Notes under the pieces: model-generated
Database searches by the model: none
The model's input: only the letters and a program-made list of their open reading frames with translations
Told to the model about the DNA's origin: nothing
Source: Mytilus californianus
Taxonomy: Eukaryota
DNA length: 64,000 nt
Direction of reading: 5' to 3'
Assembly: GCF_021869535.1 (NCBI RefSeq)
Contig: NW_026262582.1
Coordinates: 61,566,001-61,630,000 of the forward strand
In this document: piece after piece, positions 1 through 64,000 of the stretch
Numbering within the stretch: the first letter of the stretch is position 1
Layout of the letters: every line of letters starts with the position of its first letter
Made by a program: the position numbers and the translations under genes

Positions 1-68
1 CGTGGTTCATCTGTACCCACGAAAACCACGAAAATTGGTATCCAACGAATAATAATGAATCTACAGTA
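1..68. mobile_element. Right end of a TA-flanked MITE (same family as 39773-39986)
   Basis: Ends ..aacgaataataatgaatctacagTA, the reverse complement of the tactgtggattcattattattcgtt terminus at 39773. Confidence 0.7.
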
Positions 69-420
69 ATTGAGTACTTTTTCGATCTATGGATGGATTG
101 ATTTACATAAAAGGGAAGGAATTTAAGTTTAAAATTTTAAAAATATGTTTTCTGCATGTATAAAAGGTACAAATATTTATATGTACCGGCCTTAACAGTT
201 TGTTCTTTTGGTACCGTAGTATTGATAGTTGTACACAAATTGAGAGCTATTCAAGTCTAAGGTTACTTGTACTTGTGTCGTCACCAATACAAAGTGCCAT
301 TATTTCTTCTTTTTTAAAAGTACTTTTATACTTCAGGATGGAATGTTTGACATAAAAGGGAAAAAATTTAAGTTTAAAATTGCAAAATTTGTTAACTACA
401 GTCCGTGTAACGTAAAAGTT

Positions 421-742
421 AACAAAACGAACGATGCCCGAATCATGTACGGACGATGCCCGAACGATGTACGTACGCTACCCGAACGGTGTACGAATGC
501 AAACGAAACGCTGACCGAACGTTGCACGGACGCTGAACGAATGATGTACGAACGAAACCATGTACCATAAACCATACCCTAAACGATAACATAAGCGCCC
601 TTTTATCGTACATCGTATGGTTTTGCGTACTTCGTTTCGCTTAGCGTATAACGTATCGTTTATCGTACATCGTTTCGTTTAGCGTATATCGTATGGTTAA
701 GCGTACATCGTTTCTTAGCGTGCATAGTTTCGTTTAGCGTAC
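421..742. repeat. CpG-rich degenerate short repeats arranged as an inverted (foldback-like) pair of arrays
   Basis: The left half is built of aacga/cgatgtacg units and the right half of their reverse complements (cgtacatcgtttcg). Confidence 0.6.
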
Positions 743-3244
743 AAATATAAAACTAGAATTGTGTTCTGTTAAATATTTTTTATATAGGTGATAATAGGCT
801 TAAACATTTAGATTGGATGCATAATTCAGTTTTTAATCATTCATTAAAAAAATTATAATTTATTCTGTCTCGATGTTGATCCAAAACTATTTACATAAAA
901 AATTTGAAAAATAAACACTGAAATAGATTTAAACAAACTAAAAGATACGATTATGATTTTTGTTAGCCGTAGAAAAGGTGAATGTGCGAGTAAACTGTAG
1001 TCTGCAGGGTGTTTAGTCAACAGTTTTTAGATTATATATATATTTTTATTCATCTATCAAATCAGTCGAAAAAAACAAATATTCAAGAAATTTCAAATAG
1101 AAACAATATTCTGTTATGTGCCTCATCAACCCCAAACATAAATCCCTACCAATGTACAAACGATTGTGTATTATTTTTACTACTAATGCACTTGACTTTT
1201 AACAATCATCAAAAAAGAGCGTGTCCGGCAAATGAAAAATTTCTAAAAAATGAAAAAATGAAAAATCTAAAAACTGTAAGTGAAATTATAATTTAGCGTT
1301 TTCATTTTTTTATTTTATAACAACAACAAAAATCTAGACCATTTCCCTCTTTTCTTTAATAATCTAAGACCATTTTCCTCTATTCTTCATTTTGCCCGTT
1401 ATACTCTATTCTTATTTTATATTTTTTTTCCTTTATTTTCCTGTATCTATATACCTCCTTTATTCGGAGCAACCCCACCCTAAATATACATATGATACAC
1501 AGGATCTATAGGTCATCGCTTGTGCCGTGATACACATGTTTGCATAACAAAGGACGTCCTTGTTTATATTCATGACATTTTAAATGTCCTCCTAATAATA
1601 CATCTAATAGTTGCCACTGGACGTTAAACAGCTAACTATAAATGCATCCGTCATATTCTTAGTTTTGTTATAATGTATAAATCAAACAACATGATGAAAG
1701 TTAACACTTGCAGATTTTCACTGCCGACATAATGGGAAATAATTGTAAACAAAACCACTCAGGCCCTATTTTCCAATTTCTATTGTAATGTGGTTTAATG
1801 CAAAAAAGGTAACTCCTGAATACTGATCTGTACCCATCAATCATTTAGGATTTATAACAAATCTACGGTAGTGTCTTTTTCTTTACTTTCAAATTATTCG
1901 ACTAAATCATGTTTTATTTATGAAAATAGCTTATTGCTGGCAATTGTTAAATATTGATCCCTAGATTTTCAATTGTTTAGTTGTTGGGTTACTGTCTGAT
2001 CTCGCAAACTTGACATTTTATGGTCAGTATTGTTTGCATCCAATTGCACCAATTTATCAAAAAGATAATAATGCGACACCGTACGAGAGTCGGTACTTTG
2101 CATAAACTACTAGGTTTTTTTTCTATAACGAAATACGAAACCACTTCTCGTAATTCGCCTTGGAGTAATTGTGCTTCTCATTTGACAAAATATGGCCTTG
2201 TCTCAAAAACAAAAAAAAATACAATATAATAGAGTAATATATAAAACTGGACTAGAGTGAAAAGTTTGAAAGTAGGAATTCTGAATTTTAATTGAATGTT
2301 CTAAATCTTTGTGTATTTTTTATATAAGATTGTACAGATTCAACTATTTCTTTGTTTTTGCTGTGCTGAAATGAAAGGTCACCAGCCAATAGTAGCAAAA
2401 AGGATATAGTAGATCTTTCTAATTTTGAAGATTATATTTCTCTTGCTTCAATGTGAAACGGGCACCAAAAAAAAAAGAAGGTGAATACTATCCTCAACAG
2501 GATGGCCACAGCTGCATGCGGGATTGTGTTTCATATTAACAAGGTTTAAATCTGCATTTGAAGAACTTCACATATTTCTCAAACGTGTATCAATGATATT
2601 AAGATTTATATCACCACAACTAAAATAGGAAGTGCGTACTGTGAATAAATACTCAGTTTAGTATTGTTTACAGCAATTTATCACATATAATACCATGTTA
2701 ACAGTTAATAACATAAACGGTACCAATTTTTTTGCACCAGATGCGCATTTCGACAATCAATGTCTCTTCAGTGAAGGTGACGGTATTTGACAGTCTGAAG
2801 GAGACAGCATCGAGGATTTAATAAGGCAAAGCTTCTGTTGTACTCAATCTTACTAAAGTTTTCTTTATTACATTTTATAGATATGTATTCGAGATACGAT
2901 AATGTAGTTTCCTTTTTTATATTACACCTGATCATCTATGATGGGATAATGTCTAATGAGAGAATTTAACCATAGACTGAATAACGTAGAAATGACCAAT
3001 TAAAGGTCACTGTACGGCCTTCAACAATGAGCAAAATCCATACAGCATGGTAAGATATACAAGGCTCCGAAAGGACAAATGTAAAATACACTCAACGTCA
3101 AGTTCTCAGCGATTGCAAAGTACTTTTTCTAAATTAATTAAGTTTTGAATCAAATCAGGTTACACAGTCACAATAGTATATATGTATATAAGGTGCAAAT
3201 ATTTGTATGTACCTGCCTTAACACTTTGTTTTCAATTTATATAA

Positions 3245-3695
3245 TTCAAGAGTCTATCCTAAATTGAGGTAAATTGTATGGCTTTCCAAATACCGTTTCG
3301 ATTCCTAACATCACTGAAGAGACATTAATTGTCGAAATCCGGATATGGTGTACAAAACCTTTGCACCTTTGTTTTGCGGTATATCATCTTTTCCGCAAGT
3401 TTATTGTTTTCTGTTTAGTATCAAATTTATAATTAAGATCCATTTATTACATCGGTGATCCGTTTATTTGGCAATCGACAACGGCAGTCAGCAGGGTTTA
3501 AGAACATTTGTTGTTCGACCTGTTAGTCAAATGCGTTTTGTTAAAATATACTTTTTCACTTTTTTGGTCTTTTGGAAAATGTTGTTTTTAGACCGCTCTA
3601 ACAAGAAATTTGTTTTGCATGCACACGTATAAAAATTGCGGTTTTTATCCAACGCAATCATAGGTTTGAACGTTGTTTTCAATTTAGACTTGTAT
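3245..3695 (+). repeat. Interspersed repeat, second copy at 21810-22130
   Basis: Long near-identical tracts (aattcaagagtctatcctaaattgagg..; cacgtataaaaattgcggtttttatccaacgcaatcatagg..) in both places. Confidence 0.75.
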
Positions 3696-3989
3696 ATATA
3701 TATATATATAACTATGAAAGTAAGGAAATGTGGTATGATAGCAAAGGGACAACTATCCACCAAATTACCAATGAAAGGGATGTAGGCAACCGTACGGCCT
3801 TCAACAATAAGAAAAATCCAATACCGTATAATCGGTTATAAAAGCCCCGACATGAAAAATATGAAACAATTCAATTGAAAAAACTAACGGCCTATTTGAT
3901 AACAAATCAATTAGCAAAAAAACAAATATGACAGACATAAACCAGCGACGACCACTGAAATCAGTTGAAAATGGCTCAACTCATCAAAT

Positions 3990-4950
3990 CTATACAAAGC
4001 GGAAAAACATCTAACAAAAACACAGACCGGACGTGACAGGTTATGTATACATCCATGGACAAATTTAGTAAGGTTTTAATTAATGTGTGGTAAAGAAATT
4101 TCTGACTAGATACATTACCAGTTAGAGATAGATTCCGCTCATTGAAATCCAAGACGTCACAACAGACACGGCATAGCGAACGGGTTGTGATAAATAATAT
4201 ATATATATATATATATGCCGCATGCATAAAAACTGCTCCAATAGAGTTATGAGGAAGAACGACTGAAATCGACACTACATTTGTACAACACCAAATCTTT
4301 GTATCTATGGACGAATTTAGTAAAGGTTTTGGATAATTCGTGGTTACGAAATCCCTGACACAATAATTTAGCAGTAATAGATAGATTACGCTCATTGAAA
4401 TCCCAAACGTCACTACAGACACGGGCATAACGGACGACTTTGGATGTATAAACACCGTAAGACGGTTCCACCAAAGGAACATCACCGTCCAAAAAAGGAA
4501 ATTTAACAATAGGAAAAGAAAAATCGTCCCTTTTGTCGTAAATTTTTGAGTAATGTTTCTCTTTTTAAACTGAAATATCTAAATATAGGAAAGAGCAGTT
4601 ATTGCTGTTAATATTGTATTTATTTAAAGTAAATTCCTTTAGGCATATTTCGTCAAGATAACGGTAAGTGTTGTTGAATTTATCGATTTAATTGAATTTA
4701 GACGGGTCTTTACTGAGTTTGGCAATAAACTGTGGTTCATGACAGTACAAGAACAAGTATTTTATTAAATGAGCGCAATTTGAGCCCATAGGAATACCTA
4801 AAACCTGCCGATTAACATTTACTGTCGAAACGTAAATGTTGTAGAGAAAAAAAGAATTCAGCTTTAATCGTCTCATCACACCTCCAGTAAGTATATTTAG
4901 CATATTTTTAGACACTACCTCACTTAAAATCCACATTTTTTGTTCCAATC
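3990..4950 (-). mobile_element. Decayed Penelope-like element, RT fragment
   Basis: Translates with stops and frameshifts to NIYV..RQVLGIPMGSNCA..RYLDE..KIYDKRDDFSFPIVKFPFL..YGVY..RYARVC..KLLCQGF. The thumb segment is duplicated (about 4030-4190 vs 4280-4430). Confidence 0.85.
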
Positions 4951-5965
4951 TCTATCCACAAATTTATTTTGGCATAACAAACTTTAGCATCAGAAAGTAA
5001 CATTATTAAAGTTAACACAACAGAAGTTAACGAAAGTTAAAATCTGTTCAATTGATTAAGCAGAAATTAATCAAGGTAACACACAAAAACTGAAGGAATC
5101 CTGAACTCAAAAAACAGAGAGATCGGGTGTTTCAATTGAGGAGTCTCTCGAGCTGTATATGCATCACCTGCCATTTGAATCAAACCTCAGTCAAAATGTC
5201 ACAATTGGGATTAAAACACAATCGGTAAAATTACAGTTCGGACGAATATTCTGGCATATACATATATTAGAACCACGAGAACATGCTACTGGTGATTTTA
5301 GACATAGAACCATCGCATCGGTAAGCTAATTCGTGATGGTGAACATAAATCTTGTTAAGTGTCGACATAACATTGTTTATATGTAAGTAGCACATCCTGT
5401 TCATTAAGTCCGTAAAGTTGAAACCTAAACGAGGGTAAATCATTTATTGAGATATGTAAAACACCATACCATGTGGAAGAGGTTTTGCAGCTTGTGAGAA
5501 GTGGAAAGCTGAAAATTGAAATGTTGAAATCAACACTTTTTTCAAATATTCTAGTTTTACGTCGTCCATCTTAGTCAATATCGAGGAAAATATCTACATA
5601 TAAATCAGACCTTCTATTTTGGTAGCATCCGTTATCTCCGGTTCATTAGGATAATTAAGAAAAAGTATTTTCTTGAAATGAGTACCAGTACATCAACAAT
5701 AACTTGTTTACGGTTCACCAGAGCAGGCAAATCCAAGCATAGTTCTTTACCATTTGATAACTGAACTAAGTGATATAGTTTTAATTCAAGCATATTTGTT
5801 TATATCTGATAGAGTTCCTCCTTCATCAAACGCTTATAAGTAAACTAATCTTTGACGGTTCACCATACCATATACAAAATCGTACTGCGTTTACATTTTC
5901 CAATTGATACGTAACGCTCGGACATGTGAATGTAGGACTGATACTGGAATACCGACATGCATGTG
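4950..5965 (-). mobile_element. Second, older Penelope-like RT relic plus 3' region
   Basis: Remnants VGIP, IVDVL, YPNEPEITDAT, DFNISIFSFPLL, YGV; homologous to 10670-12050. Confidence 0.6.
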
Positions 5966-6607
5966 CAATTGAACATATTGCACCTAACTGTATGTAAGTT
6001 AAATGTCAGACGATAAACAGAGACTTTAATGACCAGTGGTACAATATTTAACGAAAATGATGTCTTGAGAAACCATGTATCCAATATATCATGTATATGG
6101 AATCATAAATGTGATTAAAATAAATCTAAACATGTTTTGCATAACTAACTAATTTTCGCAAATAATTCATTTTCGCAAGAAGAAAATTGAAGCAAATATA
6201 AATCGTCGCGAATATTAAAAACATGTTTCGTTATATCAAGTAATTCAGACAATTAGGATATCGCGATATTTAACTGCCGCGAAATCCATTTAAACGAGCT
6301 AAACGCGATATAAATTAAAATATACGCGAAAATAAGCTTACATAAGAGAAACCATGGGTATGCTATAGCTTTGAGAGAAAAAAAAGACCTGTTAACACCC
6401 TGCAGTATCAAAAGTTCACCTCACATTTTATGCCATATAAGAAGATTTGAATATGACATCAAAGTTATTCACACTCTTTCAGAGATGTTGGCTTCCTGGT
6501 CAATTATCACCTAGTTAAATAAAAATTGGCGAAACAATTTTATTTATCAGTCACTTCGAAAAGATTGGCAAGAGAAGCACTTTGATCAGAACGTTTTCAA
6601 AGACGTG

Positions 6608-8014
6608 ATGTTCAACGAGGAACGCGCAGAGGTAGTGTTGTCTTATAAACAGACATTGTTTCCAGGAAATATAAAGAAAAATTTTCAGCATCGTTACTTT
6701 ATCCAGAGACGTAGTGGCTCTTCATCCTCAGTTGAATCAACTTTTGACCTGGCAGATACTGCAATATCTCTTTCAAACTCACCCTCTCAGGAACGTAGTA
6801 TTCCAGATTTGCCAAGCAATTCACCAAGTAAGTCAACATCTTTCCAAACTGAATCAGCAAATGCAATAGAAGATAATGATGTGTTTGTGGAGTCTTCATT
6901 AAAGGTTCTGACACATAAACGGTCAGCACATGGTTCTCCAGAGTTTTCAAAGATGTCATTCACACAGCAAGGACATCCATTAACTACTAAATGTTTTGGA
7001 TCTGATCATGCAACTACTAAACAACAAGTTCACCGCGTTGAACGTCTTCCTTCTCAAAAACAACCTGGGTCGAAAATTGCGATCGGCAATAAAGAACAAG
7101 AAAGACATGGACTTCAAAATACAAAACCACAACTTTCGAATCTGTATCATCATTTGCCAGGGTTTCTTTCACCACAGTTTGTGTCGTCTGCAAAGTCAAT
7201 ACCGTTCCACTCAGTTCACGAAGGATGCCATAAGTTTTTTAACTTCAATACGTCTACCCCATTTGCTGGCTTCATTTCAGACCCAGAGTTATCTACACCT
7301 AGTCCTGGCATGTCGACTGGAATTCATTTTGAATTTCCGCCGAGAGCAAGGATGTATAACTCAATGTCAGAACTGAATCGAATGGCAATGTCTCCATTCG
7401 GATGCTTTCCTAATCAGAATATCAATATGTCTCAGATACCGTCTAAACACTCAACTTTAAAACAAAATCGGGATCAGCGCAGAACTTTGTCCGACTCTGA
7501 TGCTTACAAATGTCCAGTGTGTAATCAAATGTTTCTTTCATTTGATACCTTAGCAAAACACATGGCAAAACACTTACCAACAGAAACTATCTTACAGGGT
7601 GAAAATAGCAAAATACACTTATGTAAAGTTTGCAATAGATCTTTTTCTCGTAGCGACATGTTGACACGCCACATGAGATTGCACACAGGCATTAAACCAT
7701 ATGAATGCAGTGATTGTGGACAAGTGTTTAGTCGTAGTGACCATTTAAACACACATAAACGCACCCATACCGGTGAAAAGCCGTATCGATGTCCTCAGTG
7801 TCCGTATGCTGCATGCAGACGCGATATGGTTACACGTCACATGAGAACACACAACAAAAGGTCGGTAAAAAGGAATAGGTTACTATCAGTACCATATTTT
7901 AAAGATGATTTACGCATGAATTCAGTGTCAAGAACAGATACGACAGGTTCACAAGATATGTCTGGACGTTCATGTTCACAATCCAGCATTGAAAGTGTTG
8001 ATATTGACTGTTGA
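6608..8014 (+). CDS. klu: Klumpfuss-like (EGR/WT1-class) C2H2 zinc-finger transcription factor
   Basis: Uninterrupted ORF (ATG 6608, TGA 8012-8014). Four C2H2 fingers: CPVC..LAKHMAKH, CKVC..RSDMLTRHMRLH, CSDC..RSDHLNTHKRTH and CPQCPYAACRRDMVTRHMRTH, with TGIKPY/TGEKPY linkers. The last three fingers match the Drosophila Klumpfuss finger array as I recall it. The N-terminus is uncertain because the frame is open back to 6515. Confidence 0.88.
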   Translation: MFNEERAEVVLSYKQTLFPGNIKKNFQHRYFIQRRSGSSSSVESTFDLADTAISLSNSPSQERSIPDLPSNSPSKSTSFQTESANAIEDNDVFVESSLKVLTHKRSAHGSPEFSKMSFTQQGHPLTTKCFGSDHATTKQQVHRVERLPSQKQPGSKIAIGNKEQERHGLQNTKPQLSNLYHHLPGFLSPQFVSSAKSIPFHSVHEGCHKFFNFNTSTPFAGFISDPELSTPSPGMSTGIHFEFPPRARMYNSMSELNRMAMSPFGCFPNQNINMSQIPSKHSTLKQNRDQRRTLSDSDAYKCPVCNQMFLSFDTLAKHMAKHLPTETILQGENSKIHLCKVCNRSFSRSDMLTRHMRLHTGIKPYECSDCGQVFSRSDHLNTHKRTHTGEKPYRCPQCPYAACRRDMVTRHMRTHNKRSVKRNRLLSVPYFKDDLRMNSVSRTDTTGSQDMSGRSCSQSSIESVDIDC

Positions 8015-10981
8015 TGATTTTAATTCGTATCTAGTAGTACTTTTGATGCAAGAATGATGTTTCCCTTATCGTGATGAGATATGGGGAAACAAAATCAAAA
8101 ACAGACAGAAGGACAACAAGGCCATGGTATCGTACATCATGTGCATACAGTATAGTGTTTGAACATGTTGAAGAGTCAAATTCCGAAAGACGACCAGCCT
8201 AACTACATTTTACATACTTCCGAAATTCATCGAGACATTCCTGCACAGCGTTACATCATTAAAGACTCGTTGTTGTAAGAATTTAAGCTAAGCAGATAAA
8301 TTGTTGATGTTAAATATGAATAAAGAGATAAAGAGATCTGCTTGTTTGTTGATACTTATTAAAGCACTTAAAATAAAAGCCTCCTAGAAAATGACAATTT
8401 CTCTTATATTCTCTGTCCTTCTTGCAGATATTCTGGTACTTATTGGTATATATTTATGAAAGGAAAGCTGTCCATTAAAGGTGAGTAGTGTTTATGTAAG
8501 CGGTATCGACCCAATGCTGTAAAAAATTAAAACAACACTTTATAACTTAAGAACCCCTCTGGTGAGTCAAACATTTTCCAACTGATTTTTACAGTTTTAA
8601 CGTAAGTTACACGACTGTCGAAGATAAGGTGGTTGGTTGTGTTCTTACAAAAATGATAAATTCTCGCTTTTCCCTATATGTACCTGTCCCAACACAAGGT
8701 CCTGTTATCCTGTTGTTTTCGTTAGTTGCTAAGGTGATATATGTTTTTCGTTCAAATGTTTTTAGTAAAAATACCATTGATTACTTTCCCGTTTCAGAAG
8801 ATTTTTTTTGCTTTTTATGAATCATACAAGACGGTTACAACTGATTGGTACAGATTGTACTTATATATGTGTCGTGCCAAGGCAGAAACATGTAATCCAG
8901 TGTTATGCGTTGGTTGATGCCAGTCATATTTGTTTTTCGTCCATGATTGTAGTGAAAATATCATTTTCTTTTTATCAAGGAAAAGAGTCTTCAGCCCATA
9001 AGATTTCTCGTTTGAAATATTTCACATTTTGTCATACCGGGGTCTTTTATAGCTTACTATCGGTATGGGTTTTTCTGATTGTTAACTGCAATTCGTTGAA
9101 CTGGGGTTGATGAAATCTTTATCTTTTGGTCTAAGGATAGTTTTCTCATTGTCTATCATACCTGGTCTTGCGGCATAAAAATTTCGCCTTCGATTAACTT
9201 ACTCAGACTCATTCAACCAAAACAAATAGTGGATTTAGTGTTTCGATCACAAATTTTGTACTCCGAATAATGAGTATAGCTTTATAAAAAGAAAACATAA
9301 CAAAAATACCGAACTCCAAGGAAAATTCAAGCAAAATAAAAAGCTCAAACATATCAAACGAATGGAAAACAACTTTCATATTCCGAGAGCCCAGGTTCAT
9401 CGATCACAAAGTTTTACTCGGTTCTCAGAGTACTAAATTTGTGTGCTCGAAACATCAAATGCGGTATTCTAATTTGTTGATTTCTGACTCTGAGTATGAT
9501 AATCGTGCTTGAAATTTTTCTAACCGCAAGGCCTGATCCCCACATTTCTTAATGGAAATGATTTTTACGGTCTACATTTGCCATTAAAGGAATATGATTT
9601 GTAGAGATGGATGTTTCACGGACCTTGTTTGGGATGACATTCTTTAAGAGTACTGACTTTTCTTCTCCTTGATTACAAGATATGACAGTATTTAAACAAC
9701 GAGCAAATGATACCCACGGGAAGTTATAATCTTTAGCGGCCATAAAATACAATTTTACGAACAAATTAAATTCAGTTCCCAATATGTCAAATTATTTCTT
9801 TAACATCACCTATAATACTTTAACTAAATAAACTTGACCTTTAATGGTTTACTTTTATTAATTTTAATTTGGATGGAACGTTGTCCCATTGGCACACATA
9901 CCACATCTTCTTATATCTATTTGATAGAAATTAGTTATACATTATTTCATCGTCTTAAGTTATGGGTAGGGTTGCTGGATAATTGCACACAGCTAAATTC
10001 GTAATATTGACAACCCATATGGGTAATTATTCAGAATACACTGTACTAGACTTGTTTTAGATAACTTACAGATGTGAATACTGTTTTGTGTTACCTTGAC
10101 AGACATCTTATTAAACATATGACATCAGACAGTGACATTTGACATCAGTGGTGCTAACACTACTTTTGATTTCTTTCCAATGCAATCAAATGATTCTCGC
10201 AAGTATTGTTTTCCTTTTATTTTTTTCTTCTCTCCCATAAGAATATTTTTATTGAATAATGGTGTGACAATCATCTGAGTGACGTTTAACCAACATGTTA
10301 CAATTTGTGTTGTTTATTTTTTTCTCTTCAACTTTAAATGTTCCAATATGAATATATCAACTACCATATTTCAAATCCACGTGTTTACCAATATCGCTCC
10401 ATAAAATGTATAACGTATTGATTTGAATACCATTCACCTTGACAGACATCTCATTTAATATATGACATCATACAGTGAAATTTGACATCAGTTGTGGTAA
10501 CACTGCTATTGATTTCCTTTCAATTTACGCAAATAATTGTCGTAAGTTTTTTCGTTCTTGTGTTAATAAATCAACGGTGTGAATATCGTCTGAATGACCT
10601 ATAACAAACATATTATAGTTGGTGTGTTTTCTTATCAACTTGCAATGTTTCGATATGAATATATCAATTACCTTACTTAAAATCCACGTTTTTCCCTATA
10701 TCTCTCCACAAAATTTATTTTGAAGGCTAAAATCATATTTATACTTACATCACAAATTTTAGCATCAGACAGTAAAACCATTAAAACTTACACAACTGTT
10801 ACAGTAGTTGACCAAGGTTTAATGTTCAAATCTTTTCCTTGCCTTAATTAAGGTGAAACAATTCAAGTAACAAACAAAAGTTGAAGGAATCCGGAATTCC
10901 AAAAAAAGCGATGCCGTGTGCTTCAAACGGGAGTATCCTATATACTTTTCATGCATCACACGCTATGTGAATTATAATTAA

Positions 10982-11255
10982 GGTGGTACCTACCACTACA
11001 GGAAGATAACTTTGTAAAAATCAGCTAAACGTTTAAATTACGTTGTATTGTTAAGGAAATATTAAGCTTCTCAATGATCAAAATTAGTGTTTGTCAAACT
11101 GTTATATAACCAATGAAATTTTTCTGATAAAGTGGTTGGTTCAAATTTTTTGAAATTTTTATATTTTTGTCAAAGGGTCAAAGTAAACATTTTGTCAAAA
11201 TTTTATGAAAATTAAACGAGCCAAATTAATATTAGTCAAGGTGTTGGGTACCACC
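10982..11255. mobile_element. 274-bp Kolobok-like MITE
   Basis: TTAA on both sides (10978-10981, 11256-11259), GG..CC termini, TIR ggtggtacctaccac/ggtggtacccaacac. The homologous site near 5190 lacks it. Confidence 0.8.
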
Positions 11256-11539
11256 TTAAGTCAAAATGTCACAATCAGGATTAGATCACAATCGGTAAAT
11301 TTCCCCATTTGACTACTATTCCGGCAAATAAAGGTATAAAAACTGCAAATCATGTCTTTGTTACTGCTGCGTAGTGGGAAGTAGAGAATTGGAAAGTTGA
11401 AATCCTCACGTTTGTCATATATTCTAGTTTGAAGTTTTCCATCTAAATCAATATCGCGGAAAAGTTTTATATATATATATCAGACCTATTTTTGATAGTA
11501 TCCTTGATTTGATCTCCAGTTCATTGGATAAATGAGATA

Positions 11540-11776
11540 AAAAGTAAAATCACAAAAATACCGAACTCCGAGGAAAATTCAAAACGGAAAGTCCCTAATC
11601 AAATGGCAAAATCAAAAGCTCAAACACATCAAACGAATGGATAACAACTGTCATATTCCTGACTTGGTATAGGCATCTTCTTATGTAGAAAATGGTGGAT
11701 TAAACCTGGTTTTAAAGCTAGCCAAACCTCTCACTTGTATGACAGTCGCATAAAATTCCATTATATTGACAACGAT
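11540..11776 (+). repeat. High-copy interspersed repeat (family carrying GGGACTTTCC)
   Basis: Near-identical or partial copies at about 9290-9385 (+), 18195-18300 (-), 19625-19755 (-) and 29060-29278 (-). Confidence 0.8.
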
Positions 11777-12084
11777 AAAAGCATTCGTTGAAATGAGTAC
11801 CAGGACATCATCAATAACTAGTTTATGGTTCTCATGAGCAGCAAATCCTATCATAGATCTTGTAATTTTCTTTTACTGAACTAAGTGACATAATTTTAAT
11901 TCAGATATATCTGATGATATTTGATACTGTTTCTCCTGTATCAAACGCTACATGCTTACAAGAATACTAATCATTGACGGTTTTACAATACGATATTGCA
12001 CATCGTACTGCGTTTTCATTAATCAATTGATATGCTTCGCTGCGGAAAGTTAGAACGATGCGGAAATCTTTAGCTGGGGTGTAA

Positions 12085-12265
12085 TCCTTACACAAAAACT
12101 GCTTCAACACAGTTATGAAGAAGAATTGGTAACTTTTGGTAATTTTTGGTCAAGATTGGTAGTAACTATGTTGGAGCAGTTTTTGTAGAGTTGTACGGCC
12201 ACCATCATGATTTGTTGACGGATACGATATGTATGTGTCTCAACTCACTAGTGACATGTTTCTTG
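12085..12265 (+). mobile_element. Penelope-like RT C-terminal remnant
   Basis: LTQKLLQHSY.. and LYGHHHDL..DMYVSQLT-like remnants. Confidence 0.5.
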
Positions 12266-12638
12266 GATCTAAGACCGATTGTTACCTATTCGTGATTGCG
12301 TCATTCTGACTGAGTGTGGATTTATATGGTGATGGATGAAATCATAACGGGAGACACCTACCCAGTTGTTGCATCTAGTCCAACTCCTTTTGTAGTTAAT
12401 CAAAATCTCGCAGGTTTTGTTTTTTGCCGTGATTTTATTCCTAATCAATTAGAGACTTGAAGATGGATTAACTACTGCCTTAATTTGATATTTGTCTTTT
12501 TTTCAGAAATATATAAAACAATTTGTTCTAAAAAAAATGTCATTCTTATGAGATGTCAAGCTTTATTGTCGAAATTACCTGATGGAATACAGTCAAATAA
12601 CATACGTTGTGCGCACGTGCGCCCTTAAATTAGTTCTG

Positions 12639-13420
12639 ACGTACGTGTTTTTTTGTTTTTTTTTCTTTCTTTTTATTTTATCTTTTGTTTTATCACAGTT
12701 TTTTCTCTATTCGAAACATGTTATAAGCTATTTATCTATTTAATATTTTGTTATTATCACATCAGGTGCCAAATTAGAGAAGTGTCATAAACTGACATTA
12801 TACTAACAATAGGTCAAATGGTTGAAGTACAATACATGTACTTTTGGCCAATGCCAGCACATAAATGTGAAGATTTTTTATTTTCCATGTGAATAGTTAT
12901 TCTTTAAATCAAGTTTCAAAAATTAATTGGCCGTGAAATCAGTGCATTTTCATTACTATTTTGTCGGTAGGGATCAGTAGCTAGTATTGCACGTTACCTG
13001 TTATACCATGATGGACTTAATGTTATGGAAACCCTCAAAATGCATTTATTATTTGATATTTTGCCAATAACAGTCGTAAAAACACATTCATCAAACATAA
13101 TAATTTAATTGGATCCGTCAGTACGCCCTTCGATAAGTCCAGACGTACGTGTTTTTTGTTTGTTTGATGTTTTTTTTTGTGACAGTTGTTGCTCTAATCG
13201 ATACATGTTATAAACTTTTTTTTATTCAATGTTTTGGTATTATCACATCAGTAGGCAAATTAGAAAAGTGTCATAAAGTGACATTATACAAACAATTGGT
13301 CAAACGGATGACGTACAATACATGTACTTTTGGTCAATGCCAGCACATACAAGTAAAGATTTATAAATTTACACGTCAGTAGTTATTCTTTAGATCAAGT
13401 TCCAAGAATGAATGGGTATT
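12639..13420 (+). repeat. Diverged direct duplication, ~503-bp period
   Basis: gacgtacgtgttttt..gtacaatacatgtacttttgg..atgccagcacata..agttattcttta repeated from 12639 and from 13142. Confidence 0.75.
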
Positions 13421-14848
13421 AACATCTTTATGTTGTTAGAGTAGTAGCTAGCTAGTATAACACAAGCATACTTGTATGTACTCAAGATAAACCACGCGAA
13501 ATCTTTTCTCGGTTGTCTAGCCATTTCTATTTTTTCGATTAAGGGAGATAACTTGCGCAACTAACGTCGCTTGTTATTCATCCTGGACTCCGCTAGAGAT
13601 GCAATTACGTATACTTCGCCTTTAATAACTTTGGATTCATTTGTGTTTGTGCAGTACTGCTTTTGTATGTTCACAGGGTATATGGGGACCACAAATTGAA
13701 ATTCAAACATAATTTTAATTAAAGACTTGTATGACAAATTTTTCAATTATCCAAAGAACTACACAAAATGAAAATAAATGAACTTACATTGTGATGTTAT
13801 TATTTTTTTAGGGATATCCTGCATTTATCAATGGACATGCTGTATGCTAAAGTCATATTAACGAAAAGTCTCCCTTCTAAATTATTGTTAGATATCGTTT
13901 TGCATTAGACATAAAATCCTGATGAACATTAGATATACCCATGGAACTTACACTCTTAGGGGTATATCAAATAACAAAATTAGTTAACAATCGTAAAGAT
14001 GAATATTCATAAGTGGAGTATCAAATTTAAAAGGCTGTTTTTCGAAAACTAGAACATGAAAATGTTCATTAAAAAAAGCTATCGGAAATCCTCGGGTGTA
14101 TCCGCTACTCTCCATGAAGGTACGGAATCGGCCGAGTTGTGACGAATGTAAAAAAAGAAATCAAAGAAATAAGTGTTCTTGAAAGACTATATGTAGACAA
14201 ATTTCGCCAACTCTGAATAAATGTTTCACCTATACATTAAATGACAAATTTATTTCTAAAGAGATCATCGCGTAGTGTAAAATACGTTATAGTGCATTTG
14301 CAAAAACCATAAACCTTATTAATGTTGTACCAAGTACTTCTGCCTAATTAGAAAAAATGGATTAATTAATTGATAAATTGAAAACTTATTCAACTTTTTT
14401 TTATAACAAACTTTTCTTTAATAAAACGTTGATGAATAAGAAACTATTAAGAAACTTCCAACTCCCTCTGTCAAAGTTGACCTTGAATAAATTTGGCTAT
14501 TGTGTTGGGTCCCGTTTGGTCAAATAGCTCCTCTTGTGTTTTGGTCTTATACATCTCTGACTTTCAAATATTTTGGTTTGGACGTTCCTGATGAAGGTAA
14601 ATCCATAAAAGCTCATCGTATGCAACAAATAAGTAGTGTTTTTTTTTTCATTTACAGTCACTTCTTATATCGTAAATCTTTTACTTAATTTACGTTTTGG
14701 TATTTAAAGTAAAATGGTCAAATTTATACATCATCATCATCGAATCTTTATCTTATTTATTGCACATTATATAATCCTAATCACTGCAGATAAATACAAT
14801 TCTTAAATTTGCCTGGATGCACGCATGGGGAGACAATGTATATTTTTT

Positions 14849-15044
14849 TTAAGGATAGACAGTCTTGGCTGGGCTGTCCAAACCTATGTAGACTAGGTTC
14901 TTTGCATCAGCGATTACTCGTACACCCAGATAGGAGATGAAACCATCAATAGTGAAGCCAAGTCCTGAAGCTTCAACGATCTTCTTGTACGCTTCAGCCT
15001 CTTTTTTATACTGGGCAATAATAGACTGGGCCTCTGTCACAGCT
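14849..15044 (-). CDS. SPFH-A terminal exon 6 (..GFISYLGVRVIADAKNLVYIGLDSPAKTVYP*)
   Basis: 196 nt ending in TAA, homologous to 39214-39409. Confidence 0.9.
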
Positions 15045-18000
15045 CTAAAATAATAATAAAAAAGTAATAAGCATCAATCATTAAATCGCTTTACCTAGTG
15101 CGATTGATAAGGTTGGCCTTTACCATTGTGCACTCGTTTATTGTTGACATTTAGAAGTCTTTTTTTTTGTACACTTGTGTCGATAAGATTTAAAAGTATT
15201 TTCTTTGATTTTATCTTTTACAATTCAGTCATCTTTGCATTCCTAAAAGAAATAATTGCTCACAACAGGCAGGTGAAAATGACAAAATTACCTTCTATAA
15301 AACGTTCTCTTACCTGTTAGCTAAAATACGAGTATCAGATTCTGCCTTGTCAATAATAATCTTGGCATTTGTTTCAGCTTCACGTTTCTGTGTCTCAGCC
15401 TCTGTCAAAAGTCGCGGACGTTCGTTGTTAGCCACCCGTATGTCTTCTCTGGCCTTTTCTTTACTCCTTATGGCACTCTCGTATTCTGTTGGTCGAGCAA
15501 TGTTGTTCACCTTAAATATATACCATTGTTTAGCAACATCATATGCTATGTGGATGGTTGCCAAATTACGTGTGAAATTTCTTTGGTTTTGATTGCAGTG
15601 CAATATTACTTTCAAAGAATGACGGTATTATACCAAAAGGGTTATAGTACACACACGGTGGCTAAGTTTAAACTATCTAGGTGGTGATTTTGAAGCGTGA
15701 ATGCTGGTGAATTTTAGGGCTGTAATTTAAAATTTCTCTCTAAATATCCCAAAGTTTAATATGAAATGGTGATTAATTAATAGTGTTGTCATTGGCAATC
15801 ATCAGCAATTACCATGTTTCACTCAAAACTAACAATAGTGATTTTTAACTTAATTATCTGATGTTTCTTGCACTCACTAATATATGCATTAAAACTTGAG
15901 AACTGGTGAATGTTATTCAGTACAAAATTTGTATTGCACTTCATGCAGTATTGTAGTTCTACTTTTGTCAAATATAAACACCTTTACATCATTGTACATG
16001 GAATTAAACAGTAAAACAGTCAATTCCGCTCAATCCGGTGATAGGGGCCGTCTTAAACTTACTGTTAGGTGAGAGTTTGTTTGCACCGTGTTGAAGGCCT
16101 CGATGTGACTTTGAGATGAAGAATAACAATAAAAGCGCTGTTCCTTTGCTTTTTGTGTTTTTTTGCTGTGCACATACTGATTTTGAATCATTGATGGATA
16201 CCCATGTCCTTTCTTTGCTAATACTCCGTTTAAATATATTCAGATTCAATAAGAGTTGTACCGCAGATGATTATGCGTTAGTTATTATCTATTTTCACTC
16301 TGTAGCGTGTAGAAATCAAAATCAATCCAAGTGGGCAACATAAGTTATTTTTCTAATGTGAGTTATGAAATAAGACTGTTATGCACAATTAATGTGCATA
16401 CAGTGAAAATAGGATGATTCAGACTGTTATGCACAATTAATGTGCATACAGTGAAAACAGGGTGATTCAGTAAAATAGATCCATCTTGAAGATGAATACT
16501 GGTTATTGAGAGTGATTCATTCTGAACTATATCTATGTATACTCCTCAGTAAACATAAGACTGATTGATGTTTGTCTAACGTTCAACGGTAAATATAACA
16601 TGCATCAGGAACCTGATGTTCAGTGGTTGTCGTTTGTTGATGTGGTTCATAAGTGTTTCTCGTTTCTCGTTTTTTATATAGATTAGACCGTTGGTTTTCC
16701 TGTTTGAATGGTTTTACACTAGTCGTTTGTAGGGCCCTTTATAGCTTGCTGTTCGGTGTGAGCCAAGGCTCTGTGTTGAAATCCGTACTTTGACCTATAA
16801 TGGTTAACTTTTACAAATTGTGACTTGGATGGAGAGTTGTCTCATTGGCACTCATACCACATCTTCTTATATCTATATACAGGTTGGTGCAGGTTGGTAA
16901 CATGCTGATTAACATGATTTAAATGCGCACTGCTTTATAGTAGAAAGACACTTAGCTAGCTCATAAAGGTATAATCCGAAGTGCGACGTGTCAGCCTACC
17001 TAGACCCGTCTTTGCTCTTGGTCATAAACGCCGAAAGCACAGTTTTTCTGGGTTTGGAATGATGTGAATTGAACAGAAGAAAGAGTGGTTTCTAACATGT
17101 ATGAGTTTATTGTATTTGTCAGCAGTTATATTCAAAAAGAGTGTTCTTATCTTTGTCAGTCATTTGGGATGATTCAGTCTATGTTGAACTTTTGAACTTG
17201 TGCTATGGGCTCTATGTCTCATCTATAATCATCTCCTTTTATTAATATATATATATTTCAAAATGTTAACAAAATCCACTCACTTGCAAATCTGTAATTT
17301 CTGCGTTTACTTTTTTATATCTGACCATTATTTGATCCTTGACCTTTTCCTGAAAATTGGCACGCTCTGCTGCAAACTGAGATGTGTTAAAATAGCTACA
17401 TGACTCATGAATAGCAGATTCTCCTTAAAAAGAAATATTTATTCATAAAGGTTGCTACATCTTAAAAAAAAGTTATACATTTAAGATATTGATATGTTTA
17501 CCACGTCTTAGATTGTGGTTTACCGAGTGTGATTTCGCATTGCTATACGACGTGTCTCGTTATTTATGCATCCAACATTCATGTATTTAGTTATGATGTT
17601 TCTTTTGTGTCGGTTTGCGAGGAACAATTTTGCTAGATTTCAATAATACTACAATATTTATGATCAATTCATATATTGTTTAAAGTACGTTTGGATATTG
17701 TGTTATTTCTTATCGTTTGTGTTTTGAATTCTGTATTTTCGGTACATTTCACAAATGTCTTATTTGTCAGTATAGTCGAGTTAATTTCCATTGTCCATGG
17801 ATTAAGTATTGTGGTAGTCCAAATAATTATGACGTCGTCACAGCATTAATTTAAAATAGCCTTTCAAGACCGTCATAGTCATGATAATTGTTTGGACTAG
17901 AATATCAAAATAATTGTGAATTTTTCGTTCCATATAATTGTATGAATTTCAAGTTTATATATCTGTCACAAAAATACGTCACTTTTTGTGGCGTTAATCC

Positions 18001-21000
18001 ATTCATGTGACGCGCAGTTTGTGGTGTCCTGTGCTGTCGGTAATGGGAGATGTCCGTTGTTATCTGCGGTTTACATGTTTTATGTACTATTATATTTTTT
18101 AGTTATGTATTTCTCCGTGCTGAGTGTTCTTGCGTTTGTTTGTATCGTATTTCTGTCACGTAGTGTTGTCATTTTAGCGATATTTTTTAACATTGCCATA
18201 TAAGCGGGAGGTTTGGCTAGCCATAAAACCAGGTTCAATCCACCATTTTTTCATAAATTGTCCTGTACCAAGTCAGGAATATGGCAGTTGTTATCAAATA
18301 GTCCGTTTCTAAGTATGTTGGCGTTTGTTTTTGTTGCAGTTCAGTGTTTCTGTTATTCCGTTGTTTTCCTCTCATAGTTGATGTGTTTACTTTGGTTTTA
18401 GTTTGTAACACGGAATTGTTTTCTCTTAATCGATTTATGATTTTGAACAGCGGTATACTACTGTTGCCTTTATTTACTGTGGTTTGCTTCCAGAGGAGGT
18501 TTTTACACTCGTATAACTAGTTAATCATTGTATTATGGAGTAGAATGGATCCATTGTGCATCAAATCATGACACAAAATCCATTAAAGCGCTGGACAATT
18601 TGCAAAAATTAGGAACAGTGATTTCATAGCAGTTCGTCATCACAAAGTTACAATAAAGCCTTTAAAAGAGGGACGAAAGATACCAGAGGGACAGTCAAAC
18701 TCATAGATCGAAAACAAACTGACAACGCCATGGCCAAAAATAAAAAGACAAACAGACAAATGATAGTACAGATGACACAACATAGAAAACTAAAGACTAA
18801 GCAACACGAACCCCACCAAAAACTGGGGGTGATCTCAGGTGCTCCGAAAGGGTAAGCAGATCCTGCTCCACATGTGGCAACCAACTCACACCTCACTGCA
18901 AGGTCAAGACGGTTACTACTGAGCACTAATTTAAGCGGAATTCTTTGCTTAATGTCATTGAAGCTACGTCTGTTCATTGAAGCACAAAATTGTGTGGTAA
19001 TACAAACATAATTCCTTACCAGGAGTTTCGCCCATATTTACTGTTTATCTTCGTTGATATATAGTTGAAGTTACCATTAAATAAAAAATGTCCTTTATTG
19101 GGTCTTTTAAAAAAAATGAAAAAGTATGTGGTGACATTTTGCTTTCTTACATTTCATAGTTGAGGTTAACTGTTAATCCATTGCAACCAATCGTCATGAC
19201 TTAATCAAAAATGAAGTGTCGAAGTAAAAAATAAACGTAAAATGCAAGAAATATCCACAGCAGCTTTTTTCGCTATCATTCATATAATGTCTAAAGGGAA
19301 AAAAGAAATAAAATTGTTACAAAAGAACTTCATTTATGTGAAAATGAGACTGCGTGAAATGTTCTAATAATTCGTACAAAATACCTTCATATCTGAGAAA
19401 TTTCGTGTAACCATCTTTATCCCTGAATTCAAGAATGATATCCCTAAGTTTGTCCGATCTGACTTTGTATTGATAGCTAACATAAAGGACAATTTTTACA
19501 CCATCTTTGTTTAAACTCTGAAACAGAATACAGTAAAATATTACAGAAATAATTACCTTAAAGACTATAAAGGGTCTGTACATTTATTTCACATATAATA
19601 TTTCAACTTGAAGAAGGAAAAGACTCCAAGTTAGGAATATGACAGTTCTTTTCCATTCGTTTGATGTGTTTGAGCTTTTAATTTTGCCATTTGATAAGGG
19701 ACTTTCCGTTTTGAATTTTCCTTGTAGTTCGATATTTTTGTCATTTTACTTTTGATTCAAGTTCAATCTCCTTTGTAAAATCTTTTCAATTCTTTGGAAT
19801 AGATAGGTTTCGAATAACGTAATCTGAGTTTGAGTTATTTCCCCTGACCGCCATTTTGGAGGGATAAACGATTGATTTTCTCATTTGACTAATCAAATTG
19901 AAATATGGGATACACACAAGTCTGATAAGAGATCCTTACTCGATAGTAATGATGAATTAAGCAAGGCTAAAAGAAATAAAAACTGTCCAGAAAAACACTT
20001 TTTTACAAAGTCTAATAATCAGTATAACAAGTTGAGCTTGGCTGATTCATGAAGGAATTTGCGAACGCAGCCCTCCAACGAAAGGGGAGCAAGTCTTGCT
20101 CTAATTCTGATATGATTATCTGATTATAATGTTCATTATTTGTATTACTATCTGATTATTATGTCCCTTATTTGTATTGATATCTGAATATTACGTATCT
20201 TTTTTTTAAAGATATTAGATTAGTATGTTTCTTATTTGTATTGATATAAGATTAGTGTGTCCCTTATGTGTAATGATAACAGATCACTATGTGTCTTATT
20301 TGTATTGGTATAAGATTAGTATGTCCCTTATTTGTAAAGATATCAGATCATTATATGTCTTATTTGTATTGACATCAGATTATTATGTCTTTTGATATAT
20401 ATTGATATCAGATTATTATGTTTTTTATTAGTATTGATATCAGATTATTATGTTTTTTATTAGCATTAATATCAGATTATTATGTTTTTTATTAGTATTG
20501 ATATCAGATTATTATGTTTTTTATTAGTATTGATATCAGATTATTATGTTTTTTATCAGTATTGATATCAGATCATTTGAAATTCCTTTTGGTTTCATTT
20601 AAGACTTGTTTTGTTTCGCTGCTGTCTTACTGAAATCAACCCATTATCAGATTTTATTCATGAAATAAAAACTAAATATACATATTGAAACAAGCTATTA
20701 TACACGTATAGATATATGTCTTGTTTCTAGCAGGTCATATTTAAGCTACATGTATATGTAAAGAATGCGACAACGAAATGAACCCCGTTATGTATTGTGC
20801 ATCTAACATGGCTCATCTGGCTTTGTTTCACCATGCGAGACAACAAGGAAGCAATGACGCCCCAACTTACATCTTAAATCATAAAATGAGCAATCTTAGA
20901 TGTACTACGCTGAGAAACAGCAAACAAACTTTAAAAGATAACAAACTATGGCCCACGAGGTGCGCACGCAACCACAAATTTGTAAAGGTGGTAACGAAAG

Positions 21001-22909
21001 TAAATTGATTGAATATATCAACAGTGGAAAATAGTTTCTTTATATTCTAGACGAGAACAATATATTTAAAAAATTGGTTCTGTCTTGTGGTTCACCATGG
21101 ATGAATGGAGAGAAAGTTTAGACAGATATTTGAAAAAGAGGGGCTTACATTTTGCCTTGCAAGAGGACACCTACATATCACGAAGTTTTTTTGTGAGGAT
21201 TTGGTAACATGTAAAGAGTGGTGCAATCTACCTACACAAGTCATCGGATTTAACGTCACCATTACGTCTAGATGTAGCTGCGTATTTAAACATCCCACAC
21301 AGGCCATTTTAGTCCCTCTTAAGCATTTACTGCAGGACGGTGAGAGTCCAGGCATGACCATATTTTATAATTCAATAAAAAAATAATATTTACTTCTAGG
21401 TGATTGAATGTAAGTGATGTGTATACACTTGGAAATTTGATGAATTTAAATCCTGGAAGTCCTGTGTGTAAACCTTCTCTTTCTGTGGTATTTTCTAACT
21501 TTTTCAGAATTGTATCGTACTTTATACCAACTATAAATATAAAAAGAAAATGACTTATAATATTTGCTTTTGTAAATAATTTTCTTATGACTTATTTGTT
21601 CTTTCGTTCAAAAAGCAGGTAGAGGCTCGGGGGAACCTGTATTGATCACCTGGTAAATTTGCATAACATTGATACATTGCAATATCTATGTATATATATA
21701 TATATAACGTTGTTTTCAATTTAGACTTGTTTATATTTTTTCGTTTGGGCTTGTATTATATTTGCCTTCGGGTTTATATAATCCGTTCATCCTATTTTGA
21801 CTCTTTCAAAATTCAAGAGTCTATCCTAAATTGAGGTAAATTATATGGCCTTCCAAATACCGTTTCGATTCCTAACATCACTGAAGAGACATTAATTGTC
21901 GAAATCCGGATATGGTGTACAAAAACCTTTGCACCTTTTGTTTGCGGTATACCATATATATACTTTTTCACTCATTTGGTCTTTTGAAAAATGTTATTTG
22001 TGCTGTATTTAGACCCCTCTACCAAGAAATTTGTTTTGCATGCACACGTATAAAAATTGCGGTTTTTATCCAACGCAATCATAGGATAGAACGTTGTTTT
22101 CAATTTAGACTTGTTTATATATATAAGAATATTTGGCTTGAAAACAAACTACATGTGCCAAATGTTGGACTGAGGAGTCGATTGAAGATTCATTTACTTT
22201 GACTTATTAGTAGATATTGTTTTGCTATTATTAGTTATATTTTAGGAAATTAGGTAAAACGCTTAAATTGGTCAAAATCATTTAACTCCAATATGCAGTC
22301 GACTGACAATTTTTGTCATTTTTGTGTGTTTATAGGTCTGATATGGTGATCGTTCGGTTGGTCATTCGGAGCAGTAAATCCCATAAAGAGAAGACTTACG
22401 ATTTCGATGATATGATTTATTTATAGATCTAATTATTCTGATAACGTGATCATTTCTGTTTTTACAGTTTCTTTCTGTTTACACTATCCGCAAAAAGACA
22501 AAAATATCTTAAAACCGCCAGTATTTATGAAAAGCAATTCTCTCATTTAATTTCAACTAATTCTATCGTTTAATGTGTTTTCAATATGGAAAAACTTAAC
22601 TTTCCCCTATATAACTCATCTAAAATAAATGTGATATCGTTAATTTCAATGTATTTAACAAAATACCAAGGTCCGTGACCTACAGTTTTCATATCGAAAT
22701 TTGAAAGCACAATGACCCAGAACTTTTTTACATAAGTTTGAGAAAAATCTGTTATCGAACATTTAAACACCCAAGCTACCATAACAGTATATTTTCATCT
22801 TACTTTCGTCTGATGCCAGTTTCTTGAGTGAAGTTGCTACTACTGCTATCAACGTGATAATTACAACCAGGACAATGACAGTGACAATAATGCACTTACA
22901 GCTACACAT
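14849..22909 (-). CDS. SPFH/band-7 domain membrane protein, paralog A (6 coding exons, 302 aa)
   Basis: Exons 22909-22804, 21530-21394, 19517-19385, 17423-17284, 15510-15314 and 15044-14849, all GT-AG, total 909 nt with no internal stop. N-terminal TM helix, then an SPFH-like core (SLNKDGVKIVLYVSYQYKV..ESAIHESCSYF..ITDLQVNNIARP), then an Ala/Glu-rich coiled coil (EAETQKREAETNAKIIIDKAE). Same exon lengths as paralog B except exon 1. Confidence 0.88.
15314..15510 (-). CDS. SPFH-A exon 5 (coiled-coil region)
   Basis: 197 nt, AG/GTAAGA boundaries, homologous to 40338-40534. Confidence 0.9.
16373..16470 (+). repeat. 48-bp tandem duplication containing the palindrome atgcacaattaatgtgcat
   Basis: agactgttatgcacaattaatgtgcatacagtgaaaa occurs at 16373 and 16421. 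Confidence 0.85.
16610..16875 (+). repeat. High-copy interspersed repeat
   Basis: The tail ggagagttgtctcattggcactcataccacatcttcttat recurs near 9865-9920 and, reversed, near 55945-56025. Confidence 0.65.
17284..17423 (-). CDS. SPFH-A exon 4 (ESAIHESCSYFNTSQFAAERANFQEKV..ITDLQ)
   Basis: 140 nt, AG/GTGAGT boundaries, homologous to 42030-42169. Confidence 0.88.
18655..18885 (+). repeat. High-copy interspersed repeat
   Basis: Related reversed, diverged copies at about 61850, 62085 and 62270; partial match near 24945. Confidence 0.65.
19385..19517 (-). CDS. SPFH-A exon 3 (SLNKDGVKIVLYVSYQYKVRSDKLRD..)
   Basis: 133 nt, AG/GT boundaries, homologous to 42887-43019. Confidence 0.88.
19625..19755 (-). 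repeat. High-copy repeat copy (GGGACTTTCC at 19698-19707)
   Basis: Reverse-complement match to 11545-11670. Confidence 0.8.
20119..20575 (+). repeat. 32-bp minisatellite, about 14 units, in SPFH-A intron 2
   Basis: Unit tattgatatcagattattatgttttttattag. Units are more homogeneous at the right end and more diverged at the left. Confidence 0.9.
21394..21530 (-). CDS. SPFH-A exon 2 (GIKYDTILKK..GLHTGLPGFKFIKFPSVY)
   Basis: 137 nt, AG/GTAAAT boundaries, homologous to 47673-47809. Confidence 0.88.
21810..22130 (+). repeat. Internally deleted copy of the 3245-3695 repeat
   Basis: Same 5' and 3' blocks but lacks the central segment. Confidence 0.75.
22804..22909 (-). CDS. SPFH-A coding exon 1 (signal anchor MCSCKCIIVTVIVLVVIITLIAVVATSLKKLASDE)
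   Basis: ATG at 22909, acceptor AG 15 nt upstream, donor GTAAGA after 22804, phase 1. Confidence 0.85.
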
Positions 22910-23444
22910 CTTGTTTTATGTATTCTGTAAAAATATAATAGGTGTAAACAAATAACTAAAACATTACTAATTGATTTCATACTTCCAAAACAAACAGTAT
23001 GGACATGGTGGAGGCAATGTGATTTAGTGAGCAAGCATTATTAAATTCAGACTATATCTCCTGTTGAAATCAGTTAGAAACATTTAAAAGATAAAACGAT
23101 ATGCCTACTTATCGATCCTAAACTTTTCAACATTAAAGCGGACACGCAGGTATCATTTTTGTTTTTTGCCGAAGATGATTTAACTTAATCAACAATTTTA
23201 TGAATTGAGGAAAATGTGTTAACTGGACACTATTGCGCTCTCCTCCCAGATGCAACAAATTTAACAAAAACCTTTTATTTACCCATGCATTTTACCTTGG
23301 TAATACAAACATTCTGCTTGGATTTACTTTTTCAACCATTCGGAAGATCCACAAAACCAATTGGTCAACGATTAGTTATATGTACAATGAACACTGTAGA
23401 AGGAGAAGATCAGCAAATTTCCTTGATCCATATTAAATAAATTC

Positions 23445-23740
23445 ATCATAGATACCAGGATTAAAATGTGTAAGCAAGACGCGCGTCTCGTCTATAAAAG
23501 ACTCATCATCAGTGACGCTCAAATCAAAAAAAATTAAAAAGGCCAAGTAAAGTACGAAGTTGAAGAGCATTGAGGACCCGAAATTCGAAAAGTTTTTGTC
23601 AAATACAGCTAAGGTAACCATTCCTGGGGTAGAAAATCCTTAGTATTTCGAAAAATTTATAGTTTTATAATCAGTTTATTTATAATTATGATAAATCCTG
23701 TCAACACAGAAGTGCTGACTACTGGACTGATGATACTCTC
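23445..23740 (+). repeat. High-copy interspersed repeat
   Basis: The head aattcatcatagataccaggattaaaat..cgcg..tcgtcta.aaaagact recurs at about 32690-32775 and 34520-34580. Confidence 0.65.
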
Positions 23741-23959
23741 GGAGTGTGATTTATGCTTTTTGATATGTTGTATTAAAAGCGTATCATTTTCTAATTCAAA
23801 CTTTTCTTCCCATATATTCTCATTTGGTCAAACTATACCCCTAAGAGGCCCTGCATAAGTGGTCTACAGCCATAGCATGATTTTAAAAAATGTTATAAGA
23901 GAATAAAAAATATATTTAAGGTGAACTTAACATGTTTTGTGTTTCTATTTCATATAGCT

Positions 23960-24790
23960 ATAGATACTAGCTACGGAGTAACAGGGTATATAGTTTTGAC
24001 CAGTCCGTCAGTCATTCAGTTCATCAGTCTAGGATTCTAACTCAAAACGTTTATATTTGATTGCATCCTTGCTTTGATATACTTTGATATATGTGTTCAT
24101 ACAATGAGAGGATGAACTCTATAAATTTGCACATCACAAAGGTGAGATCAAAATAACTAAAAATAGACCGAATTTCTTCCAAAATGGTGGTTACAGGATG
24201 TCACAACAAATACTGTATATGGGATTATCACATATTATAAGAGGATGATATCTGTTGATTTTGAAGTCACTATTTCAAGGGTCAAGGTCATAGTTGCAAA
24301 AGATATACTGAAATTTGGACAGAAAACTTGTTTCCGAATGGTGAATCAAATACTTAATATGGAATTACAATCGTACCTAGATATATATGGTCATATATAG
24401 TGAGAGGTAAATCTCTAATAATTTTGGGGTCTCTTTGTATAAGGTCAAGGTCATAGTTACTAAAAATTGTACAAAAAACGGGTTCCTTGTGTTAAATTAC
24501 ATAAACAACATAATTAAGGTATTGCAATTATACTTGAATGTATCATCACATTTAATGACAGCCAAGGTCAAATTTAAATCACGGTCTAAATGCCTAAAAA
24601 CTAAAATTTGTAAAAAGGGCACATCATATGTGATTGCAACCTTATTTGGATATGTGGCAATAAATATTAAGAGGATGTAGAGGAAGATCCCTATTGATTG
24701 TGTAGTCACGTGATCTAAGGTCAAGGTAATACTTATTAATAAAAAATGGCTGAAAGCAATATTACTGTCTTAATCATAATCATGATTTAT
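23960..24790 (-). mobile_element. Degraded Helentron-associated (HINE/DINE-1-like) element
   Basis: Reversed 3' end (gggtatatagttttgaccagtccgtcagtc) resembling 46885-46930, followed by diverged tandem units with aaggtcaaggtca. Confidence 0.45.
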
Positions 24791-25741
24791 ATGAGGATGA
24801 GCAGTATGACTGCTTGCTTGCTTAGTTAAAGGTTCTTCACATTATTTTCCCAAGATATAAGAAATCAATTATTTAAGACTTTTCAAACTATGATCCAAAT
24901 TAATAGATTGTTCAAATAAAAAATATTGACATAAAAGAGAGGCGAAAGATACCAATGGGACTTTCAAGCTCATAAGGTAAAGCGTGTACTAATATGTAGA
25001 TGCACGAATTACCCCCACCTCCTTGAAACATTTATGCATTGAAATCGCAAAAATGATAACCCGGGAAAAAAATTGACCTTTTTTAGAAAAAAAATTATTA
25101 ATAATTTCATATTCATATGAAAGTTATTTGCCAACAAGTAACTCATAAACATGTATATGTCTTTTATCATTATGAAATGGAACAAAGTCTTTAGGTTCTC
25201 TTTTAAAACATGTATTTCGAAATAAAAACCGAATAACACAAGCAATCATATAGTTATTATCACTGTAGCACTTTGAGGTGTCCTTTCTGCTCATAAGTCC
25301 TGTATACAGGATTCATTTTATTCCCCAGATCATTTTGTATCTGTTTCTCTTGTACAAATTGACAAATTGTCAAAAAACAATTGTTAACATATTCCAGAGT
25401 ATAAAAGATTATTAAAGTATATCTATATTAAGGATCACTACAGGCTATTTAGAGGGGGATTCCTTTAGATGTATGAGATTGTCTCGTCATCAATGTGCGT
25501 ACAACGTTGATGGACACATAATGTTGTGCCGTTACGTCTCGTTTCATTAAACATTTTTAATAAGGTAACATGACTTGATTATGTACGATCTTCTCCATTA
25601 TTCAGATATTCCTTTAACTGTCAAAAAGTATGAAAAAAAATGTGCTTTATTTCAATATTTTTACCAGAAATTGACAACTATATTTCATTCATAGATTGCT
25701 TAATGGTAAAACCGTAGGGATATAAAAATAAAAAAGGCATT

Positions 25742-26425
25742 AATTGGTCATGTGACTTGTTTCTAAAACAATGATAAAATCATAGGAAATTAAATGCAAT
25801 TGCCTGCACAAATTAACCTGACTTGTATTCGACCAGTTATTAACCATTTCAAAGAGTCCAAATCATACTCAACTAAGTCTGAACCATACTCGACCAAGTC
25901 GAAACCATACTAGATCAAGTCTGAACGATACTCTACCAATTCAACAATCCTCGACCATTTTTGTAAGTCTATCTTTCTCATTTTTTTCTATTTAGTGTTT
26001 GTTTTTACAAGATGTGTTACCCTTGACTAGAAATTTGACCATGAGGTATAATAACTGAATATAAGACATAATTCAGGCAAAAGTAAGTAACGCAATATAA
26101 AAATTGTGGTTTATTGTTGAATAAATTATAGTTATACATTCAAAATTGATACAGAGGAAGTAAAGTTCAGACTTCGTTCGAGTATGGTCCAAACTTTGGT
26201 CGAGTATGGTTTAGACATTGAAAACAGGTCGAGAACTGATTAAGTACAAGTCGAGAATATATTAAGACTGTTTCAGCCTGGTCGAGTATGCGTTCAGACT
26301 ACAGACAGTTTTGTATGGTCAGACTACAATCAAGTAATATCGAGTAAAATTCAGATCAATTCAGAATGGTCGCATACAAATCAGTACAGTCAAGTACAAA
26401 AAGTGACCAATTTAGACTTTTACTG
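25742..26425. mobile_element. Foldback-type non-autonomous DNA element with inverted arrays of a ~21-bp subterminal repeat
   Basis: accatactcgaccaagtc units on the left and ggtcgagtatggt units on the right; aattggtca..tgaccaatt at the ends. Confidence 0.5.
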
Positions 26426-28727
26426 GTTTGTAGTGATAATAAATCATTTGGTCAAATCCATCCCAATACTGACAAATCAGCATGTGCAATACTGATAACG
26501 TTGTCTTCCTTATAGTAATACAGATTTCCGATCTAAGGAGAAAAAAGAGTATTCAATTATTTGATTTCAATGTTGTCAGTTATCCAGGTTGACCTCAATA
26601 ACCCAATAATTTTCACTTGAAGACTAACACTTCTCCTCTATTTATTACCAATAATTTTCCCTGCACGTTGCGGGTTAAAAATACACAAAACATGTTAATA
26701 AGAAACCTTGGGATATTAAATTCAAGTAATCTCTTAGACATATCAAGGGCAATTAATTGTTTCATCATCTTGAAGAACTTGAAAAATTATAAAAATGATC
26801 AGATACTCTTTATACGAAATTAAAAGCTATGGTTCTATTTGAAACACTGATCCAAAGTCAGAATATATGATCAGTTTATTCAGTACATTCAGACATGGAT
26901 CAGTTTGTAAATATGTAAATGCGTTTTATATTAGGCAATGACTTATTTCTGGGTGACTGCACCTTACAAATTGTGTATTTTCTGTAGTGTCTGTTTGCGA
27001 TGTGCCAACATATCACGATCATCAGTGTTTTGATTCATCATCGTGCGATGTACATTTCATTGAGTTGTTAAATCAACAACTGGCTTTGGTTAACCTTTTC
27101 AATAGTGTTGTGTACTTGTATTTACGTTTTCAAGTTACTGTAGTGAACTTTTAGAGACGTTATAGAATAATGGAAAAACTTGCAGGTCTGGGTACTTCGA
27201 AAGAACCAACACAATCTCATTTCAAAATATCATTTATTAGAAAGAAATTCAATAACACAGAAATATTATGTTGTAACAGACAATTTAGTATATTTCTGAA
27301 TAAAAATCTGCTTTCATTCCTACATACATTATTTAAAGATTAGCTAAAAAGTGTCTTACCTTTAAAACAACAAAATATATCACCGCTTAGGTCTCTAAAA
27401 AATAATGGGAAGGTCTCAAATGCGGATGTGTACAAATTGCATATTCAAGTTGTGGATGCAAACAATTAAGATGTATTTCTTCAAAAATCCCCAGTTATTG
27501 AAGTCACCCGAGCATACAAAAGCGAAAATAGAATCATGTCAAATATATCCTTAAACTGATGTAAAAAATTAAGACACCTGTACATTGTATATGATGTAAT
27601 TATAAAAAGTATAACGTTATGACAACATCAGGTCAAATTGTTGTTTTGATATATAAATATTTAACATTAAAACAGATAGAAGGTGAAAACTTACACGATT
27701 CGTCTCTTTTCACAGTTTCAGGTGTATTCTTCTACTAACATTCTTTTTATTCTTTTCCATATGGTAGTGAAGTGTTATTGAATTTATTCATTCTTGTAAG
27801 ACAAAAATATTCGACCTTAGACGAAAGTATGGCCTTGTTTTCAGATTTTGTTTGACTGAATACTTTAGTTCTCTGCTATTTTTCCTGTCCGATTTCATTT
27901 TACACACAAAAGTCACGAGATAAGTTCAAAAATCTATGCATTGTTAGATCAATACATCATCGTCTGCTTGAAACATCAATGTGTTAGTGATGACACCTTA
28001 TGGTAGGTTTTTAATAAGGCGAATTGAAAATGTTTTTATGGAGTTTGGGTTTTTTTTTTTTTTTTAAGAAATATTTACATAATTTTTTGGTTTAATTCCC
28101 CTGTTTGAAAATCTAGGCAGATGCATTGAAAAATGTCTCGTGATATGACTTTTCAGCCTCCTCTTTGAAACAGTAATTGTCTCGGAACTCTCTTTTATCA
28201 TTGTTTATTGTTATCGAAACGAGTTACTTTAATTCCCTTTTCAGAACGTGAATTTTTACTTTTCAAATGTTAAAATGAGCTGATGTTTCCTTGTTCATAT
28301 TATATATTTCCATTTCTGATATAATTTCTTCTAGAAAGTTCTGTGTTGGTGTTTGCATTAGTATTCGGTAAGTATGTGTCGATATTGTAAAAGATTTGGT
28401 CCAGAGAGTATGTACACTGAACAGAGTATATTTTTTTTAGAAAGAATGCTTATATTTCCTACCTCATTAAATATGAATGATCCTAGCACTATTTTATTTT
28501 AATCACGTTACCGATCTTACGCTGGTATCACTTGAAGCAGTCATTGAGTGAACTTTGCAAAACGATTTCAAAAATCATGGTGAAGAAAACCAATCAAAAT
28601 TGAATCACTTAATTATGGAAAGTGCACGATGTTGTATTTATACCAAGAGTGCATAGATTTATGACGTAATCACGTGACGTCTGTGTGTAAAATGAAATCG
28701 AACACGGCAAACCCGACTATCTGAAAA

Positions 28728-29010
28728 CTAAAGAATAATGAGGGAAAGACCTTCTAGTTTCGGTAATCTCAAGTTCACTGGGATATATGAGATGCAAGCA
28801 CTCATTGAAAAGTGGGTTATTGGGTGACAGCACATCATCAATATATCTGAAAGTGAAATTAAACAACTTTGCATAATGGTTGTTTTTGTCTTTGAGAAGG
28901 CCAGTAGGGGTGCATAACTAGTACCAATTGAAACACCAACTGTCTGTTGAAATATCAACCCCCTAAATTTATCAGATAAGCTGTCGCTCAAAAAGTCCAG
29001 CATTTGATGA
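28728..29010 (-). mobile_element. Penelope-like RT fragment
   Basis: MLDFL..FQQTVGVSIGTSYAPLL, then after a frameshift FNFTFRYIDDVLSPNN..LIYPSELEITET. Confidence 0.85.
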
Positions 29011-29059
29011 TATCTTCTGTGTATTTGTTTTTGGAAGTAGTACTAGTGCTGTTATCGGC

Positions 29060-29278
29060 ATTTTATGCGACTGTCATACAAATGAGAGGTTTAACTAACC
29101 ATAAAACAAGGTTTAATCCACCATTTTCTACATAAGGAAATGACTGTACCAAGTCAGGAATATGACAGTTGTTTTCCATTTGTTTTATATGTTTGAGCTT
29201 TTGATTTTGCCATTTGATAAGGGACTTTCCGTTTTGAATTTTCCTTGGAGTTCGGTATTTTTGTTAATTTACTTTTTT
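29060..29278 (-). repeat. High-copy repeat copy ~1 kb upstream of the cGLR (GGGACTTTCC at 29221-29230)
   Basis: Reverse-complement match to 11545-11760. Confidence 0.8.
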
Positions 29279-30213
29279 ATTCACAATATAAGATTTTTCA
29301 TTAATAAATCAGAATATTTGTATCTCCGATTCCCATTTTTGTCGAAAAAGATGAGCTATAGTAAAAATTCTTTTTCAAGTACATTCATATAAAAAAAGGC
29401 ACAGGACACCAATGGTTAAGAATTCAGAATTCTCCCGATTGAATGCTAAAACGCATACTATGAAATACTTGCAACATTTCATAACCGACACCTTATGAAA
29501 ATTTTTAAAACTAATCCTCCGAGAGTTACACAGAATTTAACCCTTTCCCTACACTTGTTTTTTTTTTTGTTTAATCTGTCTAATCAGGTGACAACCTTAT
29601 TATCAATACTGAGCTGACAAACGACCGGTCCAACAAATAACAGTTGTTACCAAGGTTATTTGGCACGTTAAGAGCTTGAATGATAAACTTCCGCATGTGT
29701 CAATGATGTCAAATTATCTTTCCATTTTGCCACTGAGTAACCACTGTATAATAATTTTTTGTATATATATTTTGACATGCAAATTAAAATCATTCATTAT
29801 AAGTTCCATTTCATAAATATTTGATAATAATCAACAAGAATACAGATCCTTATTTATCAAGTTGTAAATGTTTATTTAATATAGTAGTCGCTTTCTCAAA
29901 TTATATTTATTCATTTCAAACAGTTATTGATTCTCAAATTATCTTTATTTATTTTTCATAGTAATGTTTATCTCCTATTCATTCACCTGTGACAGGTAGT
30001 AAACGACCAACAAAAACGTATGTGTACATGTAATGTAAATAGTGTGACTATCATGTGACAGATCAAAGTGTAATAAATAATAATATCCGTGTATGTTATC
30101 GTTTGAACTGATTTACAATACACAATGCATGAGCATGCTACAAAACAAGGAAGTCATTTAGCAACTGATTTAAAAGAATAAAGTTTTTTATACAAAGGAT
30201 TGGATTAGATAGT

Positions 30214-32415
30214 ATGGAAACCTTTATGAAAGTGAAGGGCATAGCACTGCCTAATAAGAATAAGAAATTTGTTGATAATTCCAATTCTTTGCTGGGCCAT
30301 ACAAGTATTAGAGATAGGATTTGGGACGAGGACCTTCATGATGAAGATAGCATTAACAAATTCAAGGAATTTTCCTCTGGTCTATTGTCACTCGATGAAA
30401 TTGAATTGACCAACGTTTGTAATGCGCTCGATTTTGAACAATGTGTTTCCGTGGACGATCCTAAAACTACGGAGATTGTTACAAGTATAGAATGTTTCAT
30501 AACTTCTCTCCTTCGAAAGGTAGGAGAAATTGATGCACGATTTAAGTCTTCCCTTATCAAGGGTGGTAGTTTTTATGACGGAACGAAAATAGGAGAAATA
30601 GATGAGTTCGACTTTGTAGCACGAATTGATTCTTTATCAAAAGAAGGGGTTCTCGAGGCCCGGGAAGCAAAACAAAAGAAAGGTTTTGTGTTTCTGGCCG
30701 TTAAGGACAGGAAAACATTGAAGGAATTTGAAGATTTTATCAATACTGATGGAGTAATTTCTGTTCAGATGTTTAAAGAGCATTTTTCAGACCTTTTATT
30801 TTCTGCTCTGTCTGAAATTGAGATACCAGAAAATATTATTCCATCTAGCAGATTTAACAGTGGAGATGAATACGATGATGACTGGGTACCATTGCGCCAT
30901 GGGCCTTGTGCGAAACTAGATTTGACATACATTTGCAATACAACGCCAGATATTGTTGAAATTGACATAGATATTGCACCTGGCATCGCATTTCCAAATA
31001 AGATGTATATTCCACCAGTTCTTGAGAAGCTTACTCATTTACATCCAAACGAATTTCTTCAAACATTGAAAGAACTGTGCGACAAGGAAGAAATATGTGT
31101 TGTTCCATTCGATTTTGATACTACAGAGAAAATAGGTGAGTCGTCGTGGACTTATAAATACAGCGATACCTGGAGAATTTCTTTTTCCTCCATTGAAAAA
31201 GCTGTGTTTTCGTTATACAGTCACAAAAGTACAGAAAAGACACTTTATAGACTTCTAAAAATTCTAAAGGAATTTCACTTTCAGCAGTCTGATGATGTCA
31301 TCGAAAAAAGTGGATCCAAACACTTGAAAGGTAATGAGCCACCAAGAACAATAATGTCTACAAGTGGTTTAACCATCCAGCCCTTATTCAGCCGAGGCGA
31401 TGACGAGGAGGGAGAGTCAAAGGAGTCAGAAAATCAAGAAGTAGATTTTAAGGAAAGATTTTGTGTTGAATCAGTATTCCAAAAAACAAAACATGAAGCC
31501 AATGATTACGAGGTCGCTTATGGTGACAACATACAAGAAAATACAATATCTGTAAAAGATCTGATAGTCTGTCCAAAAGAGCAAATGAAGACACCAGCAC
31601 GTTATGTTGATAAAAATGATAAAATAAGCATCAAAACATCAGAAGTAAATAAGTCAAGCAACATTTCCCTAAACACAAGAGTGGCAACACCATCTGAAAA
31701 TCAAGAAAGCCGATATAAGGAATACAAACCAAAACGTCCGAATCATTCTGATCAGAAAATGGAATGTACAAATAATGGAACGAGTACTCAAAGTGTTGAT
31801 GAACATAATTCAGATGGTACAAGTTTCCCAGACAAAATAAATCTTATATGTGGCATAAATCAAAGGACAAGTGATTTACATGATAATGAGGGGTTGACTG
31901 AACCTGGAAGTAGCGTTGGCTGTTGCATGCAGACTACCAGCTTTGAATGTCTTCAGAATTATTCGACCAGTTCCAACATTTCTAAAATAAATGACATAGA
32001 GATTCTGTATTTGAGAGAGAAGGCTTCTGATGTGGTCAGTGAAGATCTATTCGATTCAAAAACTGAGCCAGGTACACTGATTTCACAGACAACTACTTTC
32101 GGAGATACTTTAAAGATTTTGAAATACAGAGAGTCCTTGCCTCTTTTTAAGACTTACTATTTAAAGATGCTCTTTCTGGCAATGAAAACAGCATACCCTA
32201 GAGATGACGACTGGACTGAGGACAAACTATGTTCTCTTGTGATATCGGCACTACAAATGTTATACTATGCTTTCTCGTCCAAACAGAAGGGATTTCTCAA
32301 TTACTGGTTCCAAGATTATGTGGAAAATCGTACGCGAGAATCTACATCGATTGAAATTCTTTTCTGTTTGCAAGAAACACTAACAATGTTCAGAAATTTG
32401 CAAGGAGTCCAGTAG
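30214..32415 (+). CDS. cGLR: cGAS-like receptor (cGLR; Mab-21/cGAS-family nucleotidyltransferase), 733 aa, with a large internal insertion
   Basis: Single ORF. It carries the NTase signature GGSFYDGTKIGEIDEFDF (cf. human cGAS GSYYEHVKISAPNEFDV), a GPCAKL strand, the third acidic site IDIDIAP, WRISFSSIEK (cf. WRLSFSHIEK), LLKILK, and C-lobe motifs FKTYYLKMLF, DDDW and FLNYW (cf. SYHVKTAFF, QW, LENYF). Confidence 0.9.
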   Translation: METFMKVKGIALPNKNKKFVDNSNSLLGHTSIRDRIWDEDLHDEDSINKFKEFSSGLLSLDEIELTNVCNALDFEQCVSVDDPKTTEIVTSIECFITSLLRKVGEIDARFKSSLIKGGSFYDGTKIGEIDEFDFVARIDSLSKEGVLEAREAKQKKGFVFLAVKDRKTLKEFEDFINTDGVISVQMFKEHFSDLLFSALSEIEIPENIIPSSRFNSGDEYDDDWVPLRHGPCAKLDLTYICNTTPDIVEIDIDIAPGIAFPNKMYIPPVLEKLTHLHPNEFLQTLKELCDKEEICVVPFDFDTTEKIGESSWTYKYSDTWRISFSSIEKAVFSLYSHKSTEKTLYRLLKILKEFHFQQSDDVIEKSGSKHLKGNEPPRTIMSTSGLTIQPLFSRGDDEEGESKESENQEVDFKERFCVESVFQKTKHEANDYEVAYGDNIQENTISVKDLIVCPKEQMKTPARYVDKNDKISIKTSEVNKSSNISLNTRVATPSENQESRYKEYKPKRPNHSDQKMECTNNGTSTQSVDEHNSDGTSFPDKINLICGINQRTSDLHDNEGLTEPGSSVGCCMQTTSFECLQNYSTSSNISKINDIEILYLREKASDVVSEDLFDSKTEPGTLISQTTTFGDTLKILKYRESLPLFKTYYLKMLFLAMKTAYPRDDDWTEDKLCSLVISALQMLYYAFSSKQKGFLNYWFQDYVENRTRESTSIEILFCLQETLTMFRNLQGVQ

Positions 32416-32465
32416 ACCAATAGTTCCTACTTCGCCTTGGAAATTTACTGCAAATACAACTACGT

Positions 32466-32625
32466 TTTTAACACATAAATGAACAAAAAAGTCAATAAAA
32501 TCTATGTCCTGATTATCCATGGCATTGTCCATGTGCATCAATTTTTTTTAACACATAAATGAACAAAAAAGTCAATAAAATCTATGTCCTGATTATCCAT
32601 GGCATTGTCCATGTGCATCAATTTT
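32466..32625 (+). repeat. Essentially perfect 80-bp tandem duplication in the presumed cGLR 3' UTR, each unit with AATAAA
   Basis: acacataaat at 32471 and 32551; AATAAA at 32494 and 32574. Confidence 0.9.
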
Positions 32626-34243
32626 CTCTTTATTCAACACAGGCATATGTGTATCAGCTTTTAAAACCGGAACGCTAACACCATAGGAAATTAATTCATC
32701 GTAGATACCAAGATTAAAATTGTGTTCACCAAACGCGCATTTCGTCTACAAAAGACTTATCAATGACGCTCGAATCATTGCTGACTATATAAATGAATAA
32801 TTATAAACTCTTCAAAGATACCAGGCTTATAATTTTGTAATCCAGACTTAAGTGTTTCATATGTCCTAGAATACTTATAAACCTCTGCTTTTCTGCACAA
32901 ATTCCTCCATTTTTCTTAGTTAACACTCGAAAGGTTTTGTATGTACCATTTTCTTGTATAACAGGATTATAAAAATCCATATCAATCTTCATAAAAATAA
33001 AAGATTGTCTGAAAAAGTAAAGCTATTCAGTGTCCTAGAACAAGATATTGCTATCTTTATATGGCCATTCCCTTAAAAAAAATCAAAGTTATGACTCCAT
33101 GAATTGTCTAGCACTAGTAGGATAGAAACCTTATATATTTAATTAAACGTGTTATCATCCTAAATATGCAAGTAGTGTTCACAACTTGGTGTTTCATAAA
33201 AATTGTGTCAAAGGGATTAAGAAATACACATTAGGTACGATATCAAAACTATTTTCCTATTTCAACATCGTTTTAGAGGATAATGAAGTTTAGTTAGGTA
33301 AAAATGTTTATTCAAAATATAAATAAACTACAATGGTTCTACAAATGTTGCCATAAAAATGTAATACATTGTACAATTATGTTTGTTACTATAGAAACAA
33401 ATCATACAAATAACAATGTATGTACTTAAAAACAAACCTATAGCTTTTGAAAAATAGTGACTCTTTTTCAAATATTTTAGTTGGTAGCAGTCATATTCAT
33501 TTTAACTTTCAAACTACACTGGCACTTCAAATGACTCTTAAGCCAAAATGAGGCATACATGAATATCATATGAAAATTTTACTAACTTATATAATGGTAT
33601 TACATGTGTGCTACTTTGACGGGTCAAATCATTGACTTTAAAGCCAAACATACCTTAATGAAACAACCTAGGCCTGTTAGCATAGCTTTTAATAAAAATT
33701 GCAATTCTTTTAAACCATATGGTGTTAAATGATAGAACTATTACAAAATGGAGGTGATTGGTGTAAATAGGTTCATAGATTAAAAAGATCATCCTTTAAT
33801 TCAGAAAACCTTTCATAGAGCTTGCTCTGCAAATTATGGAGCATGCTCAGCTAATTATGGAGTATGCTCAGTTAGTACTTTTGTTTGGCAAAAGCAACAT
33901 GTTGCACAATACATTTATAGGATCTTTTATTACAAATTATACATTATTCAACGTTTTTGTTGATGTACCTCTGGCTGAACATGCTTTGAATTTTGAAATT
34001 AAAAGATCTATTTGATTGTCACCAATCTCAGCAAAAAATAAATATTAAGATATTTTGATTATCTTTAAGTTATAAAATAACTTTTGGCATAATGACGGAT
34101 ATATACTGAATATAGATCATGGTCATTAACCCTATCATATCTATTTCCTAAGAGACATTAAAGTTATAAAAACTTTTAATTTCATTTCTTAAAAATGTAT
34201 TCAAATTTGTTTCTCTCCTCTTATTTTGGTTCATCTTTTTGAA

Positions 34244-34329
34244 GAAATAACATCAAAAATGTGGTGCACACTGAATAACCCATGTAGCGGGTTATCTAAA
34301 AGTGTGCACCACATTTTTTAGGTTATTTC
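34244..34329. repeat. Imperfect palindrome, centre of a larger repeat element (about 34150-34510)
   Basis: gaaataa..aaaaatgtggtgcacac / gtgtgcaccacattttt..ttatttc. Confidence 0.7.
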
Positions 34330-36338
34330 GAATAGACAGAAAAAATATTAGTCATTCCTTATAATTTAATTCTAATTTCCAGTTTTAAGGAGTAAATCAT
34401 GAAAAAAACGTTGATGACGCCACTATCTCATGACAAAATTATGTCTATGAGTTGATAGACAAAACACTTTCAACCAATCAGAAGACGTGTTACATCCAAA
34501 ATTAATTTATTTACTGATAATTAAAACTCATCAAAGATACCAGAATTATATTTTAATAAGCCAGAAACATGTTTCGTCTAGATATGACTAATAATTGTTA
34601 GTTTGTACATTTTTCCTTTGATCTTACTGCATAATATTTGTTAAGATTATGGACAGGATTTATCATATACTCGAAAATATTAGGCAATAACGTCATGTAC
34701 CAGGGCAGCATCGTCACATGTTCATGTCCATCCGCGTCAATTTATCAATGAAATGCATGTGACTTCATTCAAACAAACAAACAACTATCACAACGGGCTC
34801 GCTTGATATTCTTGCTGATTAAGTCAGTATCAAAAACAAAAATTCCATTATTCTATATTTAGTAATAGTTTATAATGAATGATATGATGCTATCTTTAAA
34901 AAAAAACCTAAACTCCTGCTTAATGATACCAAAACAATACTTTTTGTTTACTTTGCTAAATCTTTACAGACAGGTACAAAACGTGAACTACATTATAAGA
35001 CATAAGTACATCACATCCCTTTCAGACAACATAACAACATAAAAACTAATATAACTAGACATGCTAATGATTGGATAAGTATAACGAAACTAAATGTGTT
35101 GTGAAGACATTAATATATATATATACATATATCTTTTAGTATTCTAAAAATAATGCCAGATTACTACATTACAATCTTTATACATTAGAGAAGCAATTCT
35201 AATTCTGTATAAAAATGAAGAAAAAAACCTTTTTGGCCCCTGGGATGTAAAATTCTAGAAGTCAAATGTTTATTTGAAATAAGATTGTTTGAATGTTTAC
35301 AAGAGAATTCACTAATTTGTCGCCCTGAATATAATTACAGAAATAATTGCCACAGGACATTTAGCAGGCAAAAATCAATCAAACATTACAACTTTTAACC
35401 TTCCACCTTAAAGCATTTTATATTGTTTTAAATCTTTAAATCTGCCAAAAATATGTGATAATTAACTAGATATTAGCAAAATATTTAAACTAGAAGATAA
35501 TTTGCTGAAAAATTTCATATACAAAGACCATTTTTCTTTCAAGTTTGAAATTTTAGGGGCCAAATAAAGGCTCTCACCATACCTCTTGGTTTGTTTTTTA
35601 TTGAAGATATGTAAATGTGTTCAAAATAAGGTTACTACTGCATAAATACCTATAACATGAATAAATGATAAGTGAGAGAATATGAAAATATATATCATCT
35701 ACAGAATTTGTCTCAGCAATAAGGAAAGGAAGGCACTTTTTACAAATTGCAGAAAAAACATTGTTATCTGAAACATCAATTTCTGTATTAAGGAGGTAGA
35801 CACTAGGGTAAGGGAAAGTTCTACTCTTAAAAATCACTGGTATGTTTATGTCAACTATTTTCATTAATGTATTCTAAGCTTCTTACTAACAAAGATTATT
35901 TTACATCTCTTCCAGCTGAGTGACTAAAAAGCATGATTAAAATTGACGATTAGAAATGTGTTACTGATTTCATGAGTTATTGCCCTTACAAATAATTGAC
36001 AGTAAGTCATCTGGGTAAAGTAAGAAAATATACTTGACAGCAAGTCATCAGTGTGAACTAAGAAAAAAATAAAAGTATTCACACTTTTGATTGTTCAGCT
36101 CAACTCAAAGTTATATCCTAGAAATATTAGGCATGTTTTTGATTAAAGAAGAAGACAGAATGATTTAAGTTATCTTATTCATTCTTGTTCACAATAACTT
36201 GATATGTGCTTTTGTGTTATAATGCCACTTTCAATTATAAATAGCAAATATAATATGGCTTTTTCAATATCACATACATATCAACCAGTGACACCATTTT
36301 AATTCCAAGAGCTCGTGTCCAGGGATTATATTGGCTAA

Positions 36339-36732
36339 GGATGTTTGCACCTCTTGTTTTTTGAATTTTTGCAAGGTATTCAGAATCCTCTGGTTTTATC
36401 CATGTAGTGCCATTAAAATTTATGCCTGTTAAATCTTATTTTTTTTCTTCCATAATTTGATTACATATAGTTTAAAATGCCATCTTTGAGAATCTTATAA
36501 AGTCCTTGTTATTTTTTCATAGTTTTTGAAAGAAAAAAGGTGTCAATGTTAAATGTATGAAAAATCTAGAGAGAATCATTTCCAGCCAAATTTTCAATAG
36601 CTTATATCTCGAAAACAAGCACACGGACCCATAATTTTTTTCTTCTTTTTTAGTTCCTTTATTTATATACTATCAATTTATAACAAGTCTGCAAAAAGGC
36701 TTGTTGTTTTGAAACATGAGTAGTGACCATCC
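36339..36732. mobile_element. Kolobok-like MITE
   Basis: (ctaa)GGATG..CATCC(ttag) termini. The target is TTAA-like but imperfect. Confidence 0.5.
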
Positions 36733-37439
36733 TTAGGTGTTGATACATTGTGTGATATTGAAAAAGCCATATCATATACATTATTAAATATACCTCAAGT
36801 TTATGTTTTTCACATGACATGACTTTATAAAGATTAGGGGTTTGATAAAGCCTTTGAAATCATGACATGACTTGTATTTACTACTAAGTATATAATAAAT
36901 TTTGTTATTTTCAGACAACAAAGCAATTGAAGTTATCCCCCCTTGGATTTCTCAACAGTGGTTTCACAGTATAAAGTCACAAAAAAATTAATTCTTGTGG
37001 TTATATAATATTTCAAAGCAGTAAGCTACAGTTCTCACAATACATTTTTTTCAAAATTACATAACTTCTTTTTTATTACATCACCATTCAAAACAATACA
37101 AAAAAGTCAACCCAAATGTTGCAAATTAAACACAAGAAGCATTTTATATACAAACTCTGAAAAAAACACCCTTTTTTCAAAAAATATGTATTACAATTTA
37201 AAGTCATCATAAAACATACAATAATAGAGAATGAACACTTACAAACATGCATGGAGCAAACACCAACAAAAATTAATAAATAAGAAAAGTCGAGTACAAA
37301 AACAGTGAGCAATACTTTAAAAATCTCATATAAAATGAAAAATAAAAAACAAATCTTAAAAAGAGGTCTTTTACTACAAACTTTCAAAGAAATTTTTGTA
37401 AATCTTAGAAATATAAATGAGAAAGCAAATCTTTTAAGA

Positions 37440-37699
37440 TTTGATTAGATTTTTGGTGTTTTAACGCCACTTTTAAGCACCTCTTTTTGGCTATTTCGTG
37501 GCGGCCAGTTTTTATCGGTGGAGGAAGCCAGAGTGCACTGAGAAAACCACCAACCTTCGATAGGAAAACTGACAATCCTATTCAATTAAGATTGGAGTCG
37601 AGTGCACCCGCACGAGCGGGGTTCGAACTCACAACCTCAGTGTTGACTGGCTAGTGATTACAGTAGTAACTACTTAGACCACTCGGCCACAGAGGCCCC
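37440..37699 (-). mobile_element. Full-length tRNA-derived SINE with 13-bp target-site duplication
   Basis: On the minus strand: A box TGGCCGAGTGG, B box GTTCGAACCC, V-domain-like ggttttctc..ctctggcttcctcc, and a simple-repeat tail. TSD aaatcttttaaga at 37427-37439 and 37700-37712. Confidence 0.9.
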
Positions 37700-39213
37700 A
37701 AATCTTTTAAGAGGGTTATAGACACAAGTAGAAAGGGTAAACAATTGAATGACTTACATTACAATAATAAGACAGAAATCTAAAAGATAAATACTTTCTT
37801 TTTATGAAATTCAAGATAACTGTCATATTTCCCAGTTGACTTAAGATTCAAGTAACACATATTCCTTTCTTTTTGTTAAATATAAACTTCTATTATTACA
37901 TTTGTAATTCATGATTTCCAAGTAAAATAAAAACCAATATTTCACATGTGAAACTTATCCTGAATTTTCACTCAAATCTTGTTAAAATATGTATTTTAAA
38001 AAGAATACAACAACTAATAAAAATATTTTCTACAACAGCTACGACTAAATAATGCCTTATCTTTTTGGTTAACATATTCAAAATCTCCTTTAAAAACACG
38101 TCATATCTCTATGTTATCTACTAATTTACCCTAACACTAATAAAACATATTTCTCCTTGAATTATAACAAATATTCCTGCATCTTAAAACTGATAGTCGG
38201 TGGGGAGTTTTCATTGTCATATTTAGTTTATATGAGTTTCTCATCATATTGTCAAACCAGCTTTTGATCTTATTTATATATAGCAATGCCTTGTACTTGG
38301 TAAAATATTTGAATCTCTTTAGATAACAATACAATGTAGGTCATTGGATCACTGAATATATACATTATATATAATGATTGGCACATATTTTACACTCTTG
38401 GATTCGTGTGCACACATTATTTATTTGAAATCTTCTAAGAGAGTTTCAGAAACGGATTTAAAACAAGTTTAATATGTAAAAATTTGTTGATAATTAATAC
38501 CCTGATTTTATAAGTTATTATGACTCACATTAAAAGGGAAATAAAAACTTCTTATTTTTGTCTATTTAAAGAACATATCCAGTAGCACATCTTTTATCAA
38601 ATAGTATCAAAACAGTTTGTAATTTTTGTTAGCACTAAGCTACTGTAAATTCAGCATTTCTTTGCACATTCATCAATCATACAGTATGTTAAAACAAAAC
38701 AAAGATAAATGATTAAAGTGAAAGAATTGGGTAAAACTTACCTAAAACAAAAGAAAATCTCTGCAGAATGCTAAAGTATATTTTAACAGTTTACATAATA
38801 TTAACAAGATGTAAGAATAAATCAAAAACTGAGATGTAAGGATCACAGAATGATACAAGTTTCCTGAGAAAGATGAAACTTATGAAAGTATGTCAAATTT
38901 GTCTGCCAAATCTAGGGGGAGACAATAAGAGGCTTAGACGGTATATCAAAATACCTAATTCTTTAAGCCAAAAAATTTTTTGGTTGTTCTTGTTTTCTTC
39001 TTCAGAAAATATTTCTTTAAAAAATGTTTTGTATTGTACTGTACAGCAAAATTTAATATTTTTTTTAAATTTCCAAATCTTCATCTCATTTTATTGCACA
39101 TTTTGTAAGCTTATATCATATTAAACATTGGTCTGCAAAAAAATTAAATATTCCAATTTGACAGGATGCAGAAAAGGGGAGACAAATCTGACATACACAA
39201 TGTGTTAAACATT

Positions 39214-39409
39214 TTAAGGATAAACAGTCTTTGCTGGGCTGTCCAAGCCTATGTAGACAGGATTCTTTGCATCAGCGATTACTCGTACACCAAGATAGGA
39301 GATGAAACCATCAATCGTGAATCCAAGTCCTGAAGCTTCAACGATCTTCTTGTATGCTTCAGCCTCTTTTTCATACTGGGCAATAATGGCCTGTGCTTCA
39401 GTCGTAGCT
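39214..39409 (-). CDS. SPFH-B terminal exon 6
   Basis: 196 nt, ATTEAQAIIAQYEKE..KNPVYIGLDSPAKTVYP*. Confidence 0.9.
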
Positions 39410-42400
39410 CTAAAATAGGATAAAAAAGGCTATTATTCTGGAAAATGCATTAATATGAGTAGTTCATTCACAATTTCTCTCGACAGAGGAGTTGAAAGTT
39501 GGCATTGACAGGGATCTCAATGGATGAATTTAACCATAGAGAAACTTCCACTGAAACAAAAACCCAGCATGATGCCATTTAAATTTATCCATTTTGTTGT
39601 ATGAATAGTTGAGACTGATATTGTTTAAAATTCACATTGTATAATGGTATGTCAGGGGTGACAAAGGTAAAAGTGATGAGCCTTCATTAGCCAGACATTC
39701 ACCAAGGGGAAATTATACAGTAACTTGGGAGGCCCTTTCATAATCATACAATAGGGGTTTTGCAATTACAGGTACTGTGGATTCATTATTATTCGTTGGA
39801 TACCAATTTTCGTGGGTTTTGTCCGGACAGGTGAACCATGAATTCAAATGTTCAACGAATAACATATTTTCAATAGGCTTTGTATACAGAGATTGGCAAA
39901 ACCACGAAATCAAATATCCACGAATATGCAAGTTTTTAGCGATCCACGAAAATTGATACCCACAAAAAATAAATGAATCCACAGTAGTAGTCAAAACAAA
40001 AATGGTGGTGACTAGGGTAACTTACACAAATTTAGCTGCACATTTAAACATGGTGGAGGTTATTTAACAATGTCATGAATGTCAGCCGAGACATTATTCT
40101 GACTACGAAATCAACCAGTCTTTGTTTTTCCCCTTACTGGCTTAGCAGGAAGCAGCAAATATCAATTTAAAAGTCTGGATAAGGATATAACTGACAACCT
40201 CCTGCACCTAAGGCAACCTTGCTACCAAGATACCAGGGAGCCAGTTGTATCCTTCTACACTTAAGGCCAGAATACTACCACCAGACCATCTATGCAGTAT
40301 TTTTGATTTGAACTTTAAAAAAACAATATTCTCTTACCTGTTAGCTAATATACGAGCATCGGATTCTGCCTTGTCTATAATAATTTTGGCCTGTGTTTCG
40401 GCTTCACGTTTCTGTGTCTCAGCCTCTGTCAAAAGTCTTGGACGTTCATTGTTGGCCACCTGAATGTCTTCCCTGGCTCTTTCTTTACTCCTAATGGCAC
40501 TTTCATACTCAGATGGTCGAGCAATGTTACTTACCTAAAAAGGTAGAATATTGTTTAGCAACTTCACATACAAATGTACAAATGAAATGTAACAACAAGT
40601 TTATGTTACATTTTCCTGAATATTGAGCAATGCTTCTTTCAAATTTAGCTGATGTTAGTAGGTAGTTATTTAATATACAAAGGGAAGTAATCCTTTTATT
40701 ATTTAATGATTATCTTCCTTATTGACATTGTCTCTCTCATGTGTGTAGGTTACAATAAACAATTAGATTTTATGGGCGCAGCCATTTTATGAGCATAACA
40801 TGGTATTCAGAATTAAGAGTATAGCTAATCCTGATTGGTTGATATGTGCGCCCGTTATTTTTTTTTATTAGAGACTTTGTGCATTCTGCATTTTACCAAA
40901 GGCCAAATAAATTATTTTCCTTAGCCCTAAAGGAACTGAGATGTCTTTTAAACGATAGGATAAGACACGTATTTTTAAGTGCAAATGGGAGATAAGTACA
41001 AATTACTCTAAGAAAAGCAACGCGAACCTATATTTTTTGGACCAAAAAATACTGTCCTAATAACTTTTCTTTAATTCTAGCAAGGTTTCGTTAAAAAAAT
41101 CAACTTTCTAAAGTCTGTATCTCGAAAAAGGCTATGATTGTCGCCTATGGGGAAATTAATGGTTTATTTCAATCTGTACACTTACTGTTCATCATTCTAT
41201 TATACTGTATTCTACCATTGTTTTAACAAAATAATTTTAATCATTGTATGAAATTTCAAACTCACAAGGGATGGTGACTGATGAATAAAGAATTTCTATT
41301 TCTATTACACATTAAACTTTGCAAGATGTTACAGACCAAAAAAAGTGATTTAGTACAAAAAACATTTCTTTCAATGTTATACTGGTCTTTTTCAAGTTTA
41401 ATTCTGCGATATTTGCATGTTTCTGTCCTAAGTCAAGAACTTGTATATCATAATTTTTAGAAACCTGACCAGTCAACTTATGTTTTAAGCTTCGTTGATT
41501 CTGTAAGAATATTTATACCACGTATGATTATTTGTATTCTATTTTTCATATTTGTTTTTATTCTCGTCAATTTTATTTTTATATGTCTATTCTCGTTTAT
41601 ATTATTATTTATATTCTGTTTGACCTTCCTGAGCACCTGAAATCACCCCAACATCACCATATTTAACTATGTAAAGTCACTCCTCATAGGGATTTACAAC
41701 TGAATCTCTTTGTAAGTACTGTATAAACAAACAAGCATTGCAGGCATTGTTATGCTAAGCATACCCACACTCATAATTCAAGTATTCGAAAGCAGGAAGC
41801 AGGTGTATGACAGATCTTAAAAGTGCTCAAATGTTACAGCTGGCCTCTTTCAAGCGCCTGACTAAATTTTAAATCACTCTGTTCAGTCATACTTGAGAAA
41901 AGGTGTGACTGAAATATTAATGCGATGAATGGACAGATGGATCAAAGGACAGACAGACAAAATGAATGCAATATATAGCCACCACTCCCAGAGGGAGCAT
42001 ATAATACCTTGAAAGCTATATTTTCTCACCTGTAAATCGGTAATATCAGCATTCAGTTCTTCATATCTGCCCACAATTTGTTCTCTAACTTTTTCCTGGA
42101 AGTTGGCACGCTCTGCTTGGAACTGAGATGTGTTAAAATAGCTACATGATTCATGTAAAGCTGATTGCCCTGAAAAAAAATATTCATGAATAAAACATAT
42201 TATGTTCAAATAGTTTATTCATTGAAAATAACATTTTGCTAAATGTTGGCAAACATCGAAACACACAGATGGGAGGTAATATTAAGGAAATGTCTTAAGT
42301 GAGGCAACATAGCATATATATTTTGTTTGTTAAGTTTGTTTTACATGTGCATGCTTGAAGTGATCATTACATATGGTATTTCTTGTATAATAATGGGTAT

Positions 42401-45400
42401 AGGACAGTGTTTTAAACAGAGAGAAAGGACTTTTTCATTTCTTTCACTATATATCCATGATATCATGTATATGTTTTGAATTGCTTGCAACAAATCTTCA
42501 AAATTTGTATAAACAATGAAGTATTTGTTATTTTAAAATATTAAGAATTATTCACAATAGCAATCTTTTCAATACTTTCATATCTTCATTGAATGCCTCA
42601 GTGGTCTCGTGGTAGCATGTTTGCCTCGAGGGCGGGAGGTCTTGGGTTTAGAACCGGGCCAATTGACCCAATGACTTCAAAAATTGAAAAATTTTGCTTC
42701 TCCACTGAGCACAAAGCATAAAGGAGTAAAATCAAAGACCAGAATATGCATTTAATTTGCCACTTGACATTAAACAGCAATCCATCCATCATGTCTTCGT
42801 AGAAGACTTTTAAAAAACACCATTTTTTTCATTAAATACATGTATAAGACTGCATGAACATTTTCTGGTAATATTGTATACAATACCTGCATATCTGAGA
42901 ACTTTAGTGTAACCATCTTTATCCCTGAAGTCAAGGATTACCTCCCTTAGTTTGGCAGATCTGACTTTGTACTGATAGGTAACATCTAGGACAATTTTTA
43001 CGCCATCTTTGTTTAAACACTGAAATAAAAGAAAGCAATATGTAAGAAAAATATTTTATATGTCTTGAAAGAGTACAGTACGGCCAAATTTCAGTTTATT
43101 TTACTCATATAAAAACAATGGCATATCAGCATAAACTTAGGGCTACATAACTGGTATGGTATTTCTGGCCTATTTGAAGAACGATCAACTTCCAACTGAA
43201 TAAAACCTATTCAGTCAGGCTCATTTAATAGCAATATATATTTAAATCTTTTAAATCTTAATTCTAAATTCTAAAACCTCAACCACTCAAGACCAGCATG
43301 TAAAAAGGTCTTTTTTTGCTTTGCTTTATCAATATTTTTCTACATTTGTACTTAATTTATTTATCATGTATAACAAGTAGTTCATAGTAGACAAAGCCAT
43401 GATACTCTTCTGCAGTTATTTCAATAAATGATCATCTACAGGTGAGTTACAAATTAAGAATAAAGACATCTATAATTTAAATATACTAGATTCCGAAATT
43501 ATTGCTTGAATTCATTATTGCATTTTTTGAAGAAAGGACAAAAAAACATGGTTAATTATTGTGATTTCAGGAAAATCTGCAGACAGATATATATACAGGT
43601 ACCAGATATCAGAATGCAAGTTCTTATATATGTGATAGTCAATCAGACGCATTATTCGCATTATGAAAACCTTGCAATAATTTCAGAATTTACAGTACAG
43701 TACAAATAAAGCGAACATGTTCCAAAACTCCCTACACCACGATAATTGGTGTGACACCAGGAAACTCCAATATCCCTCCCTAAATTCTCGGAGAAATTTG
43801 GGAGTATTCCCTCCGACTTCCGTGTAAATCCGCTACCTTTTGTTTATTGTATTAGCGATATCTCTCCCAGCACAGTGTCACACCTTGTCACACCAGGTAA
43901 TTAATTGCCCTAATCCTTCTGATCTATGCCGGCACACAACAGTCAAGGTATGTGAAATTTCTTATGTAATTAAACAATTGTATTTCCTGTCTATTTATAA
44001 TCAGGTAACTGGTTATATATCTAATTGCTTGAAACAAATAAAAGATTTAAAAGCAAAATTTTGTTGTTAATTCTTTCAATTGCATTGAATAGTTTTATAA
44101 AAAAAAAACTATACTTGATTTTGACCTCGTTTTTTTTTCACCGGTAAATTAATATTTTATTTACAAAAGGGATATACTTGTGTAAAAATAAACGGAAACT
44201 ACCGCTGAATAAATGTTAGCAGTTTAAAGAAAATTACGTGTCTCAAAGTTTTGTATATGCAAGTAAAAAAGAAAATATTATTCACCATTCGTTATGCTTA
44301 ATAAGTCTACGGCATTACTTTAGGTTATTCAATACATTTCGGCTACAACAGGAATACTTCCACACTGAGCTGCATAAACTTGTCTTTGCATAATATTTAT
44401 TTACGCACAATGAATGTAAACTTGTGTGTTGTATTTTGGACAGTAATCTTAAAAGATTTTAAAAGAAATTAATTTACCATGGGAAGACAATTCCTCGATA
44501 CACATCTCAGTGATCAACAGTGTGAACTTGAACTTGACCTCGCTAACAATATTAAATGCTAAAAAAAGTGGACATCAATTTTATCCACAGCACAAGATTT
44601 TTATTTGGCGGGAAATAATATCACGTACCAGTAAACATGGTAAACTCAGGTGACCTATCTGAACGACCGTGGGAAAATTCATTCAGGTTTATAAAGTTGC
44701 TTTGTATTAATGATTGACAGGTTTGTGCGTTAGTATTGAGGCTCTATAAGGTCCTTTTACAATTGATTAACCGAAATCTAAAATATAATCCTTTTCCGAA
44801 TAAACGAACACACGTCTTCTTTAATTATTTTATTTTTAATATTTTATCAGTCAAAACAGGACGTAGACTTGAACATTAGTTATACGTCCATGGTCAACAA
44901 TATAAATTTATGATTGATGAAAACACAATGCATGTCATTCAGTTGGGCGTTGGTAGAGATCCTCTGTGAAAATGCGTAGATCGTTAAAATTCTGTCCACT
45001 TCTTTTTTCACATATTTTTTCTTGTAGTATCTGGGTACACGTACGTTATTATTTCATTTTAAATTTTTTCGTATATATATTTGATTTTTTTTCTATAGTA
45101 ATTGTTGAAATAATTATTTTTTTTCATTTCGCCAAGGATTTTTAACTAGCAGTAAAATACGGATTGAGATCATCCAATTTTAATTTAAATAATTACAGAT
45201 CAATAACAGAGATAAACGCATGATTTTTTTTTTCATATGATTAATTAACTAAATAAGTTGTGAATGTTGTGTTGTGCCTGGGCGAGGAATTTCTCTCAGT
45301 ATTTTGTTTTTATGAATAAAGGGCATGCATACAAAAGTTATTCCCTTTGTTCAACAGAGTTGTCACTTTACAGTTTCTTTTCGGAATTCAAATAATTCAA

Positions 45401-48400
45401 GTTGGTAATTTACTGAGGTAGTGAAACATAATATTTTACATTGCAAAATAAATTGAAAATGACAGAGTTTACTTGTTGATCCGATAAATTAACTCTGTGG
45501 TTTAGGTAGGATGAGTTACCGTAAAAACAACATTTTGTTTTAAGCCAGGTGATTTTAATATAATGATTAATGCACCGGATATTGCTAACTGAGTAAGTCA
45601 TAAAAGATTCTAATTGTGGTAAAATCGTCTTTGTTGAAAGGACACAAAGTATGACCTGACCGGACTATAATAGAAATACAAAATAACAAGTTTTTTCTTC
45701 ATATTTTTATTCGTTCGTACGTTTCATTTCAAATGACAATGACATGGGACAAAAATATATAATAATGAAAGAACCTTAGTGAGCGGGCTCACATACCCCA
45801 CGTCCCCACATTGTCATAGGAGAAATAAAATAAGTGTCAGAAAAAAAAATTGTATCAGAAAAAAAAATTGAATCATAATTTCCTGTCAATATGCACATCT
45901 ACATAGTATGTCCTTATTATCTACACAGTTTCATGAAATTCTGCTGTGTGGTTTGAGAGGAGTTGCGATGACAAAAGGTTGCAGTAGTATATTGGGCAAA
46001 TAAGTTCAAAGGGGCGTAACTCCTGGAAAAAAAATTGAATCGTAATTTCCTGTCGCTATGCACATCTACGTAGTATGTCCTTATTATCTGAAAAGGTTTC
46101 ATGAAATTCTGTTGTGTGGTTTGAGAGGAGTTGCGATGACAAAAGGTTGCAGTAGTATATTGGGCAAATAAGTTCAAAGGGGCGTAACTCCTGGGAAAAT
46201 AATTGAATCGTAATTTCCTGTCGATATGCACATCTACGTAGTATGTCCTTATTATCTGAAAAGGTTTCATGAAATTCTGTTGTGTGGTTTGAGAGGAGTT
46301 GCGATGACAAACTGTTGCAGCAGTACATTAAAGTAAATAAGTTCAAAGGGGCGTAACTCCCAGAAAAAAAATTGAAACGCAATTTCCTGTCGATATGCAC
46401 AACTACATAGTATGTCCTTATTATCTAAAAAGGTTTCGTGAAATTCTGTTGGGTGGTTTAAGAGGAGTTGCGATGACAAGAAACAGGACTGACGGACGGT
46501 AGTATATTGGGCAAATAAGTTCAAAGGGGCATAACTCCTGAAAAAAAAATTGAATCGTAATTTCCTGTCGATATGCATATCTACGTAGTATGTCCTTATT
46601 ATCTGAAAAGGTTTCATGAAATTCTGTTGTGTGGTTTAAGAGGAGATGCGATGACAAACTGTTGCAGTAGTACATTAAAGTAAATAAGTTCAAAGGGGCG
46701 TAACTCCTAGAAAAAAAATTGAAACGCAATTTCCTGTCGATATGCACAACTACATAGTATGTCCTTATTATCTAAAAAGGTTTCGTGAAATTCTGTTGGG
46801 TGGTTTAAGAGGAGTTGCGATGACAAGAAACAGGACTGACTGACGGACGGACGGACTGACGGACGGACTGACGGACGGACTGACGGGTCAAAAACATTAT
46901 ACCCTCCGCAAACTGTTGCGTGGGGTATAATAATTATCTTATTGTGAATGATAATGTCACATCTTTATCTGTCAAAGAAATGAAATCATTTGTTAAAATT
47001 TTAATACCGTGTTTTTAAAGCACACAGGTGCAATCAAGATCGATAAAATGTTCATAGGTAAATAATCTGGCTAATCAGATTATGTTGTCACACGTCGTTA
47101 ATTTTTAGTACATCCGATGGGCAATAAACCAATTAACAGCCACACGGTGTTGGGAGAGAATCTTTGGAGGAAATTGGGAGTATAATCCGTGATTCGTGGT
47201 GTGACACCGCTACACCCCGAAATCGGTGGTAAGAGTTCGCGATTATAAACTCTCTACGTGTACTGTAGTTGGCTTGGATATATTTGTACTTCTCTAATAC
47301 ATAAACCTAATCATATTCTATTTTGTCTACATTCATATGAACATAAAGTATCTATTAAATAAAATAAAACACTTGTTTCTATCAGAAAAGCTCTACAGCA
47401 TGTGCATCTAATTTATAAAACATGGAACGATGATAAAAGTATGGAATTAACAGAGGTATTTACACTTTTGGTATTTAGCTAAATTTTGTCTCTGAACAAC
47501 CATAGATCTTTCTCGGAAAAACCTTCTGACTTAATGCAACAATCACTTTTAAATTATTACAAAATGTATTATGTCAAATGTTTTAAATTGTGCCAATATT
47601 TTGTGGGAACTTGTGTGGTTTTAAGGAATGGCAGACACACATGCATACAAGAGTAAATAGGTATATACTTACTTCTAAGCCATTGAATGAGAGTGATTTG
47701 TACACACTTGGAAATTTGATGAATTCAAAGCCTGGAGGTCCTGTGTGTAAACCTTCTCTTTCTGTGCTATCATCTAACTTTTTCTGAACTGTGTCATACT
47801 TTATACCAACTTTTAACATAATAAGAAAATGATTAGATTGTAGGTCCTGGATGGCTTTCTTTTTCTTAATTATAATGCATTCATAAATTATAGAAAGATA
47901 TCAATAAAGAGCCAACAGATGAACAGTCAAGGGACTTACTTAAATGAGTGATTTTCTAAATCACTGATTCAAGTAACATTATGTCTACAAAGGTTGGAAG
48001 TAAGAGTTGTCTTTCTTTAATAATCACCTATTTAAGTAGTACAAATAAATCACTAGATTAAGTGATTTATTTTAATTGCAGATTTAACTATACAATACAG
48101 GGACTACTTATGTTGCTAAAATTATCAGAACCAACATCTGTATTGATAAGATGACCGGTCATGTCAGGTGATGACCTTGTACTTGAATTTGGAATAATGA
48201 CATAAGGAATCACTTGTTTAAGTATCATACCTCTATTGTCTTCCAAAAAATCACTTCTTTAAGTATTATTATTTTAATAACCCCCACTTATTTCAACACC
48301 CCCCGAACAGTGAAATTTTGGTCCTGAACAATAAAATTTTATTACATAATCTGTAAGATGAAACCTTGAATTGTACAGGAAAAATACTCCCACTGCTGGG

Positions 48401-49959
48401 AAAAATCTGTGAAGAAAGTATAAGTTCATTATGTAAAGCCTTCATTATAGCATTTTTTTCAACTAAAATAGAATTTACAGCTAAACGATTGCATCAAAGG
48501 CATAAACCTTGCTACTTAAAAGAAGCAAAAGGTTCATTTTTTTCAATTTTACTAATGATAAGATATTATCTAAACCTATGTGTTTAAAATTTTGGTAAAA
48601 CTACAAAATCACAATTTGTGACAAAATTTCGAATTTGCTACTTAAAAATCACTTATTTCTGTAATTCCCCTGACTGATAAAGCATTATGATTGAAATATA
48701 GCTGCGAAACCGTAGCTCATAGTCCTTATGATATTTTTTGACAATTTGCGGACTTATATCATGTATATGGTCCGCAAATTGTCAAAAAGTATCAAAAGGA
48801 CCTATGAGCTACAGTTCCGCAGCTCATTGAAATATAGAATCTGTGTCCAGGCTTGCTTACAAGAATCCCGCAACACTCCGTTCTACTTTCTGCTCTGGTG
48901 ATTTTTAAATCAGCCAATGAAATTTCAGCATTCAAATTTTTGAAGGTGTGTATTAATTAGACAAAACCAGAGGATCCCGAAAGGTCTTTGAAACATAAAA
49001 ATAGAACCAATCATTGTAAGCAAAGCATGGATACCAGATCGTAATTTCAATCAGATTTTTTAAAAGAAACATTAGTCAAAAAACAACAAACAGCAGCAGA
49101 ACATGAGGCTTCTAAGGACCTAAATCACTCACCTGATTATAGTACTATAAATTCAGAAATTATTGCAATGTTTTTATTATTGCGAAAAATGCGACAGGGT
49201 TATAATCGCAATAATTTAAACTCGCATTTTGAAATTTTTTATATCAATTAAACAGGGTTTTTCTCAATATCGCAAAAATTAAAATCGCATTATAGTCTAA
49301 AATGACAAAATCGCAATAATAAATGCACGAAATAATTTCTGAATTTACAGTATTCTATATTATAGACAATAACTAGAAAAGTTAGTCAAAGTGTCATTTA
49401 AGGATGTTTGCTCTTCTATTTAAAAATAATAAGCTTTTTAAAAGACTGTTATAAATTGATAGTATATAAATAACGGAACTTAAAAAGTAGTAAAAAATGA
49501 CAGGTCCATGTCCTTGTTCCTTGTTGTTGTTCAGATCGATATAATCAATTAAATTTGGCAGGAAATTATTCATTCTAGATTTTACATACATTTAATATTG
49601 GCACCTTTTTCTTTCAAAAACTATAAAAAATAGCAATGATTTTAAAAAATGGCTTTTTAAACTGTATTTAATAAAATTATGAAAAGAAAAATAGGGTAAG
49701 CGAGCAAAAATTTTTATTGGCACTACATGGATAAAACTAGAGGGTTCTGAATATCTGACAAAAAGTCAAAAACAAGAATATCAAACATTCTCAAGAGACA
49801 TAACTGACTGTCAAAACATAACCCTGATTAACAGTAAATTTCCAACTTACTTTCATCTGACGCCAGTTTCTTCAGTGAAGTGGCTACTAATGCTATAATC
49901 ATAATAATTATAGCCAGGACAATGAAACCCACAACATACACTATTTTCTTTTCAGCCAT
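39214..49959 (-). CDS. SPFH/band-7 domain membrane protein, paralog B (6 coding exons, 303 aa)
   Basis: Exons 49959-49851, 47809-47673, 43019-42887, 42169-42030, 40534-40338 and 39409-39214, all GT-AG, total 912 nt with no internal stop. About 85% aa identity to paralog A over exons 2-6 (40 differences in 267 aa, hand count). Confidence 0.9.
39773..39986. mobile_element. 214-bp TA-flanked MITE in SPFH-B intron 5
   Basis: TIR tactgtggattcatt / aatgaatccacagta. Confidence 0.85.
40095..40245 (-). mobile_element. Degenerate tRNA/CORE-type SINE fragment
   Basis: Minus strand reads gacttttaaattgatatttgctgcttcctgctaagc..aaagactggtt, as in 42595-42790. Confidence 0.55.
40338..40534 (-). CDS. SPFH-B exon 5
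   Basis: 197 nt, VSNIARPSEYESAIRSKERAREDIQV..ILANR. Confidence 0.9.
42030..42169 (-). CDS. SPFH-B exon 4
   Basis: 140 nt, QSALHESCSYFNTSQFQAERANFQEKVREQIVGRYEELNADITDLQ, AG/GTGAG boundaries. Confidence 0.9.
42595..42790 (+). mobile_element. Internally deleted tRNA/CORE-type SINE
   Basis: tRNA-like head (gtggtctcgtggtagc..gggtttagaacc), gacttcaaaaattg..ttgcttctccactgagcac..agcataaaggag core, (tcca)n tail. Confidence 0.6.
42887..43019 (-). CDS. SPFH-B exon 3
   Basis: 133 nt, CLNKDGVKIVLDVTYQYKVRSAKLREVILDFRDKDGYTKVLRYA. Confidence 0.9.
43484..43697. mobile_element. TA-flanked MITE
   Basis: TIR tactagattccgaaattattgc / gcaataatttcagaatttacagta; termini related to 49143-49352. Confidence 0.7.
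43698..47265. mobile_element. Putative 3.6-kb TA-flanked non-autonomous DNA transposon hosting a HINE
   Basis: TA-CAGTACA..TGTACTG-TA termini; shared subterminal motifs (ggtgtgacacc, ctctccca.cac.gtgt inverted, ttgggagtat) at both ends. Confidence 0.4.
45765..46930 (+). mobile_element. Helentron-associated non-autonomous element (HINE/DINE-1-like) with ~167-bp core tandem repeats
   Basis: About 6 units (tgcac at 45893, 46060, 46227, 46396, 46574, 46743), then a (gacg/gact)n microsatellite and a 3' stem-loop ataccctccgcaaactgttgcgtggggtat. Confidence 0.8.
47673..47809 (-). CDS. SPFH-B exon 2
   Basis: 137 nt, GIKYDTVQKKLDDSTEREGLHTGPPGFEFIKFPSVYKSLSFNGLE, AG/GTAAGT boundaries. Confidence 0.9.
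48700..48824. repeat. 125-bp near-perfect palindrome in SPFH-B intron 1
   Basis: About 55-bp arms agctgcg..ttgacaatttgcggac / gtccgcaaattgtcaa..cgcagct with a few mismatches and a 16-nt loop. Confidence 0.9.
49143..49352. mobile_element. 210-bp TA-flanked MITE
   Basis: TIR tactataaattcagaaattatt / aataatttctgaatttacagta. Confidence 0.85.
49851..49959 (-). CDS. SPFH-B coding exon 1 (MAEKKIVYVVGFIVLAIIIMIIALVATSLKKLASDE)
   Basis: ATG at 49959, upstream acceptor, donor GTAAGT, phase 1. Confidence 0.87.
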
Positions 49960-50040
49960 CTTGGATTATGTCTTCTGTAGATAGAAATAGAAAAGATGTA
50001 AAACATTAGCTGAAATAAATGTACCATGTTTACTGATGCT

Positions 50041-50470
50041 TTCCACACTTTCAACATGCGATGATGCATGACATATTTAATATACATTGTAAACAGTACA
50101 ATGCAGTAAGGAGGCAGTGTGAAACTATGCAGTGTGAATAAGTTTCACACTTTTCACACTTTCAACATGCAATGACATATTTAATATAAATAGTGAGGAG
50201 GCAGTGTGAAACTTGGCAGTGTGAATAAGTTTCACACTTTTCACACTTTCAACATGCAATGACATATTTAATATAAACAGTGAGGAGGCAGTGTGAAACT
50301 TGGCAGTGTGAATAAGTTTCACACTTTTCACACTTTCAACATGCAATGACATATTTAATATAAACAGTGAGGAGGCAGTGTGAAACTTGGCAGTGTGAAT
50401 AAGTTTCACACTTTTCACACTTTCAACATGCAATGACATATTTAATATAAACAGTGAGGAGGCAGTGTGA
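50041..50470 (+). repeat. 87-bp tandem repeat, about 5 units, just upstream of SPFH-B coding exon 1
   Basis: tgaggag at 50194, 50281, 50368 and 50455; internal 11-bp inverted repeat gtgtgaaactt/aagtttcacac. Confidence 0.92.
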
Positions 50471-51881
50471 TTAAGTTTAAATAACTCTTGCTTAACATTT
50501 TCCAGAGAGAATGCTGGTAGTTGTGAGAGATGTACTCTGAATTTAGTAGATTATTTAATTAACATTGTGCTGTAATTTTAGGGAACCAATGCATGTTATT
50601 TCAAAGCCAAGGGTTCTATTTGAAAATACAGCAGGGAAAACTAATATTCATGAAATTTTAAACATTATTAATCACAGTAATATCAATGAATATGTGTTGA
50701 ACTGATGATTATGTTGATCACAAATTTCTTGATTTAAGGATAATTTTCATAGTTTTGTATGAAGAATCTTTAAATCAAATGAGATAATCATATGCATGGC
50801 TGTAAGATTTATATACATGTAACTTCCAAATTTACTATTTTAAGGTAGAACTGTGACATCAAGATTAAATTTTTGTAATTAAATTGTCATGATTGTTAAA
50901 TGTTCAACCACTTCAATATCAAATTCTTAAAACTTATGTTATAGATAATGCATATTTAAAGGTTTTCTTGTTGTATAACACAGCAAGGGGTGTCAGGATT
51001 GGTCAAATGAAAGACTGAACATAAGGACAACAACGCAACATTACTATCAAATAAATTAAATAGTTTAACAAACTATAGTTTGCATTATAAACGGGGTAGA
51101 TGACCTGACACAGCTCATTATTTTAAGCATTGAGAACTTTTCGTTCAAACTTGGTATTGTCCAGATTGTTTGGTCAAAAGTATGACCTATCAGTCTGAAA
51201 GGAAATAATTAGGTATGTACAGCCAGGGATATAACTCTATAGGGTTATTACAGAAAATATCTTACATGTGTTATAACAGATATTTTTATGAGTTGTCTAC
51301 CATGGTAAATCAATAAGACAAGGCTTTTAAGTGATAATCTTAGCTTTAATAACAAGGCTCAGTTATTAAAGGCATGTAACTTATTATATGAGGCACTTGG
51401 GAATTACTGGGAAGCTTGTACAGAACCTCATCACATGCTCTGATCATTATTTCTTACAATGAATTAAAATATATTGTAATTAAACATGATGTATGTCTGA
51501 GCAAATGCTTTGGAGTGATAAAGAGAAGCTGTAAAAACACCCTTTAGTTATTACAGGCATATTTTTTCTGTAATAACATATGTGTACTATGCATGATTGG
51601 CAAAATATGAACTGCTATATCTTTCTATAGTTAAGTAAACTTAAAGACAACAGTAATATCAATAAAACTTGTATACATTTTAACAAAACTAATGATGTAT
51701 ATTGTCCCTTTGAAACATGTAACATACATATGTTATCACAGGTCTTTGACTTTTTAGTCCACAATAAGAAATGTATGTTATTTTTCTCTAATAATCCTAT
51801 AGAGTTATATCCTTGACTGATGTATATTATAGTTTAAGTTACAGAAGTCATTATATATTACAAATTTATATTTCAGATTTA

Positions 51882-52544
51882 AATAAACAGCTGCGCCATG
51901 AGCGCATGATACCCCTGTCGTCTTGTGTGTGAATTTTTATGCAATAAGCATAAATAGTTTCTGACATAGGGCGTGACATGCGAAAACCCCCCCCCTTTTT
52001 TTTTTTTACAAAAAACTCAATATCTCTAAAATAAAATTTTGAATCAAAACCAAAAAGTATACAGATCTTTAGATTAATATAACTAAGAAGTGTGTAAAAT
52101 TTTAAGCAATAATCATAAATAGTTTTGGAGATACGGCACGACATGTGAAAAACCCCTCCCCCTTTTTTTACAAAATACTCAATAACTCAAAAATAAAATT
52201 TTGAATCATCACCAAAAAGTATACAGATCTTAAGGTTAATATAACAAAGAAGTGTGTAAAGTTTTAAGCAATAATCATAAACTGTTTTTGAGATACGGCG
52301 CGACATGTGAAAAACCCCTCCCCCTTTTTAACAAAATACTCAATATCTCTAAAATAAAATTTTGAATCATCACCAAAAAGTATACAGATCTTAAGATTAA
52401 TATAACTAAGAAGTGTGTAAAGTTTTAAGCAATAATCATAAATTGTTTTTGAGATACGGCGCGACATGTGAAAAAAAACACACCAGAAACCGGACATTTG
52501 TATACCATAATACTTCCCGTCAAAAATTGACGGGCGTATAAAAA
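51882..52544 (+). mobile_element. HINE-like element with ~162-bp core repeats
   Basis: gacatg.gaaaa at about 51976, 52140, 52301 and 52464; 3' stem-loop cccgtcaaaaattgacggg followed by an A-run. Confidence 0.75.
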
Positions 52545-53328
52545 CTGGTAGAAAATGTCATCATGGTCATGTAAATCAGAGAAAAATTTATTTCGAAATA
52601 TTTTCATTAAAATTTATAAAGAATATTAGATTCTACCATTTATGATTACAAAATGTATACAATATTTTAACTTTTGACACATTTATTTTCAAACTTAAAA
52701 CTCATGGCTTGCTGAGCGTTTTAAATATTCAAAATTTGTGGATTGTAACTCACAAAATATGTAATCTGTTTCAGGCCTCTACAATAACTTTTTTTTTCAA
52801 CTTGTCCAGTAGGACAAGTACATACCAAAACGTACTTGTCCAAATGAAATTGTAACTTGTCCAAAAAAAATCTTAATAATAACCTTTTTTGCATTTTAAG
52901 TTGATTCAAGGAACAAAATGAATTAAAACAATAGAACAGAATTTGATTTATATCTTTTGATATACTTTTCAAAAATATGAGTTGAGAACAACTGAATCTA
53001 GTCATGTCACAGGACTTAGGTTCTAGCTTTCTTCAATGCCAAAGTCTCATCAGACTCTGCACATGAGGCACCGTCTGATAGGCCTGTCAATGTACACTCA
53101 TTGGATTTGTATCTTGGTTTTTAAGTTGAAAAAAGTTTTTTCAAATGCAATTAATAATCAAAGAGCTGAAAGCTCTGAGGAAAAATGACGCCACTGTCTC
53201 TAATATTGATATATTTCTTATGCAAGTCTTGATTTTCACATGTCGTAATAAGTTTAACATTGCAACATGTCTAGTAAGCATATAATTGATATTCGTATAT
53301 GTGTCTGTTTTTTCAGTACAAATGAATA

Positions 53329-53550
53329 GGTCAAGACTACCTGAATGATCTACAGTATCCAATTACTACTGGCATTTTTTTTGTATAAATAAATAGGTCA
53401 AGACTACCGGAATGATCTACAATATCCAATGACTACTGGCTCTTCTTTTGTACTAATAAAAAGGTCAAGACTATTTGAATGATCTACAATATCCAATGAC
53501 TACTGGCTGTTCTTTTGTACATATAAATAAAGACTACCTGAATGATCTAA
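53329..53550 (+). repeat. ~67-bp tandem repeat, about 3.5 units
   Basis: ggtcaagact at 53329, 53396 and 53463. Confidence 0.85.
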
Positions 53551-54216
53551 AGTATTCTAAGTAATGTGATTTTTTTCTTGCAATTACATTTTTCTAAATC
53601 AAGAATATAGACTACTAGTATCCTTTTCAAACCAAATGATTATGAAGAGCCTGTTGTTAGCAAGCTCTTTTACCCCACATACTCATTAAATAAGTTACTA
53701 GCTATATATATAGTGACCTAGTTATTTCTGTTACTTGAAGCAAATTATATTTCTGTATATTTAGACAATAGTATAATATTGTTTTACTAGTTTTATTTCA
53801 CCTTGAAGATTAGACAAATAGGGATACTCCTTCGATTTTTTATTTCATGTCAGTCAGGTCGCTTTATATGAAATTTGAAACCACTTCTCTGCCATATTGT
53901 TATTTCATAACAACTCTGCCCTTGACTATGTTGACCCATGTAATTGATATTCATTCTTTAACCATATATCATAGTCAGTTAGTTTTTGATTTTGCACTCC
54001 CACATCACCTTTCATGTCTTTCAGATCAAATGTCTGTCTCCATTTAAGTTAATGACATATGCATTGAACAATCATGGTATTAAACACAATTTCAATAGTG
54101 ATAATGCTGTTCTCGTGGGTCACCATATATTCAACTTGGGTAGCATTCCAGTTATTGAAATTTGTGTCAGATTAGAACAATGATCTAGATCTTTAGGAAT
54201 GGATCTTATAATTTAA

Positions 54217-54462
54217 TATGGAGCCATAGTATGGGACCCCTACACGGTAACAAAAAAAAAAAAACAAGCTTGAAAGGATACAATGTCAAGCGGCAAAATC
54301 TATCACCAGAGATTACAAGTCAAAAGAGGATGGACGGGATACGTCTCTAAAATGCTTGCTGAACTGGAACTACAGCAAGATCTCCAGACAAGACGAACAA
54401 AGCGTTGAAGCCAGAAGTTAATATTTATGTAAAAAGTAGTTGAGGGGCTGATTCCCGCTATT
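54217..54462 (+). mobile_element. LINE (CR1/L2-like) RT C-terminal remnant
   Basis: YGAIVWDPY..KLERIQCQAAK..DY..KVVEGLIPAI with frameshifts. Confidence 0.7.
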
Positions 54463-54498
54463 GAACCATACTGTCATTCTATAATATCATTGCGTAAC

Positions 54499-54610
54499 TA
54501 TTTCTGTATTGGCCTTGTTATTGGTCCATGTCTTGGGTGTATTGGTCTGAGGCGAAGCAGAAGGCCAATACTGCTGGCCGAGGACCAATAATAAGGCCAA
54601 TACAGAAATA
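54499..54610. repeat. Palindromic repeat centred on gaggcgaagcag
   Basis: tatttctgtattggcctt.ttattggtcc / ggaccaataataaggccaatacagaaata. Confidence 0.8.
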
Positions 54611-54959
54611 CACGTAATAGTATCTTTATTAATTAACTACAGTGTTACAATATTTTTTTTATTTCATTTCACAAGAGATAAACATTTTTACCTTGAAGTG
54701 GAACTATCCAAATCTCAGTTTATTTTTATAAGATGCAATATCTAATGATTCGGTGCCGTTTGAAGTATCTTTAGCATTTTCTCATCTGATGAATTTTTCT
54801 ACCCTTTCCAGTCACTATAAAGTGTTACAACTTTAATTTAGACACAACACATAAATAGTAATTGGAAAGGTACTGCCATTGCATGTGTAATGCAAATATA
54901 TTTTTAAAAAAAATAATGTAAGAGTTGAAATTGATTCAACTATCCATAAGCCAATTGAC

Positions 54960-55930
54960 CAAAGAACGAAGATTTGCACAATTACAGAATGCATATGCCT
55001 GGTTCGGGTTTAAAAATAAACGACCGTTTAAATACAAAACATGAGAAGCGACAGTAAACAGTAAAAATCGATTTGTACCATCGACATGATGAAATTATGA
55101 GGTCGTCAAGAAATGAACTTTGTGATAATTTACTCTTTCCCCAAACCTGAAATAATCCCATCGTCTACTTTCAAAATGCTTTTTAAATGAATGGGACCGT
55201 CTTTAACCTAAAATATATGCCATACTGAACGTTTCAGCTTGTTTATGGTGAGTAAACCTGCGTCTTACAAACAACTGTTCACTTTCAGTTTGAGTTTATC
55301 GTGACTTACGATCTAAAAACTAGAGACGTTCCGAAATCCTGTTTTGTAAACAAAGATTCATACGCACCGCGTGGGTATAACTGTATTACTAATTTCCGAT
55401 TTTTTAAATCTTCGTAAATCTGGATAAAGACCAGTTTCTATCCAATGGATATCAAAATGATTCCGATTTTCACTTTTTTTAATGATTGTAAAGTTGAAAT
55501 GGCATGAAAGGCTGACATTATTTAGGAAAACTATTTTGTCTAGCGATTGCTGATCATTGGAGGGTAAAAAGTCCAACACCATAACAAAACGGATCTATTT
55601 ATCATGTATACATACCGATTGTTTACGATTGTAAGACATGTGCATAAAAGTGAAAGCTCGAATAAATATGAAAAATATAACAAAGGGATAGCTCCAAATA
55701 CCATTTAATAACAAAAAACATATGGACAGGTCAAGATATCTTTTTGGTAAATAAAATAAAGTATGTAAACTGGTTCCGTTCCGACTACAACACTTTGTTC
55801 GTGTGTAGCGTAATACAAGCAGATTCCAGTTAGTATGTAAAATAGTAAATATGAAACCGAGTGCGGTAGGCGGAGGCAATAATCGACTTCCGTAAGTTCT
55901 GGTCAATGGTATTGGAAACATGCCGCTGAT
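54960..55930. promoter_or_regulatory. CpG-retaining island; candidate (bidirectional) promoter between SPFH-B and SPFH-C
   Basis: Abrupt rise in CpG (about 19 in 54961-55380) next to a CpG-depleted domain. Outward-facing GTAAGT donors at 55309 (-) and 55892 (+). ETS-like ACTTCCG at 55886-55892. Confidence 0.4.
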
Positions 55931-58054
55931 AGCGTCATTTTCCAAAAAAAAGAAGATGAGGTATGATTGCCAATGAGACAACTCTCTGCAAGAGACCAAA
56001 ATGACACAGAAATTAACAACTATATGTCACCATATTGCAAGTATTGTTTTTTTCTTCATATGATCAAATATGATTTTGTGAATTTTATGATACATAATTT
56101 CTTCATTTTTATTTAAAAAATATTTTTTGTTAAAAAAATTACCGGTATGGTATTTATTATAAAGCAACAAAATAAGGTCAAAACAAGGTACTGATTTGTC
56201 TTGGTCCCAAAATGTCTCCAAATGTCTCCTGCGTTTCCAAACTGTCTATTAATCATGTCTATTAAATATGTCTCCTACGGTGCCAAACTGTCTATTAAAT
56301 TTGGAGCCCAATCTTTTCCGAAGCTGGTGACAACTGTCTTGAAAAGTTACCTTATCTACAAAGTGGTGACGAACTGTCTTGAAAAGTTACCTTATCTACA
56401 AAGCGCATGATTCGGATCAGTAAGACCTCTTAAAAAGTACCTGACAAAAAACCAGTTTTAAAGTATCGATTGCAAGTAAACATGTCAAATTAATACTTGT
56501 TTTTATCTTCTTTTCTTGTTTTTTGTTTATAATTACTTTGTTCATCAAAATTGGATTAAATTTATTTTCTGCAGAATAATTTTACTTGTCCCGTCAGACA
56601 AGCTTGATAAAGCTTTTAATTGTCCGACCTTTTTTTCCTCTGGTACCGGACAATCGGACAAGCGTTATTGTCGAGGCCTGTGTTTTGAGATGATGTGTAC
56701 ATGATGTGAGCAAACTTTATCTTTCCTTTTCATTTGCAATTGATCTTTATGATTTAGATGGCAAAAAGCATATAACCTCAAAACAATTTCTCAACATTTA
56801 CATTGTTTTGTGCATGTATCATGTGTATACAATGTAGGGCTACTTTGTCAACATAGATTCTAACCTCTGAGAATGAAAAATCATATCATGATATGACATG
56901 CCAAAATGTGTAACATGTGTAAACACACAAGCCATGATTTTTTGCTCTGAAAATTATCCGATTTAATTTAAGTACATTCGACTAAGTACATGCATGTACT
57001 GCGAACATTAAGTTTTATTATAATTCGCAGTTGCCTATTTGGCTTATTTAGAACATCATAGCTTGATGCAAATTCATGACAAATGCAGCATGGTTACATT
57101 TTTTGACAGCAATTGCAAGAGAAAATTATGTTTTGCAAAAAAGCTTGAAAAGAGTGCCTCTATGCTGATAGTCCTCTAATGGAGGGTATAAGTTATTTGA
57201 CTCATTGTAGACAACTAGAAGTTTCAAGTAATTTTGTGTTTTGAAATTTCTAATTTCATTCATTTTAAAAAAAAAACTGAAGTAAATGTAAATATAGACC
57301 AGCTACATGTATATAGCTATAAACACTCGATACAGATGTAGAACGGTGCAAAATAAACAATTTGTTCTGACCATGATTACTTTCTTTTATTTACGTTAAA
57401 GTGGAATTAGCTATGTTTAGACAAAAAATTAAAATATGATTACTGAATATGTTTCCAGTATTTATAAAATGTGTAAAAGCAGAATTTTGAAATAACATTT
57501 TGTTAGCAGTCAGTTTGGCCAAAATTTGTCAAATAAGCTCAAAAACATCGGTGATATCTTATTGACTTACAAGTCAATATTTCAACCTCAAATGAATCTG
57601 TATGCATGTGACCTTCAATTCAACACCTTAGCTGGAGATGGAATATGCATGTACTAGGCATGCTCAGCTATTAAAAGGAAAAGAATGTCAACATTGAAAG
57701 TGCAACAGGGATGAACCATTTCGTTGTAAAACAATTTAAACGAGAAAACTAATGGCCTAATCTATGTACAAAATAATAAACGAAAAACAAATATGATACA
57801 CAGAAACAAACGACAACCACTGAATTACAGGCTCCTGACTTGGGACAGGCACATACAAAAATGAGTTTACTCATACCAAGCTAACTACTTGCAGTAAAAA
57901 TTTACATCAAAGCTAGTTTTAACAACAATCATGATTTTCAAACACAGAACATTAATACCAAATTTGGCTTTGTATTAAATACCAATTAACAGTTATCATA
58001 CGTAATTAACATTTAATAATTAATCGTCAAATGACCAAATAAAATATTTCGGCC

Positions 58055-58275
58055 TTCTTTTACTTTAGGGGTCTCTATATATATATATATATATAGCTAT
58101 ACTTCGGGGTTTATGGTTCATTCATGGTTATGGTTAGGTTATGGGATGTTCTAGGTTAGGGTTAGGTTTTAGGGTTAGCGCTAGTGTCAGGTTTAGGTAT
58201 GGGTTAGGGTAAGGTTTAAGGTAAAGGATAGTTTAGTATAGCTCTATATTGGTTGGGACCTCTAAAGTAAAAGAA
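58055..58275. mobile_element. MITE-like element enclosing degenerate TTAGGG repeats
   Basis: TIR ttcttttactttaggggtctc / gggacctctaaagtaaaagaa; the interior is ggtt(a/t)gg(g)-rich. Confidence 0.7.
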
Positions 58276-58531
58276 TATTTCATTTAAAAATCCCTAAAAT
58301 TTACATATATAAATATATATATCTAAAACATCTAATTATTCAACCAGTATTCAAATAAAAATAGGGTGCAAACAAACCCAGGGGTGAGCGTCTAGGGTAT
58401 GAACCTGTATTGGGAGCGAATGGACCCGATACCCTCGGATGGATGGTACGCAGCCCGAAAAAAGAAAAGGGGGAAGAGTGTTGTAGACCTGGAGATATAA
58501 AGATAGAACTAGTTGAGTTAGGGAAGATCTT

Positions 58532-58600
58532 CTTTGGCTCAATTGGTTAAAGCACTCCTGTAGATCCCGAGAATTGGGGTTTGAATCCCCCTGGTACCAT
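58532..58600 (+). pseudogene. Degenerate tRNA-like sequence within a repeat cassette
   Basis: A-box-like tggctcaattggtt, T-arm gggg-tttgaat-cccc; no convincing acceptor or anticodon stems. Confidence 0.5.
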
Positions 58601-59266
58601 CCATGGATTTTCACAAGAAGCCTGAGGAAAGTAAATAGTTATTCATCTTAAATTCTATGTAGTAAAAACATGCATTATTGACACTTACTAGTTTATTAAG
58701 GACAAAGGATTTACTTTGACAACAAACCTGATCAGAAGACTGTCGTTATTGAAAAAATATCTACAACGTACACGTATATGCGGAAATATGGTAACTTGTT
58801 GTGTCCGGGTATTTCGAAAGAACCCACCCAAAATATATTTCAAAATGTAAATAATTATGATGTTATGCCTGTTTGCAATAACACAGAAATGTAACGTTGC
58901 AATATATATATTTGTGTACATTTTTGAATATATGTCTAAAATTATTTCTGTTAACATTTCTTTAAAATTAGCAATATAAATGCATGATGTCTTACCAACA
59001 CGAAAACAAACACCTAACCGCTTACGCCTCTAAAAATAACTACAGTTCGAAATATCACATACAAATATTTAACGAAACGAATCAAAATGTAGTAACATAT
59101 TTATGACATATATATATTTCGTTGAATAAAAACACCAAAAAATGTGGAAAGTGCACTTCCCCCTGATATTTTTTCAATTCAAATCACAAATAACATTTAC
59201 GGGGTTACTTATGCCAGAGACATATAAATGATATTATATGTGCCAGTCTGCTTATATGCGTATTGG

Positions 59267-59298
59267 CAGAAGTCCATTACTAGACTAATGGACTTCTG
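59267..59298. mobile_element. 32-bp hairpin micro-element with 7-bp direct flanks
   Basis: GTATTGG-cagaagtccatta ctagac taatggacttctg-GTATTGG. Confidence 0.65.
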
Positions 59299-61086
59299 GT
59301 ATTGGCCATGATATTTAAAGCAAGGATTTACATACTATTAGTCTGTTTTCTACTTTTTGGTCGGGCTATTGTCTCTTTGACACATTCCCCGTTTCCATTT
59401 TCAATTCAATTAGTATATAAATCCTTGTTTAAAGCTAATATAAGTCACTACACAGTTAATCTTTCATTATAAACACGACAGAGTCTGCGATAAAGACTCA
59501 AGTACACAGTCATGTCTTAATTGAGGTTGGCCATAAACTGATATTGATATCAATCTATCAATCACAACTATTCTCATTCAGGGGCGGGTCCAGGTGAAGG
59601 CGTAATGGGCGTACGCATTCTTTCATGCGTTTTCGCTTTCTCCCTCTGTCTATTAAAATTCATGTATAACCACCATATATATGACAACAGCTGACCATAT
59701 ATTTTTTTTCAATTGTATTTAAAGTCGGGTTTGTACAGCATAGAAAAAACAAGTTTCCGACAATGTTCAACATGCAGAGTATGCTAATAAGCTTTGTTTA
59801 ATGTAGCCCTTTTTAATAATACTGGTATCTATTTATGAACTTCTTTTTTTATATAACTTGGATATGAAACTGGTCGCACTTCTTTTTGGAAGGTATCTGA
59901 ATAATTTCTATTTGTTTTGTTTTGTTATTTGTTATTTAGGGGGAGGACTGGTATATGTGCCGATCGTCTATATATTAATATCTTTTTTTATTCAAGCAAA
60001 ATGTTTCAAGGACGGTATCTGTGACACACATATACTTTGTCTAAGATTACTATGTATAGTAAGACTTTAAACTTTATTGAAAAAGGCTTTTTAAAAAAAA
60101 GAGTTTATTTAATTGATATCCTGTTTTGTTTCAGGATTATGAATTTGTTTTAATTTATCTGTATGGTTTAAGTTATAAGATTTATTTTCATTAAAAAATG
60201 CATTTCTTGATTGTTTATTAATTCAACATTTAAAAACGAAATGGAATTCGTCATCTAATACATCACAATGTGTACATAGTAATCTCAGATCGATCATGTT
60301 TATGGCACGTCCAGTTCAAACCATACTAACGTTTCTCAATAAGAAACAAGTTTATTGAACTCTTACAATTAGAAATGTTTTCTTTGTATGTGTATATATG
60401 CTTAGTAACGGGGGTAAATATAATTGCAGACAGATTTTTTGCTAAGTGCATGTAAATATGTGTGTAACTTATCAAGAATATTCTCATCGTTATTGATCAC
60501 GTATTTGTTGAGGGCCTGCACTGATCGACATTCAATTGATAAGTATTTTTCACAATTTAAACGCATGTGAATTTACAACCTGCATGTGATTGTCTCTAAC
60601 CATCTAACCATTAATTGCACTTTGGTTTACGAGAATAAAGATATATTTGCAGAATGATTTGTTTTAAATATATGTTAAATTTGAATGTATTTCATTTTTG
60701 TATTTTGTTTTGATTTCTAATTTGTGTGTTTTAATTTGTATTTTATTTTTTGTTGTTTTTCGTTGTTGTTATTTTTCTTTTTTTTTCTTTCTTTCTCCCT
60801 TTTTCTAGAGGGAGAGATGGCAAGGAGAAAGACAGTAAATTATAATTAATGATTATTTCCTGGTACTAACTAACTTGCCAGAGTTTCAGTGTGATTAAAT
60901 ATAGTTATGGTAAATGCAATTCAATGTATTATAAATGTTACAGTGTTAGATCTAAAATTGAAATTAACTAACTTTGGTAAAATGAGTCTTCTTTAATATT
61001 CTTATTTTATTCACTGTTATTGATTAATTAAAATTCGTTTGAAAATTGTAACTGTAATTTTCAAAAACCTTCTAAGAACCGATGTC

Positions 61087-61267
61087 TGAGGGTCTGGATG
61101 GGGGTCTTTCGTTTCTGAATTCTGGTCATTTTTCTCCATTGTTTATAAATTTTGCCCATTATTCTCAGACTTTTCTTTATATTCTAGCACCACCTTATCC
61201 TATTGTTTTCTATTCTTATTTTTTTTTGGTCCCATTCTCTAATCTTTAAACCCCATCAAGACACTCA
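61087..61267. mobile_element. MITE-like element
   Basis: TIR tgagggtctggatgggg / ccccatcaagacactca. Confidence 0.55.
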
Positions 61268-63059
61268 TAAATGTATTATTTGTAAATCGTGCAATTTGAT
61301 AAAACGAATGATCGATACTGATTCCAAACAATTTACACGTATATTTGACCTTTCAACAGGTAATCTCAATGGTCAATAAAATATAGTTAGAAAAGCCAAA
61401 ATCATAACGTTTGAGAACATAATAACACAAACGTGACACAAGATAAACCTCGCTCTAAACTGTACCTCGTCTTGAATATGCATGAAATATTTGCCACTGG
61501 ACGTTAACCAACCAACAATCAACTAAACTGAGTTACTCAATGATCAAGCAAAATAATAATTCGATGTTTTATACATTAAAACAGATAGGAAGGAAATGAG
61601 CAGATAAAACATCGTCTTTTTTTAAAACTAGACTGAAGCAAGGGTATCTTAAATTGACGTATAATCTCATCGAATTTTATTTGCGCCAATATCAAATGTG
61701 ATTGCTCAAGAATATCTGTATCGCAAATGTGTCATTTATTTAAGGCATAATCCGGTGTTCCTTTTTTGTTTACTTCATTGCTTACCACCGTATCTAACTT
61801 ACCGTACTACTCAGTATTTGCATGTAATGAGAAAAATAAGGGATTTCATTTAATGGAACGAGAACTGCTTACTCCTTCCGAGTCACACGCGATCGACCAA
61901 AATTTTTGGAGGGGTTCATGTTGCTTAATATCAATTTTCCTTGTAGTGTTTTGCTATGACATCGCTTTTTTTTTATTTATATTTTGATTTGATACATTGA
62001 TATCATATTACCATTTTTCATGCCAATTAATGTGACTCACAACCGGATATAACTGGTCATGAGCGAAATGATGGGGTCGTGTAGTGGTACAGGAGTTGTT
62101 TACCCCTTACCGATTATACCTGCCTTCACCCTAAGATTTTGGTGGAGTGTCATGTTGCTCAATCAACTTTTAGTTTTCGGTTCCGTGTAATAATGTATGG
62201 TTGTTGGTTTTTCCTTTATAGTTTTGCTCTGTATTTTTACTTGTTATTAGGAAAACGACAGGTGCAATTAGCGGAACAGGACATATTTACCAATTTCAGA
62301 GCATATATGGTCACTTCCGCTGATTATGTTACTCATCTTTAGTTTTCCGTGCAATGTTATGTGGACTGCGATTGCTTTTACCCTTTTCCCACAAAACAAA
62401 AACCTGTTGTACACAATTTCTTCCAAATAAAAATGCTGCAATAAAGCAAGTGCGTGCCCTCCGATTTAGCTGGTATTGTTGATTACGTTAGATTTTGTCC
62501 CAAAACAACACATATTCAGTTTGCTGTTACCCAAGACAAGAATATTTGGGAAAGAAAAAGCACACTTACACCGCGTTCAAAAAACTGATGAAAGTTTATA
62601 AGAAGTAACTTCATCGGTATATATTCACCGCGTTGAAGAATACCTTTTTGAGAGGGTTGATTGACACCACTGAATTTTCCCCGTCCGGCAGTAAAATCGT
62701 AGTCAAAGTTGGGCGTCCGTTTGTCTATGCGGGATGTATAAATACGCAGTCATATCCAATCGGAATGCGGACGTTAAATCCGATGCTACATGTAGGGATA
62801 CTGCCACGCTATCTTCAAGTACCATTGAAACAACTCTCTGATGGTTCCGTATGTGGCCTGTTGCACGCAATGTTTTTGCACCTATCCCACGTACCCTCAT
62901 TGTCCAGTTGACATACCTCTTTGAACCTACCTATTGATACAGTATCATTGTTAATTTGTTGTCGTCCTAAATATGCATGGCATCTGGACATTATGCAAAC
63001 ATGCAACAACCAATCACTTATATTTAGCTCTATTAGATGCATTATCACTGAACTAGTAT

Positions 63060-63210
63060 ATATATTTGTTTAGGGGCCAGCTGAAGGACGCCTCCGGGTG
63101 CGGGAATTTCTCGCTGCATTGAAGACCTGTTGGTGGCCTTCTGCTGTTGTCTGTTCTGTGGTCGGGTTGTTGTCTCTTTGACACATTCCCCATTTCCATC
63201 CTCAATTTTA
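63060..63210 (+). repeat. High-copy interspersed repeat
   Basis: The tail ggttgttgtctctttgacacattccccatttccat recurs at about 59360-59410. Confidence 0.65.
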
Positions 63211-63410
63211 TGTCTATCTTACGGTGAACCCTGATATCAAACCTAGGAACAAATGAACCAAGAGAACAATATACAATGTTGCTATGAATACCATACGTAC
63301 TTCCTATGCGTTTTTAATTCTTCTTTAATTTTATATATAGTTTCAACACTCTTTCAATTTTTATTTTCAATTCACATCATAAATTTCTTTACAGAAAAAA
63401 ATAGATCACG

Positions 63411-63534
63411 ATGGGTGACAACAATAGTTTGGTTGGAAAAGTCGGCATATTCATATGTGTTTTACTGATAGCTGGAGCTATACTGATCGCAGTCTTGGTC
63501 GGCACGTCACTGAAAAAACTGGCAACAGGCGAAG
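63411..63534 (+). CDS. SPFH/band-7 paralog C, first coding exon (gene continues beyond the window)
   Basis: Acceptor ttacAG at 63393-63394, ATG 63411, MGDNNSLVGKVGIFICVLLIAGAILIAVLVGTSLKKLATGE, then a phase-1 donor. Same TM + TSLKKL-x-x-x-E architecture and intron phase as A and B. Only this exon is visible. Confidence 0.8.
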
Positions 63535-64000
63535 GTAATAACTTTTATACCAGTCAACAAAAGTAACGACAAACATTATCATCAAATATCATAAATATGG
63601 GGAAAAACTGTTGAATTAAAAATATTCATGTGAAATAAAGCAAATCCACATGACGAGGTCTGAAAGTCAGAAAATGCCGTGTTATTGAACACAGCAGGGA
63701 TTAAATTATTTTGGTAAAAAAAGGCAATTGTGGTTTTAAGTATTTCCAGAGAAAAATAGTATTATATATTTATGGTATTTAGTATTCAAATATCTGTGAC
63801 GGAATTCACAATTTTAATCCGACCATGTTAATTTTTCAATTTACAATTTATCATTTTTATTTTATTAACACCGGTTTTTGAAATTTTGGTTGAACATTTT
63901 CGAATAGAAATTATAATTCGCGTCATTGCATTCAATATCTTGTCTAAAACAAACATTCTGTAAACAGAAGACCAAGTGTCTGCTTCTATTCTATATATCC

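What the first reader, a model, noticed from the sequence alone, without database searches (positions are those of the whole stretch)
31282..32136. cGLR split by a ~280-aa low-complexity insertion within the Mab-21 C-lobe
Seen: the helix LLKILKEF (aa 347-354) and FKTYYLK (aa 645-651) are separated by about 290 residues rich in S, T, E, D, N and K, all in one open frame, while the catalytic GS..EFD..D motifs are intact. Established: in human cGAS the equivalent LKLMK and SYHVKT motifs are only about 20 residues apart, and the zinc thumb lies just before them. No such His/Cys cluster is present here. Inference: a probably disordered, acidic/polar loop next to the ligand-binding and dimerisation surface could act as an autoinhibitory nucleic-acid mimic, a protease-cleavable switch or pathogen-protease bait, or a condensate/scaffold tether. 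I do not know of a characterised cGLR with this architecture.
Basis: partly seen in the sequence, partly recalled or inferred. Interest (0 to 1): 0.85.

Follow-up and report, generated by a model that had tools for sequence, protein, structure and literature searches.

The report
cGAS-like receptor with ancient disordered loop
A mussel innate-immune enzyme of the cGAS family carries a roughly 270-residue floppy, acidic loop inside its catalytic domain. The loop is a real, translated, ancient feature shared by clams, oysters and sea anemones, and it holds short conserved motifs that look like docking sites, but what it does is untested.

Summary
Window 30214-32415 (+) is one 733-aa open frame encoding a cGAS-like receptor (cGLR). 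Its catalytic residues are intact (G118/S119, E131, D133, D253). About 270 extra residues lie between helix LLKILKEF and helix KTYYLKMLF.

The extra segment is not an intron:
- RNA reads and contigs cross it unspliced.
- Three mussel lineages keep the frame, and every indel is a multiple of three.
- Its near-neutral rate (dN/dS 0.7-0.9, against 0.22 in the core) would otherwise have produced about 13 stop codons.

The insert is predicted disordered (pLDDT below 50 for residues 381-619) and net acidic. It is not low-complexity.

The insert is not peculiar to this gene. It defines a family found in six bivalve orders (46-365 aa at the same site) and in anthozoans. In the anemone gene it is a 117-nt, phase 0-0 cassette exon.

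A profile alignment places the insert in the loop that in human cGAS is the KKH loop of DNA-binding site C.

Conserved pieces sit inside the variable spacer: an EPPST..T[VI][EQ]P anchor, a Ser/Asp/Glu cluster, and one or two copies of the motif E-phi-phi-Y-x-R.

Most likely it is a motif-bearing regulatory or docking arm. That mechanism is inferred, not shown. I rate it a new variant of a known kind, of moderate interest.

The parts
30214..32415 (+). Complete intronless CDS of a 733-aa cGAS-like receptor (stop codon included)
   Evidence: ORF list. Pfam Mab-21 aa 120-331 scores 32.1 bits (cut-off 24.1) and Mab-21_C aa 637-700 scores 26 bits (cut-off 24.1). The AF2 model aligns to mouse cGAS 4k9b at Z 28.9, rmsd 2.4 A, 329 residues, and to Cv-cGLR1 8gjw at Z 26.8.
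30562..30612 (+). Catalytic G-G-S (aa 117-119) and E131-x-D133 metal-binding motif
   Evidence: GGSFYDGTKIGEIDEFD aligns to human cGAS TGSYYEHVKISAPNEFD. It is conserved in all full-length family members.
30970..30972 (+). Third catalytic aspartate, D253, in IDIDIAP
   Evidence: Aligns to the D of human cGAS ISVDITLAL. It is nearly invariant in the family.
31252..31275 (+). C-lobe helix LLKILKEF (aa 347-354), the counterpart of human cGAS LKLMKYLL
   Evidence: Profile alignment. AF2 helix 340-355 with pLDDT above 90.
31309..31389 (+). Conserved junction/anchor SGSKHLK-GN-EPPRT-IMSTSGL-TIQPLF (aa 366-392). In the anemone, the exon 1/exon 2 boundary falls inside this element.
   Evidence: The EPP[S/R]T ... 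[ST][VI][EQ]P-phi pattern is conserved from anemone to bivalves. It is 80% three-way identical among the mussels. pLDDT is about 79 up to residue 380.
31354..32070 (+). Predicted intrinsically disordered segment (aa 381-619), the expanded loop
   Evidence: AF2 gives pLDDT below 50 and no secondary structure. dN/dS is 0.69-0.89 against 0.22-0.26 in the core. The EPPRT-to-KTY segment (aa 375-645) has net charge -15. No similarity outside the family.
31396..31443 (+). Acidic Ser/Asp/Glu cluster GDDEEGESKESENQEV (aa 395-410)
   Evidence: A net-acidic stretch (-6 to -22 over the first 70 loop residues) follows the anchor in every family member.
31744..31788 (+). Conserved island HSDQKMECTNNGTST (aa 511-525) inside the spacer
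   Evidence: 87% three-way identity among mussel orthologues, against 0-40% in neighbouring blocks.
31996..32019 (+). Short linear motif IEILYLRE (aa 595-602), an instance of E-phi-phi-Y-x-R
   Evidence: The strict pattern E[IVLM][IVLMT]Y.R occurs 13 times in 10 of 13 non-redundant inserts. Shuffles give a mean of 0.02, and the cores have none. Caveat: the pattern was defined post hoc on the same sequences.
32062..32148 (+). Conserved re-entry segment TEPGTLISQTTTFGDTLKILKYRESLPLF (aa 617-645), ending in the family-wide YRxSxPLx
   Evidence: 80-93% three-way identity. YRxSxPL aligns to human cGAS FKDKKHL, the KKH loop. AF2 draws a hairpin at 622-636 with only moderate confidence (pLDDT 56-58).
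32149..32412 (+). Remainder of the C-lobe, starting with helix KTYYLKMLFLAMK, the counterpart of cGAS SYHVKTAFFHV
   Evidence: Pfam Mab-21_C. Profile alignment. pLDDT 89-96.

Best explanation
This is an intact, transcribed, intronless gene for a member of an old, apparently low-copy clade of cGAS-like receptors found in bivalves and anthozoans.

Shown:
- The fold is a complete cGAS-type nucleotidyltransferase with all catalytic residues.
- The loop joining the two C-lobe helices, which in human cGAS is the basic KKH loop of DNA-binding site C, is replaced by a long, translated, net-acidic segment that is predicted disordered.
- In the sea anemone orthologue this loop is a separate 117-nt, phase 0-0 exon of 39 residues.
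- In bivalves the coding sequence has no introns and the loop has grown to about 100-365 residues. In Mya arenaria an internal segment of the loop is duplicated.
- The loop is a mosaic. It has a conserved anchor (EPPST..T[VI][EQ]P-phi), a Ser/Asp/Glu cluster, a spacer evolving close to neutrally, one or two copies of the motif E-phi-phi-Y-x-R, and a conserved re-entry (YRxSxPLxKTY).

Inferred:
- The loop works as a flexible regulatory or docking arm.
- It removes a site-C-type basic nucleic-acid contact and instead presents short linear motifs, some probably phosphorylatable, to a partner protein.
- That partner would either control the enzyme or relay its signal.
- The spacer matters mainly for length and charge.
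For: Gene and fold.

Translated rather than spliced:
- Stranded RNA reads (X21) lie on the sense strand inside 31265-31415 and 31869-32321, with no joints in the gene.
- X1 contigs run continuously over 31141-31849 and 31868-32512, while single-copy flanks are uncovered.
- The contig of a sister species (X4) differs by indels of 3, 12 and about 36 nt (all).
- Orthologues of 749 aa and 716 aa keep the frame through indels of 1, 4, 20 and 33 codons.
- Neutral drift would be expected to create about 13 stops on this tree (P of none about 1.6e-6).

Family trait: the distance between the two helices is 65-385 aa in relatives against 12 in a canonical cGLR.

Gene structures: the CDS is a single exon in Mytilus trossulus, Saccostrea and Mya. 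The Actinostola exon 2 equals the loop exactly.

Position in the cGAS fold: together with PMC9475664 and PMC8365253.

Disorder: and for the oyster orthologue.

Acidity.

Motif enrichment.

Conserved islands and rate contrast.
Against: - No functional data exist.
- dN/dS of the spacer (0.69-0.89; 95% CI reaching 1.1-1.6) cannot be told apart from neutrality, so most of the loop may carry no sequence-specific function.
- The E-phi-phi-Y-x-R motif was defined after looking at the data, and it matches no motif class I could name.
- One close relative (P0002) has EFLYLR, and three others (P0010, P0013, P0017) have no strict copy.
- AF2 does not dock any part of the loop on the core with confidence.
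- RNA support in the window species is thin: about ten reads from a 6% sample of one run, plus contigs whose RNA label is a guess.
Confidence: 0.6

Rival explanations
1. Tolerated neutral loop expansion. A permissive surface loop has inflated by slippage and duplication. The frame is kept only because the essential C-lobe lies downstream, and the loop itself does nothing specific.
For: Spacer dN/dS is 0.69-0.89 with confidence intervals that include 1. Length varies from 46 to 365 aa and most of the loop cannot be aligned between orders. AF2 finds no structure.
Against: Conserved islands lie within the spacer. The same 6-residue motif recurs at non-alignable positions in 10 of 13 inserts, often duplicated. 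Every insert is net acidic. No full-length bivalve member found has a short loop. The anchor motif is conserved between Cnidaria and Bivalvia.
Confidence: 0.2
2. Intramolecular autoinhibitor or nucleic-acid mimic. The acidic Ser/Asp/Glu segment folds back on a basic ligand-binding surface and is displaced by ligand or by phosphorylation.
For: An acidic cluster follows the anchor in every member. The loop emerges where human cGAS has a DNA-contacting loop.
Against: The core itself is strongly acidic (net -21 here; family median -16.5, against -3 in other Mab-21 hits). There is therefore no evidence of a broadly basic surface to mask. AF2 shows no docking.
Confidence: 0.12
3. Cleavable switch or pathogen-protease bait. 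Cutting the exposed loop separates or releases the lobes and changes activity.
For: It is a long, exposed, disordered loop in an immune protein, and the spacer evolves fast.
Against: No recognisable protease site is conserved. The conserved elements are the anchor, the tyrosine motif and the re-entry, not a cleavage-like sequence. The rate elevation fits relaxation, not positive selection (CI includes values below 1).
Confidence: 0.05
4. Artefact. The segment is a retained intron or 'exitron' that is removed from the functional mRNA, or the gene is a decaying pseudogene.
For: A donor-like AAG|GTAATG lies at 31330/31331. RNA depth is very low.
Against: The donor is absent in M. trossulus (AAATATTAC) and weaker in the third lineage. 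The only in-frame acceptor (AG at 32130-32131) lacks a pyrimidine tract. No joints appear in reads or contigs. The frame is preserved. The homologous segment is itself an exon in the anemone. Core dN/dS of 0.22 shows a gene under constraint.
Confidence: 0.03

Closest known systems
Human/mouse cGAS (MB21D1), catalytic domain
   Same: The bilobed Mab-21 nucleotidyltransferase fold (Z 28.9, rmsd 2.4 A over 329 residues). The GS and E-x-D...D catalytic residues. The same helix-loop-helix in the C-lobe.
   Different: No zinc thumb and no basic N-terminal tail. The 6-residue basic KKH loop (site C) is replaced by about 270 acidic disordered residues. The core is net acidic. Sequence identity is only 17-20%.
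Cv-cGLR1 of Crassostrea virginica (PDB 8gjw), and the cGLR1 of entry 8gjy whose species I did not establish (Li et al. 2023, PMC9980059)
   Same: These are the best sequence matches among solved structures (E 4e-8 with the single sequence, 2.6e-36 with the family profile). Both are invertebrate cGLRs lacking a zinc thumb.
   Different: Their loop between the LRILK-type and SYHLK-type helices is about a dozen residues. They belong to the expanded bivalve/cnidarian radiations, whereas I found only one or two copies of this clade per genome among the hits I looked at.
Shrimp Mab21 proteins that activate IKK-epsilon without nucleic-acid sensing (PMC12928593)
   Same: Invertebrate Mab-21 proteins proposed to signal through protein-protein contacts. 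This is the kind of role that motifs in the loop would fit.
   Different: Known to me only from the abstract. I did not compare sequences, and no equivalent loop is reported there. It is a lead, not a relationship.
Disordered regulatory regions of the cGAS-STING pathway (cGAS N-terminal tail; STING C-terminal tail with pLxIS and TBK1 motifs)
   Same: They work alike in principle: a disordered segment that carries short motifs and charge and is attached to a folded signalling domain (my own knowledge).
   Different: Those are terminal tails, basic in the case of cGAS. Here the region is internal and acidic, and its motifs (EPPST, E-phi-phi-Y-x-R) do not match pLxIS or the TBK1-binding motif.

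Membership tests
cGAS-like receptors (cGLR; Mab-21 / cGAS-OAS-type nucleotidyltransferases) | Mab-21 N-terminal NTase domain plus Mab-21 C-terminal helical domain | tested here: met
   Pfam PF03281 scores 32.1 bits and PF20266 scores 26 bits, both above the 24.1-bit cut-offs. The family profile matches cGLR1 at 2.6e-36 and cGAS at about 1e-28.
cGAS-like receptors (cGLR; Mab-21 / cGAS-OAS-type nucleotidyltransferases) | Bilobed cGAS fold | tested here: met
   The AF2 core has pLDDT above 90. Foldseek E 2e-13. VIA-align Z 28.9 over both lobes, model residues 68-728.
cGAS-like receptors (cGLR; Mab-21 / cGAS-OAS-type nucleotidyltransferases) | Complete active site: G-S loop, [E/D]-h-[E/D], and a third acidic residue | tested here: met
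   G118/S119, E131, D133 and D253 align to human cGAS G212/S213, E225, D227 and D319 (the human numbering is from my own knowledge). They are present in all full-length relatives.
cGAS-like receptors (cGLR; Mab-21 / cGAS-OAS-type nucleotidyltransferases) | Ligand-dependent synthesis of a cyclic di-/oligonucleotide that activates STING | not testable with these tools
   Needs a biochemical assay.
cGAS-like receptors (cGLR; Mab-21 / cGAS-OAS-type nucleotidyltransferases) | Basic nucleic-acid-binding surface | tested here: inconclusive
   Only net charge could be computed. The core is -21 (family median -16.5), against a median of -3 in other Mab-21 hits.
Vertebrate-type cGAS proper | Zinc thumb (H(X5)CC(X6)C) before the LKLMK helix | tested here: not met
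   The cGAS zinc-thumb residues align to a gap in the family profile. The window segment SLYSHKSTEKTLYRLLKILK has no Cys.
Vertebrate-type cGAS proper | Short basic KKH loop (site C) between the LKLMK and SYHVK helices | tested here: not met
   It is replaced by the acidic insertion. The definition of site C comes from PMC9475664.

The most novel reading that the evidence does not exclude
The expanded loop is a signalling platform in its own right. Its repeated E-phi-phi-Y-x-R motifs and the phosphorylatable acidic cluster would recruit a downstream kinase or adaptor directly to the cGLR. This ancient bivalve/anthozoan clade would then couple sensing to signalling, at least partly, without a diffusible nucleotide. 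In anthozoans, inclusion or skipping of the symmetric 117-nt exon would switch that coupling on or off.
Probability: 0.12. Interest if true: 0.8.

Novelty: new variant of a known kind. Interest (0 to 1): 0.5.

Why it matters
cGLRs are studied as compact enzymes whose regulation comes from ligand binding and, in vertebrate cGAS, from a basic terminal tail. Here a conserved, apparently low-copy clade has kept a large internal disordered arm at a defined surface loop across six bivalve orders and into anthozoans. The arm carries recurring short motifs.

If the motifs bind a partner, that gives a direct handle on how invertebrate cGLRs are regulated or wired to downstream pathways, which is largely unknown. 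It also offers a clean natural series for testing what such an arm does: a 39-residue cassette exon in anthozoans, about 100 residues in oysters, and 250-365 residues in mussels and clams.

If the arm proves neutral, it is still a well-documented case of a mini-exon expanding into a long disordered region inside an enzyme domain.

Tried and rejected
1. Internal duplication of the helix pair.
   - phmmer aligned SKHLK (aa 368-372) to SYHLK of 8gjw, and LKILK occurs twice (aa 348 and 633).
   - Rejected. In relatives the first site reads SGSGVLK, AGTSKIK or EESLPV, and the second LKILK is absent (INYRDS etc.). Only KTYxxKMLF is followed by the long helix.

2. Exitron or retained intron.
   - I looked by eye for GT..AG pairs in the DNA. 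The donor at 31331 with the CAG acceptor at 32129 shifts the frame. The only in-frame acceptor is weak, the donor is not conserved, and there are no joints.

3. Transposon or foreign origin of the insert.
   - Pfam finds nothing in it.
   - A region-restricted search found only the two mussel relatives.
   - There is no second copy in the window and no internal repeat.
   - The Atlas feature search scored 0.76, below the useful range.

4. Positive selection. Pairwise dN/dS stays below 1 and its confidence interval spans 1. With only three sequences, no site test was possible.

5. Intramolecular docking. AF2 of the mussel protein and of the shorter oyster orthologue leaves the loop below pLDDT 50. 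In the oyster model the anchor strand 393-397 pairs with the motif strand 436-440, but at pLDDT 31-41, so I give it no weight.

6. Naming the motif. From memory I compared it with pLxIS, ITIM/ITSM, YxxPhi, LIR, SIM, FFAT and TRAF motifs, and none fits the invariant E, Y and R positions. No motif database was available.

7. Literature. Searches for cGLR or Mab-21 with insertion, disordered, bivalve, Mytilus or oyster found no description of this architecture.

8. The end of contig L002 was inspected for a poly(A) tail to prove it is mRNA. None was present.
Full report
**The gene**

Window 30214..32415 (+) is the only long open frame in the region. It is 733 codons and starts with ATG. Pfam finds the Mab-21 nucleotidyltransferase domain at aa 120-331 and the Mab-21 C-terminal domain at aa 637-700, both above their curated cut-offs.

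The nearest solved structures by sequence are invertebrate cGAS-like receptors (8gjw, 8gjy), followed by cGAS. A profile built from relatives hits 8gjy at 2.6e-36 and dozens of cGAS entries near 1e-28.

An AlphaFold2 model built on 33 relatives has a confident core. Most 10-residue blocks of the core score above 90. By VIA-align it superposes on mouse cGAS at Z 28.9, rmsd 2.4 A over 329 residues, spanning model residues 68-728. It superposes on Cv-cGLR1 at Z 26.8.

The catalytic residues align with those of human cGAS: G118/S119, E131, D133 and D253. The cGAS zinc-thumb residues fall in a gap of the family profile. The gene is therefore a cGLR with a complete active site and no zinc thumb.

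**The observation**

LLKILKEF (aa 347-354) and FKTYYLK (aa 645-651) lie 291 residues apart in one frame. The five other frames of the same DNA contain 10-34 stops each. In human cGAS chains the corresponding LKLMK and SYHVK start 25 residues apart (counted in the alignment).

- The segment is only mildly enriched in S/T/E/D/N/K (52% against 44%).
- Its entropy is normal (4.04 against 4.10 bits). It is not low-complexity.

AlphaFold gives residues 381-619 a pLDDT below 50 and no secondary structure. The EPPRT-to-KTY segment (aa 375-645) has a net charge of -15.

**Is it exonic and translated?**

One true stranded RNA-seq run of the same species was available, and only about 6% of it was read. 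It puts a handful of reads on the sense strand within 31265-31415 and 31869-32321, with no joints in the gene.

A second run, whose RNA label is a guess, covers 30930-32512 continuously while leaving the single-copy flanks uncovered.

A contig from a sister species follows the gene from 30430 to 32381 at about 96% identity. Its indels of 3, 12 and about 36 nt all lie in the insert.

Two further mussel proteins carry the insert: 749 aa from a Logan contig, and 716 aa from Mytilus trossulus LOC134694818. Both are single open frames in their DNA. The M. trossulus locus is collinear with the window on both sides, so it is an orthologue.

Among the three sequences:
- The indels are 1, 4, 20 and 33 codons.
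- dN/dS is 0.22-0.26 in the core and 0.69-0.89 in the insert, with bootstrap intervals that include 1.
- At the observed synonymous divergence, neutral drift would be expected to create about 13 stop codons in the insert across this small tree (P of none about 1.6e-6).

The frame is thus maintained by selection, while most of the sequence is weakly constrained.

A donor-like AAG|GTAATG lies at 31330/31331. It is absent in M. trossulus and has no good in-frame acceptor. I regard the intron or exitron reading as essentially excluded, although RNA depth is low.

**A family trait, not a one-off**

An exhaustive HMMER search and two word-indexed searches recover relatives with extra sequence at exactly this site:

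| Taxon | Protein length (aa) |
|---|---|
| Mya arenaria | 800 |
| Sinanodonta woodiana | 801 and 729 |
| Potamilus streckersoni | 810 |
| Saccostrea cucullata | 586 |
| Oyster-like cluster seen in 218 member sequences | 605 |
| Pinctada imbricata, Ruditapes philippinarum, Dreissena polymorpha | partial models |
| Several unnamed ENA/JGI proteins | various |

Between the two helices these proteins have 65-385 residues, against 12 in a canonical cGLR from the same hit list. Every full-length member keeps the catalytic motifs.

Anthozoan relatives also exist: Actinostola (474 aa), Dendronephthya (488 aa) and Paramuricea. They have the same junction motif and a short loop of about 46-53 residues.

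**Origin**

The coding sequence is a single exon in the window, in M. trossulus, in Saccostrea and in Mya.

In Actinostola it has three exons with GT..AG borders that reproduce the protein exactly:
- Exon 1 ends at ...DEPPSTRVQ.
- Exon 2 is 117 nt, phase 0-0, and encodes VTSVQPLISRS...HKDLLQ.
- Exon 3 begins TYIFKSLLF.

The loop is therefore an old, symmetric mini-exon, which could in principle be skipped without a frameshift. In bivalves it is fused into an intronless gene and has expanded. In Mya an internal segment of the loop is duplicated.

Several short anthozoan gene models stop just after EPPST. This probably happens because they read on into that intron.

**Where it sits in the cGAS fold**

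The family profile aligns to human cGAS in two pieces. The first ends at ...LKLMKYLLEQLKERFKDK. The second starts at ERFKDKKHLDKFSSYHVKT, with the family's YRxSxPL opposite FKDKKHL.

This is the KKH loop (residues 427-432), one of the three elements of DNA-binding site C. Site C promotes multivalent DNA condensation and contacts the second nucleosome (PMC9475664 and PMC8365253).

In this clade, then, a short basic DNA-contact loop is replaced by a long acidic arm. The loop is not at the zinc-thumb/dimer interface.

**Anatomy of the arm**

Across the family five elements recur:
1. An anchor, SGSxxLK-xx-EPPST-x(5-7)-[ST][VI][EQ]P-phi. It is conserved from anemone to mussel.
2. A Ser/Asp/Glu cluster right after the anchor. 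The first 70 loop residues carry a net charge of -6 to -22 in every member.
3. A variable spacer.
4. One or two copies of E-phi-phi-Y-x-R. Examples are IEILYLRE here at aa 595-602, IEVVYDR twice in Mya, YEILYER in oysters, and EIIYLR/EIIYQR twice in unionids. The strict pattern occurs 13 times in 10 of 13 non-redundant inserts, against 0.02 in composition-matched shuffles and none in the cores. The pattern was defined post hoc and the sequences are related. However, the copies lie in regions that cannot be aligned between orders, and they have been duplicated independently.
5. A conserved re-entry, YRxSxPLxKTY.

Within Mytilus, three-way identity is 80% or more over the anchor (aa 361-390), at aa 511-525 and at aa 586-600, and again from aa 616 on. 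It falls to 0-13% in parts of the spacer.

**Mechanism**

The anatomy, the conservation pattern and the position are shown. Function is inferred.

The best-supported reading is a flexible regulatory or docking arm that presents short motifs to a partner. The spacer would supply reach and negative charge.

The core domain is itself strongly acidic (net -21; family median -16.5, against -3 for other Mab-21 hits), and neither AF2 model docks the arm.

A purely neutral expansion cannot be excluded for the spacer. It does not explain the conserved anchor, charge and motif.

A protease-bait role has no specific support.

The acidic core also leaves open that the ligand is not a nucleic acid. Many cGLRs are reported to have unknown ligands (my own recollection of Li et al. 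2023; not checked here).

**Novelty**

The family and fold are known. An internal disordered arm at this loop, conserved across Bivalvia and Anthozoa and derived from a cassette exon, was not found in four literature searches or in the text of Li et al. 2023.

I rate it a new variant of a known kind, of moderate interest. Disordered loop insertions are common in general, and the proposed function is untested.

**Limits**

- RNA evidence in the window species is thin.
- The taxon of several relatives is unknown.
- No motif database was available.
- The species of the window was not disclosed. It appears to be a mytilid about 15% diverged in coding DNA from M. trossulus.

Noticed in passing
window 32465-32625: A perfect two-copy tandem duplication of an 80-bp unit lies just downstream of the stop codon. 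Each copy contains an AATAAA. It is probably in the 3' UTR and looks recent.
   Followed up: partly
window 29000-29300 and 32624-32925: Two short segments flanking the gene have enormous depth in both the RNA-like and the DNA-like runs (up to millions of summed word depth), with many variant joints. They are high-copy interspersed repeats, MITE- or SINE-like. Copies also occur in the M. trossulus locus L001 at other positions.
   Followed up: partly
window 6605-8014 (+): A single-ORF 469-aa protein with a C-terminal array of C2H2 zinc fingers (Pfam zf-H2C2_2 at 3.5e-22). It is another intronless gene or a transposon-associated ORF in the same window.
   Followed up: partly
L005 1001-4511 (Actinostola sp.): The anemone orthologue has the loop as a 117-nt, phase 0-0 exon (locus 3530-3646) between introns of 1476 and 610 nt. 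Several short anthozoan gene models (P0019, P0162-P0166) end just after EPPST, probably because they read into intron 1.
   Followed up: yes
P0009 (Saccostrea cucullata) residues 393-397 and 436-440: In the AF2 model of the oyster orthologue, the conserved anchor strand (VTVEP) pairs with the YEILY motif strand. Confidence is only pLDDT 31-41, so this is a lead that the two conserved elements may interact, not a result.
   Followed up: partly
window 31315-31332: SKHLK (aa 368-372) mimics the SYHLK motif of canonical cGLRs and misled phmmer into aligning it to 8gjw. A donor-like AAG|GTAATG overlaps it. Neither feature is conserved in relatives.
   Followed up: yes
whole protein, and family cores: The folded core of this clade is unusually acidic for a presumed nucleic-acid sensor (net -21 here; family median -16.5, against -3 for other Mab-21 hits). 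This raises the question of what the ligand is.
   Followed up: partly
window 31735, 31910 and 32065-32095, as seen in run X4: The sister species (organism B) differs from the window by in-frame indels of 3, 12 and about 36 nt, and by denser substitutions in the insert than in the N-terminal domain.
   Followed up: partly
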